A stretch of 32,000 bases of DNA from Candidatus Heimdallarchaeota archaeon. Its GTDB lineage: Archaea > Asgardarchaeota > Heimdallarchaeia > Heimdallarchaeales > Kariarchaeaceae. The translations under genes were made by a program, and so were the position numbers. The stretch is taken from assembly GCA_030149205.1 (NCBI GenBank), contig JASBSB010000007.1, positions 30,001 to 62,000 of the forward strand, given 5' to 3'. Under the pieces are notes generated by a model. That model had not been told where the DNA came from and made no database searches. It worked only from the letters and a program-made list of their open reading frames with translations. Positions 1 through 32,000 of the stretch are shown in pieces (within the stretch, counting starts at the first letter, position 1; the number at the start of each line of letters is the position of its first letter).

Positions 1-246
1 AGAGGAGCTGGAGATTGTGTGACGGTGTGCCCTAAGGATTGCTTTGTGTATCTTGATGAGAAGAAGAAGGTGAGTATTCCCCGTCCAGAGTCCTGTGTGC
101 AATGTGGAGCTTGTGTGGTGCAGTGTCCTTTTGATGCACTATATCTTGAAAACCTAAATGGTGATCGAATGGAACCAGATACCTTACGAGAGTTCAAGTT
201 AAATCTCATGGGCAAAAGAGCAGTTAAAATTAAAGAGATTGTTTAA
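1..246 (+). CDS. 4Fe-4S dicluster ferredoxin-like protein, 5'-truncated at the window edge
   Basis: Frame 1 is open from base 1 (RGAGDCVTVCP...), giving the end of a first CxxxxCxxxCP motif, plus a second CVQCGACVVQCP motif. The ORF-track start at 19 is internal. Confidence 0.85.
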   Translation, partial: RGAGDCVTVCPKDCFVYLDEKKKVSIPRPESCVQCGACVVQCPFDALYLENLNGDRMEPDTLREFKLNLMGKRAVKIKEIV

Positions 247-305
247 TTATATTAATGAGCTTTTAAGAAATATTAGGAATCCTAACCAGAGTGTTTGGAA
301 TGAGA

Positions 306-977
306 TTATGATGTGGCTTTTGGGCGAAACATTTTTTCTTTTATACCACTCATCATCATCATCATTTTACTAAACATAGATTTTTTCCTGTAATCTTTGA
401 TTGTGACCTCTATTGCATTTGCCACATTTTTCTCTGCCTCAAACATTGCGATTCTGAGTGGACAGTTCTTTCCAAGGGGACAGGTATGACTTGACTTGTG
501 TTCTATCATCCATGGATACACCGCTTTTTTCAAGAGTCTCTCCTCAAACATCTCTCTCTCATCTGAGGTGACATCTGCCCAGTCTGTGCTCTTGTAATCC
601 TCATCCAGAACCATTTTTATAGAATCTACCAACATGTTAACATCGACCTTGTCTTTTTCGGTGTCGAATTTTTCATAGGGAAATCCGAGGGTGATGAAAT
701 ACATGTTGTGAGCAACATAATAGAAGACAAGATTTGTATCCCCAATTTTTATGGTTATCACACCCCCTTCTCCAACGTCTTTTATTATTAATTCAGTTCC
801 CTCATAATCGATTTTTCCACCCAGACCTCCTGCCTGAATTGCAGAGGTGAGTGCTGATAGAAAAGCACTAAAAATGACATCATCCTTCATTAGTGTCGAG
901 CAGAAATGTCCAAAACATCTGCTGTAAATAGGGATCCCATCAGTTTTAAAAACAATAATGTACTCCAAGTTTAGCAT
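306..977 (-). CDS. Longin-like domain protein with a Cys-containing C-terminal extension
   Basis: N-terminal beta-hairpin IIVFKTDGIPIYSR followed by helix DDVIFSAFLSAL is the pattern of longin-fold proteins that are expanded in Asgard archaea. Recognised by eye only. Confidence 0.55.
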   Translation of the reverse strand: MLNLEYIIVFKTDGIPIYSRCFGHFCSTLMKDDVIFSAFLSALTSAIQAGGLGGKIDYEGTELIIKDVGEGGVITIKIGDTNLVFYYVAHNMYFITLGFPYEKFDTEKDKVDVNMLVDSIKMVLDEDYKSTDWADVTSDEREMFEERLLKKAVYPWMIEHKSSHTCPLGKNCPLRIAMFEAEKNVANAIEVTIKDYRKKSMFSKMMMMMSGIKEKMFRPKATS

Positions 978-1265
978 GAAATAAAATGTACGTGTACCCT
1001 AATTAATGTATTGTAGTATTTAAAGAACAAACAAAAGAAGATATTTAATTAATTATATTGTGAATGTATGATTGATTTCATTAATCAATTGTCATTTTTC
1101 GGGAACGATTTTTGTTTAAGAGAATACCGGGGTTGAATAATAACCTTTCTGGTGGTTTAACAGAATCATCAAGTAATTGTATGCTGAGATATTCCACTCA
1201 AAATTTTCAGCGAAAGAGTACATTTTGTGGTATTAACTTAAATTCTCTAAAAAATAATCTAGCTC

Positions 1266-3992
1266 ATGAGTGAAATCTTAGCTTCTCTGGGTTTAGGTTC
1301 AGATGAACAAAAAATCTACAAAACGCTTTTGGTAAGTGGTCAGCTAACAGCTGGAGAGATAAGAGCAATAACCAAACTTACATCTTCAATGGTTGATTCT
1401 ACGCTTGGAAAACTGGTGGAACAGGGTCTCGTAAGAAGTGTCCCCGGAATGTCTGAGCGTTATGCAGCATTGCTTCCTGTAAAAAAGGTAAAAGAGGGGT
1501 TAGATCAATCTATTATGGAACTATCCACAGTTACTAGAGAGCTAGATGAGAGCTCTAAATCAACATCTTCTGCTCTAGATCAGATCAACCAGGAATCGCT
1601 TCAGAAACTGGATGCTAGCCTTGAATCAAGCCGTGGTGTAATTTCTGAGATGTATGAGAATGCAACAAAAGAGCTCACAGATGAGAAGACTAAGACGGAG
1701 AGCCAAATAACACAGACTTCTGAAAGCAGACAACAGGTTGTCAAGCAATATTTAGGTGAGACTCAGGGTCAGGTTAACTCTCTCATTGACTCCACAGTTG
1801 AAAAGGCAGAAGATCAAACAACCACTGCCAAGGAAGCGGTGAATCGTACAGCCACAGAGCTTGTTGATACCACTATTTTACCTGATCGAGAGTTTGAGGT
1901 CAACACCACACCATTAGACAGCTTTCCAACTACTGTGACAACTGAGATGAATGCCTACAGAACCGATATTGAAGGATCATTAAGCTCACAACAAGACAAA
2001 TCAGCAGAACTCATAAATCAAACCTTTGCCTCTTATGAGGCAGGAATTGCGGATCTGGAGAAATCAATGGATACAACCTCTGCGTCTTTTATTAATGCAT
2101 CAACTGGGTTTGGAAACAGAGTCGGAGAGCAGGTAGCAGAGATTAAATCAAGTATTGTCAGTCAAAAAGAGGCATTATCCTTACAAAAGGGTGCTTCAGA
2201 GGGAGTAATAGATTCTCAAAAAAGTTTCACAGAAGAGATCGGTCAAAAATTTAGTGATTTAATTGATAAAGGGACTCAAGACCTTCAGGCAAATGTCAAT
2301 GCAGAATATTTAAAGTTGAATGAGGAGGTCACTGGGCTTAGGTCTGAGACTCAACAATCTGTCACTTCCACCTCAACTGAACTGAATCAGACTGAGAACA
2401 AACTCTCAGAATTTTTTGTTGGTCAATTACAAAGACAGGAAGCAGAGATAAAGGAGTCCTTGCAGACCCATTTTCAGCAGATTCTTTCACAGCTACAATC
2501 TAAGGTTTCTGATGTCCACACTGCATTCTCAGCGCAAATGACTGAAGAGTTACAGACCTTAAAAGCCTTTAGAGAAGCCACACTTAAAGCAAGCTTGGAA
2601 AGATCCAATGGTAGATTGAATCAGGTGGAAGAACAGTTTAAAGCAGTACAAAACCAACAAATTTCGGATTTGTATGCTGCTAACGAGCAATTGAAGAATG
2701 TTTTAAACACTATGAAGGATCAATTGGGATCAAAGTCAGAGGAATTACTAAGTTCTAACACTGCTGTGTTTGAGAGGGTAAACACACAGCTTAGTAAACA
2801 GGGTGAATCATGGGATGTACTTAAGAGCAATTTTGATTCGAGCCTGAATCAGGTCGTAGAGGAACAAAAGAGGCTAGTTGCAGAAGCGAAGACACAGTTG
2901 GCTGAAGATAAACAGACAATAAGCCAGCTAATTTCATCACTGGGCGAATCACACACATCATTAACAGCAACAAACATCACCCAGGTTAATGAGCTTACAT
3001 CTCGTATTCTTTCTAACATAACAGAAAAAACACAGGGATTGAAATCAGAGGTATTATCGAGTTCTGAAAAGTTTAATCAGGAATACAAAACTGCCATGAA
3101 CTCCTTGTTGCAGAGCTTTCGTGGATCAGTACAAAAAGCAATGGAACAATACTCTAATTTGGTAACATCAATAGGATCAGAATCTAAGCTCACCTTGGAA
3201 ACACAGAAAAGCAAAATGACCGAAATGATGCAAAAGATGAATGAAGACATGGAACAACTCTTTCTGAATTCTCTTGGTGTACAGAATAAGCTTGTTGAAA
3301 ACAGTATCTCGTTCTTGACCCTGCAAAGCAATGAACTGAAAACGTTATCAGTTTCGAATCTGGATCTCATAAAACAGGTGTTGAGTCAGGCAGGGAATGA
3401 GCAGGTTGACAAACTTAAGGGGCAGTTAAACTCATTTCAGCAGGCATTTGATCAGAGTAGCCACCGAATAACTCAGGCATCTACCCAGCTCTCAATGGCG
3501 TTAGAGGGTGTGGGATCCCTTATTCAGATGACTGAGACACCGACTATAAAAACTTCACATTTGATTGGTAAAGAGGCGATAATAGAACACATCAGTGACA
3601 TGATTGGAAGAGTCAAGAGTAAAATGACCATCCTTGTTCCAGACATCAACATGATCAATGAAAATCAGCTTTCTCAGTTGCCTAGCACCAAACAGATTAC
3701 ACTTGTATCATATATTGATGAAGAGACAGACCGTGAATGGATAGATAGAATGCATAATTTAACTGTGAATGTGACATTACGTACCCTTCAAAAGGGAGGT
3801 TTAGGAGGTACAGTTCCAGACTTTGTAGGTGCTGAGAGAGAGGGTGAAGAGATACTGCTAGGAACTATTGATGAAGGAAACAATGATTTTGTGGCTATAA
3901 TCTCAAGCTCAGCCTATTTTGTACAAATTTTGGGTAATATTGTGATTTCTGATTACGCAAGGGGTAGAAGCAAACAACTTCAGAAAAACTGA
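1266..3992 (+). CDS. TrmB-family wHTH + very long coiled coil + TrmB C-terminal (PLD-like effector) domain protein, 908 aa
   Basis: N-terminus LGLGSDEQKIYKTLLVSGQLTAGEI...VDSTLGKLVEQGLVRSVPG is a TrmB wHTH. About 650 aa of Q/E/S/L-rich helical sequence follows. The C-terminus LIGKEAIIEHISDMIGRVKSKMTILVP...AEREGEEILL resembles the TrmB C-terminal domain. Confidence 0.7.
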   Translation: MSEILASLGLGSDEQKIYKTLLVSGQLTAGEIRAITKLTSSMVDSTLGKLVEQGLVRSVPGMSERYAALLPVKKVKEGLDQSIMELSTVTRELDESSKSTSSALDQINQESLQKLDASLESSRGVISEMYENATKELTDEKTKTESQITQTSESRQQVVKQYLGETQGQVNSLIDSTVEKAEDQTTTAKEAVNRTATELVDTTILPDREFEVNTTPLDSFPTTVTTEMNAYRTDIEGSLSSQQDKSAELINQTFASYEAGIADLEKSMDTTSASFINASTGFGNRVGEQVAEIKSSIVSQKEALSLQKGASEGVIDSQKSFTEEIGQKFSDLIDKGTQDLQANVNAEYLKLNEEVTGLRSETQQSVTSTSTELNQTENKLSEFFVGQLQRQEAEIKESLQTHFQQILSQLQSKVSDVHTAFSAQMTEELQTLKAFREATLKASLERSNGRLNQVEEQFKAVQNQQISDLYAANEQLKNVLNTMKDQLGSKSEELLSSNTAVFERVNTQLSKQGESWDVLKSNFDSSLNQVVEEQKRLVAEAKTQLAEDKQTISQLISSLGESHTSLTATNITQVNELTSRILSNITEKTQGLKSEVLSSSEKFNQEYKTAMNSLLQSFRGSVQKAMEQYSNLVTSIGSESKLTLETQKSKMTEMMQKMNEDMEQLFLNSLGVQNKLVENSISFLTLQSNELKTLSVSNLDLIKQVLSQAGNEQVDKLKGQLNSFQQAFDQSSHRITQASTQLSMALEGVGSLIQMTETPTIKTSHLIGKEAIIEHISDMIGRVKSKMTILVPDINMINENQLSQLPSTKQITLVSYIDEETDREWIDRMHNLTVNVTLRTLQKGGLGGTVPDFVGAEREGEEILLGTIDEGNNDFVAIISSSAYFVQILGNIVISDYARGRSKQLQKN

Positions 3993-4026
3993 TCCATCAA
4001 TCTTATTAGTAATAGTAAAAAACAGA

Positions 4027-4098
4027 TTTACATCCCAATTCAATTTTACATTCCAATTCAATTTTAGATTTCAATTCAAATTTAGCTTTCAACATTAT
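4027..4098. repeat. Degenerate 18-bp tandem repeat, 3-4 copies
   Basis: Units tttacatcccaattcaat / tttacattccaattcaat / tttagatttcaattcaaa / tttagctttcaacattat at 4027, 4045, 4063 and 4081. Confidence 0.75.
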
Positions 4099-4107
4099 AA
4101 GAATGAA

Positions 4108-4581
4108 TTAACCGCTGTTTTCTACAATGTTGACCATATTCTTTTTGGAATGCCACTTATTAAGCAAGTCAATTAGACCAATCTCAATAAATTCAAGGAG
4201 TTCATCCAGCTCCTCTAATCTCGTTAATCTGAATTGTTTTCTATCCAAAGATTTCAGTCCATTTTCTACTAAATTCTTGTATTCTTTTGTTACCTGAATA
4301 TTTCTGGTGAGAATGCTTTCTGCTTGATTATACTTTATCAGATATACGTCTTTTCTCTTACCAGGTATACTTTTCCTTTCTATCATGTCAAGCTTTGTCA
4401 ACAGTGACGTTGCAGAGCTTACCGAACTTTTGCTTACCTTTAGACCCTTAACAATTTCATCCATTGTCTGTTCGGGAGGGTCACTTATTAGTAACCATCC
4501 AATAATCCTGCCAGTCATTCGTGTGAGACCCTGACTTTCATAAAAAAGACCCATCTCTTCGCTGAAAGTTTTTGCATTCAT
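4108..4581 (-). CDS. GbsR/MarR-family transcriptional regulator
   Basis: MGLFYESQGLTRMTGRIIGWLLISDPPEQTMDEIVKGLKVSKSSVS is the GbsR-type wHTH signature. The gene is divergent from an ABC exporter. Confidence 0.85.
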   Translation of the reverse strand: MNAKTFSEEMGLFYESQGLTRMTGRIIGWLLISDPPEQTMDEIVKGLKVSKSSVSSATSLLTKLDMIERKSIPGKRKDVYLIKYNQAESILTRNIQVTKEYKNLVENGLKSLDRKQFRLTRLEELDELLEFIEIGLIDLLNKWHSKKNMVNIVENSG

Positions 4582-4730
4582 TCACTTTATGATTCAGTCA
4601 TATTTCTTAATCTTATTTGTTTGTCTAAATACTATTGAGGTAGATTGAGAATAAAATTCTGTTTGTTCAGTAATTACTGAATTCACAAAACAGTTTTTAT
4701 AATTCTAATTGTATATTCCATTGTGGTCAA

Positions 4731-5618
4731 ATGAGTGATAATACAGTTATTAATATGAACGGGGTTACCAAGACATTTGGGTCAGTAGTTGCATTGGATA
4801 ACGTGTCTATGCAGATCAAAAGAGGCGAGATATTCGGATTTTTAGGGCAGAATGGAGCAGGAAAGACTACTGCAATGAGATGTGTGTTGAATATTCTAAT
4901 TCCTGACAATGGAAACATAACAATAGATGAAACACCAGTAGACCGGGATCACACATCAATCAGAGACAAGGTAGGTTATCTTCCGGGTGAGTTATTTATT
5001 CCAGGGCATTACAGAGTCAGAGAATTCATTGATTATATTGCCTCATTAAAAAAAGTTCCTTCCACGAGAAAAGAGGAGATAATTAAGTTATTTGATGTTG
5101 AAGATGCAAAGAAAGTTTCAGAGCTAAGCAAAGGAAACAAACAGAAAATTGGAATTGTTCTTGCTTTTATGGCAGACCCAGAGATTCTAATACTTGACGA
5201 ACCTAGCTCTGGACTTGATCCGATCTATCAGCAGAAATTATATGATTTGATTTTTAAGGAGAAAAAGAGGGGAAAGACCATATTTTTCAGTTCTCATAAT
5301 TTGGATGAGGTGCAAAGAATCTGTGACAGGGTCACTATCATTAGAAAGGGTAAAATCATAACTACTGAGAGTGTTGAAGGTTTATCTGGAAAGATCCCAA
5401 GAACCCTTATTGCAAAAGTCAATCAGTTCAATGAGGAACAGCTAAAATCATTACCAAATATTTCTGAACTTGATAAAGAAAACAAACAGATCAAGTTAAA
5501 AATATCGAAGTCTGAGAATTTGCAAACTATATTGAAACAATTAATTGAATTTGATGTGGAGGACATCTCATATCCCCCTGTATCTCTGGAAGAATACTTC
5601 CTTTCAGAGTATAATTAA
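4731..5618 (+). CDS. ABC transporter ATP-binding subunit (exporter type)
   Basis: Walker A GQNGAGKT, signature LSKGNKQK, Walker B ILILDEP, H-loop SSH. Confidence 0.95.
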   Translation: MSDNTVINMNGVTKTFGSVVALDNVSMQIKRGEIFGFLGQNGAGKTTAMRCVLNILIPDNGNITIDETPVDRDHTSIRDKVGYLPGELFIPGHYRVREFIDYIASLKKVPSTRKEEIIKLFDVEDAKKVSELSKGNKQKIGIVLAFMADPEILILDEPSSGLDPIYQQKLYDLIFKEKKRGKTIFFSSHNLDEVQRICDRVTIIRKGKIITTESVEGLSGKIPRTLIAKVNQFNEEQLKSLPNISELDKENKQIKLKISKSENLQTILKQLIEFDVEDISYPPVSLEEYFLSEYN

Positions 5619-5628
5619 GGTGAGAGAG

Positions 5629-7323
5629 ATGAATAAAACGCTACAAAGGTTTTATCTACATGGAAAACGATTTAGATTGGAATTGGGGCTTTCAATCCTT
5701 CTGAATACATTGTTCATGAGTTTAATCATTGGATTTTATCCGGGTGAGAAAGGTTTGGATCCCTTTGTTAAGCTATTACAGTCAACATTTCTCAAGGAGG
5801 TCATTAATCAAGCTGAGTTAAAGGCCAGTGCTCTTCTGTTTTGGACGGGATTGAGCTATGACATCTACTTCTACCTTTTGACTGCAATATTTGCAATTTT
5901 TATTGGTTCAAAAGTTATTCCTACAGGAGATCAGGCAGGTTCTGAGTATATTTTAGGAGCTAACTCCATCTCAATGCGAAGGTATTATCTTGAGAGTTCC
6001 CTCGTTGGTTTGGTTAATTTTCTAATAGGTGCCTTATTTGGTGCAGGGATTGTTTTAACTTTCCTTGTGTCAAATAATGTCTCAGCTGATCTATATGGTA
6101 GATTCTTGATACTCAATCTAATATTTTTAATTATAGCTTCCTTTTACTTTTCTTTAGCTCTGGTTTCATCAGTCTTTTCATTTTCAAAAAGCACAGGTGT
6201 GTTGGTTGGGTTTATCTATCTGATCTTTTCTTTTACCTGGCAATCTGTTGCTCCAGCTAGTCAACAATTTTCGGGATTGAAAGATCTTTCTCTGAAAGTT
6301 TATCTAACCTTCCCTGAACTACTTATCCGGGGAAATTTTGATGTAAGCAAACTACTGATTTCCACCTCCTTGGTTTTAGCTATATTCACTCTTGGTCTGT
6401 ATAAGATTCATTCGATTGAAATTAAGGAAGGTAGTTCCCCAATAACAAAGTTTAGGAAATTTTTATCAGCTAAATTTAGATTTTTGAATCTTCCTAGCAT
6501 TAATTTTGGGTATCCCAATTTTATTAAAAAGCGATTTCCATTGGCACAGGATCAATTTAATGCTGATTGGAAGTTTTTATCTATTTGGACATCCATTGTT
6601 CTTTTAACAAATTTGTCAAAGTTGGTTTCTTATCCAGGAGAGGCTGGTTTGAAGGACGCAATGGGTATATTCCTCAACAATCCAGCCTTAGGTGCACTGC
6701 TTAAAGGGAATGTCATAACCTATAATTACACAGGGTATGTTGAATTACAGATTTTTGCCTTGGTTTCAATCTTTTATGGGATCCCAGTCGCAATTATAAG
6801 TGCGAACATCCCCTCAAGAGATGCTCTGGGCGGATATGCAGACAGTATCTGGGCTAACAATGTCTCAGTTTACAAAGTCATGTCCACACGTGTCACGGTT
6901 ATGGTCATAGAGGTTAGCTTGATGTTACTAGCATCATTGGGGATAGCAGAATTTCTTCCCACTTTAACTGGATATCAATTAGATCTTAATATTCCAGAGT
7001 TATTGATTATTACAATCATTCTTTTTGTTGGCTTAGGGCTGTTAATTTCAGGTATTTCAATGATACCTCATATCAGATCAGGAAAGACCTGGGGTATTGC
7101 ATTTTATGTGCTCAGCTTATTAATTGATCTTATTGCAAATTCTAAGAGTGAGTGGAAGAATTTTCAGTACTTTTCTGTGCTGGGGTATTATGACCCAATT
7201 GGAGTGGCAAATGGAGCCGTGAGCTTTGGTTCTGCCCTTCTTTCTGTATCAGTTATTGCTCTTATCGGTTTGATAATTTTTATTGTTTCATTGATTAGAT
7301 TTAGCAAAAGAGATTTGGTTTAA
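5629..7323 (+). CDS. ABC-2-type permease with two repeated multi-TM halves
   Basis: Many hydrophobic segments in two similar halves. The start is placed at ATG 5629 (MNKTLQ) after an AAGGTGAG RBS; the ORF-track start at 5545 overlaps the ATPase gene. Confidence 0.75.
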   Translation: MNKTLQRFYLHGKRFRLELGLSILLNTLFMSLIIGFYPGEKGLDPFVKLLQSTFLKEVINQAELKASALLFWTGLSYDIYFYLLTAIFAIFIGSKVIPTGDQAGSEYILGANSISMRRYYLESSLVGLVNFLIGALFGAGIVLTFLVSNNVSADLYGRFLILNLIFLIIASFYFSLALVSSVFSFSKSTGVLVGFIYLIFSFTWQSVAPASQQFSGLKDLSLKVYLTFPELLIRGNFDVSKLLISTSLVLAIFTLGLYKIHSIEIKEGSSPITKFRKFLSAKFRFLNLPSINFGYPNFIKKRFPLAQDQFNADWKFLSIWTSIVLLTNLSKLVSYPGEAGLKDAMGIFLNNPALGALLKGNVITYNYTGYVELQIFALVSIFYGIPVAIISANIPSRDALGGYADSIWANNVSVYKVMSTRVTVMVIEVSLMLLASLGIAEFLPTLTGYQLDLNIPELLIITIILFVGLGLLISGISMIPHIRSGKTWGIAFYVLSLLIDLIANSKSEWKNFQYFSVLGYYDPIGVANGAVSFGSALLSVSVIALIGLIIFIVSLIRFSKRDLV

Positions 7324-7367
7324 ATCTCTAGGGAAAATAAAATAAATTACAAATTTCTGGTTCATTT

Positions 7368-7449
7368 GAACCAATAGTGTAGAGGTAACATGGTGCGTTC
7401 GGGTTTTTGAAAAACGCACTGATCGGGGGTTCGAATCCCCCTTGGTTCA
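7368..7449 (+). tRNA. trnP-CGG: tRNA-Pro(CGG) with a 10-nt intron at 37/38
   Basis: Acceptor GAACCAA/TTGGTTC, D-arm GTGT-AGAGGTA-ACAT, anticodon stem GTGCG/CGCAC, loop TT-CGG-G|intron|A, T-arm GGGGG-TTCGAAT-CCCCC, discriminator A. CCA is not encoded. Confidence 0.9.
7404..7413 (+). other. tRNA intron TTTTTGAAAA at position 37/38
   Basis: Removing it restores a 7-nt anticodon loop. Positions 32-35 (TTCG) pair with intron TGAA, and a 3-nt AA|A bulge marks the 3' splice site. Confidence 0.8.
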
Positions 7450-8127
7450 TTCATCATATTTTTCGATCAGTTTTTCAAATGCCTTATCGATGAGTTTTTC
7501 CTCTTCCAAATCCTGTTCTTCAAATAAGAACTCTTGTTCTTCTGATTCTTTAGGATCGAGCCATATTTTCTCCTCTGCTTTCTTAATCTCCTTTCCTTTG
7601 TCAGTCAACATAGCATAGACATGTCCATGTTTAGCCCCATTAATCAGCATTATGATTGCTTCTTTAGCTAGGAGCAAGTTTTCATATTTACCGATAATTG
7701 AGACTGTGGAACCCATAATTACAATTGATGTTTTGGTTGCCGTCTCAATAAATCTTCTTGCTTTTCCATTTGTACCAATAAGTCTGGATTTGTACCGTTG
7801 CAATTTTTTGGGAGAAGCCTGAGCCATCTCTTTTAAGCTAATAACCTCTAGATGGTAATTATCATTATAAAGGAACATAGCCTTTTGTGGGGTGTACCCT
7901 CTGCTAATTGCCTTGATAACATATTGAGCCTTTAAAAAGAGGAGAGGGTCATAATTTTCGGATAATGGGATCAATTGAACCTCACCTGTTTCAGAATCAA
8001 TGTCCAGTTTAATTTGTCCTTTCTTTTCTAACTCCTTTTTTACTTTACCTTTTGGGCCGATGATTACACCTATTCGTGATTTAGGGATGAGTATCGAAAA
8101 CATTGAATCTGATTTTCGGTCGTTCAA
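7447..8127 (-). CDS. dim2: KH-domain rRNA processing protein Dim2/Pno1
   Basis: IPKSRIGVIIGPKGKVKKELE and KSRLIGTNGKARRFIE are two GxxG KH motifs. The C-terminal MLINGAKHGHVY matches the family. Confidence 0.92.
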   Translation of the reverse strand: MNDRKSDSMFSILIPKSRIGVIIGPKGKVKKELEKKGQIKLDIDSETGEVQLIPLSENYDPLLFLKAQYVIKAISRGYTPQKAMFLYNDNYHLEVISLKEMAQASPKKLQRYKSRLIGTNGKARRFIETATKTSIVIMGSTVSIIGKYENLLLAKEAIIMLINGAKHGHVYAMLTDKGKEIKKAEEKIWLDPKESEEQEFLFEEQDLEEEKLIDKAFEKLIEKYDE

Positions 8128-8169
8128 TAATTATTATTCTTCTTGATTCTTTTTAATTTATCTAAAGAA

Positions 8170-9342
8170 TCAATAAAAATCATTAAAATCTTCCAAAGTC
8201 TCACTCAGTGGAAGCTGGTCATTGGGGATGACAGGATCGCTTAATTTCTTGAATTTAGACTTTTGCAATATCTTGTCTTTGATGAGTTGATCAATTCGAG
8301 TAAGAACTTCTTTAATATCATCTTCCTTTAAACTTGAGATGAAAAGGAGTGATTCTGGTTCGATATCTAGTTCATTACTCTCAGTAAAGGTGAGTATTTT
8401 CTTCCTCAAGGGGTCTATTTCTGATGGGTTTAGTTTATCAACTTTGTTTACTACGATCAGTAATTCAGCCGTTGGATAGTACTCATAAAACTCTGCAATC
8501 AGGTTTAGTTGACCTTCAACAGGCACAGTGGCAGTATCGCTGGGATCAACAATGATTAATAAGATGTCACTGATGTGTTTTAAAGCAGCAATTGCTAACA
8601 GTTCAATCTCATTCCTGTTCTCAAGTGACCTATCCAGTAAACCGGGGGTATCACAGAATTGAACCTGTAAGAAAGAAAGCTTTTTATGACCAAAGATAAG
8701 CCTTTTGGTAGTAAATGGGTATGCTCCAATTTGGGGTTTTCCTGAGGTTGCAGATCTGACAAATGATGACTTTCCCACATTTGGAACACCCGCAACAACT
8801 ACGGTGGGTAGGGTGGGATTAAAGCCAGGCAGTGGTACTAAAAGCTCACGTGCCTCTTGTATAACCAGGAGATGAGGTTCGGCCCTATAGATTATGCTAG
8901 AGAATCTTCCGAAAGCTTCTCCTCTGAGGTCAATGACCTGAGCCTTTTTCTTTGCAGAATTAAATCTATCGTTTATATCCCTTTCTACCTCTCGTATTGT
9001 GGCAATCGTCCCGTATAACCCCCCAAGAGCTTTTTTCAATCTATCTGAACCATTCCCCATTTGATCATCGGCCAGAAGAACCTTAACAAGTTCTATGTAA
9101 AAAGGATGAACCATATCAATTGAAGGGAATTGATCAACTATTCGATTTAGTCTGTCTGCAAGCACGTTGGCAGCAGTGTTGACCCTGTTTCGGTCATGCT
9201 CCTTTTTCTTGGTAAATGGATCACTCCCCCTCATTTGAGGTGGAGCTATATTCATTGCCCTGTTAAAGGCAATATCTAGGAGTTCTTGCGGAGATTCAAC
9301 AGGGAATATTTTGGCAAAGGGGTTATCGAAAGAATTTATCAT
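8170..9342 (-). CDS. nog1: Nog1-family ribosome biogenesis GTPase
   Basis: G1 GVPNVGKS, YPFTT, DTPGLLDR and NKVD, with a helical N-domain containing FPSIDMVHPFY. Confidence 0.92.
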   Translation of the reverse strand: MINSFDNPFAKIFPVESPQELLDIAFNRAMNIAPPQMRGSDPFTKKKEHDRNRVNTAANVLADRLNRIVDQFPSIDMVHPFYIELVKVLLADDQMGNGSDRLKKALGGLYGTIATIREVERDINDRFNSAKKKAQVIDLRGEAFGRFSSIIYRAEPHLLVIQEARELLVPLPGFNPTLPTVVVAGVPNVGKSSFVRSATSGKPQIGAYPFTTKRLIFGHKKLSFLQVQFCDTPGLLDRSLENRNEIELLAIAALKHISDILLIIVDPSDTATVPVEGQLNLIAEFYEYYPTAELLIVVNKVDKLNPSEIDPLRKKILTFTESNELDIEPESLLFISSLKEDDIKEVLTRIDQLIKDKILQKSKFKKLSDPVIPNDQLPLSETLEDFNDFY

Positions 9343-9385
9343 AATTATAGGTTTTCTGCTAATCTATTAAATTAAAGGATAGCTT

Positions 9386-10276
9386 TCACTCGTCAATTTT
9401 AGACTCAGGTAGTACCTTAAGTTTAGAAACCAGAGATTCGATCAACAGAGGCTTTTCAGAGACTATGGCAAATTTCTCTAGGGATCGATGATAAATTTCC
9501 ATCACCTGAGATGTGTCTCTGATCATGTAAGTGATTGTGTTTGGGAGGACATTTGAATAGATTTTGAATAGATTGATCTCATTGAAGGATTTTATTCTTT
9601 CCCAATAGTCAGATTGTTGTCTCAGTTCATAATCTGTAAAGACTAAATTATCGAGATTTATGTTACTTCCAAGTTTTTTCAGATGAATGACATATCGAGG
9701 AGGAAGAATAAGCAGAACCCTAACTCTACGTTCCAAAGTTTCCAAAGCAACACGAAGCACGTTTGAAAGGGAGAAATATGACAGAAGTGGTTCAGTAACA
9801 AAGAGATAAAGAATCTGTTGACATTGGTTTGTAAATGAAAAAATATGGGATCTAAGATTTTCTGATTTGATGAAATAGTCAAATTCTTGAAGTTCTACAG
9901 ATGAGTCCCTCCAAAACTTGGTTTCTAATCCTTTAATTTTCTCCAATTTTTCGTTGTTTGCATTCTGTATCTCTTTGAGCTTTTCTGATATAAAATCAGA
10001 AATTGCTCTTAGAGAGCGTATGCTATATTTATTAGGTCTACCTCCTTCAGATACCAACAATTCCAGACTGACAAATTTCTTTAAAGCTGGATAGATTTTT
10101 GAATCGGGTACCTGTAAAATAAAGGATAGTTCTTTTCCTGTAATTTTAGGAGTTAAAAAGAGTTGTGAGAGAATCTTAGCTTCAACCCTTGTAAAAAAGG
10201 AGAAAGATATTAGCAAATCAAATATCTCCTCTTGTATTAGCTCTTGATTAACTAATGTGCCAGTATCATTACTCAC
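9386..10276 (-). CDS. TrmB-family transcriptional regulator
   Basis: TRVEAKILSQL...VPDSKIYPALKKFVSLELL...GRPNKY is a TrmB wHTH, followed by a dimer helix and a C-terminal domain. GTG start. Confidence 0.85.
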   Translation of the reverse strand: MSNDTGTLVNQELIQEEIFDLLISFSFFTRVEAKILSQLFLTPKITGKELSFILQVPDSKIYPALKKFVSLELLVSEGGRPNKYSIRSLRAISDFISEKLKEIQNANNEKLEKIKGLETKFWRDSSVELQEFDYFIKSENLRSHIFSFTNQCQQILYLFVTEPLLSYFSLSNVLRVALETLERRVRVLLILPPRYVIHLKKLGSNINLDNLVFTDYELRQQSDYWERIKSFNEINLFKIYSNVLPNTITYMIRDTSQVMEIYHRSLEKFAIVSEKPLLIESLVSKLKVLPESKIDE

Positions 10277-10407
10277 AGCAATTTATTCTATAGTTCTTAA
10301 TTATTAAATCTGAGCCTCATTTTCATGGAGATTCGGTAAGTTTGTATGTGTGATAAATTAGCGTGCTTTTGCTAGTTTTAGCTCGCGGATATTCTTTTGT
10401 AATTGTA

Positions 10408-10420
10408 CAAGTTTATTAAT
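10408..10420 (+). promoter_or_regulatory. Candidate TATA box for the ESCRT cluster
   Basis: TTTATTAA at 10412-10419, about 33 nt upstream of the ATG at 10453. Position and sequence only; the background is AT-rich. Confidence 0.3.
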
Positions 10421-10452
10421 CTGGTCTACTATATTGAGATTAGGTTTAGAGA

Positions 10453-11199
10453 ATGGTGGATCCCCTCAAAATTCTAGAAGAAGAGAAGACATACCTTCAA
10501 AATAATGAACCTACCTTTAATCAGTCAGATGCCACAGGGAGAGTATTCACTGGAAAGGTAGGCAGGCTTCAATCTGGAGAAGATATACAAGTTCAAATTA
10601 CCTTTCCTGATTTTTATCCGATTGAAAAGCCAATTATTAAGGTATTAACTGATATGGAGCATCCAAATGTGAATACTAATTCATCCTTAGATCTTGCAAT
10701 ACTTGACTACTGGGAACCAGACTTCAGGATAAAGAATGTTCTTGGGGATGTAAGGAGACTGTTTATCAGGAGTAAAAAGGTCATAAAAATCAAGCCACAA
10801 AAAAGTGTAGAGCCGGTTTCGGTAAATCCACAAACGATTCAGTTGGTAGGGGAAATTGAGACCCTACAGAGACAAATTACAGAACTTGATAAGCAGATTC
10901 AGGAGAAGAAAATTACTGTAATGAATAAACAAGGAGTATCCGTACAGTCTGCAATTAAGGTCTCATTAAAGGATGAGTTGGATTGTGAATTTCATGCTTT
11001 GAATGACCTGTTGGAACTCTTAGATTATAAATTTGAGGACGCTGAAATTGATCAGACAGATTATTTCAGGTTGTATAAGCACTACACAAAGGAACACTAT
11101 AAGCTTTCTGAACAGTTGAAAAGCTTAAATTCCGAAAAACAGGAGAACGAAGAATATGTCGTATCAAACAAGAAAGAAAAAAGACTCATTAGATCTTAG
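10453..11199 (+). CDS. vps23: ESCRT-I Vps23/TSG101-like protein (UEV + coiled coil + steadiness-box-like C-terminus)
   Basis: UBC fold (ITFPDFYPIEKP...HPNVNTNSSLDLAILDYW) with the catalytic Cys replaced by Asp, then a coiled coil (GEIETLQRQITELDKQIQEKK) and a helical hairpin. First gene of the ESCRT cluster. Confidence 0.85.
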   Translation: MVDPLKILEEEKTYLQNNEPTFNQSDATGRVFTGKVGRLQSGEDIQVQITFPDFYPIEKPIIKVLTDMEHPNVNTNSSLDLAILDYWEPDFRIKNVLGDVRRLFIRSKKVIKIKPQKSVEPVSVNPQTIQLVGEIETLQRQITELDKQIQEKKITVMNKQGVSVQSAIKVSLKDELDCEFHALNDLLELLDYKFEDAEIDQTDYFRLYKHYTKEHYKLSEQLKSLNSEKQENEEYVVSNKKEKRLIRS

Positions 11200-11785
11200 A
11201 GCGGATTTATACTCTGCAATTGCCACAATGGACAAATTAAGTTCACATTTTGACAAGGGAATGGTTGAGGAGACCCTTTATAGAAGACAGTTGAAATCTG
11301 CGATATCTACAGTATTTAAGGCGCAACATGAGTTAGAACAGGATGGTTTTGATATAAATCAATTCATTGAAGAAAACTCCTTAGAAAGCAAATTCCCTAA
11401 CGGGATGAAGAGATTGAATCTGATGGAGGGATTGGAATCAGACGAAGAGACAACTTTATCGCTTGATACCTTGAAAAAGCTCCCTGAGAAGACTGCGGAT
11501 TTTGTTGCTCATTCAATAGAGTTGATTGATCTATTAAGATTAAAATCACTTGCCAGGGTAGAGTTGATAGTACCCCTGTTGGATGAACTTTACAATGTGG
11601 TCTTGAAATTCCCTACTATGGGGTCTGAACATTGGACAGCAGTTGAAATTAGAGGATGGAGAGATGTTTTGGTTGATGAACCACCAAGTAAGGTACTCTC
11701 AGAAGAAGATGTTGAGAGACTTGAATTTGAGGTATCAAGATGGCTCAATGAATTCAGAACCAATATTAAAAATCTTGAAGTGTGA
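11156..11785 (+). CDS. vps28: ESCRT-I Vps28
   Basis: ADLYSAIATMDKL...Y resembles the Vps28 N-terminal core, and FVAHSIELIDLLRL...IVPLLDEL...W...RLEFEV resembles the C-terminal four-helix bundle. An AGGAG RBS lies about 10 nt upstream; the gene overlaps vps23 by 44 nt. Confidence 0.88.
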   Translation: MSYQTRKKKDSLDLRADLYSAIATMDKLSSHFDKGMVEETLYRRQLKSAISTVFKAQHELEQDGFDINQFIEENSLESKFPNGMKRLNLMEGLESDEETTLSLDTLKKLPEKTADFVAHSIELIDLLRLKSLARVELIVPLLDELYNVVLKFPTMGSEHWTAVEIRGWRDVLVDEPPSKVLSEEDVERLEFEVSRWLNEFRTNIKNLEV

Positions 11786-11791
11786 AGTCCC

Positions 11792-12511
11792 ATGGGTTTA
11801 AGAGACATTGAACGTAAGATACGCATCAAGAGTGCATTTCAACAAAAAGAAGGAGAGCTTCTTTTAGAGGAGCTTGATCAACTGATTAAGAACTATAAAA
11901 TTTTGGAAAAGCAGCTTAAATCATTTGAGAAGAAACATAAAAAGGATATTAAGGAGAACAAGGAATACTACCAAAAAATAAGTGAGTTAAGACGTGAGCT
12001 TGGATTACCTGAAGAGATTGGTGTGTATGACTGGAAGGAATCACCCAGTTTCATGGACAAGATCACTGGCAAGGGGTATTTTAACCAGCTTGCTCAAGAG
12101 ATATTAGAAGTTGGTAAATCAAGTGTAAGAGACTCTGGTGGGTTAGTATCACTGGCAGAGTTGGTTTTAAGGGTAAATAAAGTCAGACCTGGAAAGTTGG
12201 TTTCTCCGCAAGATGTAGTCAGAGCAGTTGAAAGTCTGGATAAGAATGGCTTGATATCAGGGATCAGAGAGCTTGAGTCTGGTGTAAAATTAGTGGAGTT
12301 TGTTAGTGTAAGTCTTTCACCAGATCAGGAGAAAGTCTTTAGTCTCGCTTCTCGAACCGGATTTATCACCATGGAACAACTCATTCTCAAATCTAAATGG
12401 CCTCTGGAAAGAGCAAAAAGGGTATTAGATGACCTGGTTGAAGATGGGATAGCTTTGATAGATGAAACCTATTCCGAGGGAACAAAATATTGGTTCCCAT
12501 CATTAGGATAA
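11792..12511 (+). CDS. vps22: ESCRT-II Vps22/SNF8 (EAP30 domain, Vps22/36-like)
   Basis: MGLRDIERK N-terminal helix, FEKKHKKDIKEN...LGL, FNQLAQEILEVG...SGGLVSL, and two winged helices ending YWFP. Confidence 0.9.
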   Translation: MGLRDIERKIRIKSAFQQKEGELLLEELDQLIKNYKILEKQLKSFEKKHKKDIKENKEYYQKISELRRELGLPEEIGVYDWKESPSFMDKITGKGYFNQLAQEILEVGKSSVRDSGGLVSLAELVLRVNKVRPGKLVSPQDVVRAVESLDKNGLISGIRELESGVKLVEFVSVSLSPDQEKVFSLASRTGFITMEQLILKSKWPLERAKRVLDDLVEDGIALIDETYSEGTKYWFPSLG

Positions 12512-12594
12512 AAAACGATTTTTACTCATTCACATCCATTAAATTAAGAAAGAATTAAATTAGACTTTGTTCATATTGATATTAGGAGTTTTCT

Positions 12595-13740
12595 GTGAGC
12601 ACCAATCTTTATGCAAGAGCCCAATTACTGGCACAGTCTGCCGTTCAGGCAGATAATGCCGGAGACCATGGAACAGCCCTCTCAAAGTACTTACAGGCAG
12701 CGGAAATACTGTTAGAGATGGCTAAATACACAAACAACCCCCGATTGGTTCAGACATATGAGGGGAGAGCACAGTCATATATTGACAGGGCGAAGATGTT
12801 AAAGAAGCTGAAAACCGAAAAACCTCGGAAGGCTAAATCTCAATCTGATGAGGATGACGACGAGATAAATTCAACGATAGAGGAAGCCATCCTATCTACC
12901 AAACCGGATGTCACGTTAACTGATGTTGCTGGTTTAGCAGATGTCAAAACAGCCTTACGAGAGGCAATAGTGTTACCTCTTATGAGACCAGATCTATTCA
13001 CAGGAGCAAGAAGACCATGGAAGGGGATCTTGTTATTTGGACCACCTGGGTGTGGAAAGACATTAATTGCAAAGGCAACCGCTGGAGATATAGAAGCAAC
13101 ATTTTTTAATGTATCAGCTGCAAATTTGGTGAGCAAGTGGTTAGGGGAGTCTGAGAAACTTGTGAAAAAACTTTACGATATGGCTGTTGAGAAACAACCA
13201 AGTATTATTTTTATTGACGAGATAGATTCTCTTACCCAATCCAGAGGTGGTACAGGAGAGAATGATGCTATGAGACGTATCAAGACTCAGCTTTTGACAA
13301 GTATGGAGGGGTTAACAAGTTCTTCAGACCAGAGGGTTGTAACAATTGGAGCTACAAACATACCTTGGGAAATTGACACAGCGTTCAGAAGAAGGTTTGA
13401 AAGGAGGATATTTGTTCCAGTTCCTGATTTGGCAGCTCGAAGAAAGATTTTTGAGTTGAACACTGAGGGCATCAAATTAGATTCCTCTGTTGATTTTGAT
13501 CAATTAAGTGCTCTCACAGAGGAATATTCTGGTTCTGATATTGCCAACATCTGTCGAGAGGCCATTTTTATCCCAATTAGAGAATTAGATACCAGTGGAG
13601 CATTCAAGGATAAATCCATTAAGGCCAGGGATGTCACTCAACAAGACTTTCTTAGTGCTTTAAACAACGTTAAAGCCTCAGTTAGTCAACGAGAGCTGAA
13701 ACGGTTTGTTGACTGGAATGAGGAATATGGGGCTGGTTAA
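12595..13740 (+). CDS. vps4: Vps4 AAA+ ATPase with N-terminal MIT domain
   Basis: MIT domain (AVQADNAGDHGTALSKYLQAAE), Walker A GPPGCGKT, pore loop SKWLGESEK, Walker B FIDEID, Arg fingers FRRRF. GTG start after AGGAG. Confidence 0.96.
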   Translation: MSTNLYARAQLLAQSAVQADNAGDHGTALSKYLQAAEILLEMAKYTNNPRLVQTYEGRAQSYIDRAKMLKKLKTEKPRKAKSQSDEDDDEINSTIEEAILSTKPDVTLTDVAGLADVKTALREAIVLPLMRPDLFTGARRPWKGILLFGPPGCGKTLIAKATAGDIEATFFNVSAANLVSKWLGESEKLVKKLYDMAVEKQPSIIFIDEIDSLTQSRGGTGENDAMRRIKTQLLTSMEGLTSSSDQRVVTIGATNIPWEIDTAFRRRFERRIFVPVPDLAARRKIFELNTEGIKLDSSVDFDQLSALTEEYSGSDIANICREAIFIPIRELDTSGAFKDKSIKARDVTQQDFLSALNNVKASVSQRELKRFVDWNEEYGAG

Positions 13741-13742
13741 CT

Positions 13743-14432
13743 ATGTCCATAAGAGAAAAGGTGAGGAAGAAGCAAGAGGAGCTAAAAGAGGATTCGGCAC
13801 CCAGTATCGTTGAGGAGAAAATAGAGGAGAAGACATCTACAGAGGGTACAAAAACCAAACCAGAGAAAGTGGAGAAGAAAGAATCAAAGACTGAGAATCA
13901 AGAAATCAAAGAACTCTCTTTTGAGGATACGCTCCCCGCATGGGTAAACAAGCCTTGGATGTTTGTGACTCCAAAAAAAGAGGCTCAAAAGGACTCATGG
14001 GTTGATTCTTGGAAACTTGTGATATTGGATTTTAGCAAATTTTACACGCAACACATCATTAACATCTATGAGGTAAGGAAGAAACACCCGTTTACTCATA
14101 AGGACACTAAACGTTCCCTGAAAGATGATCAGCTCGTATTTATAATTGATAAAATGCAGGAAGAAGGTTTGGCCAAATGGTTATCCTCAAAAAAAATTCG
14201 GGCCCGAATCTATTACAAAACTATTGAGCAGTGGGCAGAAGAGATATACAATGATTTGTTTGAGAGTGGAAAACTTGTGGAGGTATTAACTTTGCAAGAA
14301 TTTAAGCTGATGAACAAAGAATGGAGTAACCTTCCAGATGCTGACTTTCAAGAGATATTTAAACTATTTGTAGAGGCAAAAAAGGCAAAGTACGTGACAA
14401 AAGAAAGAGATACTATTCAGTTCATATTTTGA
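13743..14432 (+). CDS. vps25: ESCRT-II Vps25 with a charged N-terminal extension
   Basis: LPAWVNKPWMF...QKDSWVDSWKLVILDF matches the Vps25 N-terminal pattern. IYYKTIEQWAEEIY...VLTLQE and a C-terminal wHTH follow. Confidence 0.88.
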   Translation: MSIREKVRKKQEELKEDSAPSIVEEKIEEKTSTEGTKTKPEKVEKKESKTENQEIKELSFEDTLPAWVNKPWMFVTPKKEAQKDSWVDSWKLVILDFSKFYTQHIINIYEVRKKHPFTHKDTKRSLKDDQLVFIIDKMQEEGLAKWLSSKKIRARIYYKTIEQWAEEIYNDLFESGKLVEVLTLQEFKLMNKEWSNLPDADFQEIFKLFVEAKKAKYVTKERDTIQFIF

Positions 14433-14473
14433 GTCATGAATATAGTAATATAAATGGTCAACTATCTCTAATA

Positions 14474-14520
14474 AAAAGAAACCTTATTTAAGTTGAGAGT
14501 ATATTATTAATTACAGAGGT
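14474..14520 (+). promoter_or_regulatory. Candidate internal promoter (BRE-TATA) and RBS for the two ESCRT-III genes
   Basis: AAAAGAAAC followed by CTTATTTAA (14483-14491), and GAGGT at 14516-14520 before the TTG start at 14529, inside a 96-bp gap. Confidence 0.35.
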
Positions 14521-14528
14521 AAATTAAC

Positions 14529-15149
14529 TTGGTCAGAGATTTATTAAGCTGGCTTGTGTCTGGAAAGTCAGACAAATCCAACAGATCACACATAACTAAT
14601 CTCAAAGTTGTCGAAAGAAGGTTGGAGAGATCGAAAAAGAAGCTTGAGAACAAGGAAAGACAGAACGAGAGAAAGATCAGAACAGCACTTCAGAAGGGAG
14701 ATATGGAGGCAGCCAGACTCTATGCCAATGATGTAGTAAGATCAAGAAAATGGGCAAGGGGGTATCAAAGTCTAGTTTCTAAGATCGATGGCCTTATTTT
14801 TAAATTAGAGAGAACAGATGCAGTTCAATCACTTGCTGGAGAGATGCGAAGTGTTGCAAACAGCCTTCGAGAAGCTAGTGCTGCCTTAAATATGGAAGGG
14901 CTTGATGATACCGTCAAAGATTTGGAAAGCACAATGGAAAATGTAGATATTGCAAGTGACATGATGGAAGACTCAGTTGATGGTCTGTTTTCAGCAGATA
15001 TTGATGAATCAGAGGTTGATAACCTACTGGGCGAATATGGTGCAGAAGTTGGAGTCACTGCCTCCACTGGACTTCCAACAGCCCCAGTAACGAACTCTAA
15101 GGTCTCAGACTTAGAAAATGAGATCGAACAACTAAGGAAGGACGAGTAA
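14529..15149 (+). CDS. vps2: ESCRT-III, Vps2/Vps24/Vps46 (CHMP1-3) class
   Basis: Amphipathic N-terminus LLSWLVSGK, helical hairpin (KKLENKERQNERKIRTALQKGDMEAARLYANDVVR), acidic C-half and a C-terminal MIM-like helix. Confidence 0.88.
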   Translation: MVRDLLSWLVSGKSDKSNRSHITNLKVVERRLERSKKKLENKERQNERKIRTALQKGDMEAARLYANDVVRSRKWARGYQSLVSKIDGLIFKLERTDAVQSLAGEMRSVANSLREASAALNMEGLDDTVKDLESTMENVDIASDMMEDSVDGLFSADIDESEVDNLLGEYGAEVGVTASTGLPTAPVTNSKVSDLENEIEQLRKDE

Positions 15150-15150
15150 A

Positions 15151-15822
15151 GTGGCAAAAAGGTTAAAAAATTGGTTATTTGGGAAAAGTGCAGATCAAGA
15201 CAAGGAGTCAGAGGCTATTGCTCAACTCAAGAAACGGTTAAATAAATATGAAATCGAGTCAAGAAACCTTTTGACCAAATCTGAAGAGGAGAAAAATCTA
15301 GCTAGAAGGATGGTCGCAGAGGGTAATAAGAGTGGGGCACGGCAGGCGTTAAAGAGGGCAAACCTCTATCAACAGAAGTACAATAAGACTCAGAATCTGA
15401 TGTTAAATCTGCATACACAGGTAGAGACTATATCCTCCGCTAAGGATACTGTTGAGACTGTTAAAGCATTAAAATCCGGCTCAGAGATTGTAGAAACCTC
15501 AATTGGTGAGATCAACAAGATTGATGCAGACAGAGTAATGATCGAGTTGGAAGAGCAAAGAGACAGACTAAATGTTGTAAATGAGGCTTTATCAGACATC
15601 TCAGGCATTGATATGGAACTTGAGGATGATTATGCAGACAACATTGAAAGCCAGTTAGAAGCTTTAGAGATGGAAGTGGAATCCAAGAAACATGGGGAGC
15701 TTCCAGAAGCCGGTACCAAGACAGTCGATTGGGAAGCTGGTGAGGAGAAGAAAGAGGAAAAAGGAAAGGGAGACCTGGAGAATGAACTTGAATCATTAAA
15801 GAAAGAACTTGAAGGAAAATAG
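15151..15822 (+). CDS. snf7: ESCRT-III, Snf7/Vps20/Vps60 (CHMP4-7) class
   Basis: N-terminal RLKNWLFGK, GNKSGARQALKRANLYQQ, ETVKALKSG, IDADRVMIELEEQ and an acidic tail. Confidence 0.9.
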   Translation: MAKRLKNWLFGKSADQDKESEAIAQLKKRLNKYEIESRNLLTKSEEEKNLARRMVAEGNKSGARQALKRANLYQQKYNKTQNLMLNLHTQVETISSAKDTVETVKALKSGSEIVETSIGEINKIDADRVMIELEEQRDRLNVVNEALSDISGIDMELEDDYADNIESQLEALEMEVESKKHGELPEAGTKTVDWEAGEEKKEEKGKGDLENELESLKKELEGK

Positions 15823-15943
15823 TATTTTGAAAACTGAATAAAAACATATAAGATATTATTAAGCTGAACATTAGTTAATTATTTCAAGATTTCAAGGAAT
15901 TACATACAAACTTACTTAACATTTTATTTGTACAAGTTTGATT

Positions 15944-16768
15944 ATGTCCGATGGATATGAGACTATGAGTCTTGGTTCGGTCACATTTCACCATTACAGG
16001 CAGGATCAACCGAAAGCTGCGATCCTCTTAGCTCCGGCTATGGGTGCTCCACAGAGGTATTATAGACATTTTGCAGATTTTCTAAATACCAGTGGATATG
16101 CTGTGATCAGCTTTGATTATTTGGGGATTGGAGAGTCTTTGACAGCAGATATTACTCAAATAACAATAAAGGATTGGTTACAGAATGTCGAAGATGCCAT
16201 GGATTTGGTAATGAAGAATTATCCTTCCACCACTTATTACTATATTTGTCATAGTCTAGGTGGTCAACTTTTTGGTCTAACAAAAAAGGCTCAAAATTTC
16301 AAGAAGATGGTTGCAATAACCTCACAGAATGGATATTGGAGATATTATCAAAACAAGTGGAGGTATCTAATTGTGTGGTATGTCTTGTTTCCTGTTCTGA
16401 CACGAGTTTATGGCTATTTCCCAAGTTCAAAGGTTGGGTTGGGTGAGGACTTGCCTCCAAATATAGCATTAAATTGGAAAAAATGGTGTACTTCCAAAGA
16501 TTATTTTTTTAGTGATCCAAATCTCCCAGAAACAGAAAATTATCCCAGCTATTCTGGGAAAATACTTACCATAGGCTTTTCTGATGATTCATGGGCAACC
16601 TTACCTGCGATCAAATCATTGTATGAACATTACACTTCAGCAGAAGTTCAATACAATTTTTACAACCCAAGTGAATTTAATAGAAAAGAGATTGGTCATC
16701 TTGGATTCTTTAGAAATGGTTCTGAGGATATTTGGAGGATTGTGATTGAATGGTTAGAGACGACTTAG
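15944..16768 (+). CDS. Predicted alpha/beta-fold hydrolase
   Basis: APAMG oxyanion region, FDYLGIGES, nucleophile CHSLGG, DD and GHLGFF. ATG at 15944 is preferred over the TTG at 15938. Confidence 0.85.
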   Translation: MSDGYETMSLGSVTFHHYRQDQPKAAILLAPAMGAPQRYYRHFADFLNTSGYAVISFDYLGIGESLTADITQITIKDWLQNVEDAMDLVMKNYPSTTYYYICHSLGGQLFGLTKKAQNFKKMVAITSQNGYWRYYQNKWRYLIVWYVLFPVLTRVYGYFPSSKVGLGEDLPPNIALNWKKWCTSKDYFFSDPNLPETENYPSYSGKILTIGFSDDSWATLPAIKSLYEHYTSAEVQYNFYNPSEFNRKEIGHLGFFRNGSEDIWRIVIEWLETT

Positions 16769-18990
16769 CTCTTCTCAGAATTTTCAGAGTTTAAGGTATT
16801 TTCTGGACAGGAAGGGTCAAAACAGAAGGTCCAAGGTTTCTTTCTCTTATAAATTATTCTGAGCAAGGTTTTATTACAAACTTTACACTTTTGATCTGTT
16901 ATGACCAGTTTTCCATTTTGAGGAAGTGGGTAGGAAGTCCCACAATTCTTATCTGTGAAATAGCTTGAACAACCGATAAATCGTTTACCTGTAAGTTTGT
17001 TAGTTATTAGTTGCAATTTATTTCCACAAACGGGGCAGTCATCAATCTCAATACTTTCCCTTCTGTGGGTTGTTAACTCTCTGTCAATCGTCTCTCCAAC
17101 TTCTTCCTCATTCATCTGTAGCTCTTCCAACATATCATGAAGAATTTCAACCCCTTCTAACACTGCAGCAGGGAGTGTCATTGATTTTCCATTTGTGGAT
17201 TCACCATTCATTGTGTTCTCGATCATCTCACCGAGTTCCTCTACCTGCCTGGAAAGTTCAATTGAAAGAACTTTTGGGGAATAGTCAGCTAAGACTTCGA
17301 AAATGACCTTTCCTAGTCTTGTAAGATTTATCTGACTTCCTTCCACATATTTTCGGTTGAATAGAGCTTGGATAATTTCTGCACGTGTGGCTTTGGTTCC
17401 TATTCCACTATCTTCCATCTCTTTGAGTAGGCTTGCCTCATTGTAATATGGAGGGGGAATTGTGAATTTTTCTATTACTTTAAGTTCTTTTACATCCACC
17501 TTTTCCCCTTCCTTAAGCTCTGGAACTACCGTAAAGTTTGGCGTGGCATATGGTGAGAACAGATCCCACCAGCCGTTGTATTTTACTTTGTTTCCATTCA
17601 ATGAAAATTTTAAGGCATTTACTGCGAATTTAATACGTGTACCTTCGATTTTAACAGATTCACCGAATGTAGAAAAATATCTTTTGACAATCAAATCATA
17701 AATCTTCTCTGCATCTCTGCCTAATCTTTCTGGTTTTTGACCTGTTGGATGAATAGCTGGATGAGCAGGATCTGTCTTTTTTCCTGTTGTTGGCTTAAGG
17801 TTACCTTGAAGGATTTTAGAAATAATTGATTGTTGATTTTTAAACCTTGATTGATTTATTAGGCTCTTTAATGTCTCAACATGGTTAAATCCATCTGGAT
17901 ACTTTTCGCTTGACGTTCGAGGGTAAGATATCAATGCTGCCAAGTACAATTGTTCAGCTGCTTGTAATGCCCTTCGGGGACTGATTTTGAAGTATCTGTA
18001 AGCGTCTCTTTGAAGGGAGGATAGATTATAGGGTACGGGAGGCTTAATGGTTCGTTGACTGGATTTTATAGATTCTACTAATGCGTGATCTGTTTTGTTT
18101 TTTTGGACTAGACCCATTGCCTCATTTTTATCAGAATATGATTTAGAAAGTGTAAGCTCCCAGAGCTTTCTTTTTATTGTCAAGGACAAATTAATCTGAT
18201 AGTAAGCCTCAGGGTTAAATTCATCAATTTCTTTCTGTCTAGTTGCAACAAATTTCAGTGTGGGTCCTTGTACTCTACCTGTTGATAATGTCTGATATTT
18301 CCCTGAATAGTTTTTCAATGAAAGCATAAGTGCTCTTGAAAGGTTTATTCCCCACAGCCAATCTAAATAATGACGCATGAGTCCTCTATGATACATCCCC
18401 CAGTTTATACCTGAAGTTGGAAGAGATTCTTTCAGAACTCTTTGAAATGAGCTTCTTAACTCAGATTTTGTCAGAGAAGAAAACTTCATACGTTTAATCT
18501 GCCTTAAATCGATGTTGTCACTCAATTCATTGAATATAACACCTCCAATCACCTCACCTTCCTGATCATAATCAGTCATGATTATAAGTTCCTTGGAATG
18601 TTTAATCAGTTCTCGAATTGCTTCTACAGTGCCTTCCATTCTTAATTCATGCTTTGTTGGTTTTTTTCTGATGCTTCGAGCCATTTGCACAGGAACCCAT
18701 TTATAATCATAGGTTGGGTATGTCCATCCTCCTCCGTTTTGAATAAGTGTAAAAAGGTGACCCAATGCAGATGTTATTACTAAAGTTTCATCATTTTGTA
18801 GTTTTAGGCTGTATATTTCAACATCTGGAAATTTTATGCCTAGTTCATTATTTCGTATTTTGATTAGATTTTTGCGGGGTTTTTCATCAGTGAGGGATTC
18901 TGCGATCCGTTTTGCAGCTGTTGGTTTTTCAGCTAATCCCAAGATGACCCTCTGTTTAATAACCGTTTTTGGAACCTCAACTGAATACAT
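16765..18990 (-). CDS. topA: Type IA DNA topoisomerase (archaeal TopA/Topo III-like)
   Basis: TOPRIM AEKP and TDYDQEGE, STGRVQGPTL, catalytic ISYPRT, GIGTKATRAEII, and C-terminal Cys zinc ribbons. Confidence 0.96.
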   Translation of the reverse strand: MYSVEVPKTVIKQRVILGLAEKPTAAKRIAESLTDEKPRKNLIKIRNNELGIKFPDVEIYSLKLQNDETLVITSALGHLFTLIQNGGGWTYPTYDYKWVPVQMARSIRKKPTKHELRMEGTVEAIRELIKHSKELIIMTDYDQEGEVIGGVIFNELSDNIDLRQIKRMKFSSLTKSELRSSFQRVLKESLPTSGINWGMYHRGLMRHYLDWLWGINLSRALMLSLKNYSGKYQTLSTGRVQGPTLKFVATRQKEIDEFNPEAYYQINLSLTIKRKLWELTLSKSYSDKNEAMGLVQKNKTDHALVESIKSSQRTIKPPVPYNLSSLQRDAYRYFKISPRRALQAAEQLYLAALISYPRTSSEKYPDGFNHVETLKSLINQSRFKNQQSIISKILQGNLKPTTGKKTDPAHPAIHPTGQKPERLGRDAEKIYDLIVKRYFSTFGESVKIEGTRIKFAVNALKFSLNGNKVKYNGWWDLFSPYATPNFTVVPELKEGEKVDVKELKVIEKFTIPPPYYNEASLLKEMEDSGIGTKATRAEIIQALFNRKYVEGSQINLTRLGKVIFEVLADYSPKVLSIELSRQVEELGEMIENTMNGESTNGKSMTLPAAVLEGVEILHDMLEELQMNEEEVGETIDRELTTHRRESIEIDDCPVCGNKLQLITNKLTGKRFIGCSSYFTDKNCGTSYPLPQNGKLVITDQKCKVCNKTLLRIIYKRKKPWTFCFDPSCPENTLNSENSEKS

Positions 18991-19059
18991 GTATCTTGAT
19001 TTAGGTTAAATTTCTTCTATATAAGTGAAACTAATAATACACTTCATCAGATATGTTCA

Positions 19060-19734
19060 TTATTCTCTTTTGCCAAAAATTCGGGTTCCAATTCTAAGAT
19101 GCGTTGCACCTGCTGTGAGTGCTTCTTTCCAATCATCACTCATTCCTGCAGAATATATCACAGAAGAACCAAAAACTTCTTCAGCTACTTCATAACCCTC
19201 TCTGAACTTCTTCAATTTGACTTCACTGGTCCAATTAGGATTTGACATCACCATTAATCCAACACACTTTAATTTTAAGTCATCACTTTTTTCTTTAAGG
19301 GCAATAATCTCCTCATATGAATTTACCCCAGATTTGCTTTCTTCTTTGCTTAAATTATACTGGATGAGAAATGGTATCTGAGAAGACAGAGATCCAAATT
19401 TCTCAATTACCTTTATGGAACTAACCGCATGAATCAGGGCTGCTGTAGAGACTACTTCTTTAACGTGCCTCCTTTGTAAATTTCCAATAAAATGCCAGTT
19501 TAGGTTTAAAGTTGAAAGTGCTTTGTGTTTGCTTGAAAGTTCCTGTGCATAGTTCTCTCCAAAGTCTTTAATTCCAAGCTTGGCTGCAATTTCAATGTAT
19601 TCTATTGGTCTCGTCTTAGATACAGCGATTACCTTTGGTCTATCTGATTGTGGGGTTATACTATCGATCTCATCGATCAAACTGTTCCAGTTTTCAGAAA
19701 TTTGTTCTTCTAATACTCTATTGATCAAGTTCAT
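19060..19734 (-). CDS. yggS: YggS/PLPBP pyridoxal-phosphate homeostasis protein
   Basis: IAVSKT (PLP lysine), FGENYAQE, WHFIGNLQ, SAGMSDDW, GATHLRIGTRIFG. The start is uncertain (19770, 19752 or 19734). Confidence 0.93.
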   Translation of the reverse strand: MNLINRVLEEQISENWNSLIDEIDSITPQSDRPKVIAVSKTRPIEYIEIAAKLGIKDFGENYAQELSSKHKALSTLNLNWHFIGNLQRRHVKEVVSTAALIHAVSSIKVIEKFGSLSSQIPFLIQYNLSKEESKSGVNSYEEIIALKEKSDDLKLKCVGLMVMSNPNWTSEVKLKKFREGYEVAEEVFGSSVIYSAGMSDDWKEALTAGATHLRIGTRIFGKRE

Positions 19735-20665
19735 TACCCTCGCAAAAGTCATTTTTGAATTGAGCTGCAATTTTTTTGTAATCTGGATAGATATCTATCA
19801 GCTTAGAATCATTTAATATAGATAAGATTTTTCTGGATGCAATATCTGAAAGAAAGTTTTGAATATCTCTTTTTTTACGAATCTGTTCTTTCAGGTTAAG
19901 GAGGTTTGTTTCTTTTAGCATTTCAAAATGATTTAAGATGGTTTCTGATAGCTCCTTAACTCCCTCTCCACTTAAGGCATTTGTCATTAAAACTTTTGGT
20001 TGGCTAGTTTGTTCTGACATATGAATCAAATTTTCAATCTGGTTTTTAAGCTGTTCAGCACCACTTTTATCTGATTTATTAACCACAAATATATCCGCTA
20101 TTTCCATGATGCCTGCTTTCAGAGCCTGTATCCCGTCTCCTAACCCAGGTACAGAAACGACCAAGGTGGTATCACAGAGTTCCATAACCTCGACTTCGCT
20201 TTGACCAGCCCCAACAGTTTCTACAATGATGATATCAAAACCAAACAATTGGTATAATCGGACTGCATTGTAAGTCACAGCACTTAAGCCACCTAAATGA
20301 CCTCGTGATGCCATACTTCTAAAAAATACAGAATACAGGTGTTTGTTATCCATAACTCTAATTCTATCACCTAAAATCGCACCCCCTGTAAATGGGCTTG
20401 ATGGATCCACAGCTATAACCCCCACCTGCATTCCCTTTGAAACAAACTCATCAATTAATTTGTTTACTAAACTGGATTTCCCCGTACCAGGGGATCCTGT
20501 GATTCCCACAATCTGAGATTGTTTGATTTTTGGCAAACAAAGGGCGATCATCTCGCGACTTTTGACTGGATCGTCTTCAACAATGGATAGTCCCTTTGCC
20601 AGCCATTTTTTGTTTTTGTTTGATATAAGATCAACAATTTCACCGACTGTTGGTGATTTGGTCAC
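19718..20665 (-). CDS. meaB: MeaB/ArgK methylmalonyl-CoA mutase-associated GTPase
   Basis: GITGSPGTGKS, AVDPSSPFTGGAILGDRIR, RSMASRG, ETVGAGQSE, VNKSD. Confidence 0.95.
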   Translation of the reverse strand: MTKSPTVGEIVDLISNKNKKWLAKGLSIVEDDPVKSREMIALCLPKIKQSQIVGITGSPGTGKSSLVNKLIDEFVSKGMQVGVIAVDPSSPFTGGAILGDRIRVMDNKHLYSVFFRSMASRGHLGGLSAVTYNAVRLYQLFGFDIIIVETVGAGQSEVEVMELCDTTLVVSVPGLGDGIQALKAGIMEIADIFVVNKSDKSGAEQLKNQIENLIHMSEQTSQPKVLMTNALSGEGVKELSETILNHFEMLKETNLLNLKEQIRKKRDIQNFLSDIASRKILSILNDSKLIDIYPDYKKIAAQFKNDFCEGNELDQ

Positions 20666-20710
20666 AATTAGGGAATTATAGAATTTTAATTAAAGTATGT
20701 GTTGTTGGCT

Positions 20711-21715
20711 TCATAAATTTACGTTTTTAGAATTTTTGTTCTGAGTAAAGATTCTGTTTAACACCAGTTCTCCAATATCAGATGCGTAGTCAGCCAGTCT
20801 AGAGAGAGATTTATAAAGGAGAAATTCATCCAAGGTGACTTCGATCTTGTCAAGATGTTTATTGATTATTGTCTTCTGATTTATTGCATCCTGAGCTAAA
20901 TTTTCATCAAACTGAAGAAAAGAGATTATAGCATCCTCACAGGCTTTCTTGGTTAGGTCAGCAACCGTCTGAAAGGCTTTTTTATTGCTAATTTTTTTTG
21001 GGCCCAGCTTCACCAACTGTTCAGAATGATCACCAATTCTCTCAATGTTTTTTATTAAGAAATGATAATCTATGATCTCGGAGGGGTAAATCCCTATTTC
21101 TGTTGCAAAAACAACACTTGAGGCTGCATGATACAACTGCCTTAATGCGAGATAATAGAGTTTATCAAGTGTTCTCTCAGATTTCCCGATAACTAGTTTC
21201 GAAGATTCTTGGTAATCTTCAAACATCATAATTAACGCCCTGCCTAGCATGTTTTTAGCAGTGAACCAAGCTTTTCTTACTATTTCGACAATCTTCATCT
21301 GAGCTGGATTCAAAGCATCATGGATGATTATCTTGTCTATGCTTTCCTCAATAATTTCAGACCCCCAAAGCTTATCGCAAATGTCGTTTATCTGTATAAC
21401 AAAATCTGGCGGAAGTGGGGTTTCGTCTATAGTTTGTATTGTGATTTGTGACTTAGAGGCAAGGTACCCTGCTAAAATTAGCCTAATAATTTCCTCAGGT
21501 TTACTGTTTTTATCCACCTGAATCAAGGTTTGCGAGGTTCTTTCAGGGGTTGATAGTGTAGCAGGAAAGATTCTAAGACTGGAATCATCAAGTTCCTCTA
21601 TTATAACCTCAGATTTTGGCACGTTCAAATTGACCTGAGTTATCCATTGTTTTGGTAGAGTTAACACATAACTGCTGTTTCCAGCAAATTGAAGTTTTCT
21701 CCTTGTGGTTTTCAA
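20711..21715 (-). CDS. phoU: Archaeal phosphate uptake regulator (AbrB-like N-terminus + PhoU domains)
   Basis: RRKLQFAGNSSYVLTLPKQW N-terminus, plus PhoU repeats IERIGDHS and LSRLADYASDIGE. Confidence 0.9.
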   Translation of the reverse strand: MKTTRRKLQFAGNSSYVLTLPKQWITQVNLNVPKSEVIIEELDDSSLRIFPATLSTPERTSQTLIQVDKNSKPEEIIRLILAGYLASKSQITIQTIDETPLPPDFVIQINDICDKLWGSEIIEESIDKIIIHDALNPAQMKIVEIVRKAWFTAKNMLGRALIMMFEDYQESSKLVIGKSERTLDKLYYLALRQLYHAASSVVFATEIGIYPSEIIDYHFLIKNIERIGDHSEQLVKLGPKKISNKKAFQTVADLTKKACEDAIISFLQFDENLAQDAINQKTIINKHLDKIEVTLDEFLLYKSLSRLADYASDIGELVLNRIFTQNKNSKNVNL

Positions 21716-21918
21716 GGTGTGTATAGATGATTTTCAGTTAATTAATTTTAGTATGTTTTCTTGTTTCTCTGAGAAGTTCGGAGTTACACAGAGATTCTAT
21801 AGAAATGGTAGATGTGAGAAACACTTCGGAATTTCGATAAATTTTATAGGTTGTGAATATATACTCTGTCTTTTCCCACATGGCTAGCTTTAAATAATTA
21901 AGTACTCTCAATTGAACC

Positions 21919-22758
21919 ATGACAGTACTTGGAATTATTGGTCTTGTCTTGAGCTTTTTTATAGGAGCTTTGATTGGTGTAGCTGTTGCACCAGGTAATC
22001 CGATCGTCTGGGTTGGAATCGGGTTAGGTCTTGCACTTTTCTACCTGTTGGCTTCGGTCAAGGTGGTGTTTGAATATGAAAGGGGAATTGTCTTTAGAGT
22101 GGGAAAATTTGCAAGTTTGGCAGAACCTGGTTTAAATTTACTTTTACCTATTGTTGAGACATTGCAGAAGGTTTCAACCAGAATTCAGGTTGCTGATGTC
22201 CCACCACAGGAAATTATAAGCAGAGATAATGTTCCAATTAACATAAATGCAGTTGCGTATTACAAAGTTGAGGATCCAATTAAAGCAATATTGGATGTTG
22301 AGAACTTTCGAGCCGCAACTTTTCAAATTGCACAGACCACATTAAGATCTGTTGTCGGTCAGCATGAGATGGATCAGGTCTTAATTCACAGAGATCAACT
22401 TAATGCAACCTTGCAAGAAATCATTGATAAGGAGACTGATGCCTGGGGAATTAAGGTAAATCTGGTCGAAATAAAAGATGTTGAGTTACCCCAGAACCTA
22501 AAGAGGGCGATGGCTAAACAAGCAGAGGCAGAGAGGGAAAGAAGAGCAAGAATTATTCTGGCAACAGGTGAGTTAGAAGCCTCTGAAAAGTTAGCTCTCG
22601 CAGGTAAGAAGATGACAGATGACCCCGGTGCATTACAGATCCGTATGATTCAAGCGATGCAAGAGATTAGTGTTGAGAAAAACTCAACGATCCTCTTCCC
22701 CTATCCATTTGAAATTGGTAACATTTTCAAGAAGCTATTTGATGGAAAAAGCACTTAG
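21919..22758 (+). CDS. Stomatin/slipin-type SPFH (band 7) protein
   Basis: Hydrophobic N-terminus, EYERGIVFRVG, QIAQTTLRSVVG, AMAKQAEAERERRA, and a C-terminal IFFPxP-like motif (ILFPYP). Confidence 0.95.
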   Translation: MTVLGIIGLVLSFFIGALIGVAVAPGNPIVWVGIGLGLALFYLLASVKVVFEYERGIVFRVGKFASLAEPGLNLLLPIVETLQKVSTRIQVADVPPQEIISRDNVPININAVAYYKVEDPIKAILDVENFRAATFQIAQTTLRSVVGQHEMDQVLIHRDQLNATLQEIIDKETDAWGIKVNLVEIKDVELPQNLKRAMAKQAEAERERRARIILATGELEASEKLALAGKKMTDDPGALQIRMIQAMQEISVEKNSTILFPYPFEIGNIFKKLFDGKST

Positions 22759-22858
22759 TTAGAGAGAGAACCTTCTGTTTAAATTATTAAGTGACAAAAT
22801 AATATTCTGTTAAAGTCAAAAGAAATTTAAGAATTAAACAAAGACGTCAAATCATGAA

Positions 22859-23422
22859 TTAAGCTTTTTCAGGATCCCATTGTTTAATTTTTTTCTGGTC
22901 GATATTAAACTGGTTTAGGACCTTTCCAACAATAAAATCAACCAAATCTTGAACTGATTTTGGGTGATAGTAGAAGCCGGGAGCAGCAGGCATAATAGTC
23001 GCACCAGCTTCCTTTAAGGTGACGAGGTTTCTTAGATGAATGAGATTGAGAGGAGTTTCTCTAAATAGAAGGACAAGTTTTCTCGATTCCTTCAGCATAC
23101 AATCAGCTGCTCTCTGAATAAGATTATCTGTGTATCCTGTTGCAATAGCAGCTATGGTTTTCATTGAACAGGGTGCTATAATCATCCCATCTGTTTTGTA
23201 AGTTCCAGAAGCGATTCTTGCGGATATATCCTTAATGTCATACTGACGATCAACAGTTGCTATAATTTTCTTGTATGAAGGCCCTACCTCAATATCTAAG
23301 ACTTTATGTGCTGCATCAGACATAACTAACTCTACCTCATGGTTTAATTCTTTTAGATGTTCAATTATTCTCAGCCCATACTGAGCCCCAGATCCTCCTG
23401 TCATTCCTACCACAATTTTCAT
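22859..23422 (-). CDS. ubiX: UbiX flavin prenyltransferase
   Basis: MTGGSGAQYG, IASGT, APCSMKT, RAADCMLKESRKL, RETPL, PAAPGFYYHP. Confidence 0.96.
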   Translation of the reverse strand: MKIVVGMTGGSGAQYGLRIIEHLKELNHEVELVMSDAAHKVLDIEVGPSYKKIIATVDRQYDIKDISARIASGTYKTDGMIIAPCSMKTIAAIATGYTDNLIQRAADCMLKESRKLVLLFRETPLNLIHLRNLVTLKEAGATIMPAAPGFYYHPKSVQDLVDFIVGKVLNQFNIDQKKIKQWDPEKA

Positions 23423-23424
23423 CT

Positions 23425-23982
23425 TCAGTCTTCTCCTCTCTCAATTAACTTAGCCTTGTTATGTGGAATGATCAAACTGTTTCCATTTGGATCCTCGATA
23501 ATTAAAGTAAACTGTAATTCACCTTTTAGAGCTTTATTGATCTGTTGTAATCTTAGTTCAGCCTCTGCTATTTTTTCTGGTTCTGAAAGCTGAGATTTCG
23601 CAAATTCTACTTTTTCAAGAATATCAAGTAATATACCTTCTACATTTCTGATCCAGGTGTTAGGAGAAATCGAGGGTTCAATGGTTATACCAAGCTCAGG
23701 AATTTGAAACACACCATCTGAACTTCGAACTACTTTTGTGTCAAAATCATCTAAGTCTTCGACTACGTATTCGAAATGTTTGAAACCGTGTGAGCTCATA
23801 TTGGCAAAATCTGTCATTCTGTATCCACAATCAGGGCAATAAAGGTAGATCATGTGAAAATCGTCATAATAAGGGATCTGTATCAATTTTTGATAGAGAG
23901 CTGCCCTTGCAGACTTACATGATGGACATTGAGTCTCCATCTTTGCAGCTCCTTCAATGTTTATTGAATTTTCTTGTGACAT
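23425..23982 (-). CDS. zpr1: ZPR1-type zinc finger protein (single domain, archaeal)
   Basis: CPSC...IPYY...CPDCGY, TKVVRSS...IPELGITIEP, IEDPNGNS. Confidence 0.92.
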   Translation of the reverse strand: MSQENSINIEGAAKMETQCPSCKSARAALYQKLIQIPYYDDFHMIYLYCPDCGYRMTDFANMSSHGFKHFEYVVEDLDDFDTKVVRSSDGVFQIPELGITIEPSISPNTWIRNVEGILLDILEKVEFAKSQLSEPEKIAEAELRLQQINKALKGELQFTLIIEDPNGNSLIIPHNKAKLIERGED

Positions 23983-24114
23983 TCTGTTTCATAAGATGAA
24001 TCTATTCCTTTTATTTATAGTATGTTTTCCACAAAAAAATTAGAGATATTTTGTATGAAAATTCTGTTTGTCTCGCGTCGACAAATTAATGTATAACATT
24101 AATAATAGGTTTGT

Positions 24115-25104
24115 GTGGAAGAACAGATTGTTGATTTATCCGTAGGCATGCCATTCGACTTACGGTCAACATTAGAGAGCCAGCAGTATTATTTAGCTGG
24201 TAAACACAGCGGGGTAAAACTTTGTCACTGGACAAAAAAGGATATGGTGGGTGAAGGACAGTGTTACAAGCATAAATTTTATGGGATTACAAGTTCCCAG
24301 TGTATGCAGGTGTCACCTGCGCTTACATGGTGTACAGAAAGGTGCCTTTTCTGTTGGAGAAGTGAAAGTTATGCTTTGGGAGACAACATGGATGAGATTG
24401 AGCATGATGCTCCTGATTGGCTGGTTAGAGAGATGATTAAAGGTCAACAGAAATTACTTTCTGGGTATGGTGGCAACCCAAAGGTTGATCGTGATTACTG
24501 GGAGAAAGCTTTACACCCCAAACATGTAGCTATCTCATTAAGTGGAGAACCCACGCTTTACAAGCATCTTGATGATTTTTTGGAGGTATGTCATGACCTT
24601 GGAATGACCACATTCTTAGTAACAAATGGAACTCAACCCGAAGTCTTGGCAAACCTGAAAAACCTTCCAACACAGCTTTATCTAACAGTTGCAGGGAATA
24701 CCCCAGAGATGCATTCTGCAATTACCAGACCATTTAACCCAAAACAAGCCTGGGAAAATCTAAACAGGACACTTGACGTTATGGCAGAATTAGACACACG
24801 TAAAGTTATACGAATGACACTTGTCAAAGGCAAGAATATGAGTAATCCGGAGAATTATGCAGAGATGTTTTTCAGAGCAAAGGCAAATTTTCTCGAGGCA
24901 AAAGGATTTGTCTCAGTTGGAGATGCACGTAACAATTACGGCTATGATAGAATGCCAAACCTTGAAGATATTCTCACATTTTCGAAAGAGATTTTACAAA
25001 ACTCTTCTAGGCACCTAGAGATTATTGATCAGTCGAAGAGCTCATGTGCAGTATTAATGGCACCAGAGGATTATGACTGGAGATTTTTAGAGCTAAAAGA
25101 TTGA
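24115..25104 (+). CDS. taw1: Radical SAM 4-demethylwyosine synthase Taw1/TYW1
   Basis: HSGVKLCHWTKK, CYKHKFYGI, CTERCLFCWR, AISLSGEPTLY, FLVTNGT. Confidence 0.95.
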   Translation: MEEQIVDLSVGMPFDLRSTLESQQYYLAGKHSGVKLCHWTKKDMVGEGQCYKHKFYGITSSQCMQVSPALTWCTERCLFCWRSESYALGDNMDEIEHDAPDWLVREMIKGQQKLLSGYGGNPKVDRDYWEKALHPKHVAISLSGEPTLYKHLDDFLEVCHDLGMTTFLVTNGTQPEVLANLKNLPTQLYLTVAGNTPEMHSAITRPFNPKQAWENLNRTLDVMAELDTRKVIRMTLVKGKNMSNPENYAEMFFRAKANFLEAKGFVSVGDARNNYGYDRMPNLEDILTFSKEILQNSSRHLEIIDQSKSSCAVLMAPEDYDWRFLELKD

Positions 25105-25214
25105 TAAAAGGGAAAACGAATATTCAATTTATTGGGATAGTTATAGTTATCAATCGATTAGGTTAAAATTTAGGGAAAGTTCAGAAGATTATGAATCACT
25201 AGGTGATTTGAGAG

Positions 25215-25490
25215 GTGTTTTATTTGTCAGAAACAGATCAACAAATTGCAGAAGCCATCAGAATCCTAACTTACATAGCTGATGACTCAAGCGTTCCAAG
25301 AAATATTCGTAGAGCAGCCAGTAAAAGCGTAGAAACATTACAGGATGATTCAATGGAACTTGCAGTCAGAGCTCTGAATGCAATTGAATTTTTAGAGGAT
25401 ACAACCTCTGATCCCAACTGTCCTTATCATGCAAGAACTCTTCTTTGGCAGGCTATAACGAAGTTAGAGCTGCCAATGGATGAAAATTAG
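25215..25490 (+). CDS. UPF0147 family protein
   Basis: DDSSVPRNIRRAA...RALNAIEFLEDTTSDPNCPYHARTLLW matches this small archaeal family. The exact start is uncertain. Confidence 0.88.
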   Translation: MFYLSETDQQIAEAIRILTYIADDSSVPRNIRRAASKSVETLQDDSMELAVRALNAIEFLEDTTSDPNCPYHARTLLWQAITKLELPMDEN

Positions 25491-25601
25491 GCGGGATGCT
25501 TTAGCCTGGTAGAAGGGTAGTCTCGAAAACTACTGTGCTCTGCACGCGGGGGTTCAAAATCCAAGAATTGAACACCTTGGATGAAATTCCCCCTCCCGTC
25601 A
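25490..25601 (+). tRNA. trnS-CGA: tRNA-Ser(CGA) with a 29-nt intron in the T-loop (59/60)
   Basis: Acceptor GGCGGGA/TCCCGTC, D-arm CTTT-AGCCTGGTA-GAAG, anticodon arm GTAGT-CTCGAAA-ACTAC, long variable arm GTGC-TCT-GCAC, T-stem GGGGG/CCCCC. The loop TTCAAA|T is restored after intron removal. Confidence 0.9.
25559..25587 (+). other. tRNA intron at non-canonical site 59/60 with a strict bulge-helix-bulge motif
   Basis: T-stem, 3-nt bulge AT|T, 4-bp helix TTCA/TGAA, 3-nt bulge AA|A, 6-bp helix TCCAAG/CTTGGA, 10-nt loop. Confidence 0.88.
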
Positions 25602-25611
25602 TTTTATAATT

Positions 25612-26613
25612 TTATAACTTTGCTCCACAAGATCCACAGAATTTTGCTTCAGCTGATACATGATTTCCACAGTTCACACAAAATTTTTCTTTCCCTTTAA
25701 GTTCATCATCAGTTGGGTCACCACAGGAGGGGCAGAATTTTGCAGCTGGAGAGAACATTGCTGAGCATTGATTGCATTTTATCATAACTTCTTCTGGTTT
25801 TGCAGCACCGGATTTGATTTGATCTGCTTTTCTCATCATTTCAGGCATCAAGAATGCTGTAGCCCCAAGCCCAGCTGCAGAATCACTGGGGAGTGCACCT
25901 GCTACATCTTTCATTGCAGAAAATGTTTGAATCTGATTTACATCAACACCAGATCTCATCCAGAAAAGTCTATCACGATATTCAGGAGTCGTATCTAATC
26001 CTGCGAAGTTTACGTTCTTCACACCGATTCCAAAATTCTTAAGATCTTTGTCAACAAGCTTCTCAACGTCCTTTGATGTTTTGGTAGATTCTTTCATCAC
26101 ATCGACAATGCTAAAATCTGAGAGTGACGAAATAAGCTGTTCCTGGAAAAATGATTTGAAAAATTCTTCAAAGCTGTTTTGTGAGAAGAGGTTTCTGTTT
26201 CCAACAATTTCCATTGCAAATTTTACAGGATCTGTGACATGATAAATATAATCGCCATAAAATTGTAGAGGAGCTAATTCTTTGGTCTGACTTCTACCAC
26301 CGAACTTTGCTCGGAAATCAGCTGTAGAAACAAATATTACCTCTGCATGGAAGGGATTTTTGTCATATCCTTTGATTGCTGATAACACTCTTGAAAGATA
26401 GGGGATGTTGTCGGTTTTTAGAACGTAATTACCGGGGGTAAATACATCATATACCTTCCCTTCTTGCATAAAAACTGCAACTTGATTAGGTTTGACAGTT
26501 AAATTATCTCCCCACTGAAGACGGTCTCTTGGGTGTCTCCAAACAATCTGTTGTCCAGATTGATCTAACCATTCAATAATTTCTGGCATAATCTCATCTT
26601 TAAATATTAACAT
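25612..26613 (-). CDS. SPFH-domain protein with C-terminal double zinc ribbon (YdjI-like)
   Basis: IVWRHP...GDNLTVKPNQVAVF...DVFTPGNYVLKTDNIP...PFHAEVIFV is the soluble YdjI-type SPFH pattern. The C-terminus has CNQC/CPSC and CVNC/CGSC. No TM segment is seen. Confidence 0.85.
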   Translation of the reverse strand: MLIFKDEIMPEIIEWLDQSGQQIVWRHPRDRLQWGDNLTVKPNQVAVFMQEGKVYDVFTPGNYVLKTDNIPYLSRVLSAIKGYDKNPFHAEVIFVSTADFRAKFGGRSQTKELAPLQFYGDYIYHVTDPVKFAMEIVGNRNLFSQNSFEEFFKSFFQEQLISSLSDFSIVDVMKESTKTSKDVEKLVDKDLKNFGIGVKNVNFAGLDTTPEYRDRLFWMRSGVDVNQIQTFSAMKDVAGALPSDSAAGLGATAFLMPEMMRKADQIKSGAAKPEEVMIKCNQCSAMFSPAAKFCPSCGDPTDDELKGKEKFCVNCGNHVSAEAKFCGSCGAKL

Positions 26614-26742
26614 AAAAGTTTAATCAGGGAATATAAGCAATTATGCCAACTATCATGAACTTTTTCACACAATTTCATATTCCACAGTGAATTTATTACC
26701 CAATCCGAGTAATATTTTTATGCTTTCTTGAAATCGGCATTT

Positions 26743-27756
26743 ATGTCTCAGATAGGTTTAGTGGAGGGAAATTGTCCCACGTGTTCTGCACCGACAAATG
26801 TTAATCCAGAGGATATCATTATAATCTGTGAGTTTTGTGGAACAGCGTTTTCAACATCTTTTAAGAAGATTGAGAATCACTTTATATTCCCTCCAAAAGC
26901 CGATTTACAAACAATTCAAACTGAGCTAATCGACAAAATCAATAAAAAGCTGAAATTTCGTGGTGTGAAGGTGAATCAAAGCATCACTTTAGAGAAGGTA
27001 TTCGTCCCTTTCTGGCTTGTGAAGCTTAAGGCAGATACACATTACGAAGGGTATAGACGAGAGTCCAGAACCAAGACAAGAACTGTCACAAGAAATGGTA
27101 AAACCGAGACTGAGACAGAGCATATCACGGTGTATGTTCCTGTATCAAGAAACATCAATGAGACCAGAATTATTCCGGTTCTGTCTAGAAGATCCAAGGC
27201 ATTATTCGGTGTTAAGGGTATTTCTAATAGACTCATTCAAAAGATAAACACAGAACAACCCATGAAATTTTCAAAAGACTTACTCCTTGATGAGGTTGAG
27301 AGAATCAAATTCTTGAAAGCTGAGCTGAACCAGTATGAGGGAAAAGAAACTGGTGAAACTGTTATACAGGATGAACACCGAAGCAGGGCATCAAAAGATA
27401 CCACAGAACTTTTTGATTGTAGAACTTCTGTAAATGTGTTAGAAACAATTTTATTACATTATCCAATTATAAATGCCGAGTATACTGTCAATCATAAGAC
27501 TTTTCGAGTTGTTTTGGATGGGACCACATCACAGATACTTAGTGCAGAATATCCTATTACTCTGAGATATAAATCACTGGCTGTTTCAATACTTAGTATT
27601 TTGGTGCTTGTTCCATTCATTGTTTATGCTTATTTGGAGCAGACTGGGCGAACAATTTCTGATGTCCTTCTTTTCATAACAGTAGTGGGAGGAGTAATAG
27701 CATTTTTCGTCAATTATAAACTGTGGCAAACAGAATCACGGGAGGTCTTAGCATGA
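26743..27756 (+). CDS. Zinc-ribbon membrane protein (YdjG-like), copy 1
   Basis: CPTC...CEFCG zinc ribbon, VFVPFW motif, HYPI...Y...VVLDGTTSQI motif, two C-terminal TM helices. ATG 26743 is preferred over TTG 26728. Confidence 0.7.
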   Translation: MSQIGLVEGNCPTCSAPTNVNPEDIIIICEFCGTAFSTSFKKIENHFIFPPKADLQTIQTELIDKINKKLKFRGVKVNQSITLEKVFVPFWLVKLKADTHYEGYRRESRTKTRTVTRNGKTETETEHITVYVPVSRNINETRIIPVLSRRSKALFGVKGISNRLIQKINTEQPMKFSKDLLLDEVERIKFLKAELNQYEGKETGETVIQDEHRSRASKDTTELFDCRTSVNVLETILLHYPIINAEYTVNHKTFRVVLDGTTSQILSAEYPITLRYKSLAVSILSILVLVPFIVYAYLEQTGRTISDVLLFITVVGGVIAFFVNYKLWQTESREVLA

Positions 27757-28757
27757 CGACACTTATAGATGTGAAATGTGAACAGTGTGGAGCAGACCTT
27801 CGTGTATCAGAAAATGCAACGATTGCAAAGTGTCCATATTGTAATTACTTTACACAACTAAAAGAGGTAAAGGAGACTGAAGAGAGATATCTGCTGACAG
27901 TAAACCATCAGATTGAGGATCTAGAAAAACTACTTGTTGGTGACTTACTCAAGGTTCCTACAGTACCTTCTTCAATAAGAAATTCAATTCAGATCATAAA
28001 TGCAAAGCTGGTTTACGAACCATACTTTGTTTCAACTGTACATGGAAACATGAAGTGGAGGGGTGAGGGAAGATCTGCAAACTACTCTTTTTCCTACGAG
28101 GGGGGATATCGAAACATTTCATTTTATCTTAAACCAGAGGCAGGTGTATTTGACGATTTTCAGATATTTGTTCAATATGCAGGAAATCGAAGAGAGGATG
28201 TTTTTCAAAACTACCTCCTTTCAACAGAGGGAAAAGAATTTTTTGCAGAGAGCACAGTTTCCTCAAGAGGTGGTGAAATAGAAAAGGAAGCCTTTGATTT
28301 TTCCCAGGCTGGTGAACGATCAGTAGGTTTTCTGAGGAATAAGCAGCTTAATTTGTTGAATCAAGAGATACAAAAAGTTCAAGATAAAGAAGAAAAATAT
28401 AGACTTCTGAACAATGAACTAATCTACGTTCCCTTCTGGATTGTTGATTTTGCCTATAAGAAGGGGGCAAAAACTAAGAAAGCAATTGTAGATGCCTCCA
28501 GCGGTGATACACTCATACTTGAAATTCCAAAAGGCAGGTTATTTATTATGACGCTGTTTTTTTCAGTTTTTATTTACTCTATGCTCATTGGTTTAACATT
28601 TTTGTTTGACCCAACCCTACTAATTGATATTTCAAATGATAAACTTCCTTTAGGTGTCAGATTTACTGGACCGATCTTCCTAATTATCTTTGTAGGATTG
28701 CTTATACAGACCATGACCTATCTTCTGAGGTCTACGTTTAAAGAAAGAAGACTTTAG
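27753..28757 (+). CDS. Zinc-ribbon membrane protein (YdjG-like), copy 2
   Basis: CEQCG...CPYC, VYEPYF, IYVPFW...IVDASSGDTL, two C-terminal TM helices. ATGA overlap with copy 1 and a GGAGGT RBS. Confidence 0.7.
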   Translation: MTTLIDVKCEQCGADLRVSENATIAKCPYCNYFTQLKEVKETEERYLLTVNHQIEDLEKLLVGDLLKVPTVPSSIRNSIQIINAKLVYEPYFVSTVHGNMKWRGEGRSANYSFSYEGGYRNISFYLKPEAGVFDDFQIFVQYAGNRREDVFQNYLLSTEGKEFFAESTVSSRGGEIEKEAFDFSQAGERSVGFLRNKQLNLLNQEIQKVQDKEEKYRLLNNELIYVPFWIVDFAYKKGAKTKKAIVDASSGDTLILEIPKGRLFIMTLFFSVFIYSMLIGLTFLFDPTLLIDISNDKLPLGVRFTGPIFLIIFVGLLIQTMTYLLRSTFKERRL

Positions 28758-28843
28758 TAAGACCGAAAATTAAAGCATTATACAATGTGAATAGTTTGGA
28801 CTTAGATATTAATAGCTTTAAACCCTGAAAGAATTACTTCAAA

Positions 28844-31690
28844 ATGGACGATCCTCGTTTACAGCTCTCTAAAGAAATTTTATCTCCTAACATTAAGCTT
28901 TTTGGTGATATTTTAGGTGAAGTTATCGTTGAACAAAATGGTGTAGAATCATTGGAATTGGAGGAAGATGTAAGAAAGCTTACAAAGGAATTTAGAGAGA
29001 TAGGTAATTCAGAGGCACTTATTCAATCAAAAAGAATAATAGAACAGCTTAATTTAGGGAACAAAAATTTATTAATACGGGCATTTAGCATCTTCTTTCA
29101 ACTTGCTAACTTGGCAGAAGAAGACTATAGGATACATGTAAATAATACCTACAAAGATACTGAAAATGACACATTGACACACATGATTCAGGATATCAGG
29201 GCTTATAATTTGAGCCCTGAAGAGTTAATCTTACTGTTTCAGCAGATTCATATAAGGTTAGTCTGGACAGCTCACCCCACTGAGGCAAGACGAATGTCAA
29301 TTATGACAAAATTAAGGCAAATATTTCAATTGATTGAAAAGGTGGAATCTTATGATTCTAAGAGTTTGGATTATCATTTTAACAGAAAAAGGATTAAGGA
29401 ATTGGTGACTCTCCTTTGGCAATCTGATGATTTACGGGAACAAAAAGTGAAGGTACTTGATGAGGTCAGAACTGGTCTTTTCTATTTTGAGAGTACAATT
29501 TTTGAAACCTTACCAAAACTGTATATGGATTTAGAGGTGTTGTTAGCAGAAGCATATCCAAATTTTGATTGGAGTAACTTACCAACATTTTTGAATTTTG
29601 GATCCTGGGTTGGGGGAGATCGAGATGGCCACCCAGGGGTAACCTCTGAAATTACAATTCAGACCCTCTTGTTACATAAGAGACTTTGTTTGAGAAAATA
29701 TATTGATGGGGTTAATACACTTATCCAAGATTTATCAATATCCACAAGTCTGGTCCCTATTTCAGAAGAATTACGTGTTAATCTAGAGAATGAAACTGAG
29801 AAATTCACAGATTTTGCAAAATACACCTCAAGTCTAAACAAGACAGAACCCTATCGTAGAAAGCTTGATTTTATGAGATTGAAGCTTGAAAATACGTTAG
29901 AAAGGGTTGAAGAATTAGCGGAACAGGTGGGATTAGGGAGAACATTGGTTGGTTCTCACCTGATGACACAAATTAACCCAGATTATTTTATTTATTACAA
30001 ACGTTCTACTGAGTTTTTGGAGGATTTGAATATTTTAAGAAAATCTTTGACTGAGAATAAAGCTTCAATTATCGCCCATGGTGAGTTAGAGTTTATCATC
30101 AAACAGGTAAATATCTTTGGGTTTCATCTTGCACCACTTGATTTGAGACAGCACTCTAAACGTCACCTTGAAACAGTTTCAGAGATTTTTCATTTCATCG
30201 GTGTGCAAGATTTTGATAAGCTGGGATTTGAGGATAAAAGAGACATATTGCTTAAAGAGCTGAACAATCTTAGACCACTGGGTGCTCTGTTTAATCTCAA
30301 TAATTTTTCAGATAATGTTAAAGAGATTATTAGAACTTTATTAGTGGCTAAACAATCAATTGAAACCATATCACCTCGTGTGATTGATTCTTACATCATT
30401 TCAATGAGTAAGGATGAAACAGATGTTTATAATCTGATGTTGTTGATGAAGGAGATTGGATTGATCAAAATCAAGGATGGAAAGGCAATTTTTGGTCTTA
30501 TAGATATAGTTCCACTTTTTGAGACCAAGCTGGATTTAGAAAATGCACCAGAAGTTATGGATAGACTCTACTCAGACCCACTTTATAGATCCTACATCAA
30601 TTTAAAGCAAAACACACAGGAGATTATGATTGGGTATAGTGATAGCATGAAGGATGCAGGATTTCTTCAATCTAATTTCATGCTTATTCAGGCACAATTG
30701 AGGTTGAAAGAAGTTGCAGATAAGCATGGGGTAAAACTTAGAATATTTCATGGGAGAGGAGGTTCTATTTCAAGAGGCGGAGGTCCCACACACAAGTCAA
30801 TTTTAGGGCAACTCCCTGAGACCGTTTTTAACATCAAAATTACAGAGCAAGGAGAGGTAATAGGATTCAATTATGCAAATAAACTCATTGCTTACAGACA
30901 TTTAGAGCAAATTGTAAGTGCAGGTGTGTATCGCTGTGTCAGTGACATAAAGCTTCCGAGAGAGCAAAACAAGGCTTACAACTATGAAAGATATTTTAGT
31001 GTATTGAAAGAACTAGCCTCTACCTCCTATATCACATATGAGAAGTTGGTGAAACACGATCCAGAATTTTTGAAGTTTTACCAAGAATTTACACCTTTGG
31101 ATGTGATTGAACGAGCTACAATTGGATCACGTCCGAGTAGAAGAGGTATTGGAGAAGTTAAGGGAATCGAGGACCTTCGTGCCATTCCTTGGGTCTTTTC
31201 TTGGATGCAAACGAGATTAATTTTTACAGCCTATTATGGAGCTGGTACAGCACTTCGTACATTCATCAGTCAAAAGGGAATAAGTACTTTAAAGGAAATT
31301 TATACTGAATGGCCTTTTTTTCAATCATTAATTGATAACCTTCAAATGATCTGTACAAAGGTTGATATTGATATTGCAAAACAATATCTGGAGCTTTGTC
31401 TGACTGCGGATGTGAAAATATTCGATCAAATCTCTGAGGAGTATGATAAAACCAAGGCTAGTATACTCGAATTGGTGGGTGAAAAGGAACTTTTAGAGAG
31501 TGCACCAGACATTAGAAACTCAGTTCTCAGAAGAAATCCCTACACAGATCCATTAAATCTTATTCAGGTGGAGCTTGTAAAAGAATGGCGTAGTAAAGGT
31601 AAACCCGATGATCTTTCATCCACGGGATTGTTAAGGTCTCTTTTACAAACTGTCAATGGAATTGCAGCAGGTCTAAAAAACACAGGTTAA
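28844..31690 (+). CDS. ppc: Phosphoenolpyruvate carboxylase, bacterial/plant type (948 aa)
   Basis: WTAHPTE (catalytic His), FGSWVGGDRDGHP, QEIMIGYSDSMKD, FHGRGGSISRGGGP, LRAIPWVFSWMQ and a C-terminal KNTG. Confidence 0.96.
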   Translation: MDDPRLQLSKEILSPNIKLFGDILGEVIVEQNGVESLELEEDVRKLTKEFREIGNSEALIQSKRIIEQLNLGNKNLLIRAFSIFFQLANLAEEDYRIHVNNTYKDTENDTLTHMIQDIRAYNLSPEELILLFQQIHIRLVWTAHPTEARRMSIMTKLRQIFQLIEKVESYDSKSLDYHFNRKRIKELVTLLWQSDDLREQKVKVLDEVRTGLFYFESTIFETLPKLYMDLEVLLAEAYPNFDWSNLPTFLNFGSWVGGDRDGHPGVTSEITIQTLLLHKRLCLRKYIDGVNTLIQDLSISTSLVPISEELRVNLENETEKFTDFAKYTSSLNKTEPYRRKLDFMRLKLENTLERVEELAEQVGLGRTLVGSHLMTQINPDYFIYYKRSTEFLEDLNILRKSLTENKASIIAHGELEFIIKQVNIFGFHLAPLDLRQHSKRHLETVSEIFHFIGVQDFDKLGFEDKRDILLKELNNLRPLGALFNLNNFSDNVKEIIRTLLVAKQSIETISPRVIDSYIISMSKDETDVYNLMLLMKEIGLIKIKDGKAIFGLIDIVPLFETKLDLENAPEVMDRLYSDPLYRSYINLKQNTQEIMIGYSDSMKDAGFLQSNFMLIQAQLRLKEVADKHGVKLRIFHGRGGSISRGGGPTHKSILGQLPETVFNIKITEQGEVIGFNYANKLIAYRHLEQIVSAGVYRCVSDIKLPREQNKAYNYERYFSVLKELASTSYITYEKLVKHDPEFLKFYQEFTPLDVIERATIGSRPSRRGIGEVKGIEDLRAIPWVFSWMQTRLIFTAYYGAGTALRTFISQKGISTLKEIYTEWPFFQSLIDNLQMICTKVDIDIAKQYLELCLTADVKIFDQISEEYDKTKASILELVGEKELLESAPDIRNSVLRRNPYTDPLNLIQVELVKEWRSKGKPDDLSSTGLLRSLLQTVNGIAAGLKNTG

Positions 31691-31803
31691 AAGAGAATAG
31701 TGGAGTAAATTTCTAAAAAATAGTTGCGATTATAATTAAGTAAGAAGTAAAATATTATATTTAGATATAATAGTGATTGTATAGTTGGAAAAGGAGATCA
31801 AAA

Positions 31804-32000
31804 ATGAGTACAGTCATTTATAACAAAGAAGGAACCTTTCTGAGCACAGTTAAAAACATTGCTAAAATTACATTGAACAAACCGGGATCATTAAATGCAC
31901 TTGGTCCAGATCTATTAGGTGATTTGGAGGATGCATTTACGAAGGCAGAAGAAGACCCAGAGGTAAGAACAATTATTATTACTGGTGAAGGAAAGGCATT
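31804..32000 (+). CDS. Enoyl-CoA hydratase/isomerase family protein, 3'-truncated at the window edge
   Basis: Manual translation gives MSTVIYNKEGTFLSTVKNIAKITLNKPGSLNALGPDLLGDLEDAFTKAEEDPEVRTIIITGEGKA, a crotonase N-terminal signature. It is not in the ORF track. Confidence 0.88.
   Translation, partial: MSTVIYNKEGTFLSTVKNIAKITLNKPGSLNALGPDLLGDLEDAFTKAEEDPEVRTIIITGEGKA

Follow-up and report, generated by a model that had tools for sequence, protein, structure and literature searches.

A TrmBL2-like protein of Asgard archaea with a 683-residue hendecad rod as a possible fixed-length spacer or tether

How eukaryotic cell organisation arose is a question pursued in Asgard archaea, of whose structural proteins, to our knowledge, few are understood apart from actin, ESCRT components and small GTPases. 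In the window analysed here, a stretch of 32,000 nucleotides of a Candidatus Heimdallarchaeota archaeon (assembly GCA_030149205.1, contig JASBSB010000007.1, positions 30,001 to 62,000), one gene encodes a protein in which the parts of a TrmB-type head are placed at the two ends of a very long helical region. What does such a protein do: does it regulate transcription, does it bridge DNA with widely separated heads, as the initial annotation of the sequence had proposed, or does it serve another, structural purpose? The best explanation is a cytoplasmic, acidic, structural TrmBL2-like protein that descends from the TrmBL2 branch within the TrmB family. We give about even credence to the fuller reading, in which a TrmBL2-type head sits on a self-folded hendecad rod and the whole acts as a fixed-length structural spacer or tether.

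The gene and its two end domains

The features of the gene are listed in Table 1. It forms a monocistronic transcription unit between a divergent gene (306-977, minus strand) and a convergent MarR gene (4108-4581, minus strand), and a synteny comparison of eight related loci revealed no conserved neighbours except generic ABC ATPases. The protein is acidic overall (pI 4.8). As first annotated, it lacks Walker motifs and membrane segments: neither a Walker A pattern nor a TM-like segment was detected in its 908 residues, and searches of Pfam and NCBIfam gave no match to an ATPase family. A membrane protein was thus dismissed for want of a TM segment and an SMC-type ATPase for want of a Walker A motif.

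Table 1 Features of the gene and of the predicted protein, with positions in the window
Feature	Residues	Position	Strand	Basis and remarks
Whole gene		1266..3992	+	908 aa plus stop; open throughout; orthologues 878-943 aa
TrmB-type winged helix-turn-helix	1-72	1266..1481	+	Pfam PF01978; family profile vs PDB
Head-proximal N-arm helix	73-201	1482..1868	+	AlphaFold helix 72-201; first ~30 residues conserved
Pro hinge (P206, P216, P221)	202-221	1869..1928	+	AlphaFold loop 202-214
Distal N-arm helix	222-400	1929..2465	+	AlphaFold helix 215-400; local period 3.6-3.7
Predicted fold-back turn (tip)	401-405	2466..2480	+	DSSP loop; rod fraction 0.48
Distal C-arm helix	406-601	2481..3068	+	AlphaFold
Low-confidence stretch	602-615	3069..3110	+	pLDDT below 50; mirrors Pro hinge across tip
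Head-proximal C-arm helix	616-755	3111..3530	+	AlphaFold; last ~45 residues conserved
PLD-like alpha/beta domain, TrmB/TrmBL2 type	763-908	3552..3989	+	Predicted fold; structural matches
E-R-E-G-E-E invariant acidic motif	857-862	3834..3851	+	Orthologue invariant columns

The N-terminal winged helix-turn-helix (wHTH) was correctly assigned to the TrmB type, since the Pfam TrmB model (PF01978) matches residues 5-69 with 38.6 bits (cut-off 25.6). In the PDB, an N-terminal family profile recovered TrmB (3qph, E 1.6e-12, residues 2-127) and TrmBL2 (E 1.2e-8); the profile was needed, as a single-sequence PDB search with residues 1-110 gave no match. BLASTP against the ordinary TrmB-like protein encoded in the window produced an alignment limited to the wHTH. 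The supposed 'DNA-binding heads' can claim this homology, their sole basis, and lose the canonical recognition residues. The Arg-x-Tyr of the recognition helix of TrmB (NRVYD) and TrmBL2 (PRTYD) is missing, M42 and D44 being found here, and among 86 relatives the two columns hold mostly E, A, Q, K, T or D, with Arg and Tyr outside the eight commonest residues. The recognition helix (about residues 38-50) is acidic or polar and variable even among orthologues; the basic wing is conserved, including R65 and Y66 in the family columns. In most family members, the wHTH carries a net charge of 0 to -5. Because the recognition-helix Arg and Tyr are lost across the 86 members and the whole protein is acidic, canonical DNA binding is doubtful; any contact with DNA would be non-canonical, through the conserved basic wing instead of the recognition helix.

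At the other end, AlphaFold predicts a PLD-like alpha/beta fold for residues 763-904 (pLDDT 93, pTM 0.86). The best structural match of this model is TrmB (3qph_A, Z 14.1, rmsd 2.8 Å, 133 aa), and the further matches 2f5t_X (Z 14.0) and TrmBL2 5bpd_A (Z 13.2) likewise rank above the PLD enzymes, of which NucT and Nuc match the fold at Z 12-13. The TrmB-type C-terminal domain of the initial annotation therefore stands as a fold (Z 13-14) and fails at the level of sequence recognition. Residues 750-908 matched no Pfam model at E up to 1, PF11495 (Regulator_TrmB) included, and the family profile found no PDB sequence match for the domain; it is TrmB-like by fold only, as no Pfam model matches it. 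As no further domain follows the PLD-like subdomain, the protein lacks the beta subdomain with which TrmB binds sugar, and the structural match stops at TrmB chain residue 243. The catalytic HxK(x)4D motif is missing as well: the corresponding strand carries E-R-E-G-E-E, which occurs as ERDGEE in distant relatives, and no catalytic His or Lys. A PLD/Nuc (HKD) enzyme, which the fold would match, was discarded for lack of the HKD motif.

Periodicity, length and distribution of the rod

The centre of the protein, initially described as a Q/E/S/L-rich helical stretch of roughly 650 aa, has the composition described (S 13%, L 11%, E 10%, Q 10% and also T 9%) and is somewhat longer, the rod between the end domains comprising 683 residues (73-755). 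It does not resolve into known globular or sensor domains. AlphaFold predicts helices at residues 72-201, 215-400 and 406-755, so that the rod helix, which is about 20 times longer than that of TrmBL2, starts directly after the wHTH at residue 72. Only 3 Pro occur in the 683 residues, all within one hinge; this hinge, placed at about 195-220 in the initial annotation, was located at 202-221, and 22 of 24 orthologues retain a Pro in it. Indels also concentrate there, in steps of 21-22 residues. The orthologues P0007 and P0009 have Pro at 601-611, i.e. in the stretch opposite the hinge, and at the end of the rod L742 and L746 are nearly invariant.

The hydrophobic residues of the rod recur with a period of 3.645 residues and a power of 11.8, far beyond chance (shuffle maximum 1.1-1.6), and there is no heptad signal (power 0.23 at 3.5); the sharp 3.645 period without a signal at 3.5 is common to the target and seven relatives. 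Autocorrelation peaks are found at 11, 22, 29, 40 and 51 residues. The phase of the hydrophobic face is coherent over all 683 residues and its arc covers only about ±40 degrees, like that of two-helix packing; the face is narrow (LIVMFYW about 27%) and the net charge of the rod is -34. The choice between heptad and 11-mer thus falls on the 11-residue type. A canonical heptad coiled coil was dropped, and the term 'coiled coil' of the initial annotation is right only in the broad sense, given a period of 3.645 instead of 3.5. Phage tape-measure proteins are the top PDB sequence match of the family profile; homology to them was rejected, the match reflecting rod periodicity and composition only.

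Twenty-four full-length orthologues share the architecture of TrmB head parts and a very long helical region, which was found throughout the phylum, namely in 261 of the 400 Asgard genomes searched, often in several copies. The orthologue search used the C-terminal domain, as a word-indexed search with the whole protein returned only the query because words of the rod swamped the candidates. Family frames span 650-1,860 aa, and the length of the rod, which ranges from 528 to 1,258 residues across the phylum, is fixed within each clade, at least 7 proteins, for instance, sharing a length of 528 aa and others one of 587 or 692 aa; further length classes lie at 757, about 860, about 1,050 and about 1,250 residues. 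Rod indels come in steps of 11, 21 and 22 residues. According to the orthologue consensus, the termini are conserved and the rod sequence is not, and sequence drift at a constant rod length is the hallmark of a molecular spacer or tether. The TrmBL2 dimerisation helix (~35 residues) has here been expanded about 20-fold by 11-residue units to 683 residues with a narrow hydrophobic seam. In the literature, we found no paper on this architecture; the one Asgard chromatin preprint found to mention TrmBL names it only as a category in a figure legend.

Fold-back of the rod and competing readings

The initial annotation had pictured the heads apart along a full-length rod. The AlphaFold model departs from this picture: it folds back, with the end domains together and a length of ~50 nm rather than 100 nm. 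In the most likely arrangement, which follows this model, the chain reverses at residues 401-405 and its two arms pack against each other into an antiparallel, two-helix rod of ~50 nm, so that both end domains would lie together at one end of it. The model comes from a monomer run (pTM 0.30) with only 24 sequences, and such runs are reported to yield spuriously bent coiled-coil models (PMC11676326). The pLDDT is below 50 at residues 398-407 around the tip, and the tip of the target contains no Pro, Gly or other helix breaker and is not conserved. Parts of the model superpose on known folded rods: residues 276-530 on the antiparallel Pyrococcus Smc arm 5xg2_A (237 aa, Z 11.3), 229-578 on the chemoreceptor hairpin 2ch7_A (306 residues), 253-537 on a second chemoreceptor hairpin, 3zx6_B, and 71-756 on the folded cohesin elbow 7ogt_A. 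The wHTH and the last helix end (1..751) superpose jointly on compact MarR-like proteins.

Relative to the two nearest subfamilies, the length changes in the two halves of the rod are 75/83 and 49/55 (p about 0.10 and 0.11), and the insertions of P0021 lie on either side of the tip; indels relative to distant subfamilies, where the alignments are unreliable, are unbalanced (e.g. +126/+17 and +14/+157). Pro occurs at the exact midpoint of the rod in 9 of 46 sequence clusters against 4.8 expected, with a p of only about 0.04 for a window that was picked after the data were seen, and in 6 of the 9 clusters of at least 1,100 aa. The balanced indels towards the two nearest subfamilies and the midpoint prolines of the larger relatives give the fold-back modest support. 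Mirror symmetry is not counted in its favour: in an alignment-free analysis of 45 relatives the midpoint was not enriched (4/45 and 7/45 vs 6.7 expected), and in the target the best full-length centre of local-period mirror symmetry, at 411-412 (r 0.68), is equalled by other centres.

If the rod is folded in this manner, an elbow would form where the Pro hinge (202-221) faces residues 602-615, and the winged helix and the PLD-like domain would meet as a TrmBL2-like head, a prediction that is partly supported. The heads may pair as they do in TrmB and TrmBL2, which would give two rods or one four-helix rod per dimer. The conserved head with its invariant ER(E/D)GEE patch could then make a specific contact, and the rod, poorly conserved in sequence and conserved in length, would set the distance. 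We infer the spacer or tether role from shape alone.

The strongest competitor, although we consider it unlikely, is the shape of the initial annotation: a parallel, in-register homodimeric rod of ~100 nm with an elongated TrmB dimerisation helix, which carries the winged-helix pair and the PLD-like pair at opposite ends and bridges DNA to a distant partner or tethers the chromosome. As the helix that follows the wHTH promotes dimer formation in TrmB and TrmBL2 (PMC4877046), its elongation in place would be the simplest evolutionary path; a hydrophobic face coherent in phase over 683 residues, a mirror-symmetry test without sign of fold-back and a tip without helix breaker also fit a parallel rod. 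However, AlphaFold gives another shape, though for a monomer, the length changes relative to the two nearest subfamilies are balanced between the halves, the midpoint prolines of the larger relatives have no reason in a parallel rod, and its DNA-binding heads are doubtful in view of a recognition helix without the Arg and Tyr of TrmB. The length of the rod, 50 or 100 nm, is a prediction that separates the two readings and is directly testable with purified protein.

A surface-active protein similar to apolipoproteins, perilipins or LEA proteins, whose amphipathic 11/3 helix would cover a lipid or membrane surface or shield that surface under stress while the end domains anchor or regulate the helix, is improbable. 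The Pfam Apolipoprotein model scores 42 bits here, 82 in a paralogue of the same genome and 90.9 in P0066, the family profile matches ApoA-IV (E 9e-19), and the 11/3-type period is combined with a class-A-like arrangement in which Lys and Arg flank the hydrophobic face and Asp and Glu lie opposite. In the target, however, the PF01442 score of 42.4 bits stays below the cut-off of 90, and the narrow hydrophobic face (about 27% LIVMFYW), the net charge of -34 and the richness in S, T, Q and N are unlike apolipoproteins, as is a rod that has only 3 Pro and lacks Pro-punctuated 22-mers. The same profile matches phage tape-measure proteins even better than ApoA-IV, which suggests shared periodicity and composition over kinship. 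An ordinary ligand-responsive TrmB-type transcription regulator with the long helix as a mere linker, for which the Pfam TrmB match and the label 'sugar-specific transcriptional regulator TrmB' of relatives in some databases speak, is barely credible in a protein whose TrmB match ends at chain residue 243 before the absent sugar-binding subdomain, whose recognition helix is unconserved even among orthologues, whose gene adjoins no conserved target operon and whose relatives keep fixed rods of 528-1,258 residues phylum-wide, unexpected for a passive linker.

On the reading of a self-folded spacer or tether, a small DNA-binding chromatin protein would have been turned into the long rod that some two thirds of the searched Asgard genomes encode. 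A head that still binds DNA would make the protein a novel type of nucleoid-organising element; otherwise, a transcription-factor fold has been recruited as the head of a cytoskeleton-like rod. More speculatively, and with little confidence, the proteins might form an Asgard-specific scaffold of fixed-length, SMC-shaped tethers without an ATPase of their own, which connect the nucleoid, or some other large structure, with a partner and set the distance between the two; the larger paralogue, at least, would cooperate with the products of adjoining genes, a dedicated AAA_16-type ATPase and a second helical protein. Such a scaffold, if true, would amount to a hitherto unknown structural system in the prokaryotes most closely related to eukaryotes.

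Comparison with known systems

Several known systems share single traits with the protein. Chemoreceptors (MCPs) have, like the predicted fold, a long antiparallel helical hairpin rich in A, S, T, Q and E that is attached to a head; unlike the target with its unconserved tip, they are heptad-based membrane proteins whose highly conserved tip binds CheA and CheW. With the apolipoproteins A-I, A-IV and E (PF01442), the target has in common the 11-residue periodicity, class-A-like charges and sub-threshold Pfam and PDB sequence matches, whereas it lacks their Pro punctuation and is intracellular, S/T/Q/N-rich and equipped with a narrow face and an N-terminal wHTH. The arms of SMC, Rad50 and MukB resemble the predicted fold in that an antiparallel intramolecular coiled coil of ~50 nm with an elbow unites N- and C-terminal parts in one head. 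This resemblance is one of shape only: the target has neither an ABC ATPase head nor a Walker A motif, its period is hendecad and not heptad-based, and a 5-residue loop forms its tip in place of the hinge or zinc-hook dimerisation domain of SMC and Rad50.

TrmB (PDB 3qph, 2f5t), a sugar-sensing regulator of Thermococcales, is the best match for both end domains and differs by its extra sugar-binding beta subdomain (chain residues 244-338). Like the target, TrmBL2 (TK0471/PF0496; PDB 5bpd, 5bpi, 5bqt, 5box), a nucleoid-associated protein of Thermococcales, does without this subdomain, and both share the same order of parts, a TrmB-type winged helix, an amphipathic helix and a PLD-like domain, as described for TrmBL2 (PMC4877046). 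On DNA, TrmBL2 assembles into stiff filaments, and it stalls SMC (PMC11840125); the indirect signs of non-specific DNA binding in the target are mixed, with a conserved basic wing beside an acidic or polar recognition helix. Its recognition helix reads S-M-V-D-S, in a position that is variable in the family, in contrast to P-R-T-Y-D in TrmBL2, and whereas TrmBL2 comprises ~264 residues with one dimerisation helix, the target has a 683-residue helix with an 11-residue repeat and a Pro hinge.

End domains and periodicity of the rod

The target gene is an open frame of 908 codons and the sole long frame at its site; an antisense frame within it (positions 3077-3370) is without support. The encoded protein carries an N-terminal winged helix-turn-helix (wHTH) domain and a C-terminal PLD-like domain, separated by a rod of 683 residues (73-755). 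Both end assignments of the initial annotation were confirmed, the first by the Pfam TrmB model at residues 5-69 (38.6 bits; gathering score 25.6) and the second by its fold. No Pfam or NCBIfam model matches the last 150 residues; residues 750-908, modelled alone with 52 relatives, form an alpha/beta domain (pLDDT 93.4, pTM 0.86), which in an exhaustive structural comparison matched best to TrmB (3qph_A, Z 14.1, rmsd 2.8 Å, 133 residues; 2f5t_X, Z 14.0), followed by TrmBL2 (5bpd_A, Z 13.2), with the PLD enzymes NucT, Nuc, FAM83, and PLD ranking below these (Z 9-13) and the Foldseek ranking in accord. The match ends at residue 243 of the TrmB chain; the protein therefore lacks the sugar-binding subdomain of TrmB and is laid out like TrmBL2. 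An invariant E-R-E-G-E-E (residues 857-862) stands in place of the PLD catalytic HxK..D.

The rod is rich in Ser, Leu, Glu, Gln, and Thr, contains only three prolines, all within residues 206-221, and neither a Walker A motif nor a transmembrane-like segment was found in the protein. The earlier description of a long Q/E/S/L-rich helical region with a proline hinge and without such motifs thus stands, apart from its length of about 650 residues and small corrections to its coordinates. Fourier analysis of the hydrophobic residues of region 76-755 gave a single sharp peak at 3.645 residues (power 11.8; maximum of 1.1-1.6 after shuffling), a power of just 0.23 at the heptad period of 3.5, and a peak at 3.645-3.67 in seven relatives of 747-943 amino acids; the autocorrelation peaks at 11, 22, 29, 40, and 51 are consistent with hendecads plus a few heptads. 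Between the heptad and 11-mer repeats considered for the coiled coil, the canonical heptad was therefore not borne out, and the rod is of the hendecad type. In helical-wheel projection, hydrophobic residues span only about ±40 degrees and are flanked by Lys and Arg, with Asp and Glu opposite; the net charge of the rod is -34 and the pI of the whole protein 4.8. A sub-threshold Apolipoprotein match in Pfam and PDB sequence matches to ApoA-IV and a phage tape-measure protein are best read as common periodicity and composition.

Distribution and genomic context

A search with the C-terminal domain yielded 24 full-length orthologues (878-943 amino acids), which, where the source is named, belong to Heimdallarchaeota/Kariarchaeaceae and are annotated as "hypothetical" or "HTH domain-containing". 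Both ends are conserved in their alignment, but the rod is not; indels occur in steps of 11, 21, and 22 residues, and the hinge is present in 22 sequences. An exhaustive HMMER search extended the family to 133 relatives, many of 650-1,863 amino acids with matches at both ends, in which Pfam recognizes TrmB and Apolipoprotein; those with names derive from the Heimdall group, Hodarchaeales, or Sigynarchaeota, and in the ESM Atlas the closest clusters consist of Asgard "hypothetical proteins". The C-terminal domain was matched in 261 of 400 Asgard genomes (68 of the 90 of high quality; 69 of 85 genera), nearly always within open frames of 650-1,730 amino acids. Rod length is constant within clades: at least seven proteins, just 32-55% identical to the relative P0026, have a rod of 528 residues, and further lengths are 576, 587, 620, 658-669, 686, 692, 717, 731, 757, about 850, about 1,050, and about 1,250 residues. 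Among relatives P0026-P0113 these lengths form discrete clusters, 528 being 48 x 11.

The target gene is solitary: it is divergent from the gene of a 223-residue protein, and on its other side it converges with a MarR gene, which is followed by an ABC transporter. In eight related loci no conserved neighbours were detected, neither those of the window nor any other gene; the 223-residue protein has no Pfam match, and its relatives were not found beside target orthologues. The MarR gene is divergent from the ATPase/permease pair, and together they are an ordinary regulator-transporter unit. Direct repeats lie in the 115-nt spacer where the target and MarR genes converge. The ESCRT gene row fits an Asgard origin of the window; the gene of the ordinary TrmB-like protein lies just upstream of it.

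The same genome encodes a larger paralogue, whose cluster comprises, in order, a CARDB protein, a 746-residue protein, an AAA_16/ATPase_2 ATPase (556 residues), a helical, apolipoprotein-like protein of 436 residues, the rod protein, and an M24 peptidase. This order is kept in two other genomes (G053 and G051); conservation is weaker in a third (G397), where an AAA_16-like gene also lies upstream.

Features of the window and of the paralogue locus (contig C1, locus L012) in the same genome
Feature	Position	Strand	Remarks
223-residue protein	306-977	-	
Target, 908 residues	1266-3992	+	
Three direct repeats of about 15 nt	4030-4090		CAATTCAATTTTA-like
MarR-family regulator (157 residues), ABC ATPase, multi-pass permease (592 residues)	4108-7323		
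Ordinary TrmB-like protein, 296 residues	9386-10276	-	25.6 bits, exactly the Pfam threshold
ESCRT row: UEV/E2-variant (weak Vps23 core), Vps28, EAP30/Vps36-family protein, Vps4-like AAA ATPase	10453-13740		
Paralogue, 1,478 residues	L012:6804-11240	-	TrmB 24.7 bits, Apolipoprotein 82 bits, PLD-like end
Paralogue neighbours	L012:11241-18000	as paralogue	

Predicted topology of the rod

The AlphaFold model, based on a 24-sequence alignment (pLDDT 71.9, pTM 0.30), contains helices 72-201, 215-400, and 406-755, joined by loops 202-214 and 401-405, with a dip in confidence at 602-615, opposite the hinge. Its shape was read from the ranges superposed in the exhaustive structural comparison. The antiparallel Smc arm of Pyrococcus (5xg2_A, Z 11.3 over 237 residues) is matched by residues 276-530, a chemoreceptor hairpin (2ch7_A, over 306 residues) by residues 229-578, and 3zx6_B by residues 253-537. 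The wHTH domain jointly with the terminal part of the last helix (range 1..751) superposes on compact MarR-like proteins. The model thus describes a hairpin: its tip lies at 0.48 of the rod, and the two end domains are brought together. Folded back in this way, the arms would comprise 329 and 350 residues and measure about 49-52 nm.

As a prediction, we regard this fold-back as probable, with moderate confidence. In profile-profile alignments with the two nearest subfamilies, the length lost is near-even between the halves (75 and 83 residues in the forms of about 750 amino acids; 49 and 55 in those of about 805), a balance with a chance of about 1/10 in each case. Insertions in the relative P0021 flank the tip on both sides, prolines at 601-611 in two orthologues face the hinge, and a proline at the exact midpoint occurs in 9 of 46 sequence clusters (4.8 expected), including 6 of the 9 clusters of at least 1,100 amino acids. 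Against these stand observations that are adverse or neutral: the target has no helix breaker at the tip, the midpoint is not enriched in mirror symmetry of local period and amplitude among 45 relatives, and indels relative to distant subfamilies are unbalanced, in alignments that are poor and with a turn that might in any case slide along a degenerate 11-residue seam. Spuriously bent coiled-coil models from monomer AlphaFold runs are reported in PMC11676326. A parallel dimer of 100 nm is the alternative, which we consider less likely.

DNA binding and relation to known proteins

The N-terminal profile matches TrmB (E 1.6e-12) as well as TrmBL2 (E 1.2e-8), whose recognition helices each contain Arg-x-Tyr-Asp (NRVYD in TrmB, PRTYD in TrmBL2). 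At the Arg and Tyr positions the target has M42 and D44, which vary among orthologues, and the alignment of 86 full-length relatives shows mostly Glu, Ala, Gln, Lys, Thr, or Asp in the two columns; the net charge of the wHTH domain is positive in only 11 of the 86. The head proposed initially to bind DNA is a TrmB-type domain that has lost the Arg and Tyr of its recognition helix, and owing to this loss and the mostly non-positive charge, canonical major-groove recognition appears unlikely from the sequences. The ordinary TrmB-like protein of the window, unlike the target, retains K-I-Y in this helix. In the wing, R65 and Y66 are conserved across the 86 relatives; wing-mediated or non-specific DNA binding is possible, as is a purely protein-binding head.

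No description of a TrmB-headed long-rod architecture was found in the literature searched. The most likely reading is a putative structural spacer or tether of fixed length on a TrmBL2-type head. Among known proteins TrmBL2 comes closest; it has the domain order HTH, dimerisation helix, and C-terminal domain without a sugar domain (PMC4877046) and forms stiff filaments on DNA that stall SMC (PMC11840125). The target has this domain order and both folds in common with TrmBL2 and differs from it in a 20-fold longer hendecad helix, the proline hinge, the loss of the recognition-helix residues, and an acidic character. Its resemblance to SMC arms is confined to the predicted shape, and that to apolipoproteins to the periodicity.

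Follow-up and report, generated by a model that had tools for sequence, protein, structure and literature searches.

Organization of the locus

The locus consists of an SPFH gene and, divergent from it, two adjacent genes, here called G1 and G2; it lies in the stretch of 32,000 nucleotides of heimdallarchaeal DNA that was analysed as a whole (the window). The names of the homologues derive from the sigma-W operon pspA-ydjGHI of B. subtilis, which has been renamed pspA-samGHI (PMC8581546, PMC11237479, PMC13713150).

25612..26613, minus strand: YdjI/SamI-type SPFH gene (P0001), 333 aa; Pfam Band_7_1 and DZR matches, BLASTP against YdjI
26614..26742, no strand: intergenic spacer separating the divergently oriented SPFH and G1 genes, AT-rich, without an ORF; putative site of both promoters
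26728..27756, plus strand: G1 (P0002), YdjG/SamG homologue; ORF of 342 aa, likely start ATG 26743, giving 337 aa
27723..28757, plus strand: G2 (P0003), more divergent YdjG/SamG paralogue; ORF of 344 aa, likely start ATG 27753, giving 334 aa

All three reading frames of the original prediction were found at the coordinates that it gave, in the divergent arrangement that it described. The lengths of G1 and G2 from their likely starts are those of the database entries P0004 and P0008. The ATG of G2 (27753-27755) shares bases with the TGA of G1 (27754-27756) in an ATGA overlap, through which the two genes are translationally coupled, and a GGGAGG motif is located 8 nt upstream of this ATG. The SPFH protein may start at a second methionine at 26589, which matches the orthologue N-terminus MPxIIEW. 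The intergenic region is presumed to hold the promoters of the SPFH gene and of G1. ARAGORN predicted no tRNA at positions 24000-30000 of the window. Three genomes of the same genus have only Tyw1-UPF0147 in common with the region around the module, and the borders of its gain or loss can therefore not be placed.

A soluble SPFH protein of the YdjI type

The SPFH protein matches the Pfam model Band_7_1 (PF13421; 94.9 bits, E=6.9e-27, cut-off 24), and its residues 277-333 match the DZR (E=4.5e-10) and Zn_ribbon models. BLASTP aligns it with Bacillus YdjI over the full length at 24% identity (E=1e-20), and alignment A5 reveals the same order of parts in both proteins, namely an SPFH domain, a Gly/Ala-rich low-complexity linker and a C-terminal double zinc ribbon. 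Hydropathy analysis identified no transmembrane (TM) or other hydrophobic segment (maximum KD19 1.08, none >=1.6). The protein is thus soluble by its sequence and of the YdjI type, which agrees on both counts with the original prediction. A long coiled coil is the criterion for basket-forming SPFH proteins (bioRxiv 10.1101/2025.11.06.686947); as we read alignment A5, the YdjI type is built without it.

Two membrane-anchored paralogues of YdjG

G1 and G2 each carry an N-terminal CxxC...CxxC ribbon and two further motifs, a conserved (V/I)P(F/Y)W and, late in the protein, P-x-W...DG/DA-x-(T/S)G; by hydropathy, each also has two C-terminal TM segments (residues 279-306 and 307-333 of G1, 271-301 and 308-337 of G2), much as first described from the letters of the DNA. 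Pairwise the two proteins share 18% identity (E=0.002), and their family profiles (A1 for G1, A2 for G2) match at E=2.4e-49. Both families are related to that of YdjG in hhalign comparisons, the G1 family with 99.4% probability (E=1.3e-21, 248 columns) and the G2 family with 98.3% (E=2.1e-14, 241 columns), and direct BLASTP of G1 against YdjG gives E=8e-6. The AF2 model of G1 (pLDDT 88) comprises one N-terminal zinc ribbon, an alpha/beta domain that includes a long beta-hairpin, and a hairpin of two TM helices (279-333); its predicted fold matches the Bacillota 'TFIIB-type zinc ribbon-containing protein' (YdjG) cluster in the Atlas with TM 0.62/0.62 over 271 residues. The homology to YdjG that had been proposed from motifs and sizes is thereby substantiated by profiles for both families and by fold for G1.

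Within this homologous family the architecture differs: G1 and G2 have one zinc ribbon each where YdjG has two, their single ribbon aligning with the second one of YdjG (residues 49 onward), and two TM helices each where YdjG has one. In both proteins a large N-terminal part, made up of the zinc ribbon and the alpha/beta domain, is predicted to precede the two-helix membrane hairpin; its zinc ribbon and the lack of a signal peptide indicate that this part is cytoplasmic. An NTF2-like/YpeB relationship has been reported for the soluble domain (about residues 45-278 of G1).

A word-indexed protein search returned just four relatives of G1 and seven of G2, from which the family would wrongly look tiny; an exhaustive profile search reached 5380 representative clusters. 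Foldseek returned no PDB match to the G1 model at E<=1e-3. SpoIIIAG, FliF and aerolysin-type toxins, the best PDB hits, were rejected as fold relatives (E>0.1, TM<0.2), and a wide VIA-align search with G1 matched the TM helical hairpin alone (Z up to 5.5).

In the phylogenetic tree the G2 clan is set apart at 100/100 support, and the G1 and G2 subtrees mirror one another. G1 and G2 are ancient paralogues of YdjG that arose by an old gene duplication into a fixed pair. The duplication was part of the original prediction, and the separate G2 clan and the constancy of the pair across loci both speak for it; a G1/G2 heterodimer is plausible.

Conservation of the pair and its linkage to SPFH

Twenty G1-G2 loci from at least nine families were examined. 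G1 is followed by an adjacent, co-directional G2 in 19/19 loci whose contig holds both genes, the twentieth being interrupted by the contig end. The SPFH gene is found nearby in several arrangements: divergent from the pair in the window and in L027/L028, SPFH-G1-G2 in L036, G1-G2-helical-SPFH in L045 and G1-G2-helical-CDF-SPFH in L033/L034, where 'helical' denotes a gene for a protein of about 185 aa discussed below. Elsewhere the linkage is looser, with 7 kb between the SPFH gene and the pair in the closed genomes G015 and G016, 8-58 kb on one contig in many genomes of family f31, and a distant SPFH gene in the closed genomes G116 and G368.

Across the phylum, G2 (query P0003) has matches in 169 of 400 sampled genomes, and their distribution follows that of strong Band_7_1 matches. 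Per family, P0003 and Band_7_1 matches number 30 vs 23 (of 31 genomes) in f3, 3 vs 3 (of 3) in f4, 11 vs 10 (of 12) in f7, 19 vs 17 (of 19) in f12 and 6 vs 6 (of 6) in f14, and in f1 one of each among 11 genomes, in one and the same genome. Our reading of the two tables is that roughly 138 genomes have both the pair and the SPFH gene, 31 the pair only and seven the SPFH gene only, counts that are drawn from related genomes and mostly from incomplete MAGs. The module occurs in about 40% of the sampled genomes of the phylum and in none of the three other species of the genus, and is accessory; with the P0003 query, families f5 (0/22) and f20 (1/135) are without the pair or nearly so, which shows the module to be dispensable in much of the phylum.

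This distribution bears on whether G1 and G2 need the SPFH protein at all. They could be membrane-tethered zinc-ribbon regulators or sensors that act independently of it, the adjacency being incidental: in databases YdjG homologues go by the name of TFIIB-type zinc-ribbon proteins, some members of the YdjG-like family are solitary or in other contexts (P0240) or fused to an arrestin-N domain (P0180), and in B. subtilis deletions of ydjG or ydjH alter cell shape while those of ydjI or pspA do not (PMC8581546). However, linkage to SPFH is seen repeatedly, across several families and gene orders, co-occurrence is strong, and the only other genome of f1 with the pair is also its only other one with the SPFH gene, which makes independent regulators very improbable. 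A role in anti-phage defence was dropped; PADLOC models had no match except a weak one to the zinc-ribbon region of G2 (E=0.0058).

A module in the absence of PspA

The original prediction had noted that pspA and ydjH are missing beside the module, and their absence extends to the genome. The PspA/IM30 model (PF04012) has no match in the source genome (93.5% complete), so that no true pspA was found elsewhere in it, nor in any of the 400 sampled genomes of the phylum; the same search was positive in 9/14 named control genomes. The model of the TPM domain of YdjH/SamH (PF04536), positive in 8/14 control genomes, likewise has no match in the source genome.

The likeness to pspA-ydjGHI thus concerns two of its parts. 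In both systems clustered genes encode a Band_7_1 SPFH protein (YdjI/SamI) that is soluble and carries a zinc ribbon at its C-terminus, behind a low-complexity linker, and a protein combining a zinc ribbon, an alpha/beta domain and C-terminal TM (YdjG/SamG). The Asgard version, in an archaeal rather than a Bacillus host, differs in that pspA (in genome and phylum) and the TPM protein YdjH/SamH, the reported direct anchor of YdjI, are missing; that a fixed G1-G2 pair takes the place of a single YdjG; and that the SPFH gene points away from the pair and does not lie downstream of it as in the Bacillus operon. Four loci on bacterial-looking contigs (L049-L052) are comparable: a Band_7_1+DZR SPFH gene is immediately followed by a YdjG-like gene with neither PspA nor TPM adjacent, which shows that the SPFH and YdjG-like dyad is a self-standing unit. 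Unlike the Asgard loci, these dyads have one longer YdjG-like protein (427-430 aa), and their SPFH protein, too, is longer (465 aa) and richer in zinc ribbons; their next gene (373 aa) is not YdjG-like.

We consider that the locus probably represents an archaeal form of the Bacillus SamG/SamI (YdjG/YdjI) module that works independently of PspA, that is, a membrane-anchored SPFH scaffold. G1 and G2 would form a hetero-oligomeric membrane anchor, and the SPFH assembly would organize or stabilize a membrane patch, for fluidity, stress buffering or client assembly, in a role that would require neither PspA nor the TPM protein YdjH. In B. subtilis YdjG/H are needed for the membrane foci of YdjI (PMC8581546), and SamGHI have roles that are independent of PspA (PMC13713150). 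Two-hybrid analysis in B. subtilis identified YdjH, and not YdjG, as the direct partner of YdjI (PMC8581546); as the genome has no TPM protein, direct anchoring of the SPFH protein by G1/G2 would be an extrapolation. In a complex prediction, the SPFH protein together with the soluble portions of G1 and G2 scored 0.08, which counts neither for nor against such anchoring.

A helical protein associated with the module

The protein of about 185 aa is clustered with the pair in 10/20 loci and in three gene orders; it lies between G2 and SPFH in L033, L034 and L045. Its model is a confident four-helix bundle (pLDDT 90), and in the PspA-independent module it would probably be a further subunit or a client. 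The source genome retains an unlinked homologue (G000:C1:197233-197745, E=2.4e-13). The protein matches no Pfam family, an HMM search of PDB sequences yielded nothing below E=0.09, and the model has no significant match in the Atlas and none in the PDB at E<=1e-3 (Foldseek). The fold matches listed for it include no chain of PspA, Vipp1 or ESCRT-III, and the idea of a hidden PspA or ESCRT-III was set aside, as neither Pfam nor the PDB-sequence search nor the fold matches listed support it.

Its recurrent place in the cluster, its retention in the source genome and its confident model invite the thought of a four-part system, in which G1, G2 and SPFH would position the helical protein at the membrane and it, rather than SPFH by itself, would be the client or effector, a stand-in for PspA that is unrelated to PspA. 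Against this, protein family and fold databases offer no significant match, and the gene is missing within 10 kb at half of the loci and is unlinked in the source genome, where its neighbours are a DNA ligase and a YggU-like gene. Such a system is conceivable, and we regard it as rather unlikely.

Relation to ESCRT

An ESCRT-I/II/III/Vps4 cluster occupies 10453-15822 of the window, with its two ESCRT-III genes at 14529-15149 and 15151-15822, which leaves about 9.8 kb between the cluster and the SPFH gene; the original prediction had suggested that the two may make up an undescribed hybrid Psp-ESCRT system. The linkage did not hold up: in BLASTP searches with the seven ESCRT proteins of the window, none of 20 other loci had an ESCRT gene at 10 kb or less from the pair, the closest module-bearing relatives (L027, L028) have no ESCRT neighbours, and five closed genomes have 128 kb to 1.2 Mb between the pair and the Snf7 gene closest to it. 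The proximity of about 10 kb is peculiar to this window. Nor is the idea new, since a partnership of SPFH and ESCRT-III, of ancient origin, was proposed earlier (PMC10936438).

In that work Makarova et al. (2024) describe SPFH proteins that belong to 'Meth_adaptin' ESCRT loci of euryarchaea. These resemble the Asgard protein as archaeal SPFH proteins with zinc-ribbon domains, and were argued to be a sign of an old SPFH-ESCRT-III partnership; however, they are encoded inside ESCRT/Vps4 loci, whereas the Asgard module is unlinked outside the window, and YdjG-like partners are not part of the description of those loci in the sections consulted (PMC10936438). Closer to home, in L066, the one EAP30 case checked, an SPFH gene is coupled to an ESCRT-II-like EAP30 gene and directly follows it. 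Its product is likewise a soluble Asgard SPFH protein with some Band_7_1 similarity but of another subtype, with a partial match (E about 1e-11 to 1e-13) and without a G1/G2 pair; L066 belongs to f5, a family without the pair by the P0003 query. Families f20 and f28 likewise have weak Band_7_1 matches at this level.

Could the SPFH/G1/G2 module nevertheless recruit Snf7/Vps2-type ESCRT-III to damaged membranes, PspA being absent? PspA is missing in 400/400 genomes, yet a module of PspA partners is present in about 40% of them, and Snf7/Vps2-type ESCRT-III proteins are the sole members of the PspA superfamily in these genomes. Moreover, Bacillus YdjI binds PspA (PMC8581546), and the euryarchaeal loci, the EAP30-linked SPFH gene and the proximity in the window itself point the same way. 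On the other side stand the separation in the 20 other loci and the five closed genomes and the nine unrelated genes, on both strands, between module and ESCRT cluster. The module is also dispensable in much of the phylum, as f5 and f20 show, Asgard families that presumably retain ESCRT; the bacterial-looking dyads have no ESCRT-type gene called within about 8 kb, and the EAP30-linked SPFH protein is a different, weaker-scoring subtype from families without the pair. The genomic evidence of the window alone does not favour an SPFH-ESCRT link, and we judge such recruitment unlikely. Equally unlikely is an ancestral role, in which Asgard SPFH and G1/G2 have kept the task of placing an ESCRT-III-superfamily polymer, now of the Snf7/Vps2 type, at the membrane. 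If true, the partnership, known from Bacillus YdjI and PspA, would predate the split of PspA and Snf7 and still be working beside a eukaryote-like ESCRT machinery.

Implications

To our knowledge, YdjG and YdjI (SamG and SamI) have been studied in Bacillus only, and as helpers of PspA only. On the preferred reading of a PspA-independent module, the same two parts make up a conserved, self-standing unit in a phylum without any PspA, with the anchor duplicated and the TPM protein missing. [quoted passage not shown] The archaeal module would also offer a clean setting in which to study the function of a YdjI-type SPFH scaffold.

Genes of the module

The window is part of contig 8 of an assembly of 3.3 Mb in 12 contigs (93.5% complete), and all three ORFs of the original prediction, a YdjI-like SPFH gene and two YdjG-like paralogues, are present:

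25612-26613, minus strand: P0001, SPFH protein (Pfam Band_7_1, E=6.9e-27)
26728-27756, opposite strand to P0001: G1 (P0002), YdjG-like paralogue
27723-28757, opposite strand to P0001: G2 (P0003), YdjG-like paralogue

P0001 is divergent from the G1-G2 pair, with 129 bp between them. Several Pfam zinc-ribbon models match its residues 277-333, and a hydropathy scan finds no hydrophobic segment in it. The most likely start of G2 is the ATG at 27753, which overlaps the G1 stop codon (ATGA) and has GGGAGG 8 nt upstream; the two genes are translationally coupled. Neither G1 nor G2 matches a Pfam or NCBIfam family; each has a single CxxC...CxxC ribbon at the N-terminus and two hydrophobic helices at the C-terminus. 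The G1 orthologue at L032:10547-11731 carries an additional zinc ribbon beyond its two transmembrane (TM) helices, which fits a cytoplasmic C-terminus and thus an in-in hairpin topology. Residues 87-152 of the G1 model (m3d94ad2915d9) form a beta-hairpin of unusual length, with two strands of about 30 residues each that are rich in Thr, Arg and Glu; its fold neighbours are ring- or pore-forming proteins, all weak, non-significant matches. A Candidatus Heimdallarchaeota MAG has a relative of one of the studied proteins among its deposited hypothetical proteins. The window also encodes another SPFH protein, of the stomatin/Band_7 type, 3 kb from the module (21919-22758, plus strand, E=2.8e-38), with no NfeD-like partner seen beside its gene.

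Relationship to YdjI and YdjG

A Bacillus pspA-ydjGHI locus was found in a genome collection by means of a published ydjG cloning primer (PMC8581546), and the reference PspA, YdjG, YdjH and YdjI sequences were taken from it (L004). P0001 aligns with YdjI over its full length (24% identity, E=1e-20), and in both proteins an SPFH domain is followed by a Gly-rich linker and then a terminal zinc ribbon. Pairwise comparison with YdjG gives E=8e-6 for G1 and a weak match for G2. Profiles built from 20 G1 orthologues, 20 G2 orthologues and 16 YdjG homologues match with 99.4% probability for G1 and YdjG (E=1.3e-21, 248 columns, starting at the second YdjG zinc ribbon and ending shortly ahead of the TM segment), 98.3% for G2 and YdjG (E=2.1e-14), and E=2.4e-49 for G1 and G2. 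The AlphaFold2 model of G1 (pLDDT 88) matches a Bacillota cluster of predicted structures named 'TFIIB-type zinc ribbon-containing protein', the NCBI name of YdjG, with a TM-score of 0.62 in both directions over 271 residues, as well as unnamed clusters from Thermoproteota, Bathyarchaeota, Thermoplasmatota, Bdellovibrionota and others. The resemblance to YdjI and YdjG, first proposed from motifs and sizes, is therefore correct, although YdjG has two zinc ribbons and one TM helix where G1 and G2 each have one ribbon and two helices. An exhaustive profile search gave 5380 representative clusters at E<=0.001, which makes the YdjG-like domain a large, unnamed family.

Absence of PspA and the TPM protein

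PspA (PF04012) has no match in the window's own genome or in any of 400 sampled genomes of the phylum at E<=1e-5, while the same search matched 9 of 14 control genomes; the proposed lack of pspA is thereby supported. The TPM domain of YdjH likewise has no match in the own genome. This absence matters because two-hybrid data from Bacillus identify YdjH rather than YdjG as the protein that binds YdjI and PspA directly (PMC8581546); for Ravi et al., too, YdjH is the conserved PspA partner (PMC11237479).

On bacterial-looking contigs, the genes of two distant G2 relatives come immediately after one for a 465-aa Band_7_1 protein that carries multiple zinc ribbons, and neither of these dyads has a PspA or TPM gene beside it. 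The SPFH protein and its YdjG-like neighbour thus constitute a unit of their own, of which the Bacillus operon, with its additional PspA and TPM genes, is one elaboration. The 489-aa protein P0180 (L055:1409-2878), from a small metagenomic contig, combines an Arrestin_N domain (E=3.1e-9) with a fused YdjG-like domain (profile E=5.6e-39), and a complete bacterial genome has a stand-alone YdjG-like gene (P0240) near a divergent gene for a sigma-54 activator of the family that includes PspF (L053:3641-7068).

Distribution and gene linkage

Of the 400 genomes, 169 match G2 in a six-frame search, with a strong dependence on family (30/31 in f3, 19/19 in f12, 6/6 in f14, 0/22 in f5 and 1/135 in f20); in the own family, f1, only one of the 11 others does so, and of the three congeners none. 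An intron-bearing tRNA-Ser candidate at 25490-25601, 10 nt from the SPFH stop codon, was not confirmed by ARAGORN, which called no tRNA in window 24000-30000. If that candidate were real, the module would adjoin a tRNA gene, which would fit gain by transfer because the congeners lack the module.

Linkage was followed in twenty regions of 9-20 kb from at least nine families. Wherever the contig permits, G2 comes immediately after G1 in the same orientation. The G2 sequences are a single clan (100/100) in a maximum-likelihood tree, apart from G1 and Bacillus YdjG, and the same groupings recur in the G1 and G2 subtrees; the duplication thus predates the sampled families, with both copies inherited together. 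One closed genome (G116) has an array of three, two G1-type copies and then one G2 (L035:9469-12774), and its SPFH gene is about 1 Mb away.

Nine of the 20 loci have a YdjI-type SPFH gene no more than 10 kb from the pair, in various arrangements, and in two closed genomes it is 7 kb away.

Examples of gene order around the pair (helical, a recurrent four-helix protein)
SPFH/G1-G2 divergent: window, L027, L028
SPFH-G1-G2: L036
G1-G2-helical-SPFH: L045
G1-G2-helical-CDF-SPFH: L033, L034

Strong Band_7_1 matches are spread over the families of the phylum in the same way as the pair. The two occur together in about 138 genomes, the pair alone in about 31 and the SPFH gene alone in about 7; these counts, read from two tables, are descriptive, since the genomes are related. 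Most are incomplete MAGs. In f1 the sole other genome with the pair (G048) is also the sole other with the SPFH gene, and in f31 many genomes have both on the same contig, 8-58 kb apart. Because the linkage survives changes of gene order, it argues for a shared function of the pair and the SPFH protein.

Clustering of all ORFs identified a third recurrent gene, in 10 of the 20 loci, encoding the helical protein of about 185 aa, which has no Pfam family and conserved motifs GY...R...D...R and DYGY..FFD (for example L033:10735-11280, L045:8845-9399 and L030:4874-5467). Three loci have it placed between the G2 and SPFH genes. The homologue in the own genome is unlinked, on another contig beside a DNA ligase gene (G000:C1:197233-197745; L047:1459-2019; E=2.4e-13). 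The helical protein is modelled with confidence (pLDDT 90) as a four-helix bundle. Neither the PDB nor the Atlas gives a significant match to it, and the matches listed include no PspA or ESCRT-III chain.

Is the module linked to ESCRT?

A complete ESCRT-I/II/III/Vps4 cluster (UEV/Vps23-like, Vps28, EAP30/Vps22, Vps4, Vps25 and two Snf7 genes) occupies window 10453-15822 and marks the organism as an Asgard archaeon; it had been proposed that the module may recruit this nearby ESCRT-III. With the window's seven ESCRT proteins as BLASTP queries, none of the 20 loci, including those of the nearest module-bearing relatives (L027 and L028), shows an ESCRT gene within 10 kb of the pair. Five closed genomes have their nearest Snf7 gene at distances of 347 kb, 354 kb, 1.2 Mb, 135 kb and 128 kb from it. 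In the window, nine unrelated genes on both strands intervene (alpha/beta hydrolase, topoisomerase, YggS-like, MeaB, PhoU, stomatin-type SPFH, flavoprotein, ZPR1, and Tyw1 with UPF0147), and same-genus genomes share only Tyw1-UPF0147 from this region. The proximity is therefore not conserved, and linkage does not support recruitment.

Other observations leave the idea of an SPFH-ESCRT connection some weight. Makarova et al. (PMC10936438) place zinc-ribbon SPFH proteins among the components of euryarchaeal ESCRT loci and see in YdjI-PspA a sign of an old SPFH-ESCRT-III link. In f5, a family of the same class without a pair match to the G2 query, one genome (G056) has a different soluble, weaker-scoring SPFH gene 11 nt behind an EAP30/Vps22-like gene (L066:4164-7837), so that such a connection exists in Asgard archaea for another SPFH subtype. 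A convergent gene for a 588-aa protein with weak PCI and E3_UFM1_ligase matches adjoins these two. Overall, we consider it improbable that this module recruits ESCRT: the homology and the lack of pspA are supported, and the ESCRT part of the proposed hybrid Psp-ESCRT system is not supported by linkage.

A PspA-less module with a probable, duplicated anchor

In Bacillus, membrane foci of YdjI need YdjG and YdjH (PMC8581546), and SamGHI (YdjGHI) acts apart from PspA (PMC13713150). By analogy, G1 and G2 may form a hetero-oligomer whose cytoplasmic domains would keep the soluble SPFH protein at the membrane's inner face, a reading weakened by the missing TPM protein. The SPFH assembly could then organise or stabilise the membrane there, possibly with the helical protein. 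We found no published description of such a module in the literature; it is an archaeal form of a known system, without PspA and without TPM, and with a duplicated anchor.
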